Assembly: GCF_001194135.2 (NCBI RefSeq)
Contig: NC_068989.1
Location: 65,394,313 to 65,458,312, forward strand
Direction of reading: 5' to 3'
Source: Octopus bimaculoides
Lineage: Eukaryota
DNA: 64,000 nt
A model generated the notes under the pieces. The model saw only the letters and a program-made list of their open reading frames with translations. It was not told the DNA's origin and searched no databases. Below are positions 1-64,000 of the stretch, piece after piece. The position numbers were made by a program, and so were the translations under genes. Each line of letters opens with the position of its first letter. The first letter of the stretch is position 1.

Positions 1-1249
1 AATCGGTTGATGCAGGATGTAGAAACTGCAACCTAGGTAACGTCTACTTCAAATTCCTATCTGATATATTCGAAGGTTCTCGTGTATCTTTCTATGGTCG
101 GGTAAAGCGTAGATCTCTTCTCTTTTCTTTAAAACTCAAGCTTAGCTGTGTAAAAATCTAAATCGGCTGTTACTTCCGCAGGCATAACAGGTGAACTTTT
201 TTTTCCCATCACCACAAGTCAGATTGCGTTCACGCTGTTGTCATAAAAGTAAACATATGACTTGAGACCATTGCGAACTAGATAGAAAGACAACGCGTGT
301 CTGTTCACGAATGAAAGAAACATGTGTTTGAATTTCGATAAAAAGGAAGAGGATTCCATATGTGCCTACAAGACCAAAACAGCGACTAAAGTGAACGCTG
401 GTAGAAATGCGTCATGTATTGTTCTTTATCAAACAGAACATGGCATATAAAAATGTGTATAGGTCTTTAAAATTGAAGACGAGGATAGTTAACAGGCGGA
501 GTTTGTACCGCAGATATGGATTAGTGCGTGTGATCTTTTTATGGCAGTTGAATGAATTTCAGCTTTCTGACAAGTGATCTTTGCAAATTAGTTGTTGCTG
601 AAAGGTACAGATTTTGTTTTCAATACCTCTGGCTATAAAAGTGTGAACTTGTATAACTGATATTGCTTCTGTTTCTATTTTCAATCTACTTTTTTTTAAT
701 ATTATTATTACCAAGGTTTTGCAAATTATTAGGAAGAGTATTTTCTGTTGCAATGTTTGCGTGTCGTCTATCTTCACGAGCTCCCAATAGACGCAAACAT
801 AAAATCTCAATTAAGCAATGTTTGTAAGGGTAAAATATGTGAAATATTTACAAGATTAAGTGTTATTTCACACTGCAATTTAACGGGGTTGATAAGCAGT
901 CAAAATTATTTTATTGCCAAAATGGCATGAACAATTTCATTTGATTTAACCATTTAACACTTAAAACGGCTATATACAGCACGAATATTTTACGTGTTTT
1001 ATGTTAAAACTAACCAGATCCAGTCCCCCACACCTACCTTGTAATGTCATTATTAATATAAACAATCCCATCATCGACATATTGAAGCTATAAAATAATG
1101 CAAAAGAATATGAATGCTTAAGTTTCGTAGTAAACTAGGCAGAAGAACCCATTCATTCAAATAATATTAACATCAACAGCAGTAAAAGAAGCGGTAGTAG
1201 CAAGAGTAACAACAATAATGGTATCTCATAGAAGCTCCATTCCACCAAC

Positions 1250-1625
1250 TTTGCAGAGAAATGGACACTGATAATTGACTACGACTTTAATCTATCAACC
1301 CCGAATGGGTAAAAAGAACAGTCTGGGACGACGGCTTTGAATTCAGAGCATAAAGAGCCAGGAGGAATGCCGCAAAATATTTTGTCCGACGAGCTAACGA
1401 TTCTGTCGGCATCTCTCTGCATTACAATAGTAACAAAAAAACAAAGCCTGAGAAGTGCCGAGGTGAGACTAGTCGATTACATCGACCCTGTTCTTCAACT
1501 GGCACGTATTATATAGATCATGAAAATGAAAGTTGACTTAGATGGAATTTGAACTCAGAGCGTAAGGGGTGATGAAATATATCGATAAGCAATTTGCCCA
1601 GCGAGTTAAATATTCTGCCATTTTC
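1250..1625 (-). mobile_element. Two diverged SINE family 3 copies
   Basis: ggaatttgaactcagagcgta...aatttgcccagcgagttaaatattctgcca and the upstream analogue. Confidence 0.6.
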
Positions 1626-1854
1626 AATTTTTAATGATACCATGACGAGGAAAATGATGGCAACAACAACGATGATGACGATGATAGTGATCAAGATTTT
1701 TTATCGTAATGTTGGGATACAAATCATACACACATAATCTCATCTTCACTATGTTGGAGAGGATGTTAAGTTCGGACTTTTCTAGTGATATTTATCATCT
1801 ACTAACTGTTTCATTCATTAGATTGCAGCCATACTTGGGCATGTAGTGTGTGTG

Positions 1855-1914
<60 letters not shown>

Positions 1915-4900
1915 CGTGCGCGCATTTATATGTATGTACACATTTATAAAGTTTAATGATTCTGTTTCAACTGAGCATCATCGGTTTGTCGGCAGCTTCT
2001 TATACTACTATAAGACCGCTCTCTGCCTTCAATTAAAAGTAATATACATATATAGCCGAGAATCAGTTATAAATGTTTCATAAACTGTGATATCAAATTT
2101 TACTGCTACATTGTTAAACACAGTGGTTTTAGTTGCTAATAAATTCCATTTAAAACCTGCGTGACTTTTCCACTAGAACTTTTAATATGCTACATACGGT
2201 GTGTTTCTATCCCACATTTTATACAATTGTATGTAAGCATGCATTATTAAATGACAATTGCATTTATACTTAATCACTGCCTTGGGAGAATCTAATATAA
2301 TCCCAAGTGTCACGTGCACATAAGTACAATAGAGCGGGAATGGGTGAGATGGAGATGATTGGACGATTGGTGTGGGAGAGATAAGGTAGGGGAGACAACG
2401 ATTTTACGAATTTCGTTTGCAGATTCGATGATTCATTATCACAGATGATATAGTGAAAGATAATATATATAGTTAAGGGTCACTTTAAGAGATCGTATCC
2501 GTTGTAATACAGCAGCCATCAGAATGTCGCTGCTGCTAGACGATAGCATGGCGCCTGTTTGTAAAATTCACATTAATATAGTACGTGAAAAGTAGATTCT
2601 ACATTAAGGAATGTCTTAAATTAACCAGTAATGAAATGCGAAATGAAACCGTGTATTTAAATATTAAGTAAATAATTTCGTTTTCTTTTCTCTTCTTTAC
2701 TTTTTACACGTGTGTGTGTGTGCGTATGCATATATATATATNNNNNNNNNNNNNNNNNNNNNNNNNNNNNNNNNNNNNNNNNNNNNNNNNNNNNNNNNNN
2801 NNNNNNNNNNNNNNNNNNNNNNNNNNNNNNNNNNNNNNNNNNNNNNNNNNNNNNNNNNNNNNNNNNNNNNNNNNNNNNNNNNNNNNNNNNNNNNNNNNNN
2901 NNNNNNNNNNNNNNNNNNNNNNNNNNNNNNNNNNNNNNNNNNNNNNNNNNNNNNNNNNNNNNNNNNNNNNNNNNNNNNNNNNNNNNNNNNNNNNNNNNNN
3001 NNNNNNNNNNNNNNNNNNNNNNNNNNNNNNNNNNNNNNNNNNNNNNNNNNNNNNNNNNNNNNNNNNNNNNNNNNNNNNNNNNNNNNNNNNNNNNNNNNNN
3101 NNNNNNNNNNNNNNNNNNNNNNNNNNNNNNNNNNNNNNNNNNNNNNNNNNNNNNNNNNNNNNNNNNNNNNNNNNNNNNNNNNNNNNNNNNNNNNNNNNNN
3201 NNNNNNNNNNNNNNNNNNNNNNNNNNNNNNNNNNNNNNNNNNNNNNNNNNNNNNNNNNNNNNNNNNNNNNNNNNNNNNNNNNNNNNNNNNNNNNNNNNNN
3301 NNNNNNNNNNNNNNNNAGTATCAATTTAATACCAGGGAACAAGCACATTATTCATAAGTTTAATTGCGACGCATAACATCTCCCCTCCTCTCTCTCTCCC
3401 CTCCTCTCTCTCTCTCCCCTCCTCTCTCTCTCTCCCCTCCTCTCTCTCTCTCTCTGTCCTTGTTTAGATGAGTGTGCTTGTTTGCATGTGTATGCGTGTG
3501 CTTGTGTATGTGTGTGCTTGCCTGTGCTTGTGTAAGTGCATGTATACGTATATACATAAACACGCATTCAAACACACTCATGTATATGCAAAGGACTCGA
3601 CTTTCTTACATATTCTTCGACAATTTGTGAGAAAGCGGATCTAGTTTTTTTCATTCGCAAAATATGCATTTTTCAAAAGGAAGTGAAAAATTTGAAAATC
3701 GGCTATAGTAATGTAGCTTTCCTGTCTCATTGCTTTGAACGTATCATGTTGTGGAGAAAAAAAAATTGGAGAAAAAAGTTACAGAGATTTAAAAATCGCA
3801 AAAAACTGGGTATTTTTTATCCAATAGTGAGACAGATATTTTCTGCGTTTAGCAGAGTGGTGTCAACCTGTAACATTTATAGTTTAGCGTCTGACCTATT
3901 CGTAGTAGGTTTCTAAATAAACAGAAATACATAATAAAATCAACATATATCATCTTACTGTTTCTTTTGTCTCTTCATTGATTGTATTTTTTTAATCATT
4001 GTAAAAAAATTGGTTATATTGATATATGTCTGGGTGTGTTTACTTTATGCGTATTTCAGTATTATGTATACCTGTCATGTATTTGTGTACATCATTAATA
4101 TATAAGTGCATGTGAGTGTGTGTGGTGTGTGAAAAGGGGGCGTCTGTCTCAAAAACCTCAAAGTTTAGTAACATTTTCATGCTTGGATTTGTAAACTACG
4201 ATAAGAATGGCACTGGTCAACAAAGAATTTGTCCCAAGGGAAAGAATACCTGTATCTTATGTCTTTGCTTGCAGAATTCAAAAATAATGTTAGATTATTT
4301 GTGTCACCCACAGTTTCTCTGTTCCGCGATATCCCAACTCCTAATTTAACATTTTTATTAACAGAATTAACCTAATGAAATCATAAATCCAGCTATCTGA
4401 ATTAATGAATCTCACCACCAAAAAAAAAAAAAGAAAAAAAAGTGAAATGAAAAATATGTAAAAATACTAGCACACAGAAAAAGCATAGAAAAATACATAC
4501 ACACAGAAGCACAGAAAAATATGTAATATACTAACACACAGAAAAGTTGAAACAAAACACGCGAGTGAAAAGAATCACGTGGTATGGAGATTCAAGTGTG
4601 GAAAATCAACATAGACAACAGCGACACAGACAACATTGAACCACAACACAGCGTGTGGTTGTCAAGACAACAAGCTGCTAATGCCACGCTGTCTGTTGAT
4701 TGGCTAAAATTACCCAAATTTCCCAATTTTAATGCCAAATAACATCAGATTCTTTAATTTACGAGATAAAGTAATTAGTTGATCGCAGGCAATATTCAGA
4801 GTTGCATCGAGATACCAACATTGAAAGCAATCTGAGCAAAATTAAGCGGGGTTCATTTTTGCGAATGAGAAACATTAGATTCGAGAAAGCTCAGCTAAAG

Positions 4901-5204
4901 TACTTGGTCACTTACTAATTCACTTTTGGAAGTCTATTACAGTCTTTGTCGTTGGAAGGGGGGGGGGGGCGAGAGCCGGACTTAAAATATACGAAGCTGT
5001 AAGACAGTATAGCCACTGTAAGATAGCATTTGTCACTTTAACACTAACTGTATAAACTCATAGAATATATATGTGCACGAGATGTGTGTATGTACGTTTA
5101 AGTATATGCGTGTGTTTATATACGCGTACAGATAAATATACACACATATACACATATATTTTCTGATTCGAAGTCAGACGCCTTGCCCACTAGGTCACGT
5201 GGCC

Positions 5205-5538
5205 GGAAGGCGCGTGGCTTAGTGGTTAGAGTGCCGGGCTCACAATCATGAGGTAGTGAGTTCGATTCCCAGACCGGGCTGTGTGCTGCGTTCTTGAGCA
5301 AGACTCTTTATTTCACGTTGTTTCAGTTCACTCAGCTGTAGAAATGAGATGCGACATCACTGGTGTCAAGCTGTATCGGCCTTTGCCTTTCCTTTGGGCA
5401 ACATCGGTGGCCTGGAGTGGGGAGGCGGGTATGTACAAGTCATTACTGGCTTTCCCTACACAACCTTGCCCGGACTTGTGCCTCGAGGGAGAACTTTCTA
5501 AGTGCAATCCCATGGTCATTCATGACTGAAGGGAGTTT
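5205..5538 (+). mobile_element. tRNA-derived SINE, family 1, full length
   Basis: A-box-like tggcttagtggttag and B-box gagttcgattccc, followed by a body shared with the copy at 61105-61410. Confidence 0.85.
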
Positions 5539-6869
5539 TTAAACATATATGATAATTGTTAGCGTCATAAGAATGTATAAACTTTCGAGAGAACGTGGAA
5601 TAGCTCATTTTTCGCAATGGTTCACGAAGTACATCAAAGCTATATATAATAACAGGTAAATACTGAATAGAAAACTGCTCTTCGACCTTCTCTGTTCAAC
5701 AGGCTTTTTCAACCCAATATTTACATGCAATTATTTATAGCTTTTTATATATTGCGACAACCAATTCCTACAAAGATTCATAAATTCGAAATGAATTAAA
5801 ATGAATATAACGATTACTAGGATGTGAGTGTGTTTGTAGGTTCCATAAATTCGTTGGTACGTGTAAGCATTAATGAGAGTAAAAGGTGTCGTGTGTATAT
5901 TTGGGAAAATAGATGTATGTACATACATATGTATGTGTATAAGTGTGAATAAGTGTATATGTATATATATATGCGTGCGTGTTCAAGTAAATTTGTTGGT
6001 TTAATAGCCTTTCTTAATGGCTTCAAAAACAACACAAATAAAGATCGTAAAAGTGATGCTATATGTCTAAAATTAAGTCTGCAGTGTGACAGAATTTAGT
6101 ATCCTGCTGTGTTGAAGATGTGAGAATATGTCATTAGTTTTCTTTGAAGTGGACCGTAAGAAGCACAACAGCTGGTTAATTAATAAAGTTTATTTATTTA
6201 TTTATTTATTTATTTTGCACTCTCATCCATAAATGTTTACCCTTCTTGGTGTGTTCTGCTACCAGCGCTGGCTTCACTACTAGTCAGGCTGAGATAAAGC
6301 AAGGTGTAACGGTATCGGTCACTCTCCTGACAGCTTCTTGGTCAAGCCTGTGAAAGTGGAGACCACCGGCGTTCTTGGCGCCCCCGGACCATATCCCTCC
6401 TCATCGCTATCAGGGTAGTGATGGCTGTTCGCAATTGTGACCCCGTGAGTCAGATTGGATGTTCCAGTGCATCTTCTACGCCATCCTCTAGGGGCAACGC
6501 CTTCTCCGTTTTGTCTGCTGGAATCATGAGGTGGTCTGACTTACAGGGAATTGTACGTTCCGCATCTTAACGTACCCCCCCCCCTAACACATACATCTAA
6601 CTACTTTATAATTTGGAGTCTCTTGGGCCAAAACAAATCCGATTTAGTTCTCCTCTTTTGATGTCAATGCAAACATCGAAATGATATCTATTTCTTTGTA
6701 TATATTATTCTCTGCCTACCAAATATCGCTCTCATACATCTCTTTCTCTTTTCACCCCCCTCTTTATACTTCTTTATCCTACACTTCCAACCGACGATGA
6801 TGTGTTTGCTGTTTAAGGTTCAAGGAGTATAATGTTCTTTTGTGCTATGCTTTGTTTCCCTTCTATTCT

Positions 6870-7310
6870 TTTATTCTTTTACTTGTTTCTTTTCACTGCG
6901 GCCATGCTGGAGCACCACCTTTAGTCGAACAAATCGACCCCAGGAATTATTCTTTTGTAAGCCTAGTACTTATTCTATCGGTCATTTTTTGCCGAACCGC
7001 TAGGTTACGGGGATGTAAACACCAGCATCGGTTGTCAAGCGATGGTGGGAGCACAAATACAAACAAATACAGACATACACACNNNNNNNNNNNNNNNNNN
7101 NNNNNNNNNNNNNNNNNNNNNNNNNNNNNNNNNNNNNNNNNNNNATATATATATACGACGGATTTCTTTCAGTTTCCGTCTACCAAATCCACTCACAAGG
7201 CATTGGTCGGCCGGAGGCTATAGGAGAAGACACTTGCCCAAGATGTTACGCAATGGGACTGAACCCAGAACCATGTGGTTAGGAAGCAAGTTTCTTACTA
7301 CACAGCCACC
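6870..7310 (-). mobile_element. SINE family 2
   Basis: Reverse complement of the 45221-45660 sequence. Confidence 0.85.
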
Positions 7311-7839
7311 CTTGTGCTTATTGTTTTTGTTTGTACTTTTTTCTCATATGATCTTTCTTGTGTGTAGAATGCTAAAAACAGAATTTCGATATAGGTATAT
7401 TTAATGAGGAAAATCAAAATCTGATCTGACAGAGATTTTTATTTTACTCAGCCGAGGAAATGCATATGCCATTATTGTTGAGTGATATTATAAACGTGAT
7501 GCTGATAATATATGTAACAGTTAGCAATAAACAGCAGGTAATGATGTGTTCAAAAAAATTTTGTGATATGTAACAAAGCATATTGAATGCTCTGAAATCT
7601 TTTGTCATACTTTCCATCCCATATTCCATATTCTCTGGATAATACATACATACGCACACACATGCATACGTACACACACACATACACTCACAGAGAAATA
7701 TCCTGTGGTCACGTGACCAAGCAGGCTATCAGAAGGCGTTACAAATCGCTGGTCACAATGCGCTTTTGCATTGTTGTAGCCTTTAAATGACGCCACACCC
7801 CTGGCTAGGCAAGCAGGCCAAAATTACCTCCTGACAGAC

Positions 7840-7873
<34 letters not shown>

Positions 7874-8329
7874 ATAGATATCGACACTTCAGCTTCTATT
7901 GCTACTTTATAGAAATCAGTCAAATCATGTATTGGCACATTGTTTAATAATCGAAGACCATTTTGTTGGTCCTATTGTTGCTAGTATTATGCTCACCCCC
8001 ACCCCCGCCAACATAACGCTATTATAGTAATTATACCCCTTTAATTCTTTCTAGATAATCATTAGTTCGATGACAGAAAATCACTATGAGTATACTTCAG
8101 TGAATAATAATTTATACCCACGACGAGCTACTGTTTTTTAAATGATTTTAACGAAGAGAATTCCCTGAACCATTTTTTAACGAATTTTGCTTTAAAGGGC
8201 CAAACAATTAATGTAAATGCATTAGAGGTCTCAGCATCGATTCAACTTATTGGGTTATGTCCTCTGATATTGCAATTCAACATCTGATAACGAACAACGT
8301 TAAATTTTAATTGCAGAGATAATTATTAG

Positions 8330-8745
8330 TATAGCCCTTCTTACTATAAGTACAAGGCCAAAAGGTTTCACATTTTGCCACATGGCTAGCAGTTTTAGGG
8401 GTTGAGGTTTAGTCGATTCCTTCGACTCCAGTGCTTATTTCATAGAACCCGAAAGGATGAAAAGCCATGACGACCTCGGTGATATTTGAACTCAGAACGT
8501 AAATTCGAAAGAAATACCATTAAGCATTTTTCTAGGCTGCTAACTAATCTCCCTCTTCGCCTCGTAGATAATCGTTAGTATAATATTGGTTTCAAATTTT
8601 GGTACAAGGCCAGAAATATCGACTCCAGTTTTCCACTGGTGTTTATTTTATCCATCCTGAAAGGATGAAAGGCAAAGTCGACCTTGGCGGAGAAGAAATA
8701 CCGTTAAGCAATTTTATGGCCTGTTAGCTATTCTGCCAGCTCGCT
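8330..8745 (-). mobile_element. Two adjacent copies of SINE family 3
   Basis: Each contains acaaggcc...gactccagt...gaaaggatgaaa..gtcgacct..ggcgg...ctgccagctcgc. Confidence 0.75.
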
Positions 8746-9104
8746 GCATTGATAATTGTTAGTATAATATTGACCGTTTGACCATAGCTTGTAACTAAGT
8801 CGATGATTTAAACGACTAGGTCTGACCCGCGAAGACAGAAACAAAGATAGACGGAAAGATTACATATAATGTTTTAATGATTAGAAAAGCGTAGAAAATG
8901 CAATGACAAATATTTTGAAAAGACATATAACTTACAAATCGGTGATTATAGCGCGATGCATTTTCTAAGGAGATTAAGTTATTCTTGTAATTAGAATTAT
9001 TATTGTAGTTGCATTGTTGCGATCGGTGGGGCTGGTACTGTTTGGGATGTTGATACTGGGATTATCGTATCTACAATATTTACAATATTCTGTGGTTTAT
9101 TCTT

Positions 9105-9367
9105 TTATTCTTTTACTTCTTTCAGTGATTTGACTTTGGCCATGCTGGAGCACCGCCTTAAGGGGTTTTAGTCGAACAAATCGAATCTAGGACTTATTCT
9201 TTGCAAGCTTGATAGTTATTCTATCAGTCTCTTGTGCCGAAACGCTGGACGTAAATACACCAGCATCGGTTGTAAGCGGTGGTGGTGGATGAACAAACAC
9301 AAAGACACAGTCACATAAACACACGCACTCACATACAGACACATATAAACACCTCTTACAAACATAC

Positions 9368-9427
<60 letters not shown>

Positions 9428-9555
9428 GATGGGCTTCTTTCAGTTTCAGTGTACGAAATCTACTCACAAGATTTTAGTCGTCTCGAGGCTATAGTACAAG
9501 ACACTTGCCCGAGGTGCCACGCTGTGGGACTGGTTGGGAAGTAAGCTTCTTATCA
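9105..9555 (-). mobile_element. SINE family 2
   Basis: Reverse complement of the 45221-45660 sequence, with an internal (TA)n. Confidence 0.85.
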
Positions 9556-11240
9556 CACGTCTACTTTCTTCTTTCCTTTTCTCCTCTTCTCTCTGCTGTA
9601 TACGTGTTGTAATACGTGTGTATACGACTCCATATGAATATTCACCCACATGGGTAGGAACGGACTCAACTTCAAGTTCATCTTCTCTGTCTGCTTTCCC
9701 CGTGCTCCAAGTTCCTCCACTGCACTGATGTTATATTGTAGCATAGATGGGGATGTGTATGTATGTATGTATGTATGTATGTATGTATGTATATACGTAT
9801 GTATGTATGTGTGTGGGTTAGGCTCTAAACACTATTCTTTGCAGTTTTTGCTAAACATTGAGTGTCAATTTTAAAATGATCATACTATTTTCTACAAATA
9901 CCTATGCGTTCCTACCAGTTAAGTTGTCGAAACCTGTGTATGTTACATAGACCATAAAATAAACATGATTTCTGTATTTGATTAATTCTATTACGCGGCT
10001 CACATTCCACACACTAGTCTATCCTGTGGCTTGAATTCCCGCGTCTTACCGCACTGGATATAGGAATGGATTGTGGGACGTTCTGCTGAACCCAAACTTT
10101 TAGTTACGTGTCGCGTTTTACAGCGCAAATATATTCTCTCTCTCTCACTCTCCCAGTAAATGTTGGTGTATTGTTGTGCTACTATCCTATATATTTATAC
10201 GTGTGTGTATGTATGTGAATTTGCACTCACATATACATACACGGAGAATGTCGTGTGGCATAAAATATGCCACACTATACTTCATTCAAAATTAGATCCG
10301 ATTTGACAGATAAATCATTCTTGAGAAATTATAGTAAAAGAAGCAGTAGGTGTGACAACCCAGTGCACAATATATATATATATATGTATATTTCCCGAAA
10401 TTTATTATTCAATATAACCATTGATTAAGAATGTGATCTGTGGGGGATTTGGTTCTGCTAATTTAAGCAGGTTGTACAATAATTTTATTGTAAACGCTTA
10501 GCAAATTTTGATATATCTGACGATGAATGTGATTAAGAAAGCTGCTTTAAAATCCTCAGAAACCATGTTCTCTTAATTTAATAAAACTAATGATTTGAGG
10601 CAAAACTCCGGATACGAAAAATATAAAATTGTATATAATACATAGAAACTATTAGATTTTAAATTAATTGTAAATATATGAGGTTGAATGAGTCGTTACG
10701 TTTTCACAACCACATTCTAATACATATAAAGTGTATATATTCACCGACACTGATTATCTATCTATCTATCTATCTATCTATTTGTATGTCTTTCTGTCTG
10801 TCTGCTTATCTGTCTGTCTGCCAAACAACGTACAGAATCAGAGTAATACAACAGTGAATAAATTCACCGCATATTATCCAACTCATGGGTATAGCGTTAA
10901 CTGTATGTATGTGTGTATATATCTAGGTAGATATTATGTTTCCTTAATTCAGCTATTAATGAGATCATTTGGAACAAGGAAGACTCAATAAATTTAAATG
11001 TAAAGCAGAAAATTACTTAGTAGTGGGCTCCAGTGATAGCAAAATCATAAAAAAAAACAGAAAAGAAAGTTTGAGTTGGAGTTAAGAATATAAAAGTTAC
11101 GTTGTTAGTAAGTCTATACTTATGCATACATTCATACCTATATAGAGACATAAATATCCACGTGCGCATGCGCACACACACGCACGGACACGCGCTCACA
11201 CATACATGCACGCACAAATACACACACACGCACACACACA

Positions 11241-11284
<44 letters not shown>

Positions 11285-11316
11285 NNNNNNNNNNATACAT
11301 ACATACATATATCCTC

Positions 11317-11363
<47 letters not shown>

Positions 11364-11486
11364 GTGTGTGTATATGTATATGGATTAAAAGAAGTATCCC
11401 AATTGCAGGGAGCTTAATACAATTTATTTTCTTCATCATCGTCGTCGCTGTCGTCATCATCTCCATCAGCATGAACAGAATCGTCG

Positions 11487-11518
<32 letters not shown>

Positions 11519-11792
11519 GTTATTATTATTTTTATTTATGTTATCGTTTTCATAGTTGTTGTGGCGATTGTCGCGTAGCATTAGCCATAATTTAACCTGT
11601 CTCGATATCGCAAATTATATAAGCAAAGCCATTAAATATACACATATAGATACAGATTTCGAGTATAAACACACGCACACACCTACACCGCCCCCAAACA
11701 CACACAGAGATACACAAACCCATACAAACTCTCTCTCACACGCAATCTAAATCAGACATACAGCATCAAATAAGTGCGCACACACAGGCAAA

Positions 11793-11824
<32 letters not shown>

Positions 11825-12382
11825 NNNNNNNNNNNNNNNNNNNNNNNNNNNNNNNNNNNNNNNNNNNNNNNNNNNNNNNNNNNNNNNNNNNNNNNNNNNN
11901 NNNNNNNNNNNNNNNNNNNNNNNNNNNNNNNNNNNNNNNNNNNNNNNNNNNNNNNNNNNNNNNNNNNNNNNNNNNNNNNNNNNNNNNNNNNNNNNNNNNN
12001 NNNNNNNNNNNNNNNNNNNNNNNNNNNNNNNNNNNNNNNNNNNNNNNNNNNNNNNNNNNNNNNNNNNNNNNNNNNNNNNNNNNNNNNNNNNNNNNNNNNN
12101 NNNNNNNNNNNNNNNNNNNNNNNNNNNNNNNNNNNNNNNNNNNNNNNNNNNNNNNNNNNNNNNNNNNNNNNNNNNNNNNNNNNNNNNNNNNNNNNNNNNN
12201 NNNNNNNNNNNNNNNNNNNNNNNNNNNNNNNNNNNNNNNNNNNNNNNNNNNNNNNNNNNNNNNNNNNNNNNNNNNNNNNNNNNNNNNNNNNNNNNNNNNN
12301 NNNNNNNNNNNNNNNNNNNNNNNNNNNNNNNNNNNNNNNNNNNNNNNNNNNNNNNNNNNNNNNNNNNNNNNNNNNNNNNNNN

Positions 12383-12413
<31 letters not shown>

Positions 12414-12709
12414 CATATATATATATTTATACATGTCTGTGTTTGTGTTTGTGTGTGAGTGATTTTCGGTGTGCGTCTCTGTGTGTATCTGAGTGAGTGT
12501 AGGTTTGTGCGTGTGTGAGTGCGCGCGTTTATGTGTTGGGCGAATATACTTGTACGTATGTGTGTGTTGATTATACATCCGTGTGCCTGCGTAAGTAATC
12601 TTATTTCCATATATAATTTTCTGTAGGAGACAGTTTGAATTACGGTTATTACTAGATGATAATGTGGTATGTATATTTAAATATATATAAATTTAAATAA
12701 AAAGATCTA

Positions 12710-13170
12710 TTGTGGCGGTGGGATAAGGAGTTTGCTTCCCAACTATGTGGTTCCTGGTACAATCCTCCAGGATTTTACCTTCAGCAAATGTCTTCTTCTA
12801 TAGCAGCGGGCCGACCGAGGCCTTCTCAGCGACTATCAAACTACGCTGCATTGGTTTCTCTGCTTAAATAGCGCTGAGACCCAATATGTAGGAAGGGCAT
12901 TATAATTTCTTTCCCTTAACAGATCCTAATATCAAAAATTCTTGATTCTTAACTCTGTGTGCGTGTGTGTGGGTGGGTGGGTGTGTTTGTGTGTGTGTGT
13001 GCGCGCGCGCATGTATGGTTTTCTTTGTTCCGCAGCACCACTTGACGACCGGTTTTCGTTTGTTCACGTAGCAGTTTGGACAAAACAACCGGCAAGTACC
13101 AGGATTAAGTACTTAGGGCCGTTCTTCTGACTAAAACTGACCTCTGTCCAATGACTGCAACAGTGAATGG
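12710..13170 (+). mobile_element. SINE family 2, diverged copy
   Basis: Degenerate head at 12710-12830 and tail at 13020-13170 around a TG tract. Confidence 0.55.
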
Positions 13171-13310
13171 TAAAAGATGTTTTTGAATTTGGACTTGTCT
13201 ACTTGTCTCTAAATATTTCTGATTCCGCATAGAAATAAATAAATAAATATATACATATATATAAACAATAATAAATATCTGAGCGAGCTATAAACAATAG
13301 CTGAACGACA

Positions 13311-13699
13311 TCATGAAGTATATTTGCCACTTAAATGTGGCTAACCCTTAAGGGCTGATGCTATTATAGCTTGTAGCCCCAAGAAGACATCTCCTCCTGT
13401 AGCCTATTGACACACTTTCTGTGCCCTATCAGTATTTGCAAAGGGAAGCCTTTGCCATCTCCAGCTTGAAGTGATACACTCGGACCCGAGTCATCAGTGT
13501 GTTACAATCACCGGTTGGCGATGGGAAGTGGTTCTCGTCAGTCTGGAGATGGGAAAGATGACTTCCTTTTGTAAATACTGATAGGGCACAGAAAGTGTGT
13601 CAATAGCCAGCGGGAGAAGATGTCTTCCTGGGGCTACAAGCTACAGTAGCATCACCCCTTAAGGCTTAGCCACGTTTATGCGGCGAACATACTTCACGA
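13311..13699. repeat. Fold-back (long inverted repeat) element, MITE-like, family A
   Basis: The arms are reverse complements, including a perfect 34-bp pair at 13404-13437 and 13573-13606 and the pair gtagccccaagaagacat / atgtcttcctggggctac. Confidence 0.85.
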
Positions 13700-13704
13700 T
13701 ATAT

Positions 13705-14410
13705 ATAACACTTCTCTCTTACGCCAAAGCTAACAAGAGGCTCTTTCAGCTGCCTCTCCCATTCTGCGTACAGCTGCACTTCGCTCCTTACCTCTCAGTC
13801 CAATTGCTGTAAGCATCATTCCATTCTGACTGAGCAGAAAATCCCCTACAGTCAACCTCAACTGGGAAAAGTCATACCTACCATCCCTTCTCCCTGCAAT
13901 TTTGCAGAAGGCTCTCATATCTGACACGCTTCTGTTCATGAGTCTCATTACACCACACTTCCCACGGGACTGTGAGTTCAATTACGATAATTTTCTTGAC
14001 CCTTTCAGACCACAGGACCACATCTGGACTCAGCGCTGTATGGACAATCTAGGGAAACTGCAATCTCTCACGTAAGTCCACTTTTATATCCCATGGCTGA
14101 GATCCTTGCAGTAAGCTATATATTGTTTTTGCTCACTTTACTGGTCTCTCTTCCTCTTTCACGAATTTATTTGATGCTGTTGTCTTCCCTTGATGATGAT
14201 GTTTCTTGCACCTGTTCTGCCCCAGGGTGTGAGCAAGTATTGCAAACAGCCTATCATGGCGCCAATTACATTTGTCTTGAGGGAGTGCTATTCTGCACTC
14301 TGCCAAGATGTATGCCAGAGTGCCTCTTTCTTCACAAAGTCTACACAACTGATCTTCCCTCAAACCCCATCTGTGCAGGTTTGTTGGCGTCAGAAGTGTC
14401 ATAAACCGCC
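13705..14410 (-). mobile_element. HERO-like non-LTR retrotransposon 3' fragment (CCHC knuckle plus restriction-like endonuclease), degenerate
   Basis: Minus-strand translation gives LTPTNLHRWGLREDQLCRLCEERGTLAYILAECRIALPQDKCNWRHDRL, then PD-VLWSERVKKIIVIELTVPWE...HEQKRVRY...FPVEVDCRGF and EAAERASC. This matches the C-terminus of RLE-type HERO elements, with stops and frameshifts. Confidence 0.85.
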
Positions 14411-14428
14411 CATGTATATATACATATA

Positions 14429-14460
<32 letters not shown>

Positions 14461-15604
14461 NNNNNNNNNNNNNNNNNNNNNNNNNNNNNNNNNNNNNNNN
14501 NNNNNNNNNNNNNNNNNNNNNNNNNNNNNNNNNNNNNNNNNNNNNNNNNNNNNNNNNNNNNNNNNNNNNNNNNNNNNNNNNNNNNNNNNNNNNNNNNNNN
14601 NNNNNNNNNNNNNNNNNNNNNNNNNNNNNNNNNNNNNNNNNNNNNNNNNNNNNNNNNNNNNNNNNNNNNNNNNNNNNNNNNNNNNNNNNNNNNNNNNNNN
14701 NNNNNNNNNNNNNNNNNNNNNNNNNNNNNNNNNNNNNNNNNNNNNNNNNNNNNNNNNNTATATATATATATATATATATGCATGAGTGTGTGTGTGTGTT
14801 TGTGTGTGTGCATGTATGTGCGTGTGTACGTACCTGTGCGTGTTTGTGAGTCTGCGTGTATGCGTGTCTGCGCACGCGCTTTTGTGAGTGCCAAGTTCAA
14901 TTCTATATCCTTTCCACTGCTACCACTACTAGAGCTATTTTAGTCATGGAGAAAATGTGGCCGCCTTCCGCATAAGACACAAATGTTGTCTACTAGAGCC
15001 CCGAACCCTCTAAACGACTAACCTCAATGAAGTACGAGGTGGCTTCTCAAATTTTTCCGGAAAATTATGATTAACAGAACTTATCGATAAAGAAAACACA
15101 CATCAATCGATTGTGTAAAGCTAAAGCAATTACAACCCACTTTCAAGTAACTGGAACAAGTAAAAGGGATAAAAGAGATAATCCTGGTTACTCTATCGAT
15201 CCGTTCACAAATGCATAACCTCACACGTTTCGTAACAGACCTGCATGTTTCTCCAACACGGTTACTGCCCTTCTATTCCATTTTCATTGCAGTAACAAAT
15301 ATCCAATTCTCCCTCTCTTTCTTATCTTCTGGTTCACCTTTACTCCAGTAATTTTTCCTTATGCACTATCAATCATATCCGATAATAAACATTTTATCCT
15401 GAAGTACGCCTTTAACCGTGGCATTACACTTAACGCCAGTGCTTCTGTTCGCACTCTTCTTATTTTCAATTGTTTGTCTTTCAATTGGAAATTTTGGCAG
15501 CAATCTCTAGGATTGCTTTGGGATACGTTTTAGTTGCGCCGAAATGTTTCGAAGTTAACTTGGGACCCCAAACATCTGGATGATAGGTGCATCGTTTATT
15601 ACAT

Positions 15605-15643
<39 letters not shown>

Positions 15644-16214
15644 TTTTGTGTGTGTCTGTCTGCCTCTTTGTGTCTCTCTTTGTGTCTCTCTCTCACTCTC
15701 TCTCCCTATATATGTATATATNNNNNNNNNNNNNNNNNNNNNNNNNNNNNNNNNNNNNNNNNNNNNNNNNNNNNNNNNNNNNNNNNNNNNNNNNNNNNNN
15801 NNNNNNATATATATATATATATATATACCTAAATTACCATCTATTTATCTCTCTATCTACACATACATACACACACATACACGTATATATTCACTCACAT
15901 AAGGCAATCGTATATCGCATTTTAGCATACTGACTGCCCAGCATCTAACGTTTCATTACTTTATCTACAGCTTTGTTATCCAGATTCGGCAGAATATGAC
16001 TAAACTTTACTTCTTCTTCAGATAATTCCTTCCAAATCCTTTAAGCCAACTGCATGCTCGTCAATCAGTTAGATGATATATCACCAAGCAGTTAATTCTA
16101 TCGTATGTAATCCCAGTTTGATAAAGTGAAACAGATAGCACAATATCTTGAAAAGGAACACGTTCTTTAAAAGCTGGTAAGCTGATACCTCATGCAGTCA
16201 ATTATTTAGATGTT

Positions 16215-16259
<45 letters not shown>

Positions 16260-16325
16260 NNNNNNNNNNNNNNNNNNNNNNNNNNNNNNNNNNNNNNNNN
16301 NNNNNNNNNNNNNNNNNNNNNNNNN

Positions 16326-16366
<41 letters not shown>

Positions 16367-17177
16367 GCATACATATATATATCATCTTCATATATTAAAG
16401 TATTTAAATATATTTATATACATACATATGTATATATGTATATTCTTAGATACATACATATGTATATACATATATATTCTTATATTCATGTGTATGGATA
16501 TAAATACCTATATATATACACTCACTAATTCATATACGTATACATGTATATACACATGTGTGTTCGTGTGTCTGAGTGTGTGTGTATCTATGTATGTGTG
16601 TCTCTGTGTGTGAGTGAGAGAGAGAACACATATTGATTGTAGATTACAAATTACAAGGGAACCGTTTGCACAGAAAATATATATATAAGAAATGTCAATA
16701 GAAATTATTATAGTACACTGTTGAAAAATACAGATGTACATATATCGTCTATTCCTGTTTGGTTTCTCTAATTTTTTTTCTTTTAGAAAGAACTACAATC
16801 TAGGTAGCTATAGTTGAAAATTGCTCTCAAGTTTTTGCATTACTCTCTACCTTATCGTTGAAATGGTTTCGTTGCCGAATTTCAGCTAAAGCATTGATGT
16901 CTAAATTAAAAGATTTATGCCCTCTGATCCACATGTTACATTAAAATTAATCTCTATCTTCTCTTACATCTACAAACTATAAAGGAATGTAAGTGTTGAT
17001 GTAGGAACGTTAACAAGAGAAATGAAATATTTACTGAAATTCCCAAGATGCACTACAGGCATCTATATTTTATACGTGGGTTCGATTTGCCTTAGTTTCA
17101 CGTATATCCTTTTAGTTTTCCCTTTTTGCATCGCGTGTGTGCGTTCCCTACTACTCCTTGGCAGTCATTGTTGGTTT

Positions 17178-17335
17178 ATGTCCCCGCAACTTAGCAGTCC
17201 GGTAAAAAAGATACGATAGAATAAGTGATAGGTTTTAAAAATAAGTCCTGTGGTTGATTCTTTCAACTAATTCCTTGAAAGCGGTGTCCCAGCATGGTTT
17301 CATTCGAATGCTTGAAACCAGTAAAAGTAAAAGAT
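17178..17335 (+). mobile_element. SINE family 2, 3' half
   Basis: gtccccgcaacttagc...gatagaataag...aataagtcctg...cagcatgg matches the family. Confidence 0.6.
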
Positions 17336-19175
17336 ATAAATGATATGTATATCGACTCACACCTCTCCCTGCTATGTATTGTCATATTTTCATATTCTGT
17401 GTCTATATGGAATTCGGAAAGATAATATGATATACTATCTCTATTGACGGAGAGAGAAAAAGCAGATTGGCAAGCTGATAGAGTGTAGTTATAGAATTAA
17501 AGCATCGGCTAAATGTAGCTGTCAATTTCTCTTCTTATGAGATCCCACTTCGGATAAAGTATCCTTTAAATTACATATGATAATTTTGTTTCTATATGTC
17601 ACGCTAGTGCATGTCTAAGTGAGTGCATGGCAATGACTAGTTTATGGACGAATATAGAACAATATTTTCAACACAAGCGGCATTTTTGTGTATAGATAAG
17701 ACTAAAATACAAGAGGAATATTTCTGATGTGTCTACAGTAAAGATTTTGTATTTTGGGAGGATCATTACACCAATAATAAACACGTACTAATTCAATTTC
17801 ACGTTATTACTAGTCAATTGGCAAGTTATTTATCATCCAACTAATCGATCATTTGCTCAATAAATCCATGAAAGAATCAATAAGTTTTATCTGAAATTCC
17901 TTTCTATGCCATTTGCCATCTCATCTATGAGATGCTCTCTCTCTCCTCCGTGTCTGCTTCAAATCAACAAGCAATTCATAAGTTATGTAAAATCTGAACC
18001 GAACATTTTTATATTTTCCTAAGTGCAATGATTACTTGGTTTGTCGTTCGTTTTAACTTGAAATCAGAGTAGAAACCACATTACATCTTCTTCTCTTCAT
18101 TTCATATTAAACCTTGATCGAGCAAAGGAATGCCCAATGACATTCCAAAGTATGACAGTTCTACGTGTTTGGGTGTATGTAGAACTATATATGTCACTTT
18201 TATTTTGTAAGTTTATCGGATTAGATTTGTGATGGGTTTCGCTGTTACTTTTTACAAGCGCAGCGACTGTTTAGAAGTTATTTCTTTGCTTCGTAGTCTC
18301 GTAACGCCTTGGTTTATAGGTTTAGTTAATTACATTGCCCATTATCGTCTTCTGGCATTAATATTCTTTCATGTCAACGATTCCAACGAATAAATTTGTA
18401 GTAAGAGATTCAATATTCCATCACTTACTTCAGTTGAGTTTAATAAAACAATTTGCTTTATTACTTTTCAGTAAATACGTACGTGACTTCCTGTCTGTGA
18501 ATTTCTTGAATTGATAATTTTTTTTTTTGTTTTGCGGTGGAGATGGTGATATTTTAGTACATGAATACAAAATCCAATGATGACTCTTCATATAGCATTC
18601 CTTTATTTTTTATTATATATGTATATTTCTTGTTAGGAAGAGTTTACAGACTGGATAATACTGTGGAACCGTGTAATGTTTACTTTTATCGCAGTATTCC
18701 TTTGTTTGGCAATGACTTAATTCCGAAGCACTGGAAATCGCAGTTGATATTACTTCTACACTATTTAGATTCGACAAAGAATCAATACTGCAATATTTGA
18801 TGGTACATTGTTGCGTTATACAATACACAATGTGCTAGATATACTTGTTTATTTTCAATTCTTCATCTTGATTTTATCTGCGTATTTCATAGTTTGTTGA
18901 AATATTCACAGCATTTTTTCATTTATGCGTACAAGATGTATGCACACCTGCATATACGCATACACAGACATACGCACACGCACACGTGTGTGTATCTGTG
19001 TACATGTGTGTGTCTATACAAAAGGCTGAATAAACAAACGAACTGCAGTAGCATTCAACACGTACATCTTGAAAGACATATCTTCACGTCAACAAGAATT
19101 CAAGTAACACGAGAAACTAAGTCAACCTCTTACTCAGTACACTCACACGCACACATACAGACACAAACACACACA

Positions 19176-19214
<39 letters not shown>

Positions 19215-21698
19215 GCACATATATATATTGCACACACATACACATACATATATATGTATGTATGTATGTATGCACGATCTTATAAACGACGTACTATGTG
19301 CCTATATCATATACTTATATAAAATATGTACGAACTGGATTTGATACGACAATTTACGATTTGTGAGAAGTATAACCCTATAAACTGAGTACAGTGGAAA
19401 AAGTGTCTCTCAGTTTTCCATTTCAAGATTACTTGATTATTTATATTTAGCCAGTTATAATCTGGTACTGTAAGGCTGCTTCCGAATGTAAATGAAATAT
19501 GTAAGAAAGTGATATTGGTTAGTCCAAAGTTAGCAGTGGTCAAGTAGAACCATGATCAAAGGTATTCAAGCCGTGACTAACCTTTATTTTTAGACGCATT
19601 TTATTACCAAATGCATTATTCAATATGTCGTTCCTTTTTATTAGGTCTTTATTTGATCTTGTTTTATTGTCATTCGCATCGGAAGTCACTAATAATGTAA
19701 GTAATTTCATAGTTTCACGTTAGTCATTATTTACAATCGCTTCAATCACTCCACAGGTATTAGGCTTATAAGAATAATAGATCAATAGTTGATAGGGTGA
19801 ATACGACTTTGTCGGTTGAAGCAGGAACCTTTCATAGCACAAACACAGTAAGTGTTAGTATAGACAGCGTCATATTCAACCTCTTCAGACCTGAACATCA
19901 GAAAATATAGTTGCACTTGACAGCTTTGAATACGATGTATTAAGAAAAGTAATTGAGATGTAAGAGACTTGTTTAGACACTTCGGCTCAGGAATATTGAC
20001 TACCTTGAAGACTGGCATATAAGAGTAAAATTATTTACGGTTTATTCACGATTTATACCGCAAAAATACGGAATACTGAATAATGTCTTTCTTACATACT
20101 GCTCTACTGAATAATGTCTTTCTTACATATTGCTGTAAATAATCTGGCCATATATATGTTGGAAAATATTTCTTCAAACGACATAGTCCTGTGATATTAT
20201 ATGTGCTTGGTTTCTATGGCATAGCTTATAATTGTTCAAATGAAGTCATTAACTAAGGTATTCAAAGTTTGTTTGTTTATTCTGAATGTTTCTTCCCATT
20301 GGTTGAAATAATTTCAGAGTTGACGTGTAACTTGATTTAAGTGCATGCGTGGAAAGGGTTAGAACTGCATCAGTTGTTAGGTGGCAGGTATGTGGCAAAA
20401 CGTTTTTGTACTTCATGAAATTTATATAAATTTAAATTGAATTTAGCAACTTTGTGTGTTATTTAATAAATGGAATGACCCCTTCACGGTGTAGTTGCTG
20501 TTATATTTTTTCCTATTTCAAAACGTCATAAATCATCATTAATATTTTCAAATTTAAATTGTATTATAATCTGCGATAAACTTAAAAAAACTATATCTGA
20601 CAGATAAAGATTTATCATTCTACTTGTGAATTTGATAAATAATAAAATGATGAATGCGTCTCTTTTGACTTCACAAAGAAACAACAATTACTTGCAAGAA
20701 ACATCAGCTAGAATTAAAAAAATCAAAAGATGAAAAGCACTTCTGAAAATATTTATTAGATCCTCCATTGATGTAATACCGTTTCAGTAACTCAAAAATT
20801 CACACCATTTCATCAAAGCTATAAGTCTCTAACATAGTTTACAATAAATATTTGTTTTACTTATTTTAGTATATAATTAAAAATCGATAAACAATTTTCG
20901 CTTGTTTAGCAATGTGTAAAACAGAGAAAGCAAGCGGAAACCTAATACTTCAAGGATCCAAATACTTTTAAATGTATAGATGTTAGGACAAAAAAAAAAA
21001 AAATCACAGAAACAAAAATTTTTTTAAAAATTATTAAATGATTTATAGAAAATAAGTTTCAGAATGTTTTTAGATTACAACATTCCCTTGGAGGTGTTTA
21101 GAAATAATTCAAAGAATTTCGTACGAAACTTTCGTGCATGACAACAGATTTTTCTGCGTTTAAAATATATTTTGAAAAATAACAAATAACTGGTTAATTT
21201 AAACAAGTTTTCTGATTGATATTCCTGGTTCGAGGGAAACAAACTTGCTTTTATTATATGATCTAAATTATAAATATCCCTAAATAATATCTGTTTTCAA
21301 ATCCTCAAGCTGATTTTCATAATACTATTATTTCTTTTATGTCAAATTTCACGTAATTTTCTAATTTACATCTTTGCCCTAAGTCAAGTAAAGACACAAC
21401 AAAATGGCTCCCATAGAATTGATGAACGAAAACAGAAAATATTCTATAAAGAAATGTAGTTATGTTATAAAGTTTGGTAAATATTATTACGGCTCTTTTC
21501 ATTTTTCGTTCCCTTCGAGTAAACGTAATTATGTTAACTATATAAAATAACACGCTTTTGGGGAGATTTGAAGTTGTCCAGCTTCAATATCAACTGTTCA
21601 AATCCCTACATTTAGAATTTCGAGTGCGCAGTTAATTTGTGTCTTTGAGACGTATAACTCTTAATATATCTAGTGTCTTTCTCTTTATATCTATTTAG

Positions 21699-21751
<53 letters not shown>

Positions 21752-22220
21752 TTCATATCTATCTATCTGTCTGGCTGTCTGCCTGCCTACTTGTCTGCCT
21801 GTCTGCCTGCGTGCCTCTCTGTCTGTCTGTCTGTCTGTCTCCCCCTCTCTCTCTCTCTATCTGTGTGTGTGTGTCTGTAAGTCTGTGTGTGTTTGTGTCT
21901 GTTTGTGTGTGTTTGTATGTATGTATATATTACCATCATCTTTTAACGTTCATGTTCTATGTTAGTAAGCGCACTTTGGCAGAATTGTTAATACGATAGC
22001 TTCGCAAATATACGATCGCGGTGTCAACTTCACAACATGTAATTTTGGGCAAATGTCCTCGAGTTTAGAGGTTTAACAATTCATAACCATATATAGTGAG
22101 AAAAATAGTTTCAAAGAAACTGTACGGAACTTCATGTGATGAACTGTACCTGGTATGCAAGTTATAGCTTAGTCATATACTGTGTCACACACACATGTAT
22201 ACACGTGTATATATATATAT

Positions 22221-22251
<31 letters not shown>

Positions 22252-22829
22252 CACACACATATATACACACAATCATACATATATATAGAAATATATATAT
22301 GTAGACATGCATCTTCATATATAGACACAGACACAGACACAGACAGACATACACGCTCACACACATACACACACACTCATATATATACATACATTTACAC
22401 ATATATCTATATACAGTATATATATACTGTATAAACACTGATTCTGCCTGACAATTGCATTAAGTCAATACGTATCTGGGGAACGCTCAGCCAGTGCCAT
22501 ATTAATTCAAAGGTACATCATTTTGTTAATCAAACTAGTGAATCTTCCTCTTCGAACAGAAGAGATGATACATACATATGCTTGGACGAAGTATTAGTTT
22601 ATCAATTGTTATAACTAGGAAGAGGTGTCTAGAAGTGCTGAATTTCATCCTGCTTAGCTACAACTTTTTTCTTGTCATCTTCTTTAATTCGAGGAGGGAA
22701 CCACCACGTGGATATACGGACATACGACCAAGTCCCTGTCAAAACACTTCATACTCTCTTTCAAATATTGCAAGAACATACTTGGTACTATATTCTTGAA
22801 CATATTATTATTGAACAAAGGAAGGTAGA

Positions 22830-22990
22830 AAGCTGGCAAAAACTTAGGACGTGTTCAAATTCCGACGAAGTCGAATTTGCCTTTCATCTTTTCAGGGTCG
22901 ATAAAATAAGTACCAGTTGAACATTGAAGTCGATGTAATCGACTTACCCCCTCCACCAAAATTGTTGGCCGTGTGCCAAACTTTAAAACC
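22830..22990 (+). mobile_element. SINE family 3
   Basis: gttcaaattccgacgaagtcgaatttgcctttcatc...taagtaccagttg...gtaatcgacttacccc. Confidence 0.7.
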
Positions 22991-25900
22991 ATTATTATTG
23001 AATAGACGCCGAAATTATGCCGCCTGAACAGTTTCTGTCATACGTTTAATCAGTCACCTCCTGGCTGGTACTACAAAAAGGGAAGCACATATATTCGTTT
23101 TACTTTGATGTGATTAGCATATACACATCATATATATTAGGACTATACTCATCATTGGTAAACTTGTCAATTCATAATTAAATTAAAAATTAATGGTAAT
23201 AAAATATTCGGTAGGGTAAAGTAAAACGCACAAATACATTTATGGCTATAACTTACTACTTTGCATAGCAAAACGCTATTTTTAGTTTAGTTCGCTACTG
23301 TTAAACCTCTAAATAAACATTGTATAAACAAACTATTGTCTGTAACGTAAAAAATTACACCTGCTAATATTTAGTACTTTGTAAAGTGTTTTGCATTCAA
23401 ATACAATTTTGAGATTAAACGCGTTAAATCTTCGTTATGACTGCAAGATTTCAGTATTTCACAGTTGAACATGGATAATACTTCAACGATTTTTGGAAAA
23501 GGTTTAAATTATGGATGATATATTTAAGAAATGAACCTGTTGAAAGCTATGACATAATTTCAACTTTTTTAACTAAATATCTTAACCATCCGCATGTATA
23601 TGCGGCTAAGACTTTCTCGTATCCTCCAAGATTGGGTAAAATACCGGAAAATAACAAGAAGTATCAACTACAGTTCATCAGACGGTCTTTCGAAGAACTT
23701 CTATCAACTCAGTTTTCCTCACAATGCTTGTTTGGAATCCAGGTTATCGTAAAATATTAAACACTTACCTAATACGTTACATAATAGGAACGAACTCAGA
23801 AGCATGCTTTTGTGGGGCAAGTTTCTCAAATACGCGCCTTTACCCTGCGCAGCCTTACAGCAAACGTAGCTTATTAGATTATCGGATTTCGTTTTCTTAA
23901 GCCCATATATTTGTTGATTTCTCTTCTGTTTATTCTGTTTATTTTATTCTGTGCCAAGAAAATTGCAGTCATATAAACAAAATAATTTGGAAGCACAAAT
24001 GCCCTTCAACTTCCTTATGTTCCAATAGTAGCAAAGGTCTAACATTGATTGTCGTTCCTGTTTAGCAATTTCTACATATATTCAACAAATCAGTTTGCCA
24101 GTAAACTCTCTTGATGCTGTTTAGTTCCACTAGTGATCTATGCTTTATTGTTTTGTTTTTACGCTCCATGTTTTGAGATATAATAACATTAGATACTTTC
24201 CTTCTTGACTTCAGTCCTCTGATACATTCCTAGCATCTATTTCTGGCAGCAAAAATCTTTGATAAAATGAGATTATCGACTGAGCAATCTATCTATCTAC
24301 ATATTAATGNNNNNNNNNNNNNNNNNNNNNNNNNNNNNNNNNNNNNNNNNNNNNNNNNNNNNNNNNNNNNNNNNNNNNNNNNNNNNNNNNNNNNNNNNNN
24401 NNNNNNNNNNNNNNNNNNNNNNNNNNNNNNNNNNNNNNNNNNNNNNNNNNNNNNNNNNNNNNNNNNNNNNNNNNNNNNNNNNNNNNNNNNNNNNNNNNNN
24501 NNNNNNNNNNNNNNNNNNNNNNNNNNNNNNNNNNNNNNNNNNNNNNNNNNNNNNNNNNNNNNNNNNNNNNNNNNNNNNNNNNNNNNNNNNNNNNNNNNNN
24601 NNNNNNNNNNNNNNNNNNNNNNNNNNNATATATATATATATATATATATACGTATATATATAAATATGTATGTATGTGTGTATGTGTGTAAATATATATA
24701 TATATTTGTATGCATGCATTATGTATGTATGTATGTATGTATGTATGTATGTAGCTACCTCTCTCTCAGTCTATATTTCACCCTTTCTTTTCCTTTTATG
24801 TTTTCTCTGCTCCCTCTCGCATCCTCCGTACAACAGATGTGAGTGTATGTGCGTGTATGTGTGCGCGTTCGTGTATGTGTATGTGTGTGTGTGTTTGTTC
24901 GTACATGTATGTTGCTATATTTATGCGTTTGCCTATGTATGTACGCACATTGTAACAATACATAGTGTCCTAGTTTCCCCAAATATCAATATGTAAGAGG
25001 CGTAATATAAATCAATGAAAACATCGTAAATTATGTTATACACTATTGTCGGTAATTGAAACAATATTCTCTGATCATTTTTTATTGAACAACTCATTTA
25101 GTTATTTGCTGTTATTATTATATCTCATTCTCCCATATTATTAACGCGATACCGATGTTTATGAGACAAACATTATTCGTGAAACCGCTTTGGTTTTAGC
25201 GTCGTTATGAATTGCTCTTATCATTGTTATATCTTAGTAATTTTCTTAAGATAACTTACTGCGTTCGACTAAGTAAAATATATCGTTTTTGGTTTATAGA
25301 TTCCTGACGTATGTTTGTTGGTGTTTTTGCTTTGTTTGTCTCTCACTTATTGTGTCTGTTCCGAAGAATTATTTTCGCTTCCACGGATATACATATGCTC
25401 GATAGATGACAGAAAAAGGTAGAGAGATGTAATTATTGTGAGAGAAATAGGAATAAAAAAAGCGTAAATGAGAGGAGAGGGCTTGTGCATGCATTACGAA
25501 TAGTATGGAAGATTAAAGGTAAAATTAAAAAACAGAAACAGGTAAACAACGAATAATAGCGAAAAAGAAAGAAGAAACAACGAAAGAATGAAAAATCCGA
25601 AGAACGAGAACATGAAAGAATATTTTGAAATATAAAGGAAGATGAATGGTTTGTTTAATTTAGAAAGGAAATAGAACTCTTAGAAATCACTAAGCTCAAA
25701 ATCGAAATTATTTGAAGACAATAGATGGTGAGAGAAAACTTTGTATCTTAATCTTTTTGAATAAACCCCATAGAATAAGCTTAACACGATAGCTGTAATC
25801 CATTAATTCGCCATTCATTTGCTACTGCTGCGGCTGTTGTTTTTGTTGCTATATAACCATAGGTCAGCTGTGATTGAGTAGTCCTATAGGATGCTGGCAA

Positions 25901-26499
25901 TCAACCGAACGACCACATGTGACATACAAATATATTATTATTTTTAGAAACTTGCTACAGATTCAAAAATGCTTGAGGTATATTCGAACTGGCAAAAGAG
26001 TCATTCGCTGTAATTTGCCATGGAGAAAATCACTTGCTTAGTAAAAATAGGTGTAAATACACCGAGTTAGTTCACAGAGCTCCCTAACTCTTGGATGCAT
26101 GCATTTCGGAGTGATTCTCTTCTCCTCAGCATCAAAGACCGGAAAGGCAGACGCTGTGAACTGACACGAGAAACATGTCACTCTCATGGTATTCCCGTCA
26201 TCGTTCAATGACTGTTTGTGCTATTCGGCGGCTCGCCGTAAATAAAATGCGTAGTGACCACGCTAAGTGGTGATGTGTATAAATACACTTGTTACCAGTT
26301 TCGAATATGACTGAGGCTCATACGAATGCATATGAAAGTCGTTCACTATTTTGTCAGGGGGAAAAAATTCTCACAGTAGACAAATAAATATAAATACTCC
26401 GAGTCAGTTGACAGCGAACCCTGGCCATATTAGTTTCTTGATCCGCAACTAGTGTGGAGCTGTTGGTAATGCGAAGCCTCCCAACTTTGTTTACATAAG

Positions 26500-28050
26500 C
26501 AAAATACCTTTCGGGACAGAATAATTTTTTATATTTATCTGGAATTTAGCATTTTAGAGTTACAAGCAAGTGATTAGGAGGTACAAACAAGTAGCCTCAA
26601 GAGTAAATGTCGTATTTGGAAGTCTTACAAGTTGTATACTTTCCTTTTATAGTTTACACAATCTCTCCTTTGAATATTTTTTGTGGTCTGGAAGTGACCT
26701 GGTCTCAGTTTTGTTAGTTATTGGAGGGCCTATATGTATCCATTTTCTTCTAGTGTTGCGGAAAAGAAGTGGATTTGGTGGTTACTAATTTATGCCAGTT
26801 GATGGCGGGCACATTTCTATATAGATTAAGAGTGGAGATAGTTGAGCTTCAGTTTCTGAAGAAGGAGGAGAGATGTGGGTGTGATGTCATCTGCGTATAA
26901 GTCTGTCTCTACATGTTTGCTTGAGATTTCTATTTTAGTTTACTGTATCAGTTGGAAGGAAGAGTGCAAACCGTGCGTACGTTTTGTCTTGTGTTTCTGT
27001 ATCTTTTGTATGAAGATTTGGTGACTGATCCTTCTGGTCAATGTTTGAGAAAAGCATTCAATCTGCGTTAGTGTGATTATGTTATACCAAGTTGCTATTA
27101 TTATGACATGCTCTATAGTGTGACCGTTGCTGATCGCGATGCTTCATCTTTCCATTGTAAGTATTGTGATGTATGTTGGTTACAATTAATTGACAATTTT
27201 CTCGCCTTGTATTATCCATTTTTTGTTGTTTCCTTATGGAGTTCTTTCATACCGAGTTTGATATTGGTTGTGGATAGTTCTGATATAGACGAGGATATCT
27301 CTAGGAATATTTTAGGCGTGAAGGGTTTTGATGCAGCTTAGGCTCTCTCTAGATTTATTTCGCTTACAGGTTGTCATAAGGAGATGCAGATGCTTCTTGT
27401 TTTATTTCACTTATTGATACTAAAGGTGTCTATAACTATTTTTTTGACATTTCTAGTTGCAGAAATATATCTGTCCGGATATTTTTGGTGTTTATGAATT
27501 TGTTTCTTGATTGAATTCCTTTCATTATGAATTTTGACAATTTGTACAAAGAATTTTCACTATCTTGAATAATTTGTGAATGTTCCGTGATAATAACAGT
27601 TAGGTGGTTCGAAAAAGGTAAGGAACATATTTGCCAGGGAGTTGAGGTAGTGAGTGTGGAACTGAACGTGTTATCTTAAAGAAGAATTGTAGTAGTAAGT
27701 TTTGTGAAGCATGTAAGTGCATATTGGTTGGGGACGGTAGAGCATGACCTCTGTTATTATCTGTAGTATTTGAAAACCAGAAATTTTTGAATGTATTGCT
27801 GTCCTCCTCCTTTTGGTGATTGTGATGTATTAGGTGTCTGTGTTACGTAGTGGATCGGTTTATGAGGTCGACGGTGCTGAAAGTTTGTTAATTATATTAA
27901 TACTCTTCGAGTTGGTGCTGGTGGCGTTTAGTTTGAATGCCTGAGTTTCTTGTGTAGTGTCCGGGTCTATTAGTTTACGAATACCGTACATTGAATGATA
28001 GCTGTTACGTATGTCTTGGTGGTTGTGTTGTAAATAAATCGATAAACATT
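26500..28050 (-). mobile_element. APE-endonuclease plus RT LINE remnant, heavily decayed and internally deleted
   Basis: Minus strand gives SMYGIRKLI..QET (QET at 27944-27952), a GGG motif near 27810 and the catalytic LYADD at 26886-26900, with many stops. Confidence 0.65.
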
Positions 28051-28260
28051 TATAGAGGACGTGGGAAAATAATGTCTTTGTGTCTATATTTGTTTGCGTG
28101 TGCATCTTATGTAAACATGAAGTAAGTTGTATTCGTATATTTGTGAAACCCTCAAATGTTTGTCTATCTAATTATATCTCAACACGTGTGAATACACATA
28201 TCACCGTTTCAAAATATGTTTATATCTATAGATTTCTATCTATCTGTCCATTCACCTATC

Positions 28261-28312
<52 letters not shown>

Positions 28313-28460
28313 GTCTGTCTGTCTGTCTGTCTGTCTGTATGTCTCTCTCTCTCTCTCTCTACCTCCCTGTATATACGTGTGTGTGTATATATATATATAA
28401 ATATATATATATGTGTGTGTGTGTATGTAGCACGAACAGACCCTAGGGGTCAGCCACACT

Positions 28461-28765
28461 TAAGTGGCAATATACTACACTTTATCGTGCAGTTACTGTT
28501 AATACTTCATTTAGAGAATTAACATTGCTTGTTTTCACCTTTTCGATATCAGTGAAGAATTTCACTGGAAAAGTAGATATAAGATTGCCAAGATTTTGTC
28601 TCTCTCATCAAAGATCAGTGGCTATCGAACGCCGACGAAGGGAAATAACCCTGAAACCCGGGTCCGTTCGTGCTACAGATCATGATGGGAGGGATAACTT
28701 CCCTTGGCAAACAGGACACAGTAGTGTGTCGATAAGTGGCAATATACTACACTTTATCGTGCAGT
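28461..28765 (+). mobile_element. Retrozyme-like or Penelope pLTR-like ~272-nt repeat unit (one full unit plus the start of a second, cut by an N gap)
   Basis: The 33-mer taagtggcaatatactacactttatcgtgcagt occurs at 28461-28493 and 28733-28765 (period 272). The unit contains the hammerhead and several hairpins and has no coding signal. Confidence 0.65.
28618..28676 (+). ncRNA. Minimal type I hammerhead ribozyme with a CCGACGA core variant
   Basis: Stem I is cgaacg (28626-28631) with cgttcg (28665-28670), extended by gtggc/gctac. Core CCGACGA 28632-28638. Stem II is aggg-aaataa-ccct (28639-28652), then GAAA 28653-28656. Stem III is a C-G pair closing the palindromic loop CCGG. Cleavage triplet GUC at 28662-28664. 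Confidence 0.8.
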
Positions 28766-29469
28766 NNNNNNNNNNNNNNNNNNNNNNNNNNNNNNNNNNN
28801 NNNNNNNNNNNNNNNNNNNNNNNNNNNNNNNNNNNNNNNNNNNNNNNNNNNNNNNNNNNNNNNNNNNNNNNNNNNNNNNNNNNNNNNNNNNNNNNNNNNN
28901 NNNNNNNNNNNNNNNNNNNNNNNNNNNNNNNNNNNNNNNNNNNNNNNNNNNNNNNNNNNNNNNNNNNNNNNNNNNNNNNNNNNNNNNNNNNNNNNNNNNN
29001 NNNNNNNNNNNNNNNNNNNNNNNNNNNNNNNNNNNNNNNNNNNNNNNNNNNNNNNNNNNNNNNNNNNNNNNNNNNNNNNNNNNNNNNNNNNNNNNNNNNN
29101 NNNNNNNNNNNNNNNNNNNNNNNNNNNNNNNNNNNNNNNNNNNNNNNNNNNNNNNNNNNNNNNNNNNNNNNNNNNNNNNNNNNNNNNNNNNNNNNNNNNN
29201 NNNNNNNNNNNNNNNNNNNNNNNNNNNNNNNNNNNNNNNNNNNNNNNNNNNNNNNNNNNNNNNNNNNNNNNNNNNNNNNNNNNNNNNNNNNNNNNNNNNN
29301 NNNNNNNNNNNNNNNNNNNNNNNNNNNNNNNNNNNNNNNNNNNNNNNNNNNNNNNNNNNNNNNNNNNNNNNNNNNNNNNNNNNNNNNNNNNNNNNNNNNN
29401 NNNNNNNNNNNNNNNNNNNNNNNNATATATATATATATATACTCATCTGAAAGGATGCACTGAAGCATT

Positions 29470-29880
29470 GATATGCAGTGCTCAAGAGCAGTTCTGAAAA
29501 CTAATTACACCAAGTTCTAAATAGATAAGAGTAGCGAATCGCCACTTTGTAGGAGGTGTGGATGCAGAAATGAAGCAATCTCACATATTGTGAGTGAGTC
29601 TAGCAAGATGGCCCAAAAGCACTACAAAAGGATGCACGATAAGGTGGTTAAATTCGTCCACTAGAGACTATGAACAGAGCACGGAAATAGTACGAACATG
29701 AACCAAAAGGAGACACCGAGAACAAGGAACATAAGATACTGTGAGATTTTACAATCCATTGTGACTCCCCAATCAAGGCCCGGATACCAGATAATGTTAG
29801 ATATAGAAATGCCTGGAGATGCATGTATAAGGGACAAAGAACTAGAAAAGACTGAAAAGCACAGACTACTAAAAGACGAT
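29470..29880 (+). mobile_element. R4/Dong-like non-LTR retrotransposon C-terminal fragment, degenerate
   Basis: CRRCGCRNEAISHIVSESSKMAQKHYKRMHDKVVKFVH* ... KYEHEPKGDTENKEHKIL*DF ... LDIEMPGDACIRDKELEKTEKH, i.e. CCHC plus RLE region. CRRC lies at 29548-29559. Confidence 0.75.
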
Positions 29881-30850
29881 TCTTTAAAGCATGTCACTTG
29901 TTATAAAGATCAATATTTTTTCCATCTGTGATATACACACCATATCACATTCATTCTTCCTTCTCCGAAAATATAGAACAATAAAATCAAGCGAGAAGTT
30001 ATATATTTTCAATAGTCAATTAGTGTTGATCGCATTTAAGCTAGTGAAATAGCAACTATTCATATTGCAATTCTGAACACGATTGAAATATTTCTGAAAA
30101 CTTTTATGACGGATAAAATATCAGCCGCTTCAGCAGTCATTCCAGATTCTCTGCTAAAACCTCTATTGGCATTTTGTTTTGTCAACTCACAGTTACCATT
30201 TTCTTTCTAATTCTTTGTTCCTCCAATGAACTGCATTATAAGACCAGTTCCTTATTAATTACAACCGCTCGCTGTGTTTTCTATCAAGTAGCCGCATCTT
30301 GCATTGTCAAAGTTACATTACATGAGTGAAAATCTTCATGTTCTTGACTTGCCAATCCACACATGCAAGTGATTCTATTGTGTATTTTCTAATACATTTT
30401 ACACGTGTATATCGTCTACTTTAATAAACCTATAAGACGCTCTTTCTGCAAGAACATACAAGATGCATTCGATAAGTTTTGACCCTTTTGGGGGCGGAGG
30501 TAGTTATAACTACCCTAAATAATTGTAATATTAGAATATCATTATTATGCAACTAATAAGCTAACCTTTCAGATTTTGAAGAGGATGGCTGTAACAGCAC
30601 TTTGAACATAGCACTTTGTAACAGCACTTTGAACACAGCGTTGTCGCATTCTGTGATCCGCTGAATCTCCTTGCGGATGCTCAGCCACTCGTACGAGCAG
30701 GCGATTCCGTTGGCGGGATCAACTAGAACACTCGTCGTTATAACCGATGGAGTGCCAGTTGTTTTTGTAATATGTATGTACGTATGTATGTATGTATGTA
30801 TGTACGTACCTATGTATGTATACATCTATACTTACATACCCCCCCACCAC

Positions 30851-30881
<31 letters not shown>

Positions 30882-31078
30882 ATTTATGTGTTATGTCTCG
30901 AGAAACAATATTCCACGAAAGAGTTTTTTCACGTTATATCAGAAGTTTGTAAAATTCAGATGACGTGAAGGAAATAGACGCAGTAGTGGCTGTATGGTAA
31001 GAAGTTTGCTTCTCGACTACATGGCTTCGAGTTCAGTTCACCTAGGGCAACTGTCTTCTACTGTAATCTCAAGCTGAC

Positions 31079-31574
31079 CACAAGATAGTACACAACATTG
31101 CTAGAAATAAGAGCCCAAACAACTCAAGGACCACAGTAAATCGCTTATACACGCTGGTGAATTCGACGAAACGAGTATATAAAAAGAAGTGAAAATCGTA
31201 AATGAGTTGCAGACGTTCATATATCACGTGATTTCAAACCTTGTCCCCATCAGTAAGTACTTCTGCGTAGGACTAAATATACTCGTGTCACCATGTGTAT
31301 ATTCACTATTTTGAATTTACCGCTACGTGTCTATAGTCAATACACACATGGTAACACGAATATATTTAGCCCTAGGCAGTAATACTCACTGACGTGGACT
31401 AAGTGTTTATCACGTGATATGAGTACGTCTGCAACTCATTTGCGATTTTCACTCGCTATCGGTAAGTTGGCTTTTTAAATACACGTTTCGTCGAATTCAC
31501 CAGCGTAAGTGATTTACCGTGAGACTTGAGCCGTTTGGATTCCTATTTCTAGCAATGTTGTGTACTACCTTGTG
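31079..31574. repeat. ~500-bp near-palindromic fold-back element
   Basis: For example gctggtgaattcgacgaaacg pairs with cgtttcgtcgaattcaccagc, and aatgagttgcagacgt with acgtctgcaactcatt. Arms exceed 200 bp with a short loop. Confidence 0.85.
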
Positions 31575-31700
31575 CACTGATTATAATTTGAAAATTTTAC
31601 TTTCTAGGTTATTATATGCTTGCTAGCCACTTATATTACTATTTATATTTATAATAATATCTTTGTATATATATATCCTAACATATAATAGACAAGTAAA

Positions 31701-32151
31701 TGTGGCATGGTATACAGGACAGTGCTACTAACGTTTATAGCCCCAGGAAGACATTCACTCCAGCTGGCTAACGACACGCATTCTGTGTCCGATTAGTATT
31801 TGCCTGTGATTAACACACGCTGCTGTTTATATCCCGCTCAGAGAATAAATATAGCTTATTTCTCCGTTTTCGAGATCAGCGACAGCGTGTCGCTGTGAAA
31901 AGCATATAGTATTTTGCGAGAGGAATGAGTTTTCATCACTAGCTTGTGATTAACACACGCTGAGGATGGGTAACCACTCAGAAACTCGAGTCCATGTGTA
32001 TTACGTAAGGCTAGAGATGGGAGCGATGACCTCACCACGCAAATACTAATCTGGCTAATGACACACAGAATGTGTGTCGTTAACCAGATGAGAGAGATGT
32101 CTTCCTGGGCGCTATAAACGTCAGCAGCTCTGTCCTGCATAGGACGCCACA
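31701..32151. repeat. Fold-back element, family A, second copy
   Basis: Inverted arms are homologous to 13311-13699 (tagccccaggaagacat, acacgcattctgtgtcc..tagtatttgc). An internal 18-bp direct repeat lies at 31805-31822 and 31945-31962. Confidence 0.8.
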
Positions 32152-32341
32152 CCTGGTTAGCAATTGTATATTACGATTCCGTACCGTAACTATGCATATA
32201 TATGCAAACTAGAAAGAAGAAAAAGAAGAAATTGACATAGACATCAGTTTATTCAAAGATATTCAAATCAATATATGAACACTGGTAAAAACCGGAGAAC
32301 TAGGATGCAAACACCCTTTAAAGGATTGTAGGTACTTGGCA

Positions 32342-32419
<78 letters not shown>

Positions 32420-33859
32420 TGTGTGTGTGTCTGTGTGTATGAATATGTGCGCGCGCACGAGTGTGTGTATGTGCGTGTGTATGTGTGTGTGCGTGCGTGT
32501 GTGTATGTGTGTGTGTGAATGCGTGTATGTGTGTGTGTGTGTGTGTGTATGTGCGTGCGTGCGCGTGCGTGTTGTGTGTGCGTGTGATTAGATTTCTGTT
32601 TGTATAATCTGGATTGAATTGTTTCCATAAATTTAGAAATCTATTTTATATTTTATTTTTAATTCGTATATTTAATTTTTAATGATGAACACTAAATTCC
32701 TGTGTTTCTATAAAATCAACTCGTTAATTCATTGTAGTGAAATACCGTATTTAGTTTCAAATTTTATGATCGAAATCTAAATTTGAAAAATGTTGTAAAA
32801 TGATATTTTTGAACTCTTATCACATGAAAAACTGTTTGAATTTTAAATTGGGCCAAGCTATCATACATGATGAAATGTGAAGATTTTACAGAAATAATTG
32901 ATTGCAAACATTAGAGTGAATCATCAAAGGTCATGTCAGGCTATAAATTAATTTATCACATCAAACGTTATATATATATATATATATATATATACATGGA
33001 AGTTTTAATTCAATTATTTGATAATTTAGTGTTCATTTGATGGCCATTAGAGATCATTTAAAATTTATATAAAACTTTACTCAGTAAATATTTTAATTTT
33101 CGATAGTTGTGAAATATTTTTACTGGTTTATCGCAAAGTTTATGAAAACAGAATTTGATATTGTGTTAACTCATTCTTAACTAAGTGTTATTAAAACCAA
33201 TATTTCAAAATTTGAAAGGTTTTTCACTGGTTTATTATTACGGTTGCGTGTATGTTATATGTTTACATCCTATTTATCACATATTTGCTTTATGATTTCA
33301 AGTACACGACCAGCCATTGCTGCTTACACTGCTCTCTGCAGTCATTACTCTATCTCTCTTTATACCTTCTTTTATTTCTATAGCTCTTCAGGACAGAAAA
33401 CCCTGAAGTGGTTTTAACAGCCACATGCTTAACGTCTGGAGCATGTATTTCACACCACATATCTAATTGTTTGCGGTTCTAATGACTCTAGAATGGTCTA
33501 CTGATTTTCAGTGGTTATTAGGAGACAAACCCATATTGATTCTGTTATGTCTCAAGCTACTGTTGTCTAGCACCTTCGGATGATCTCTACTCAACCGCTA
33601 ACCGACCGCTACTCAACAGTCACTCAACTTCTCTACCACGGCTAGACTACCTCTATTTATATGTCTTGGGCTATCCTACTTCTTCGCTTGGGGCGTCGAC
33701 ACAACAGATTCATTTTGACCACATAGCATTCTTCATCAACCAAGGCCTCAACTTCGTCATCCCAATTTGCTCTATAAAGATGAAAATATATTGAGTGTGA
33801 ATGTCACTGCTAATGGCCTTGGTAGTTATCCTTGCATTGCGCTGATCTATCTGTAGCCG

Positions 33860-34030
33860 TTAGCCTCCGTTCTTTACATCGAAAACAAGACAGACACTTT
33901 TATAAGCCCTAATTTATGCAACGAAGGACACAACATCCCACGTGTTGAGTAAGATTTCCTTTAGGTGGTCTTTTGATGGCGCATGAAAGCTTCTCCACTT
34001 TTACCGAAGCACAGTTGTGTCAATTTTCTC
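33860..34030 (-). mobile_element. Tc1/mariner transposase C-terminal remnant
   Basis: Minus strand gives HAPSKDHLKEILLNTW..IRAYKSVCLVFDVKNGG*, resembling Tc1/mariner C-termini. Confidence 0.4.
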
Positions 34031-34852
34031 TTTCTAGCACATACAAAGAATGTTTCTTACATAGTAAGAAATACTGATTCATACACACCACTGTCGCACT
34101 TCCTTCTTTTGCAAGATTTTATGTGAAAAACTTTGAGTGTGTCTAGGCGTGTCGGACAAACTATTTTCATTGGTATTTACAATTTTACTCGGTAAAATAT
34201 GTGACGATGCCTCAGTGTGTATGCGTGCGCGTGCATGAGAGAGAGAGTATATGTGTGTGAGTGTGGGCATGTGTATGTACGTGTGATAATTTTCGTTCTG
34301 TTGTTAAAATTGTCGCAATAAATGTTTCCTTTGCATTAAAAACTTTTATGATTAGTTATAAAATATTTTTGCCTATTTTTCTTTCCTTCTTACGCTTTAT
34401 TTTTGTTTAGCGCTCATAAAAAATATGTTAGTTCTGGTTCCAAATTATTGGGCGTCCAGCCTGTATAAGAAAGCTATTTTGCTTCTTTACGAATGAAAAA
34501 GAAAATATTTTCTTCTCAAAATTGCAGACACTTTTTTGCCCGCAAAAAGCAAACTAAGACAAACAATTAATTAATTATCTTTCTATGAAAAACTTCCGCA
34601 TGAAAGAAAGCACATTTCCAATTAATTTCACTCGATAGATTCTTGAGATGAGGGAGGGACACGTAACACGTCAAATTGCGACGAACACAATAGCAGACAC
34701 AACATCAACATCGATAGCACCACCGCCGCCACCGCCGCCGCCGCCACCGCCACCACCATCAGCGACAACAACAACAATATTAACCATTTCTACAACGGCA
34801 CAATACCTCAAATTTTGCGGGAGGGAATCTATATATATATATATATATATGT

Positions 34853-34896
<44 letters not shown>

Positions 34897-35039
34897 GTTT
34901 TGTTGTGTGTGTACATATATTTGTATATGTATATATATAAATATATACACACACAAATATATATATACATACATATAAATGTGCGTGTTTGTATGTATGC
35001 ATGTACATGTGTATGTACAAAAGAAAGGAATAGAAAAAC

Positions 35040-36350
35040 ACTCGCCTCTACATGTGTGAGATTTCGGCGTTTAGGTAGCCAAAGATTTCGACTACACCTT
35101 CTTCTGGTATTTCCGAAAATGTCTATGAGAATCTCTGGCACACCAAGCTCTCCTTGCTCTGTATATCGACAACAGACTAACCTTTACAACAGAAACTAAA
35201 AAAATAGATGTTAAAATCTTCACAGCTGAAAATGGAACAGGTAGAAATAAATGGCTAACGTGACGGATTCATTTGTTACCCCAGCTGTTCTTTCAGAAAT
35301 ATCTTTTCTCCGTGAAATTTGACGTCATGCCTTCATCCTCGTCGCAACTCCTAATCCACCTCGGTGTCGTATCAGAACTAGGACTCCTTCCCATCCGCTT
35401 TACACGATAATTGGTGTAGAGCAGTGCCCTGAAACCGGTATGTTGAGGCACACTGGTACACCACGAAGCAATGCTAAGTGTGCCGCAGTTTAACCTGGAT
35501 ATAATTTTTTTCCCCATTCCTTTAGGTATACCTTTAAGTCAGGCGTGCCGCCGAATTCTGAAAAGAATATAAGTGTACCGCAAGTGAAAAAACGTTGCGA
35601 AGCAGTGGTCTAGAGACCCGTAACGCTTATGTCATAAGCCCACCCCTTTATATACCGACATGCAAGTCCAACCAAGTGTCCTGATCGATGTATGCTGTAG
35701 GTACTACTTCGCTTACCCCTATTAGAGTGTTGATTTCCTCAAATTTCTATGTACCAGACACTATTACAGTAATATCGTCCGCTTATACCAGCAAGGTATT
35801 CCCGCATCTTCATATAAGTAGTTGCCCCTCGATACTTTCAGATTTTGCAGTTTTGGTTCAACAACGCAAAACTACAAAACCGGTGAGAGAGGATACCATT
35901 TTATGGCCCGAGCTTGTGATTCAAAACGGGATTCATATATTTTGTTTACGAAGCAGATGTCACTGTACACCCAGATTTAAATACGTAACTGAAACCAGCT
36001 GAAGTAAGAACTGCATTCAAATAACGGTGGTTAACCCTGTCAAAAGCTTTGCAGGGATCTAATTCATCGGGGCCCTATCAAAGTTAGAATTAACCACACG
36101 TCTGTGGATAGTTGCTGAGTGTTGCATATGACTGCGCGCTCCTTTACAACATTATCAACGAGGAAACCAAAACCCTTACAAGAACAATAGTGAAGGTCTT
36201 CGATACAGTGTTTGTGAGCCAAAAGTAACCAATGCTATTCCTCATGTCCTTGTTCTTCCACAGCAACGCTAGTACCTTTGTCTGACAAAGCTGAGAATGT
36301 TCCGAGGATGATGCGACTAACTATACACTTATATAGGCGAATAGGATTCG
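35040..36350 (-). mobile_element. Tx1/L1-clade LINE reverse transcriptase fragment, degenerate
   Basis: Minus strand gives KAFDRVNHRYLNAVLTSAGF (KAFD 36039-36050), V*ADDITVIVS (35774-35785) and the downstream CCRYTEQGELGVP motif near 35130-35175. Confidence 0.75.
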
Positions 36351-36511
36351 CATGAACCTTATAAGGTTCTATGAATGTAATGCAATGTAATGAATGTAAT
36401 GTAATGTAATGAAAGTATCGACGGGCAACTACTTATATGAAGATGCAGGAATACCTTGCTGGTATAAGCGGACGATATTACTGTAATAGTGTCTGGTACA
36501 TAGAAATTTGA
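35739..36511. repeat. 102-bp inverted repeat pair (35739-35840 and 36410-36511)
   Basis: The two arms are reverse complements with two mismatches by eye. Confidence 0.9.
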
Positions 36512-36987
36512 TGTAATGTAATGTAATGTATGAATGCATGCAATTATATACATTACTTTGTTTCACGCTAAGGCCATCGTCAGGCAAGAAAATTTACACC
36601 GCGGATTAGTAGTGTATTTATATCATTAAATGTGCGGTCAGTAGTGTGAAGATCGAGTCACGAACAGAACCATTACTCTCAGTTTCATTACAAATCATAT
36701 CCCCTACAACATGTATTGAGTACTCCTTTCTCATTCGTTTGACATAACTCGATATATGTGTGTGTACCTAAGTGTGTGTGTGTGTTTATGTGAGTGTGTA
36801 TGTGCGTGTTTGTGTGTATGTGTATGAGTGTGTATGTTTTGTGTATGTGTATGTGTGCGTGTGTGTACATATACATGTTTATACACACACACATACACAC
36901 ACACACACATATATATGTCTGTATGTATATGCATTTGTACACACACATACACATATACGTGCGTGTATTTATGTGTATACGTATACG

Positions 36988-37018
<31 letters not shown>

Positions 37019-38299
37019 NNNNNNNNNNNNNNNNNNNNNNNNNNNNNNNNNNNNNNNNNNNNNNNNNNNNNNNNNNNNNNNNNNNNNNNNNNNNNNNNNN
37101 NNNNNNNNNNNNNNNNNNNNNNNNNNNNNNNNNNNNNNNNNNNNNNNNNNNNNNNNNNNNNNNNNNNNNNNNNNNNNNNNNNNNNNNNNNNNNNNNNNNN
37201 NNNNNNNNNNNNNNNNNNNNNNNNNNNNNNNNNNNNNNNNNNNNNNNNNNNNNNNNNNNNNNNNNNNNNNNNNNNNNNNNNNNNNNNNNNNNNNNNNNNN
37301 NNNNNNNNNNNNNNNNNNNNNNNNNNNNNNNNTTTACAAAACATTGTAGTATCACGGATGTTCATGATGAAGGGGAACTGTTTATGAAACAAGATATTTT
37401 CCCAAACAACCATTGCTGGATCAAATATCTAAACAAATTCTCCAGCGCCAACATACATGGTGTCCGTATATTTGCGGAAAATCTAAAATCTCTCACTAAT
37501 AAAAATATATTCTTTGGGATGACAGGGTATATTTCTTTTTTTTTTATTTTCCTTCAAAAGAAAAAAAAAAAAAACTTTTAATCAGCAGCTACGATGCAGT
37601 GTCATGTGATTCAGGAATTTAGAAATACAATTTTCTTCGGTATTATATGGAATTAGAAATTATATTCCTTTTAAAAAAATCTGCTGTATCCTTGTATTAT
37701 CTTAGTTTCGTGATTAAATCTATCTAAACATGTTACTCACGTTTGGTTATGTTTTAGTTCTTTATAATAGACATTTGTTTTATTTAATTTAATCGAACAC
37801 CTGACACAATATGAGTGTTTCTACCTCACTCGAGCTATGCATGGCATGTAACTCTATTTTCTAATATAGCCATCTTAATCATTTTTATCATTCTCCTGGC
37901 AAAGACATCTCACTACCGTCTTAGTTAACTCAGAAATGCAATTATCGTTAAGGCTTAGTATTTATTAAAATTAAAACTACCGATACTTTTTCAAAGCGTT
38001 TAAAACTCACTGCATTTTTGCTTGGCAAAAGATTTCCCGGAATCAAATGTATTTATGGCATGATTTGTTGTCAACCACTGTGAATTTTTCTCTTTTAAAT
38101 GCTTTAGTAGTGACTTGATATTCTCTCTTATCAATTCTTTGAAAATGGTTGAAGTCATAAAAAATATAATCATTGAATGAGTATGTTGTTTTATGGTGTC
38201 ACAGTTATAAGTCTGATGGGGCTTTGTTCGCTGATGACGTTACATTAACCTGCATTTCGGTTGCAGATTTAGCTTTACTGATAATCACGTCACCTACCG

Positions 38300-38307
38300 C
38301 ACGCACG

Positions 38308-38404
<97 letters not shown>
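38300..38404. repeat. (CA)n microsatellite
   Basis: Long CA run. Confidence 0.95.
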
Positions 38405-38405
<1 letters not shown>

Positions 38406-39402
38406 AAAAACGAATGCTGTACTGCTTCTTGTTATCATTCACCTTACTGCTGTTGATACAGCAACACGATTGCAATTACTAATGATATGCCGCTGTTCAT
38501 GTGCTGTGTTTGGCTATCTCTTTATACTTCCTATATCTGATATAGCTCGCGGTTAGATGGCAGAAATGGTGAAAAGGCAGACAGTAAATTAAATGCCTTG
38601 TAATATATATTTTGATCTCATTACATTCTGAGAGAAAAACCCGCAGGAATCTTGTTTATCTTAGATCCATTTGGGCTGAGTAGAGAATGATTCAATTCTT
38701 CCCAACAAGAAAGAGATTTTTATCTCACTATAGAAGCTTTACGTAATACATTTACTAGGATTTCGTCTGAGTAATATGGACCTATCACTGAGAAAACATT
38801 GCTATTTATTGTTATTTTTAAGGTGAGGAGCTGGCAAAATCGTTAAAGCGTATTTGTTCCTGCTCTGAGTTCGAATCCCACCGAAGTTGACTTCATTATT
38901 CTTTCTTTCTTTTGGGGTCGATAAAAATACTATTCAGGTTCATGGATCATTATAATCGACTTGCTACCTTCACAGGAGTTGCCTTCTCCGTTGCAAATTT
39001 AGAATTGTCATTGTTATTATTATTACTATTACCATCATCATGATCATCATCGTCATTATTATTAATGTTATTCACTTTTAATCTGCATGTTTGTTGCAAA
39101 CACTTGTCGAGACACACCCAGTGTCTTAGGCGATTGAAGGATACGAAATATTACAGTGTGACTGAAAGCTTGGGGAGGGAAAGTGACAGGGGAAGTAGAG
39201 AAATATCTTCATTTAATACAACACAAACATTTAAATTGACAAGGCTTTGCTAAAGATGTGGGCAGTACTTGTCAGCACAATCTTTTGGATTTCTCTGAGA
39301 CATGGTTCTCCTGGGATGTTATCTAGATGTTTGTGGCATCCCTTTTTTTGTCATCATCATCATCATCATTATTATTATTGTTGTTGTTGTTGTTGTTATC
39401 AA

Positions 39403-39624
39403 GGCGGCGACTTGGCAGAGTCGTTAGCACGCCGGGCAAAATGTTTATCAGTATTTCTTTCTTTTTTTAGAGTGAGTTTAAATTCATCCGAGGTTGACTT
39501 TGCCTTTCATCATTTTGTGGTCGTTAAAATAGTTACAATAAGTACTAGATAAGTATTGCGACTGATGCAATCAACTTACACGTCTCGAAATTGCTGGCCT
39601 TGTGCCCAAAAATTTCAAATCATG

Positions 39625-39683
<59 letters not shown>

Positions 39684-39830
39684 TACCTGAGTTCAAATTC
39701 CGTTGAGGTCGATTTTGCGTTTCATGCTTTCGAGGTCGATTAATTAAGTACCAGTGAAACAGTGGAGTCGAGGTAATTGACTTGTCCCCTCCACCGAAAT
39801 TTCAGGCCTTGTGCCTTTAGTAGAAAGGAT
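39403..39830 (+). mobile_element. SINE family 3 copies around an (ATT)n tract
   Basis: aggcggcgacttggcagagtcgttagcacgccgggc...gagttcaaattccg..gaggtcgac/ttttgcctttcatc...ggccttgtgcc. Confidence 0.8.
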
Positions 39831-39849
39831 TATTATTATTATAATTATA

Positions 39850-39900
<51 letters not shown>
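39624..39900. repeat. (ATT)n microsatellites
   Basis: Visible ATT runs at ~39624-39682 and ~39830-39900. Confidence 0.9.
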
Positions 39901-39902
<2 letters not shown>

Positions 39903-40359
39903 TTCCCTCAATAAACATTATAACTACTAAAGTTAATATTGATAATCTTAATAATATTACTTAACGGGTAAAATGTATTGTGGTAATTAGTTATATCTCA
40001 TTAATTCTGAATTCAAATCCCGCAAGGATCCATATAATCTTTCATCATGGCGGTATCACATAAAATAAAGTACCACTCAATAACTGGAATTTATTCAAAT
40101 CCCTTTGTTTTCCTTCTCTATATAATGTTTCCATACGTTTGAAATGACTTTAGCTATAGTAAATATTCCCAATGGTATTCAACATACGTTCATTCACAGA
40201 ATGAGTTCAAATACCACTCGATTCGACTTAGGTTTTCATGCATCCCGAGTTGTACTCTTACATTTTTCAGCCTGAACTTGTGATCATAGTAGAGCACCGT
40301 TTTGAGCGTGATTATTATTTCCTTTTATTTTATTATGATCTCTCTCTCTCTCTCTTTCA

Positions 40360-40392
<33 letters not shown>

Positions 40393-40969
40393 CCTTTTCC
40401 TTCCACCTCTCTCTCCCTCTGTCTCTCTTTGTCCTTCTCTTCGTGCATAACAGAAAAGAATGATGCCGCTTTCATTTGCGCTTCATGCCCGAATGCGGAT
40501 TCAAGAAATTTGTATAAATGTTTCATTTCTATCCACATCTACGACTCAAAGTTCTGATTTGTTTTGTCTAGGACCCAAGAATAAAAAAAAGTATCTAAAC
40601 ACCAAATTTACCCGAACGTCAAGTTTTCTTTTTCTACAGAGCCAACGTTGTTCAAAGCAAAATCAGGAGTCGATTTCGCCGGATACTAGGGTCGGCGGAG
40701 CTAACTCAGAACGCAAAGGTTCAGACCAAATCCTCCAAGTCATCTTGTAGAACATTCTATTAATTTTACGAATGCTGTGCTATTGGCATGGCACGTTGTT
40801 TTATCGATCCCTGGATTGAGAAACATAAAATTGAGCGAAGGTGGATTTGATTGAAGAAAGAAAAGGATTGGCACGGCAATGCATTATGTACGACGCTCTA
40901 CAGATTCTGCTAACCCACCAGTGAAATACCAACTCTCAGGCCAGGTCAAGTTTTGACAATCTTAAAAAC

Positions 40970-41196
40970 CGATACAACCATCACCATCATCGTCGTCGAC
41001 GACGACGATGACGACGACGACATGATATTGATCATTATTGTCCTCGTAACCATCGTCTTCATCGTCGTTGTCCGCCTCCGCCTCCTCTTCTTCATCATCA
41101 TCACCACTACCTCTAGTATCACCATAATCACCAACATTACCACCATCTTCTCTTCCTCTTCCTACAACTCCTGCTCTTGCTCCTGCTGCTCTACTT

Positions 41197-41227
<31 letters not shown>

Positions 41228-41335
41228 CCATCACCATCACCATCACCATTATCATCATCATCATCATCGTCGTCATCGTTATCATCATCGTCATCGTCAT
41301 CATCATCATCATCATCGTCATCATCTTCATCATCG

Positions 41336-41380
<45 letters not shown>

Positions 41381-41430
41381 ACATGAGCACCGTCACTACC
41401 GTCATCATGATGATGATCATCATTATCACT
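40970..41430. repeat. (CAT)n / (CGT)n trinucleotide-rich tract
   Basis: Long imperfect CAT runs that produce the poly-H, poly-M and poly-S ORFs. Confidence 0.95.
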
Positions 41431-42940
41431 TAAAAGCCTCTAATGCATTAGAAGATAGACGATCAGCGTAAATATCTTTTACCCAACAAATTTTATTACT
41501 AAATGATTCCTAGTTCTCAGTTACGATCAGATCAGTTTAGATATTGATCACTTCTAAATAGCGTTTTTTTTTGTCGTCGCAGTTGGTTTTGTTGTTGTTT
41601 TTTGTTTTTTTAAATATTCTTGTTGGTGTTAATCCCAGGTCAGCACCGGTCAAGAATACCTTGGAAAAAGGATTCAAGTCACGTGCATCGCATCTTCGTT
41701 TCGACATCCACGACTTCATTATCCAAAGCTACATACGAAGTTAAGTAATTCATGCCAAAAAATTAGTCCTGATTCACGTCTTCAGATATTTGGTTTCAAT
41801 GACTATTTAATATATGAAGTAAACCTGGATTGCGGGATGAAACTCTTCGTTTCGCGAGGGTGTCAACAATAAGGTGAATAGAGAAAATGTAAGTATTTTT
41901 TCATTCTGTTAACTCCCTAGTATATTATACGTTAGACAAGCTACAAAGCAATGAATCAAAGGAAAGGTAAACCCCCGCCTCCTATGGTTGGAAACATCTT
42001 TCTCTCAGCGATACCTCAGATAGTAATACGTAATATGATCCGTCTTGCGCCATCTGTCACATTAGTAGACAAACCCAAACGGAATACACTTAAAGGCGGT
42101 TAAGATGATAACAATGACAAAATAGATGAATAGAGATTCCGGTACACTAAGCTCCAACACACATCACAATCTCATTCTCTCTCTCTCACTTTCTCTCTCC
42201 CTCGTTTCCTCTCTTTATATATATATATATATACTTACTGACACGCACATCCATATATTTACACACACAAATACAATAGATATGCATACGCAAGTATGCA
42301 TCCGTATATACAAATGCATGCACACACATATATATATTTACATATACATATGCATACACACACATGTATATATATATATATATATATATNNNNNNNNNNN
42401 NNNNNNNNNNNNNNNNNNNNNNNNNNNNNNNNNNNNNNNNNNNNNNNNNNNNNNNNNNNNNNNNNNNNNNNNNNNNNNNNNNNNNNNNNNNNNNNNNNNN
42501 NNNNNNNNNNNNNNNNNNNNNNNNNNNNNNNNNNNNNNNNNNNNNNNNNNNNNNNNNNNNNNNNNNNNNNNNNNNNNNNNNNNNNNNNNNNNNNNNNNNN
42601 NNNNNNNNNNNNNNNNNNNNNNNNNNNNNNNNNNNNNNNNNNNNNNNNNNNNNNNNNNNNNNNNNNNNNNNNNNNNNNNNNNNNNNNNNNNNNNNNNNNN
42701 NNNNNNNNNNNNNNNNNNNNNNNNNNNNNNNNNNNNNNNNNNNNNNNNNNNNNNNNNNNNNNNNNNNNNNNNNNNNNNNNNNNNNNNNNNNNNNNNNNNN
42801 NNNNNNNNNNNNNNNNNNNNNNNNNNNNNNNNNNNNNNNNNNNNNNNNNNNNNNNNNNNNNNNNNNNNNNNNNNNNNNNNNNNNNNNNNNNNNNNNNNNN
42901 NNNNNNNNNNNNNNNNNNNNNNNNNNNNNNNNNNNNNNNN

Positions 42941-42972
<32 letters not shown>

Positions 42973-43479
42973 ACTGGTTAAGCGTATTTACAAACGTTTT
43001 ACAATGATGACAGTATCAATAAAAAAAAGAAACGCTAATTCAACAATTCAACGGTTAATAGCTACATATGAGACAGTCCGTTCATAGGAATAATAAAAAA
43101 AATACACTCCGAATTGGAAGATTAAGTGTCAGTTTCTTAGTAAACAATAAAAATATACCTTGCATATCCTGATAGACAGGCACATATATACCATTGCACC
43201 AAGTTTACAGCTGGGAAACATGTATGGCCGATACCATTATTAATTAGTTACTATATATTTCGTGAAGCGAATAAATAGTTAAAGAAAGAAACTTTAAACA
43301 ACCGCCCAAATTAAGCCTAATATCAGCACTAAGAAAGACAGAAAAGCAAATTCGTTAAGAGGCATTAGATAGAAATGTTCTCTATAAAATGCGGACATCT
43401 AATAATACTCTCATCAAATCTATTTATGATGATATCCCTGCTGTTCATTTTAGCAAGCGCCTCAGTACGGAACAATGAG

Positions 43480-44290
43480 CAATAGCCGCCAAATCTCATA
43501 TATGGCATGGACTTACTTGTTGTTTAGATACTGACGAGTGGTTACTTTTAATCTCTGTCCTAAAATTATGCAAATGACTGTATAATCTAACCTTATTGTC
43601 TGGAGACGCTTTGCTGTAATTATATCTAGTTCAGGACGTAGGACCAAACACATTGTATTATCGATAAGATACTTATTTTCCATGGGACATTCAACCGATC
43701 TCCTACAATTACACATGCGAAAGTCTCTCGCTGAAGCACTGTTGCTAAGATTAGTTGAATAGTGTTGTTGTCCATATGCCTGGATGTGTTTTTAGTATTT
43801 AAATTAGAGCAATCGTCACTTGTTTAACCATTGGATTGTTGTCACACACACTATGCTTATCCGTTAGTAAATTTGAGTTACTACATAAGAATGCTGTAAC
43901 TCCTTCATTTTTGCAATCAGCAATAGTGTTCATAATGTAGATATTGTTTCTACTATTCCCATATCTCCAACAATTTCCTCATTAGCAAATTAGTGATCAA
44001 ATCAATAAAGGTTGATTAGGTGTGATAATTGAATGCGAATATTTAGGAACTTTATTATCTACATTGTTACTTGTACTCTCCAAGTCTAAATTCACGGTGC
44101 TTGAATTAGGATTACAATTAGAAATATTGTGCTACCCTATATCATTCGTAAATAAATTACCCAATTTTCTCTTGTTAATAGCAGCTGTGTGATTAGCAGC
44201 ATTTGGAGTTGTAAGATACAAAATTTTAATTGTGTACTTGTTAAATATCTTCCTATGTCTGTTTCATGTAAGGAAGTTTCTATCTAGGGA
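43480..44290 (-). mobile_element. Penelope-like element fragment (RT C-terminal linker and GIY-YIG-proximal region)
   Basis: Minus strand gives HRHRKIFNKYTIKILYLTTPN (KIFN 44240-44251), CNCRRSVECPMENK and RLYSHLHNFR..NHSSVSK. These resemble the PLE motifs KIFN..TIKISYSCMPN, CNCR..CP and RY.NHK.SFR..NST.LSK. Confidence 0.65.
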
Positions 44291-45220
44291 CGTAAAAATA
44301 TGTTAGGTAATCTAGTCTTTACGTTCACAGAGTAGGAGGTATTTTATTTATCTTAATCTGAAATAATTGCTTTATGTATTGTCTGACAGATAATATACTA
44401 GAGAGTTGACACGATGAGAAATTATACACATTTTGTCACTTTTTCTTGAGGATGACACGCTTAAGAGGTAAAATTCATCTCTCACAGCAGGTTCATTCCA
44501 TACAGTGTCATAAGATGTGAATGAACGCATTTATTACATGAATTGTATAACTTCGTACGTAATATGAAATAAATGACGTCATTTTCCGAAAGTGCGTAAC
44601 ATTCAATTAGCTTCTGTTTTCCTGAATTTAAATAATTACACCATACACACACAGAGACATACACACACAGAGACATACACACACACATACGCGGTTTTTT
44701 AATTGAGGAAAAGCGGTCGATGCGTTCGACTAAAAATCTTCGAGGTGGCACCCCAGCAAATTATATACATAAATAAACATATATACCTCTATGTGTGCAT
44801 ATGTGTGTATATACAGAAATAGATAGAGAGATACACAAAGAAACAGACAGATACACTGAAAAACAGGCAGATAGACAGACACACAGATAGATAGATAAAC
44901 AGACAGACAGACAGAATGATAGGTAGATAGATAGATAAACAAACAGATATACGTAGTATATCAAATATATAGACTTATATATACGAATTTATCTTCATAA
45001 ACTTAAAAACATTAATGTAATAATTTGTGTATTAAGCCAATTTCTACAAAATTTTGTCGTGATGATCACGGATTCATTGGGATTTTAAAATCCTTTCCTT
45101 TTCATATTGCAGTTCCACGGAGTGGTGTATCATTTATAAATAATCGGAAACGCTGATTTCGTCCATCAGCTTGGCAATCGTTTTCAGTAGTTCTATTTAT
45201 TTGAATATGTTAACATATAT

Positions 45221-45660
45221 AGACGCAGGAGTGGCTGTGTATTAAGTAGCTTGCTTACCAACCACATGGTTCCGGGTTCAGTGTCACTGCGTGGCACCTT
45301 GGGCAAGTGTCTTCTACTATATAGCCTCGGGCTGACCAAAGCCTTGTGAGTGGATTTGATAGACGGAAACTGAAAGAAGCCCGTATATATATATGCGTGT
45401 TTGTGTGTCTGTATTTGTTCCCCCTACATCGCTTGACAACCGATGCTGGTGTGTTTACGTCCCCGTCAACTAGCGGTTCGGCAAAACAGACCGATAGAAT
45501 AAGTACTAGGCTTACAAAGAATAAGTCCTGTNNNNNNNNNNCAGACCGATAGAATAAGTACTAGGCTTACAAAGAATAAGTCCTGTGGTCTATTTGCTCG
45601 ACTAAAGGCGGTGCTTCAGCATGGCCGCAGTCAAAAGACTGAAACAGGTAAAAGAGTAAA
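45221..45660 (+). mobile_element. Octopus-type tRNA-derived SINE, family 2 (internal microsatellite), full length
   Basis: Head gacgcaggagtggctgtg...ggttccgggttcag, internal TA/TG tract, tail gactgaaacaggtaaaagagtaaa. A short duplication across the 10-N gap is probably a scaffolding artefact. Confidence 0.85.
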
Positions 45661-46177
45661 TGAGTAAACAAAATATTTTTTGTCTTCAAATACAGTCGAG
45701 ATGTGAGAACTGGGAATGACAATACATAAGTATGAACCATTGCTTTCCTGAGTTCGATCTCACACACTTCAGTATTGATAAAAAAAGAGAGAAAAATACT
45801 CCGTTTCGCTATTTTATTTGGCTGAATGCTTGGCATAATATTTTGGCTCTCATTATCTTGACTTACAATTGGAATATTTCCCAGACAATTCTTTGAAAAA
45901 AATCTATCTGTGATTAAAGGAACAATAAAGTAAGAGAGATGGAAAGACAAGTCTTTAAATTGCTTCACGCTGTAGAAACTAAAATAATCGCATTATATAT
46001 ATTACCCCNNNNNNNNNNNNNNNNNNNNNNNNNNNNNNNNNNNNNNNNNNNNNNNNNNNNNNNNNNNNNNNNNNNNNNNNNNNNNNNNNNNNNNNNNNNN
46101 NNNNNNNNNNNNNNNNNNNNNNNNNNNNNNNNNNNNNNNNNNNNNNNNNNNNNNNNNNNNNNNNNNNNNNNNNNNNN

Positions 46178-46210
<33 letters not shown>

Positions 46211-49200
46211 ATATTTATTTATTTATACATATAGATATGTACATGTACACATACTTATACATATATATATACATATGTATGAATATGTATGTCTGTATGT
46301 ATGTGTGTATGTTTGGAGATATGTATAATTAAATGAATCACAAAATAATTCCTTTTGCGTAAATATTTAATCGCTGCAGAGTTCTTGAAACAACGATGAC
46401 AATTTTCCATATAATATAATGAAGCTCAGAAAAAAAAAAGTAATTTTTTTTAAAAAAGTAGAAAAATATTATAGATTTATTTAGTTTGCTAGTTATGATT
46501 ATAGCCTCTACTTCGTCTATCGTATGAACAGATTTACTTCATTCTTTCTTTATTCAACTTATTCTACAATGACAGATTGTAAATAACGAATATTATTTTC
46601 TTTTCACGTTCATTGCTCCGAATAATAGAAAGCATTCGCTGTAAATCTCAAGTGGTATTCGCATTTCTGTTTTCATGTTTCCTTTTATAACAATAAAAAG
46701 AATTGTTGATGTTCTGCCAAGCTGAAAACGTTATCCTCAGAGATTTTGGATTAGCACTAGCATCTTTTGTGGCAATGAACTGAAATCTCAACGTTGGTAT
46801 AACAATCCATTGTTTATTCTTACAAGGGATTTCTTTCTACATCATTTATTATATTCGATGATAAAATAAGTAGCTATACATGCAGTTGGACATGTTTGGA
46901 GTTTATCGATGTAAGTAGTCATTTATTATTTATTAGAGTAAGCTTTGGTACATTAATACGTCCTAAAATTATTTTATGCTCTCTTCTTTTATTCTTGTAT
47001 CTGTTTCAGGCACGTCTGAAGCCTTGAAGTTTTCCGTTGACAAATCGATCCCAGTCAGCTATTTTGTCGCACAGCTATGTTATGGGGGCTTAAACAAAAC
47101 AAAGCCAGTTGTCAATAAGTGTTGAGACATGTGGGTGGGTGGGTGTGCGCGCGTGTATATATGTACGTACGTATGTATGTATGTATATTGTACTGTTTGT
47201 GTCGTTGTGGAATCATCAAACAATTTTCAATGCATTCAGAGATAAGAAAGATATAACGAAAACTAAAGTCTTATGCAAGACACTCAGAATTTTTTCTCGC
47301 ATTCCTCACAGAGTAGGCTCACCAACTAAAATACCTTGTGTTTAACTCCTGTATGTATTAAATGATACGTCTCTGTCTCTCTCCCTCTCCCCCTCTCTCT
47401 CTCTCTCTGGAAGACACGCAAGCTACCTGAGCAACGGGACCCAAGTCGAAAGAACATGGCTGCGAAGGAAAATTTTCAACAGCACTGTTGAATTGAATTC
47501 GCTGAGAAGTTTATCGGGAAATGAATAAACATCATTAGTTTATTTGTGAGTAATATATTGGCTATATTCGTTAGTAGGCTTTGTTCTTGTTTAACCATAG
47601 GTCGGATTCGACGAGTAGGTGTATGACGAAAAGCATTCATTCAAAGGCTATCTCGTTGAATATTTGAATAATTAGATACTCCTGACTTTATGAAGCTAAG
47701 TGGTCTTCTCCGAGACATTATTGTGGGGATTTAGACATTAATTTTTCTCAGGTTGATCGATAACACATTTATTCACAAACATCATAATAGTTATACACCT
47801 AAATATACATGCATGTAAAAAGTAGACACAACGTTGCTGACACATGCTCTGCTAGAAATAGCACCCCACCACCTACAAATAAAGCTCAAACGTTCAAAAA
47901 ACACAAAAAGTAAATATTGGATAATGCAACACTATATATGTTATACCTGTAAAAAAAAAGGCAGGATAGTCACGGTTATTTTGTTATAGCTTTGCTGAGT
48001 TAATGCTGCTCTGGAGTTTAAGAAGAACAATACAATAAATAAATGTCGTTAAATGTTAGATTCACAGTCACGCTTACTCTCTCACACGCACACACACACA
48101 CATACATATATATAGAGAGAAATACTCCCTATATACACATGTTTATATATACACTCATACCTATATTAATGCACATACATACACAGCCACACACGCATGT
48201 ACCACTCACTCATAGAAATACATCATTTCCATAACATCATTTCCCTGCAATTTCCATAGCAGTAGCCACCGAAGAGATGCCGCGCTCTCAGTACTAACTG
48301 CTTTTATCCTTCACAGAACCAGTCGTTTTACTCACAATAACATTCCATCTTAAAAGATGTTCACTAATTTATAAAATACAAGTCAATTACAAAGTTCATC
48401 CAACGCTATAAGACCTGGATTTTATTTTATACGAACAAAGTACGAGTAGATTTATAGAATACCGCTGTGCTTACCCCGTATATGTTATTTAATTTTATCT
48501 TAACTAAGGAATGGTTCAGTTTTGTTGTTAAGGTGTTTCCTGAGTAACCAACAAGTTCTGAATTTTGTCATAATGTGCTACTGAAAATTTGAAAATGCAG
48601 TCGAAGTTGAAGGCAGTTTAGGAGCTATTTTCAAACTATGCTGGATGAATAAAAGGATGGTTGCAAAGCCCGAACCCAACGTGTCTATCGTTCTATACTT
48701 AAGAATATTGCCTCATATTAACTCAATTTAGAAATTCTTTCAAAATTTCATCAGTAATTTCATAATTTTAAAATCAATTTTGTGAGTAATAAGTGTTTAT
48801 ATTTGATGTTGTTACGCCTTATTTAAAATCATGTTATTGATTAATAATTTTCCATCGATGGATACGTTAATCAACCAATTGGCTGTCGATGAATTTGCTA
48901 ATCAAGGAACTGCTGGTCAATAATTCGCTGTCGTTCAATCTTCCTACAACAGTGAGTCTTCTATATTTTCAAGACTGAACTATTTCACTGTTCGTTTTAT
49001 TTAATTTTCTTCTTTCATTCCTTTTATCGTTTCAGTCATTTCATTTACTAGGGCCATGCTGGGACACCAACATCAGACCATTTTAGTTCATCATTATTGA
49101 TTCCAGCAAGTATTTCAGCCTGGTACGTATTTTAATGATCACAGTGTATGGAATCACTAAGTTAGTCTTCACGGAAATCGATGCACCATTTTATACCAAT

Positions 49201-49341
49201 GCGCATAAAGATAAATAAGTAGAAGCGCTCACACACATACACTCATAAACACATATACATACACACAAGTATTAATGTGTCTGTATTTGCGCATATTAGT
49301 ATAAAAAAAAAAGTACAGATGTGCCTGAGAGATAACTAAGT

Positions 49342-49373
<32 letters not shown>

Positions 49374-49691
49374 TGTATGTATGTATGTATGCATGTATGT
49401 ATTACGTATGTACGTACGTACGTACCTACGTATGTATGTATGTATGTATGTATGTATGTGCGCATGTATGTATTTATGTATGTACATGGGTGCGTGCATT
49501 ATGTACGTATACAAAGATACCTAGTGAAGGTAGGTGGTCTTTCGGCTAGAGTGTTGGGCTCATAGACGTAAAGTCGAATTGTGTCCTTACGGACATACAG
49601 CACTTACCGTACCAATGCAGTGGCATTAAAATTACAGCTTGGTACGAAGTCCAAGTCAACATTGACTTGCAAGTAATAATAATAATAATTT

Positions 49692-49770
<79 letters not shown>

Positions 49771-49849
49771 CAAACTTGCTGCGGAGCATCACTTAGAGAG
49801 GCTCCGTAATAAGGCTGGGTGTTAAAACACTTGAAAGTCATAAACCATG

Positions 49850-50040
49850 CAAGAGAACTCACCTCCGATCGTATCCAAGATATTGATATTTCGCTGTTAT
49901 TCTGGCTTATAAATACCACACACTTTGGTCGAACCGAAAACGAACTGAATTCCCGGTCTATGACGATATACGAACAGTGCAAACATTATGAAAACTATTT
50001 GATGGTGTGCCACGCCGATGGACATCAGAAAGAAAATTAA
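49850..50040 (+). mobile_element. Tc1/mariner transposase C-terminal remnant
   Basis: IDISLLFWLINTTH...IYEQCKHYENYLMVCHADGHQKEN* resembles LDY.IW..L..TN.T.H...C..F..RL....A.GGH.EN*. Confidence 0.35.
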
Positions 50041-50429
50041 AACACGAAGTGTCTGTATGAGTGTCTGTGTGGTAAGTTGCCTACTTCCAAACTGCATAGT
50101 TCTGGGTTCGGCTCCATGTGTGGCAGTTTGGGCAAAGCTTTGTGAGTGGATTTATTAGACACAAACTGAAAGAGATCCGTCGTATACATACATCATCAGT
50201 GGTCCTTTGCTTTCTTCATTCTTTATTGTGTATCTTTCCTTACTAATCTAATGATCAGCCACAAAAAAGAAAGAAGAAAGCAAAGGACCACTGATGAGGT
50301 CACAAACGTGTGAGAAAAGAACTCTGGCCGAAATGCGATTAATATAAAATAAAGCTGAAGCAAGTGAACTCCAAATATATAGTGCGTGTATTTTTATTGG
50401 CTAAACTAGCAACATGACCGTCCCTAAAT

Positions 50430-50460
<31 letters not shown>

Positions 50461-53316
50461 AACCAACAGAAACACAGAAAGATGATGATGATGATAATGA
50501 GAAGGATGATGATGATGATAATGATGGAAAATATATACCTAAAGTCAGCTCTAACTTGAACAAGGAAGTCAAGGATCAAATTAATTCAAGTTGCAATTAT
50601 CCTATCATATACGGCAAATCTCTCAGGAAAATTTATGGTATATTACCGTCTCAAATGCCTCCTATTTTTAGATTTTAAAATGTCTTGGCTGCTATTTTTA
50701 GCAGACTGTGTGACCACATAGAAGCCCTTACACCCCTGTCGTTTCTTCAAAACCTGACACTCCTTCAGTAGTATCTAAGAGATGATATTCTCGTTATTGT
50801 TGTTAGTTTAAAGGTTTGACGGCTAATTTTAGCCCGTTGTGTAACAATATAGAAGACACCCTCGTCAGTTCTTACATTAACGTGTAGCTCTTCCAGGAGT
50901 ATCAAAAATATATTATTTAATGTGTTCTATTTTAAGTATGAAATTTAAAGATGATTTGGCTGTTATTTTCTCCGCTTATGGGACCACATACAACACTCCT
51001 GACTTAGCTTTCATGTCAATCTGAAACTGTAAAAACTTCTTAATATGGTGTATATTAATGCTCTGTACTTTTTAAACAAAACTATTTCCATGTTCCGTTC
51101 ACTTAGGACTGTTAATATTATTTTGTAGAGAACTGTAAAAATATTCCATATAATTCATTTATAGAAATATGCTTCGAGGTAATCGAATAACAATATTTTT
51201 TTCAGTGAACTGTGCCTAGTGGGGTTAATATAACAACATATCCTCGGCATAAAGTTATTTCGAGAATATTATTTTATAGACAAGGCAGCTTTAACCGATA
51301 TTTGTCATATGTGTTGTGTATTCAGAGATGGCGCTACTGTTTCAATCTATTTGTATATTTGGTAGCTATCCGCCCTGTTTGAAATAAATGGAGATTGCTT
51401 TAGAAGTAAGTGGAATTTTAACGATCTAGTTTATAATCTACTTTGTATACTTTGCTTCGGTGATAACATCATTTTCGTATCTACAGATTAAGCATGCAGG
51501 GATTTATTCATTGATTGATTTCCTGTAGGTTTCTAGACGATATCTAAAGTCCGGTAGATAGGAAGTAATATTGTATATTAGGGCGAACTTTTGAACAATT
51601 GCTTTACAAATCATATAATGCATTCAATCCTTTTTTTATTTATTCATTTTTATCGTTTTATACTTTAATCATTTATCTATTGTATTTCTTGTGAATCTCA
51701 AATATTGGTGTGATACACAACAGATGTTTGCAATGATTTTTATTAGTTTGTAACCACAATTTCCTTTTGAACTAGACTCATCCAATTTCGTTATCCATAT
51801 AGAAATATTAGTAGTTAATATATCGCTTTGTATAGTGTTGATATTTTAGATTTCCTTATCTTCGACAAATACAGAGACGATATAACTGCTGTGTGTGTAC
51901 ACAGAAACAAACCGCTGGCTAAATCGGATAAACTGTTCCTATGTTACTGTGTATTTATGATAAGAAATCTTATGTATTAATCCTAATGTACTTACAGCAT
52001 CTGTCTTCTAAAACAACAGATTAGGATAATCCGTTGAAATACAGATTTGCCGCTTGATTTACAAATGTTCTTTGATCAAACATCAAGGAATATTATATCG
52101 CAATGAGTTCCTTTTGGGATTGTTATAAGGAGTGATTTGTAATTCAGATGTTTGCAACATAGATTTTTTGGTTATTGATGAAAGAAAATACGAATTTTAT
52201 TATTGTTCCTTGTTTTCAAAGCTCAGCTAGACATCAGTCGCACTAGACATTTTTTTGGTAACTTAAATCATAAAGAATTTACTGATAAGTGAAATTAATA
52301 ATGTATTGAATATTTGTTTATTTGTATGATCTTTTTTTTTTTGTTATTTTCTCAATATAGATTCGGAAATTATTTTCCACAATTTTGTAATGCCATGTTT
52401 ATAGTATCCATAAATGGAAAACAAAAACACCATGCACGTTTATAATCTTCAATCGTTATTACTTTTCTCCTTTGTTGCATCTCTTCAAACAGACCAGTGT
52501 TATTTATGAAACGTTGTTCAACAGTAAAAAAAATTCTTTTTCCCGAGTCCCTTCATTATTCAATATATTGTTGACTTCCCAAAGATATTCCTGGAATTGA
52601 TTCAAAGTTGGATGATAGAAGTATGCATTTATTACCATATATATGCATATATATATATACACTTGGATACTTTAATATCGCTGTGTCATCATTAGAATAC
52701 CGTGTGATGTAAACCGGCATTTTTTTAAAGTTAATACACTTTTTATCGCATATAACATAGNNNNNNNNNNNNNNNNNNNNNNNNNNNNNNNNNNNNNNNN
52801 NNNNNNNNNNNNNNNNNNNNNNNNNNNNNNNNNNNNNNNNNNNNNNNNNNNNNNNNNNNNNNNNNNNNNNNNNNNNNNNNNNNNNNNNNNNNNNNNNNNN
52901 NNNNNNNNNNNNNNNNNNNNNNNNNNNNNNNNNNNNNNNNNNNNNNNNNNNNNNNNNNNNNNNNNNNNNNNNNNNNNNNNNNNNNNNNNNNNNNNNNNNN
53001 NNNNNNNNNNNNNNNNNNNNNNNNNNNNNNNNNNNNNNNNNNNNNNNNNNNNNNNNNNNNNNNNNNNNNNNNNNNNNNNNNNNNNNNNNNNNNNNNNNNN
53101 NNNNNNNNNNNNNNNNNNNNNNNNNNNNNNNNNNNNNNNNNNNNNNNNNNNNNNNNNNNNNNNNNNNNNNNNNNNNNNNNNNNNNNNNNNNNNNNNNNNN
53201 NNNNNNNNNNNNNNNNNNNNNNNNNNNNNNNNNNNNNNNNNNNNNNNNNNNNNNNNNNNNNNNNNNNNNNNNNNNNNNNNNNNNNNNNNNNNNNNNNNNN
53301 NNNNNNNNNNNNNNNN

Positions 53317-53503
53317 TTTTAGTCATTTGACTGCAGTCATGTTGGAGCACCACCTTTAGTCGAACAAGTCGACCTCAGGATTTATTCCTTGTAAGCCTAG
53401 TTCTTATTCTACCGGCCACATTTGCTGAACCGCTAAGTTACGGGGGTGGAAACACACCAAGATCGGTTGTCAACCGATGGTGAGGGACAAACGCAGACAC
53501 AGA

Positions 53504-53510
<7 letters not shown>
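53317..53510 (-). mobile_element. SINE family 2, 3' half
   Basis: gtcatttgactgcagtcatgttggagcaccacctttagtcgaac... matches the family tail. Confidence 0.8.
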
Positions 53511-53562
<52 letters not shown>

Positions 53563-53785
53563 GACGTTTGATCAATAAATATCCGGACTGTTGCAATAGT
53601 AACGAAACTAAAGCGCGCAGAGTGAAGCTGGAAAGATGGACCTTGAACTCTGCTGTGCATTCTCAGTACGCTTTAACATTCTAGATCACATTCCCTGTTT
53701 GCACAAACACACAGACAGACAGACTGACATGCACAAACGTACACACACACATACACACACACACACACGGATTTTAACTAATGTC

Positions 53786-53967
53786 CATTGTCCGAAAATC
53801 TTTCGTCACACATCTGTGACCTCTTCAGCTACACTTTTCGATTTCGTATGTGGTCTTGCTGCACTTACACCATTCTGTTCTTGAGTAAGTGGAGTAAGAG
53901 CACACACCAACACGAAAAGTGTCGCTGAAGATGTCACAGGTGTGTGACAAAAGATTTCAGGACAATG
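53786..53967. repeat. ~180-bp fold-back element with a hammerhead-like core in each arm
   Basis: cattgtccgaaaatctttcgtcacacatctgtgacctcttcagc pairs with gctgaagatgtcacaggtgtgtgacaaaagatttcaggacaatg. Confidence 0.8.
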
Positions 53968-56212
53968 AACTTGTGTTAAAATTTAAAAAGAATAAGATCA
54001 GTAATAAACGGGTGAAGAACCAATATATAGTGCATGTGCTCATTTGGTAAAAAGATAAAAAATGACCATACCGGAATATAACAATATATATGTAACAATA
54101 TATANNNNNNNNNNNNNNNNNNNNNNNNNNNNNNNNNNNNNNNNNNNNNNNNNNNNNNNNNNNNNNNNNNNNNNNNNNNNNNNNNNNNNNNNNNNNNNNN
54201 NNNNNNNNNNNNNNNNNNNNNNNNNNNNNNNNNNNNNNNNNNNNNNNNNNNNNNNNNNNNNNNNNNNNNNNNNNNNNNNNNNNNNNNNNNNNNNNNNNNN
54301 NNNNNNNNNNNNNNNNNNNNNNNNNNNNNNNNNNNNNNNNNNNNNNNNNNNNNNNNNNNNNNNNNNNNNNNNNNNNNNNNNNNNNNNNNNNNNNNNNNNN
54401 NNNNNNNNNNNNNNNNNNNNNNNNNNNNNNNNNNNNNNNNNNNNNNNNNNNNNNNNNNNNNNNNNNNNNNNNNNNNNNNNNNNNNNNNNNNNNNNNNNNN
54501 NNNNNNNNNNNNNNNNNNNNNNNNNNNNNNNNNNNNNNNNNNNNNNNNNNNNNNNNNNNNNNNNNNNNNNNNNNNNNNNNNNNNNNNNNNNNNNNNNNNN
54601 NNNNNNNNNNNNNNNNNNNNNNNNNNNNNNNNNNNNNNNNNNNNNNNNNNNNNNNNNNNNNNNNNNNNNNNNNNNNNNNNNNNNNNNNNNNNNNNNNNNN
54701 NNNNNNNNNNNNNNNNNNNNNNNNNNNNNNNNNNNNNNNNNNNNNNNNNNNNNNNNNNNNNNNNNNNNNNNNNNNNNNNNNNNNNNNNNNNNNNNNNATA
54801 TATGTGGATACAATATATATATTTAGGCTTATCTAGGTTTCATATTTAGGTTTATCTATGAGATATCGACGTCCATTATTTCCTGCCAGAGCAAAATCAC
54901 GAGTTATATTATTCCTGGCATTGAGGGTTTGCTTGAATACCAGGCTTCAGTTTGTTATTGCTGAATTCCTGGACAAATTCCATGTCTTCATAACCTTAGA
55001 GATTCTAGCAGAATTAATACTGCTTATGTGTTGAATTTTATGCTGTATTAGCTACAATGCTATATCGCAGTGGTCAGTTTAATGCCTTGCTGACGTTTGT
55101 GGGCAATTAGTGTTGTTATAGATAATATGTTTCTAGCTGATGTGATACAGTGACATCATTTATTGCCTTTCACAGACTTACAACAATCCTTATTTAGTTT
55201 TTCTCGTTAGATATGTGAATATCTGAGTTCTTGAAGTAATTTATTTATATATGATGTATGTAAAAACAAACATCCATATGTAAGTATGCATATCTATGCA
55301 AGCATACACGTACATGCGTGAACACACGCACACACACACATACAAAAACAGACACAGGCACACACAAACACGCACACATATACATATGTATGCTTGTATT
55401 ATTGTAGTGAATATGTATGCCGGACAAATTGCTGTTCAGTTGAATAAGAGACTAGATGCACCTATGGATGTTTCCTGACAACGAATACGCACTGAAGGCG
55501 TTGAATAAACATTTGTATAAATATTACATTATTTTCGTATATATTTATAAAGGCGTTTCAAACCCTACCCTTACTGACGAACATAAATATACACATCCAG
55601 ATTTACATATATATATACATATATGCAAAGAAACACAGATACATACATATAACNNNNNNNNNNNNNNNNNNNNNNNNNNNNNNNNNNNNNNNNNNNNNNN
55701 NNNNNNNNNNNNNNNNNNNNNNNNNNNNNNNNNNNNNNNNNNNNNNNNNNNNNNNNNNNNNNNNNNNNNNNNNNNNNNNNNNNNNNNNNNNNNNNNNNNN
55801 NNNNNNNNNNNNNNNNNNNNNNNNNNNNNNNNNNNNNNNNNNNNNNNNNNNNNNNNNNNNNNNNNNNNNNNNNNNNNNNNNNNNNNNNNNNNNNNNNNNN
55901 NNNNNNNNNNNNNNNNNNNNNNNNNNNNNNNNNNNNNNNNNNNNNNNNNNNNNNNNNNNNNNNNNNNNNNNNNNNNNNNNNNNNNNNNNNNNNNNNNNNN
56001 NNNNNNNNNNNNNNNNNNNNNNNNNNNNNNNNNNNNNNNNNNNNNNNNNNNNNNNNNNNNNNNNNNNNNNNNNNNNNNNNNNNNNNNNNNNNNNNNNNNN
56101 NNNNNNNNNNNNNNNNNNNNNNNNNNNNNNNNNNNNNNNNNNNNNNNNNNNNNNNNNNNNNNNNATGCATGTATTTATGCTTGTATGTACGTATGTATGT
56201 CTGCATGTATGT

Positions 56213-56434
56213 ACGACCATATACAACCATATATACTTAAATATACATATGTACATATATACAACCATATATACTTAAATGTACATATATACATATATAC
56301 AACCATGTATACTTAAATGTACATATATACATATATACAACCATGTATACTTAAATGTACATATGTACATAGATACAACCATGTATACTTAAATGTACAT
56401 ATGTACATAGATACAACCATGTATGCTTAAATAC
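56213..56434. repeat. 38-bp minisatellite, about 6 copies
   Basis: acaacc recurs at 56223, 56261, 56299, 56337, 56375 and 56413. Confidence 0.9.
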
Positions 56435-57099
56435 AAACATGCAAACATATACATTCATGCATTCATAATTCCTTATTACTTTCCATACTGGAACATATTT
56501 TGCGTCATATTCTGCGATTGGTATATCAATGTTTCTGATACTTCAACTAATGGTAAAATATTTTGGGGTGTTAGCAAATTACGCTCCCTTGATTTAATAT
56601 TTTTTTTTCTTTTATAACGCAAGTCTGGAAAAAATCATAATATAATTTCATTCGCAGTAAACCTACCTAATCTAATAGCTTCACCGGCGTATAAGAACAA
56701 CATCAAATAAAAACAGATAAACTGAAAGTATAAGGACAGTGATATACAACAGTAATATTGATGGAAATGAAGATAAAGTTACTGTTTTGCTGCTGTGATG
56801 ATAAACTATTGACGTATCTACAAAGAATAAACTGAATATGAAAAGTGGATTTCACTATCAACTGATGGCTTCCACGGCAATTTAATGTAATGAACGGTTA
56901 TAAAGTCGCTATAGTGAGAGTTTAATTGCCTAATATTATCAAATGTTGGTTCCAAATGTTTGCCTCTTATTATTTCCAGTAGATAAAGTGATAATGAACC
57001 GTTTATTTCATTGGGGGATTTTCACGAATATAAATACTTTGTCTTTTTTTCTCTCTCTTTTTTTTTCTGTTTATGCTTTTGTTTTGTAAATCCTAAATA

Positions 57100-57720
57100 C
57101 ACCGCACATAAAATGTCGAAAATGTCGACATTTCAAAAATTATTAAATTCTTCTCTGATTTGATAATTCTGAAATGAAATTTTGTTTTAACACTATTACT
57201 CGTTCCAGCTATTTTCATCGATGTTGTCTGTTGCAGCTTCGATATCGCTATATGATCTGCAAAAAGCGATTATTTGACTTGCTGCCTTTTTACTCAATGT
57301 CAGTGGGTAAATTTAAGGAATGTTTGCTTCCATTTTTGTTTATGCTGAAGTTTATTTAGTAAAGTCATATGGACCTCGTGTTGTTCACATACTAACCTTT
57401 ATTTTAGTAGACAATAACATTTTGATAACCAAAATTCAGTTCAAAATGTCTAGATGTGTTCTCTGATAAAACGCTGCTAAGCACGAAAGCAACTGCAGAT
57501 GGCCATGGAAAATGCTTATGGTTAAACAATATATCTGAAAATTGTCTTCAAAATCTGGTTATTAACATAGAAGTAGTTTAGTAGGCGGTTCTGATGTTTG
57601 TTAGATATATTCATATTCAAACTTATTCCTTCCAGTCTTCCATTTTTCGTTATGAAATTGTTATCAGGTAGACAAACAATATTCATCTTCAGCAATAATG
57701 ATTATTAGTATCACGATAAA
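57100..57720 (-). mobile_element. CR1/L2-like LINE RT remnant
   Basis: Minus strand gives VHMTLLNKLQH..WKQTFL and SLFADH (57252-57263) in place of FADD. Highly degenerate; 58100-58350 may be an upstream piece. Confidence 0.4.
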
Positions 57721-59899
57721 ACTATTTTTCGCATTGGAGAGCTGGGCTATAGTATTATCTTTTATTAAACAGAGAATTATGAAAATAAGAAATTATGATT
57801 GCTCCAGTAATAAAAATAATGTACAAATAAATAAATACATAAACAAATAAAGATAATAAAAAAAATTTTAATAAAAGAAGTTTTCAAGGAAATTCTCTCA
57901 TAAAACTCATGATTTATTTTAAATGATTTGGAAAAAATTGACATTATGTTTTCGCTATTCATTTTCATGAAGCTTTGAAGTATTTTTTAAAAGCTATTTT
58001 AAATAATTGGTATAATTTTTGTCATCACTACATGCATCAGCTCAGGTATTCCTAACGTTATATTCTTGGCAATATTGATTTTAATAATGAATAACCATCA
58101 TTCATTGGTTGAACTGAAACCGGTGCAGAGGAATGACCTTTGAGTTTGCTTTAGAAATGCATTTACAAGCCTCTTTCCTGGATACAGACCATCACAATTC
58201 TGGGAGTGAGCGTATAATATCGGCCGGATTATCTGATAATAATGACATTATCGAGGATCAATACTGCATATACAAAGGTTCCTTTACTTTGGATAAATCT
58301 TTCACTTTTGATATTTTCCGACCAACGAAGATTCCATGTAAAACATTTGCAGCATAGATGAAAATAGATATTGTTGACTAATACAAAGTTAACGTTCTTG
58401 TTCTCGTTCTAGGTTTTCGAGAAAGGGTATCGATTTTCGCCAAATAGAAACCAGGGAAAGTCAGCTTGATTTTTGTGCAAGGTTGATATAAACCCCTTAG
58501 CACTCAACACTGAAATTAAATTTTTATTTCTTATAGTATTTTGAACTTCAGTAAGATTGCAGTGATAAAATACAAACAAGCAAGCAAAGAGACAAAAATA
58601 CCGTCAAGTTATAATATATCTACCTTAGCAGAGCGCTTCTATTCATGCAATGTAACTGCTAAAGCATTACTCAGAATCGTATTCTATCCGGGGGATGTTA
58701 ATCTCTTCATATAGGTTTGTTGATCTTTTACTTTACTAGTAAACCCAAAGACATGAGGTTTCTATGAAATGAAATTAGATTCTTCTCCTTTGCTGGCGAA
58801 ATGTGTGTTCATATCATCATAAGTCACACACACACATGCGCGCGCATCGTAAGTCACACACACAAACACACACACGCGCAAGCTTCAGCAATTTCCTATT
58901 AATGTCCCCAGCCACGTACAAGCAAAAGAAAATACCCCCCCCACACATATTTACACATAGATATACAAATATATTCACACAAACATCCATAGATTTCCAT
59001 TCAAATGCATATTCATACACACACATATAGACATACACGCATGTATTTGTGTGTGTGTGTGTGTGTGTATGTACGTGTGTGTGTTTGTGTGTATGTGTGT
59101 GTGTATGTGTGTGTGTATATATATATATATATAATGTATGTACGTGTGTATGTATATGTGTATGTAAATATAAAAAGAATGAGAAGAAATATATGCTAAT
59201 AGTTATAGATGAAAGAAAGATAATGGATAAATAGAGCCATATAGATCAATCGATTTATACATTTGATCGAAGCGCCGCCACATACTTTCAAGCACACATT
59301 GAGACTAGTCACATTCACTCCACATATAAAGCATACACACGTTTTCCTCTCGTTTAGAGTTGCGATGCTAAGAGGAATTTTCTGGTGTTTCACTTATCCA
59401 AGAGTTTCATATAGCCTGACGAAGTAGTAGCGCACATCACCGTCTATTTACATACATGGAAGATTCCATGCAATACAAAATAATGCAAGATAATGATTTC
59501 TTCTATGAGAGAAAAATACTATAATAGAAGCGGCATGCTCTGAGCAACGAAAAAGCTTAACGGTGTTTCAATTCCTAGGAGCTATTTCACTTCATTTAAG
59601 ACACTAGAAACATAAATGTCCATAAGAACAGCATGAACTCTAGTGTTTCTCTAACTAAATATATGAACTTTATGTCTATTAAAACAAAGGATAAACGCAA
59701 TGGATAAAGGCACATTTTGTTTTAGAGATAGACATGTTTTATGTGTAACCAAACATTTGTTGTAGAAGATTATAGGACACCTCTATGTAGTCATTCGTTC
59801 TTATAGATATAACAACGAAATATCTTTTAAATCACACTTAAAAAACAATTAATAAAAAGGAAGGACGTATCAAATAAAGCTGTGCCTCTTTTGAAATAT

Positions 59900-60110
59900 T
59901 GATTTCAAATTTTGGCACGAGGCCAGCAAGTTCAGGTTAAGGGAGAAGTCGTTTACATCGACCCCAGTGTTCAACTGGAAGTTATTTTATCGATTCCGAA
60001 GACATGAAAGGTAATGTCGACCTCGGCGGAATTTATACTCAGAACCTAAAGTCGGACGATAAACTGCTAAGCAGATTGACCGGCGTGATAACGATTCCGC
60101 CGGCTAGTCG
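59900..60110 (-). mobile_element. SINE family 3
   Basis: Reverse complement of the 39403 copy. Confidence 0.75.
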
Positions 60111-60789
60111 TTTTGAAATATTATTGGTACTTTCATATAACCGGGGTGAGGACCAATGGGAAGTACCTCAGCAGTCGATTGACTTTCTACAGATAGTAAC
60201 CAATAACAACCAATTCTAAGTCGATACCTTGCCTTTCTTTTCTTCATAAAAATGAAGGGCGCCACGCATACTTTTGACCATGGATAAAACGAATTTCATC
60301 ATTTGTTCGGTAAGAGCTGATCGAATGCTAAAACAACAATGTCGTCGTCGTCGTCGTCGTCGTCGTCATCATCATCATCATCATCATCCTGCTCATTATC
60401 TGTAGCAGCTGCAACGGCAATAGCAGCAACAGTGGTAGGAGTACCAGCAACAACAATAACGAGAACAATCGTTCCTTACATAAGAGATTGTAAAGTTATG
60501 ATGTTCATGCCTTTCTCTAAACGATGTTAGTATTAGTGTATTGTATCCAAAAATCAAGGCTCAAATATCCGGCAGAGATCAATTTTACCGCTAGTCTACG
60601 TAATTAGAGTGAGACCAACATGCTTTATGAATGATACAAAATATTGATTCGTCATTTTTCGCACGAAGATCAGAGATTTTATCAGGCAGGAGATATAGTC
60701 GAGTGAATCGACTGCACTGTTTAGTTGAAACTTATTTTATCACTCTTTATATAAATAATGTATGGAAGTACCACAGTTGACCAAAGGGA

Positions 60790-61010
60790 CAGAATGATAC
60801 TATGGCTTTAGAGGCAGCAGAGCCGGCGTCAAGATGACTGTGATGAGGAGGAGCAGTGCTACCAGCGGTAATGTTAACTGGACATAAACTAGAGTTTCAT
60901 CAACTTCGGTTCGGTCACTTGGGTCACGGTGAGTGATGTTGATAGATCCAGAACACCTAACGAACCCCGGAAACATTACTGATGATGCTTCCTGGTGCAT
61001 GAGAGGTTGG
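60790..61010 (+). mobile_element. HERO-like retrotransposon extreme 3' end and 3' UTR
   Basis: gaggcagcagagccggcgtcaagatgactgtga reads EAAEPASR*L*, like EAAERASRWLW. It is followed by gtgatgttgatagatccagaacacctaacgaaccccggaaacattactgatgatgcttcc, which resembles HERO 3' UTRs as recalled. Confidence 0.55.
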
Positions 61011-61104
61011 TTTATGGAAAAAAATTAAGTTAAGCATTCAGTGCGGGGATCTTTCATTGCTGCCATCAAACAGTTTCTGTCTGGTACAAAGTAAAGGATG
61101 AAGA

Positions 61105-61410
61105 TCACCCTTGGTTATGAATAACCATGGGATTGCACCAAGAAATTTCCCTTCCAAGGAACAATTCCGGCCAAGGTTGTTTATGGAAGACCAGTAACCG
61201 CCCATACATGCCAGCTTCCTCTCTCCACGCCACTGATGTTATCCAAGGGAAAGGCAAAGTCCGATACAGCTTCGCATCAGTGATGTCGCAACTCATTTCT
61301 ACAGATGAGTGAACTGGAGCAACGTGAAATAAAGTGTCTGGCACAAGAACACAACACACAGCTCGGTTCGGGAATCGAACGCATTGCCTCATACTTGTGA
61401 GCACGACGCT
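61105..61410 (-). mobile_element. tRNA-derived SINE, family 1
   Basis: Reverse-complement homologue of 5205-5538. Confidence 0.85.
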
Positions 61411-61919
61411 CTAACAACTGAATGTATTGCAATATTAATATTATATAAAAATGTATTATCTTTTATCACGTAATATGATATATGTAATATGTTATGGTTC
61501 ACTCATACTTAATGCCTCCAATTCGCAGAATAAAACCTGATTTTATCCACGTGGACCAGCGGTAGACCTAGAAAAGTAGTAACGGTAAATGAAAGTATAA
61601 CCTCAAGCAGCAACTAAAACTGAAAACGCAACCTCGGAAAATGTGGTGCAAGCGAATCCAGTCAGAGAGTCTTACGCAATGCTAATATATGTTGTATGAT
61701 AATAACCGATATAAATGTTGGTTGGTTGGTTGATTGGCTGGTTGATTGATTGATTGATCTAAACACGCTTTACGTCATATATATGGAGGAGAGAGAGAGA
61801 GAAAAGGCAGTAAAAGAGAGACATAGATAGAGGTAGTATAAGAGGTGCATAATGACTGCTCATATGTGGCTTGTTGGCTGGCAGTGAGCAAAGAGTCGCT
61901 TAACACACACACACAAATA

Positions 61920-61922
<3 letters not shown>

Positions 61923-62005
<83 letters not shown>
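61923..62005. repeat. (AG)n microsatellite
   Basis: About 40 uninterrupted AG units. Confidence 0.95.
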
Positions 62006-62012
<7 letters not shown>

Positions 62013-63079
62013 AGAATAATAGATACTTAGGAGGAGGAGAGGGACTAAATGATAGACATAAATGAGATACATGAAGGAAAAATTAGTTTTGATCAATTAT
62101 ATTTTAAAGAAATATTTCTTTTGAAAATTAGTATACATTTCATCGTATTGTATAAGCACAAAGGAATGTGATAAAAGCTGAGTGAGTTATTATTATTGAA
62201 TATATACGATATCTCCCGATATTACCCGCGTTAGTAAAGGTGTACTTCGAAAGTTACCCGTCATATGACGGTTAATACTCAAGTAACGAAATAATATATG
62301 ACGGGTAATGTAGCATGATATGCTATATAACACATTGTGATATGTTATAGGTGTAATATATCTTAGAGTATAATCTATATATGTTAATGTTAAAGCAATG
62401 ATATAGTGTATGTTTGCATGTATGTGTGTATGCTGTGTGAGAGTGTGTGTGTGTTTGTTTATACTGTCTTCTCTGATATAACATTACTTGTTATCTTCTA
62501 GCCATAATCGTTCTATATTCCTGTTATATCTGCTGTATCATGTCAGCAATTTCCTGGTGTGATTCATGTTGTTTGATCACTGTGAACATAATAAAATTTC
62601 GTTATTGATATGTGTACGTGTGTGTGTGAGCTAGTGTGTTTGCGTATTTACATCTCTATGTGTGCTCGTCTTTCTGGGCATGCGTTCGTGTGTATGCGCT
62701 TTTGAGTGTGTTTGTGTGTGTGACTACTTTTGCATGTAAAGGCGAGTGTGTATATTTGTGTACGGGTGTATAAATTAATTATTGATAGTACGAGTCTACA
62801 TCAAAATAAAGTAGGATATGAAAGGGATCATAGCACACAGCGAGAAACCGACTAAACGAATCCACATCGAAAGAAACAGCGAGCGCCTACACTTAGTCAA
62901 TCGAGCTGCTAGAAATACCAGCCAAATCTTCTTTAATTTACACCATATTCTTTTAAAAACAGAGTTTCACATTTTATAATTTAGTCATTGGTATTTAATT
63001 ACCGACAGAAGATAACGTAGCCCCAGCTGGACCGTTTGCTCAGTCAGGATTACACAACTGGGTTGCACAACAACGTAGC

Positions 63080-63239
63080 CGCTTGACGGGCTTCTTTCAG
63101 TTTCCGTCTACCAAATCCACTCGCAATGTATTGGTCGGCACGAGGCTATAAGTACAGGACAGTTTTCCAAGATGCCACGTTGTCGGACTGAACCCGGAAC
63201 CATATGGTTTTGGAAGCAAGCTTCTTACTACACAACCAC

Positions 63240-63240
<1 letters not shown>
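63080..63240 (-). mobile_element. SINE family 2, 5' half
   Basis: gacgggcttctttcagtttccgtctaccaaatccac...aagcttcttactacacaacc matches the family head. Confidence 0.8.
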
Positions 63241-63277
<37 letters not shown>

Positions 63278-63344
63278 ATAGAGGAGGTAAGACAACAAAA
63301 AAAAAAAGAAAGAGACCTCTATGTTATGTAAATAGAGGAATTTA

Positions 63345-63405
63345 GATAACTGAAGAGATGGTGGCGTGCGTTTCCGCCACGACATTCGAAACTCGGAGTT
63401 TTATC
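63345..63405 (+). ncRNA. Hammerhead ribozyme-like motif (type I, short stem I)
   Basis: Stem I gataa/ttatc. Core CTGAAGA 63350-63356. Long stem II with gtggcg/cgccac. GAAA 63388-63391, stem III act-cgg-agt, GUU triplet 63398-63400. Confidence 0.5.
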
Positions 63406-63807
63406 ATGGCTACAGAATAATTGTCACATATTATTTACAGGCATATATATATATATATATATCGTGGTATCAAGAAGACTGTCGGATGCTGTTATTAAAC
63501 ATTGCTGGTCACAATGAACTTCGCATTGTTTTAGCTTTCACACGATGTCACCCTGCTAGGTATGCGAAGCAGGTCAGCACTTGCCCTGGTTGGACGGCTA
63601 TTCCATTACAGTGTTATATATTTGCGGCAGAGTGGATTGAAGCAAAGTGAAAAGAAGCGTCTTGCTCAACAACGTGATGGACCACACGGTTTGAGAATCG
63701 AAACCACGATTCTAGCGATCGTTATCGCAAACATTTAAATACAAGACACCACACGCCTTCGTACACACAACCACACACACGCACACACGCACACACGCGC
63801 ATGTATG

Positions 63808-63846
<39 letters not shown>

Positions 63847-63968
63847 GTATGTATGTATGTATGTATGTCTTTTTAGGAACAGTGGACCCTGAAACACACA
63901 TGAAGCTATAATTATTAGCATTTATAATGGAAAATGTCGAAAGATTATGAATTCTTATGACGTCAATA

Positions 63969-64000
<32 letters not shown>

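What the first reader, a model, noticed from the sequence alone, without database searches (positions are those of the whole stretch)
28461..28765. Hammerhead-bearing 272-nt repeat: candidate cephalopod retrozyme or self-cleaving circRNA locus
Seen: a complete minimal type I hammerhead (28618-28676) inside a non-coding unit whose first 33 nt recur 272 nt later, just before a 659-N gap (28766-29424). Established: non-LTR retrozymes in metazoans (bivalves, corals, salamanders) are tandem ~170-400-nt repeats with one type I hammerhead per unit, giving self-cleaved monomers and circRNAs, and Penelope pLTRs carry similar minimal hammerheads. Inference: this is a collapsed tandem retrozyme or pLTR array. 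I am not aware of one characterised in octopus, but cannot verify novelty.
Basis: partly seen in the sequence, partly recalled or inferred. Interest (0 to 1): 0.88.

Follow-up and report, generated by a model that had tools for sequence, protein, structure and literature searches.

The report
Decayed hammerhead-ribozyme retroelement copy
This is a real but ordinary, worn copy of a small non-coding mobile element that carries a self-cleaving hammerhead RNA motif, a kind already known from many animals, and this copy has a mutation in the ribozyme core that probably weakens it.

Summary
The 33-nt exact repeat (28461-28493 = 28733-28765, 272 nt apart) abuts the 659-N gap. 28618-28676 folds as a type I hammerhead with all three helices, GAAA and a GUC site. 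Its first catalytic box reads CCGACGA, not CUGANGA (U4 to C), so it is not "complete". No Rfam model matches it.

It is not a chance motif. The window holds two more diverged copies of the same repeat. Copy B (31675-32199, +) has a canonical CUGAGGA core. Copy C (13251-13702, -) has lost helix II and GAAA. Between A and B, 6 of 19 hammerhead pairs show compensatory double changes. Helix III is a palindrome (CCCGGG / CUCGAG), and the predicted active form is a dimer.

All copies sit in (TA)n microsatellites. B and C carry an inverted truncated partner copy and A a partial tandem, the insertion pattern described for Penelope-like elements. No reverse-transcriptase gene is adjacent.

Best reading: a non-autonomous, hammerhead-bearing retroelement (animal "non-LTR retrozyme", probably Penelope-mobilised). 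Only 1.12 units are visible, so a collapsed array is possible but unshown. Expression, circular RNA, cleavage and host species could not be tested. This is a new member of a known kind, of low to moderate interest.

The parts
28260..28426 (.). Microsatellite block, (TATC)n/(TGTC)n/(TC)n/(TG)n/(TA)n, forming the left flank of copy A. It is the probable (TA)n insertion target.
   Evidence: Sequence read. The boundary lies within 15 nt of (TA)>=4, against a background of 5.3% of positions.
28427..28460 (-). Segment X. On the minus strand it reads like an inverted, internally deleted hammerhead: GUGGCU, then palindrome CCCCUAGGG, then UC, UGUUCG and GCUAC. It is homologous to 13335-13367 of copy C.
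   Evidence: 17/18-nt inverted repeat with 28659-28676. Weak hit of my hammerhead model R1 at 28427-28457 (-), 10.1 bits, E 1.6. Alignment to copies B and C.
28461..28493 (+). First copy of the 33-nt exact direct repeat (start of the unit, 'S1').
   Evidence: the repeat finder family D3, 100% identity, spacing 272.
28494..28617 (+). Non-coding body of the unit ('S2'), homologous to 31823-31945 of copy B.
   Evidence: nhmmer and blastn. Alignment A2.
28618..28676 (+). Type I hammerhead motif with the U4C core variant. Closing stem 28618-22/28672-76. Helix I 28626-31/28665-70. Core CCGACGA 28632-38. Helix II 28639-52. GAAA 28653-56. Palindromic helix III 28657-62. Predicted cleavage between C28664 and C28665.
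   Evidence: Descriptor scan with shuffles. 59-nt ungapped alignment to copy B, 83% identity. 19 pairs, 97.4% paired, 6 double compensatory changes. Dimer cofold gives a double hammerhead.
28677..28732 (+). Spacer after the ribozyme. Its first ~30 nt pair with the ~30 nt upstream of the ribozyme, extending helix I into a long interrupted stem.
   Evidence: RNAalifold of A and B: distal 9-bp stem kept in both. Circular 272-nt monomer fold -88 kcal/mol, z = -7.
28733..28765 (+). Second copy of the 33-nt repeat, marking the head-to-tail junction. The contig ends here.
   Evidence: The contig-end duplication lies within one contig. Among non-microsatellite gap edges only this gap and the 10-N gap at 45532 show a duplicated edge sequence.
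28766..29424 (.). Assembly gap (659 N). Its content is unknown: the rest of unit 2, possibly more units, and probably (TA)n, since its right edge is (TA)n.
31675..32199 (+). Copy B of the same family. Inverted 5'-truncated partner at 31675-~31796. Hammerhead 5' fragment at 31805-31822. Unit body at 31823-31945. Canonical-core hammerhead at 31946-32004 (CUGAGGA, GAAA, CUCGAG, UC; cleavage after C31992). Spacer plus unit start run to ~32199. (TA)n on both sides.
   Evidence: nhmmer. Self-blast inverted repeat, 63% over 503 nt. Fold z = -13.6. Descriptor hit with exact core. Model R1.
13251..13702 (-). Copy C of the same family. It is a long imperfect palindrome with arms 13700-13505 and 13505-13310. 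A dead hammerhead at 13511-13471 has CUGAUGA joined directly to CUCGGGUC; helix II and GAAA are deleted. (TA)n on both sides.
   Evidence: nhmmer. Arms 78.6% complementary over 397 nt. Fold z = -26. Alignment A1. R1 hit 11.6 bits.

Best explanation
Copy A (28427-28765 plus an unknown part of the gap) is one worn insertion of a short, non-coding, non-autonomous retroelement family that carries a type I hammerhead ribozyme. It is an animal 'non-LTR retrozyme', most likely a derivative of Penelope-like element (PLE) terminal repeats and moved by PLE enzymes supplied in trans.

Proposed working of the family:
1. A more-than-unit-length transcript is made.
2. Two hammerheads pair through their palindromic helix III (CCCGGG in A, CUCGAG in B) to form a double hammerhead.
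3. Each cuts after GUC (C28664/C28665 in A), releasing unit-length RNA.
4. A host RNA ligase may circularise this RNA.
5. It is reverse-transcribed at a nicked (TA)n microsatellite. This leaves partial tandems and an adjacent inverted 5'-truncated copy.

Shown here:
- the motif and its conservation with compensatory changes between copies
- the predicted dependence on a dimer
- the tandem junction in A and the inverted partners in B and C
- the (TA)n flanks
- the absence of any coding capacity

Inferred, not shown: transcription, cleavage, circularisation, and the identity of the mobilising enzyme.

This copy has U4 changed to C in the core. That change also strengthens a competing inactive fold, so A is probably a weak or dead relic rather than an active locus.
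For: - Family: three homologous copies lie in 64 kb. A and B are 64% identical over the unit but 83% over the 59-nt hammerhead.
- Structure: of 19 hammerhead pairs, 97.4% of cells are paired and 6 show double compensatory changes. Controls with slid partners give 19-47% paired and 0 double changes. The closing stem also covaries in copy C (GUGAU/AUCAC).
- Not chance: descriptor hits are far above the shuffle expectation of 0.03 and 0.0.
- Dimer: the MFE of two copies is the double hammerhead with an 8-bp intermolecular helix III, -47.9 kcal/mol against 2 x -20.2. The monomer MFE is a non-hammerhead fold.
- Inverted arms of B and C: G:U versus A:C mismatches are 11:17 and 9:10. This fits neutral decay of a DNA-level inverted duplication, not a selected RNA rod. 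The inner breakpoints differ between B and C, so the inverted copies arose independently at each insertion.
- Target: all six element boundaries lie within 15 nt of (TA)>=4, against 5.3% background.
- Literature: partial tandem plus inverted 5'-truncated copy, microsatellite targets and broken short-read assemblies are described for PLEs (PMC8557442). Type I hammerheads with a short palindromic helix III that act as dimers, in 170-400-bp low-GC tandem units, define animal retrozymes (PMC7229834, PMC4209133). Retrozymes are proposed to be non-autonomous PLE derivatives (bioRxiv 10.64898/2026.07.22.740005).
- GC content of the unit is 40.8%.
Against: - No Rfam hammerhead model matches at any threshold tried.
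- The core box deviates from consensus (CCGACGA).
- Only two intact hammerheads were available for covariation, so the statistics rest on one pairwise comparison.
- Only 1.12 units are visible, and the junction lacks ~75 nt present in B and C.
- No PLE reverse transcriptase or GIY-YIG gene was found next to any copy. The rest of the window was only checked for open reading frames, not scanned against protein families.
- No target-site duplications could be defined in the microsatellite flanks.
- No RNA data could be consulted.
- The host organism is unverified.
Confidence: 0.75

Rival explanations
1. The locus is an active, multi-unit tandem retrozyme array of 272-nt units collapsed into the 659-N gap, producing self-cleaved monomers and circular RNA today.
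For: - The 33-nt repeat is exact and the contig stops inside it, as expected when an assembler meets a repeat cycle.
- Gap plus repeat would hold about 2.5 further units.
- The predicted 272-nt circular monomer is strongly structured, z = -7.
- U4C is tolerated in vivo in a viroid (PMC3088659).
Against: - U4C is reported to lower activity considerably in vitro (PMC3088659), and here it stabilises an inactive fold.
- The other two family copies are single units, not arrays.
- Most gaps in the window are (TA)n, and the right edge of this gap is (TA)n. The gap may therefore be mostly microsatellite.
- The junction is a deletion form relative to B and C.
- No expression data are available.
Confidence: 0.15
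2. The unit is the terminal repeat (pLTR) of a full-length autonomous Penelope-like element whose coding part is hidden in the gap or has been lost by deletion.
For: - PLE hammerheads lie in pLTRs.
- PLE insertions are partial tandems with inverted truncated copies in microsatellites (PMC4209133, PMC8557442).
- The same pattern is seen here.
Against: - The gap is estimated at 659 nt, too small for a reverse transcriptase-endonuclease gene of about 2.5 kb or more.
- The left flank is microsatellite and the right flank is (TA)n followed by an unrelated LINE-like fragment.
- B and C also lack any adjacent ORF.
- The hammerhead has the canonical retrozyme architecture, not the PLE min-HHR one (helix II 7-8 bp, helix I 4-5 bp; PMC4209133).
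Confidence: 0.07
3. The family is a foldback or MITE-type DNA transposon that targets TA dinucleotides. The hammerhead-like motif is incidental, or a passenger.
For: B and C are long imperfect palindromes of about 400-500 bp bounded by TA-rich sequence.
Against: - Arm lengths and inner breakpoints differ between B and C.
- Copy A has a head-to-tail arrangement instead of a palindrome.
- The right ends of B and C lie about 55 nt apart within the unit (inference), so no shared fixed right terminus is seen.
- The hammerhead is the best conserved segment and keeps its pairs through compensatory changes. This points to selection on an RNA.
Confidence: 0.04
4. There is nothing biological: a chance hammerhead-like motif plus an assembly artefact at a contig end.
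For: - No Rfam hit.
- One core mismatch.
- At least one gap in this window (45532-45541) is flanked by an artefactual duplicated overlap.
Against: - The motif is far above shuffle expectation.
- It is homologous to a canonical-core copy, with 6 compensatory pairs.
- The 33-nt repeat lies within one contig, not across the gap.
- Copy B independently shows unit-start sequence on both sides of its hammerhead.
Confidence: 0.02

Closest known systems
Metazoan non-LTR retrozymes (Cervera and de la Pena 2020, PMC7229834): coral, mussel and axolotl tandem repeats with one type I hammerhead per unit
   Same: - Non-coding unit of a few hundred nt (272 nt here; 170-400 nt described).
- Low GC (40.8%).
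- One type I hammerhead per unit, with 6-bp helix I, 4-bp helix II and a short palindromic helix III.
- A head-to-tail junction is present.
- The predicted monomer RNA is highly self-paired, with the cleavage site inside a long stem.
   Different: - Only 1.12 units are seen, and two of three copies are not tandem but carry an inverted partner.
- The core has U4C in this copy.
- 10.1-11.1 is A-U or U-A instead of the usual G-C.
- Expression as linear and circular RNA was not tested.
- No cephalopod case was found in the searched literature.
Penelope-like element pLTRs with minimal hammerheads (Cervera and de la Pena 2014, PMC4209133; Craig et al. 2021, PMC8557442)
   Same: - Palindromic helix III that implies action as a dimer.
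- Partial tandem plus adjacent inverted 5'-truncated copy.
- Insertion into (TA)n microsatellites.
- Short-read assemblies break at the element.
- A hammerhead remnant lies on the opposite strand about 200 nt away, comparable to the 'dual HHRs on opposite strands' described.
   Different: - No RT/GIY-YIG ORF is adjacent.
- Helix II is 4-5 bp rather than 7-8, and helix I is 6 bp plus a closing stem rather than 4-5.
- There is no unpaired base before stem II.
- The G10.1-C11.1 pair is absent.
Newt and axolotl satellite 2 hammerheads (dimer-dependent type I hammerheads in ~330-bp tandem repeats; described in PMC7229834)
   Same: The short helix III makes the single motif unstable. The active form is predicted to be a double hammerhead made from two units.
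   Different: Those are vertebrate satellites with more than 100,000 copies in long arrays and proven RNA products. Here there are three dispersed copies in 64 kb and no RNA evidence.
Schistosoma Sm-alpha SINE-like elements with type I hammerheads (own knowledge; cited in PMC4209133)
   Same: A dispersed, short, non-coding retroelement family that carries a type I hammerhead.
   Different: Sm-alpha has a Pol III-type SINE organisation. No tRNA or 5S-like head was found here.

Membership tests
Hammerhead ribozyme, type I | 5' catalytic box CUGANGA (C3 U4 G5 A6 N7 G8 A9) | tested here: not met
   Copy A reads CCGACGA at 28632-38 (U4 is C). Copies B (CUGAGGA) and C (CUGAUGA) meet it, so the family does and this copy deviates.
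Hammerhead ribozyme, type I | GAAA box, A15.1-U16.1 pair and a non-G nucleotide at the cleavage site (GUC) | tested here: met
   GAAA at 28653-56, U28663, C28664. The same is present in B.
Hammerhead ribozyme, type I | Three helices around the core, helix I open, supported by covariation | tested here: met
   19 pairs, 97.4% paired, 6 double compensatory changes between A and B; slid controls give 0. This rests on only two intact sequences.
Hammerhead ribozyme, type I | Match to the curated Rfam covariance models at gathering score | tested here: not met
   No hit in the window at gathering nor at E<=10 around A or B. The models also miss the canonical-core copy B.
Hammerhead ribozyme, type I | Site-specific self-cleavage | not testable with these tools
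   Needs in vitro transcription of monomer and dimer constructs, or RNA end mapping.
Metazoan non-LTR retrozyme | Head-to-tail tandem repeats (dimer or more) of a 170-400-bp unit | tested here: inconclusive
   One junction and 1.12 units are visible before the gap. B spans about one unit and C less than one.
Metazoan non-LTR retrozyme | One type I hammerhead per unit; non-coding; low GC; no LTR, PBS or PPT | tested here: met
   (GC 40.8%). No long terminal repeats were found.
Metazoan non-LTR retrozyme | Expressed as unit-length linear and circular RNA | not testable with these tools
Exact-protein look-ups found no other assemblies.
Penelope-like element (pLTR of an autonomous copy) | Adjacent ORF with telomerase-like RT and GIY-YIG endonuclease | tested here: not met
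   There is no ORF beside A, B or C. Pfam on six selected fragments, including the two LINE-like neighbour fragments, gave only a sub-threshold zf-RVT hit. The gap is too small for such a gene.
Penelope-like element (pLTR of an autonomous copy) | Insertion architecture: partial tandem, inverted 5'-truncated partner, microsatellite target | tested here: met
   Description taken from PMC8557442.
Penelope-like element (pLTR of an autonomous copy) | min-HHR architecture: helix II 7-8 bp, helix I 4-5 bp, unpaired base before stem II, G10.1-C11.1 | tested here: not met
   Helix II is 4-5 bp. Helix I is 6-7 bp plus a closing stem. 10.1-11.1 is A-U or U-A. Criteria taken from PMC4209133.

The most novel reading that the evidence does not exclude
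The family is a still-active retrozyme lineage of this (putatively cephalopod) genome, and two of its odd features are functional.

First, core position 4 covaries with position 16.3 (C-G in A, U-A in B, U.G in C). This could maintain an inactive monomer fold that acts as a switch, so that only multimeric transcripts cleave.

Second, each unit carries an inverted, gutted hammerhead (28427-28457, minus strand; also present in copy C). This could be a vestige of an ancestor with ribozymes in both polarities, linking animal retrozymes to viroid-like RNAs that replicate RNA to RNA.
Probability: 0.06. Interest if true: 0.6.

Novelty: new member of a known kind. Interest (0 to 1): 0.3.

Why it matters
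Hammerhead-bearing retroelements are a recognised source of small circular RNAs in animals, and they break genome assemblies.

It would also give annotators a model for a repeat that is probably filed as 'unknown' or SINE.

The family shows retrozyme-type ribozymes together with Penelope-type insertion scars (inverted partner, (TA)n target). That supports the recent proposal that animal retrozymes are non-autonomous Penelope derivatives.

It does not change the picture of how such elements work, and this particular copy is probably inactive.

Tried and rejected
- **Rfam.** Gathering score on the whole window and E<=10 around A and B gave no hammerhead hit. I do not treat this as decisive, because the canonical-core copy B is missed too.
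- **Reads.** No DNA reads could be used to span the gap or count variants, and no RNA reads to map ends or circular junctions.
- **Other assemblies.** The look-up of encoding contigs with four ORFs in or near the element found nothing on record. No other assembly of the locus was obtained and the organism was not identified.
- **Metagenome scans (two).** A family-specific hammerhead pattern gave 0 hits. A looser pattern gave one hit in a GC-rich contig (L001) with G at core position 4, judged a chance match.
- **Pfam on raw DNA references.** Selected fragments with X at stops gave only a sub-threshold zf-RVT hit at 14136-14459. I did not scan the full six-frame translation of the window.
- **SINE head.** No tRNA and no Rfam small-RNA match.
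- **Selected RNA rod for the B and C hairpins.** Rejected because G:U does not exceed A:C among mismatches.
- **Further copies.** Profile nhmmer and my covariance model R1 over the window found none beyond A, B and C.
- **Alignment of copy C.** MAFFT misplaced the deletion in its hammerhead. I therefore did the pair counts on A and B only and read C by eye.

Full report
**Observation**

A 33-nt stretch (28461-28493) recurs exactly at 28733-28765, 272 nt downstream. The second copy runs straight into a 659-N gap at 28766-29424.

Between the two copies, 28618-28676 can be drawn as a type I hammerhead:
- closing stem GUGGC/GCUAC
- internal loop
- helix I CGAACG/CGUUCG
- helix II AGGG/CCCU with loop AAAUAA
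- GAAA
- a palindromic helix III, CCCGGG
- GUC, with cleavage expected between C28664 and C28665

The 5' catalytic box reads CCGACGA rather than CUGANGA, so U4 is C. The motif is therefore not "complete".

By the criteria of Cervera and de la Pena (PMC4209133) its architecture is the canonical metazoan type I form. It is not the Penelope "min-HHR", which has a 7-8-bp helix II, a 4-5-bp helix I and an unpaired base before stem II.

**Is it more than chance?**

Rfam gives nothing at gathering score for the window. It also gives nothing at E<=10 for 28400-28765. The same search misses a second copy with a perfect core, so the negative says little for hammerheads with a tiny helix III.

My own descriptor required:
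- helix I of at least 4-5 bp
- the core box
- helix II of at least 4 bp
- GAAA
- a self-complementary helix III
- U followed by a non-G nucleotide

It found exactly two sites in 64 kb on both strands. One is 28626-28670, with one core mismatch. The other is 31953-31999, with an exact core. In 100 dinucleotide-type shuffles the expected counts were 0.03 and 0.0.

**A repeat family**

blastn and nhmmer show that the unit belongs to a family with three copies in the window:
- A: 28427-28765 (+)
- B: 31675-32199 (+)
- C: 13251-13702 (-)

A and B are 64% identical over the unit. They are 83% identical, without gaps, over the 59-nt hammerhead.

B has CUGAGGA, a 5-bp helix II, GAAA, CUCGAG and UC. 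C has CUGAUGA joined directly to CUCGGGUC, so helix II and GAAA are deleted and it is dead.

On the A/B alignment, 19 hammerhead pairs give 97.4% paired cells. Six pairs have changes on both sides, one has a one-sided change and one is broken. Sliding the partners by 1-3 columns gives 19-47% paired and no double changes. The closing stem also covaries in C (GUGAU/AUCAC).

A more distal 9-bp stem flanking the ribozyme is kept in A and B.

A covariance model built from A and B finds no further intact hammerhead in the window. It finds only the C remnant (11.6 bits) and a weak inverted remnant at 28427-28457 (10.1 bits).

The family ancestor therefore had a consensus hammerhead, and U4C is a derived change in copy A or its subfamily. 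Perreault et al. (PMC3088659) state that U4C considerably decreases activity in vitro. They also note that a viroid carrying it remains infectious.

**Predicted behaviour of the RNA**

The 59-nt motif alone does not fold as a hammerhead. Its minimum-energy fold (-20.2 kcal/mol) pairs C3-C4-G5 with the 3' half of helix III. The hammerhead fold scores -13.6.

Two copies cofold into a double hammerhead with an 8-bp intermolecular helix III, at -47.9 against -40.4 kcal/mol for two monomers. Copy B behaves the same way.

This is the dimer-dependent behaviour described for newt and axolotl hammerheads and proposed for Penelope hammerheads (PMC7229834, PMC4209133).

The 272-nt unit, taken as a circle from the cleavage site, folds at -88 kcal/mol, with z = -7 against shuffles. 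The cleavage site sits inside a long interrupted stem.

In A, C4 makes the competing fold stronger. Position 4 pairs with 16.3 in all three copies (C-G, U-A, U.G). With so few sequences this is only an anecdote.

**Architecture of the insertions**

B and C are long imperfect palindromes. C has arms 78.6% complementary over 397 nt, and B 63% over 503 nt. Their folds give z = -26 and -13.6.

Among arm mismatches, G:U does not exceed A:C (9:10 in C, 11:17 in B). The palindromes therefore look like DNA-level inverted duplications decaying neutrally, not selected RNA rods. The inner breakpoints of the inverted part differ between B and C.

Each direct copy runs from somewhere upstream of the hammerhead, through a spacer, into the start of the unit. 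B also has a hammerhead 5' fragment (31805-31822) joined by microhomology to the unit body.

A shows unit start, body, hammerhead, spacer and unit start again. That is one head-to-tail junction. The junction lacks about 75 nt that B and C have between spacer and unit start, and 34 nt of that segment precede the first unit of A.

All six element boundaries lie within 15 nt of (TA)>=4, whereas 5.3% of window positions do.

Partial tandems, an adjacent inverted 5'-truncated copy, microsatellite targets and broken short-read assemblies are the described hallmarks of Penelope-like element insertions (PMC8557442). Dual hammerheads 100-700 bp apart on opposite strands were also noted (PMC4209133).

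No reverse transcriptase or GIY-YIG gene lies next to any copy. The flanks of A are microsatellite on the left. On the right, beyond the gap, come (TA)n and an unrelated LINE-like fragment.

**Interpretation**

The best-supported reading is a non-autonomous, hammerhead-bearing retroelement of the animal non-LTR retrozyme kind, probably mobilised by Penelope-like elements. A 2026 preprint proposes exactly this relationship for vertebrates (10.64898/2026.07.22.740005).

Penelope elements are reported as abundant in octopus genomes (PMC13282606, PMC8967140). This fits if the window is cephalopod, but I could not verify the organism.

Still inferred are transcription, self-cleavage, circularisation by a host ligase, and reverse transcription at nicked (TA)n.

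The contig stops inside an exact repeat, as at a repeat cycle, and the duplication lies within one contig rather than across the gap. But it is unproven:
- only 1.12 units are visible
- the sister copies are not arrays
- most gaps here are (TA)n
- the right edge of this gap is (TA)n

**Rivals**

- A solo pLTR of an autonomous element fails on the missing ORF, the gap size and the hammerhead architecture.
- A foldback or MITE DNA transposon fails on the variable arm breakpoints, the tandem form of A and the RNA-level conservation of the ribozyme.
- Chance plus artefact fails on homology and covariation.

**Novelty and score**

Type I hammerheads in short tandem or dispersed repeats are known from cnidarians to amphibians, including a mollusc (PMC7229834). 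Penelope hammerheads are described as massive and widespread in metazoans (PMC4209133).

In the searched library I found no paper tying hammerheads or retrozymes to cephalopods.

I rate this as a new member of a known kind. It is a correct catch of a real ribozyme-bearing repeat, but ordinary in kind. This copy is probably impaired, and activity is untested. Interest 0.3.

**What could not be done**

- Other assemblies of the locus.
- Relatives in metagenomes: 0 hits, then one chance hit.

Noticed in passing
28427-28457 (minus strand); also 13335-13367 and its inverted twin 13646-13673: The segment just upstream of the unit start reads, on the opposite strand, like a hammerhead with its middle deleted: closing stem, palindrome, UC and the helix I 3' strand. 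It scores 10.1 and 10.9 bits with my model. In A it forms a 17/18-nt inverted repeat with the 3' half of the real hammerhead.
   Followed up: partly
28632-28638 with 28660-28662; 31960-31966 with 31988-31990: Core position 4 can pair with position 16.3 in an alternative inactive fold, and the two positions change together (A: C-G, B: U-A, C: U.G). This might be a switch or a coincidence; only three sequences are available.
   Followed up: partly
6865-7082(+), 9098-9322(+), 17174-17334(-), 45406-45666(-), 53323-53499(+): A second, unrelated interspersed repeat family with five copies at 70-89% identity, possibly a SINE. It was not classified.
   Followed up: partly
45532-45541: This 10-N gap lies inside one copy of that second repeat. 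About 43-55 nt are present on both sides of the gap, which looks like an unmerged contig overlap (assembly artefact).
   Followed up: partly
29548-29890(+) and 14136-14459(-): Decayed fragments with a CxxC...H...C knuckle, as in the C-terminal part of LINE reverse transcriptases. One lies beside copy A and one beside copy C. Only the second gives a sub-threshold Pfam zf-RVT hit (19.8 bits). Their orientation relative to the hammerhead element differs, so the adjacency is probably coincidental.
   Followed up: partly
whole window: The window has 35% GC, 16 N gaps (5,435 N) and very dense microsatellites. At least 12 of the 16 gaps abut (TA)n, so (TA)n tracts are the main cause of assembly breaks here.
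   Followed up: yes
31805-31822 and 31945-31962: In copy B an 18-nt hammerhead 5' fragment (closing stem, helix I strand and CUG) is duplicated 140 nt upstream. It is joined to the unit body at a GCTG microhomology, which looks like a template-switch or recombination junction.
   Followed up: no
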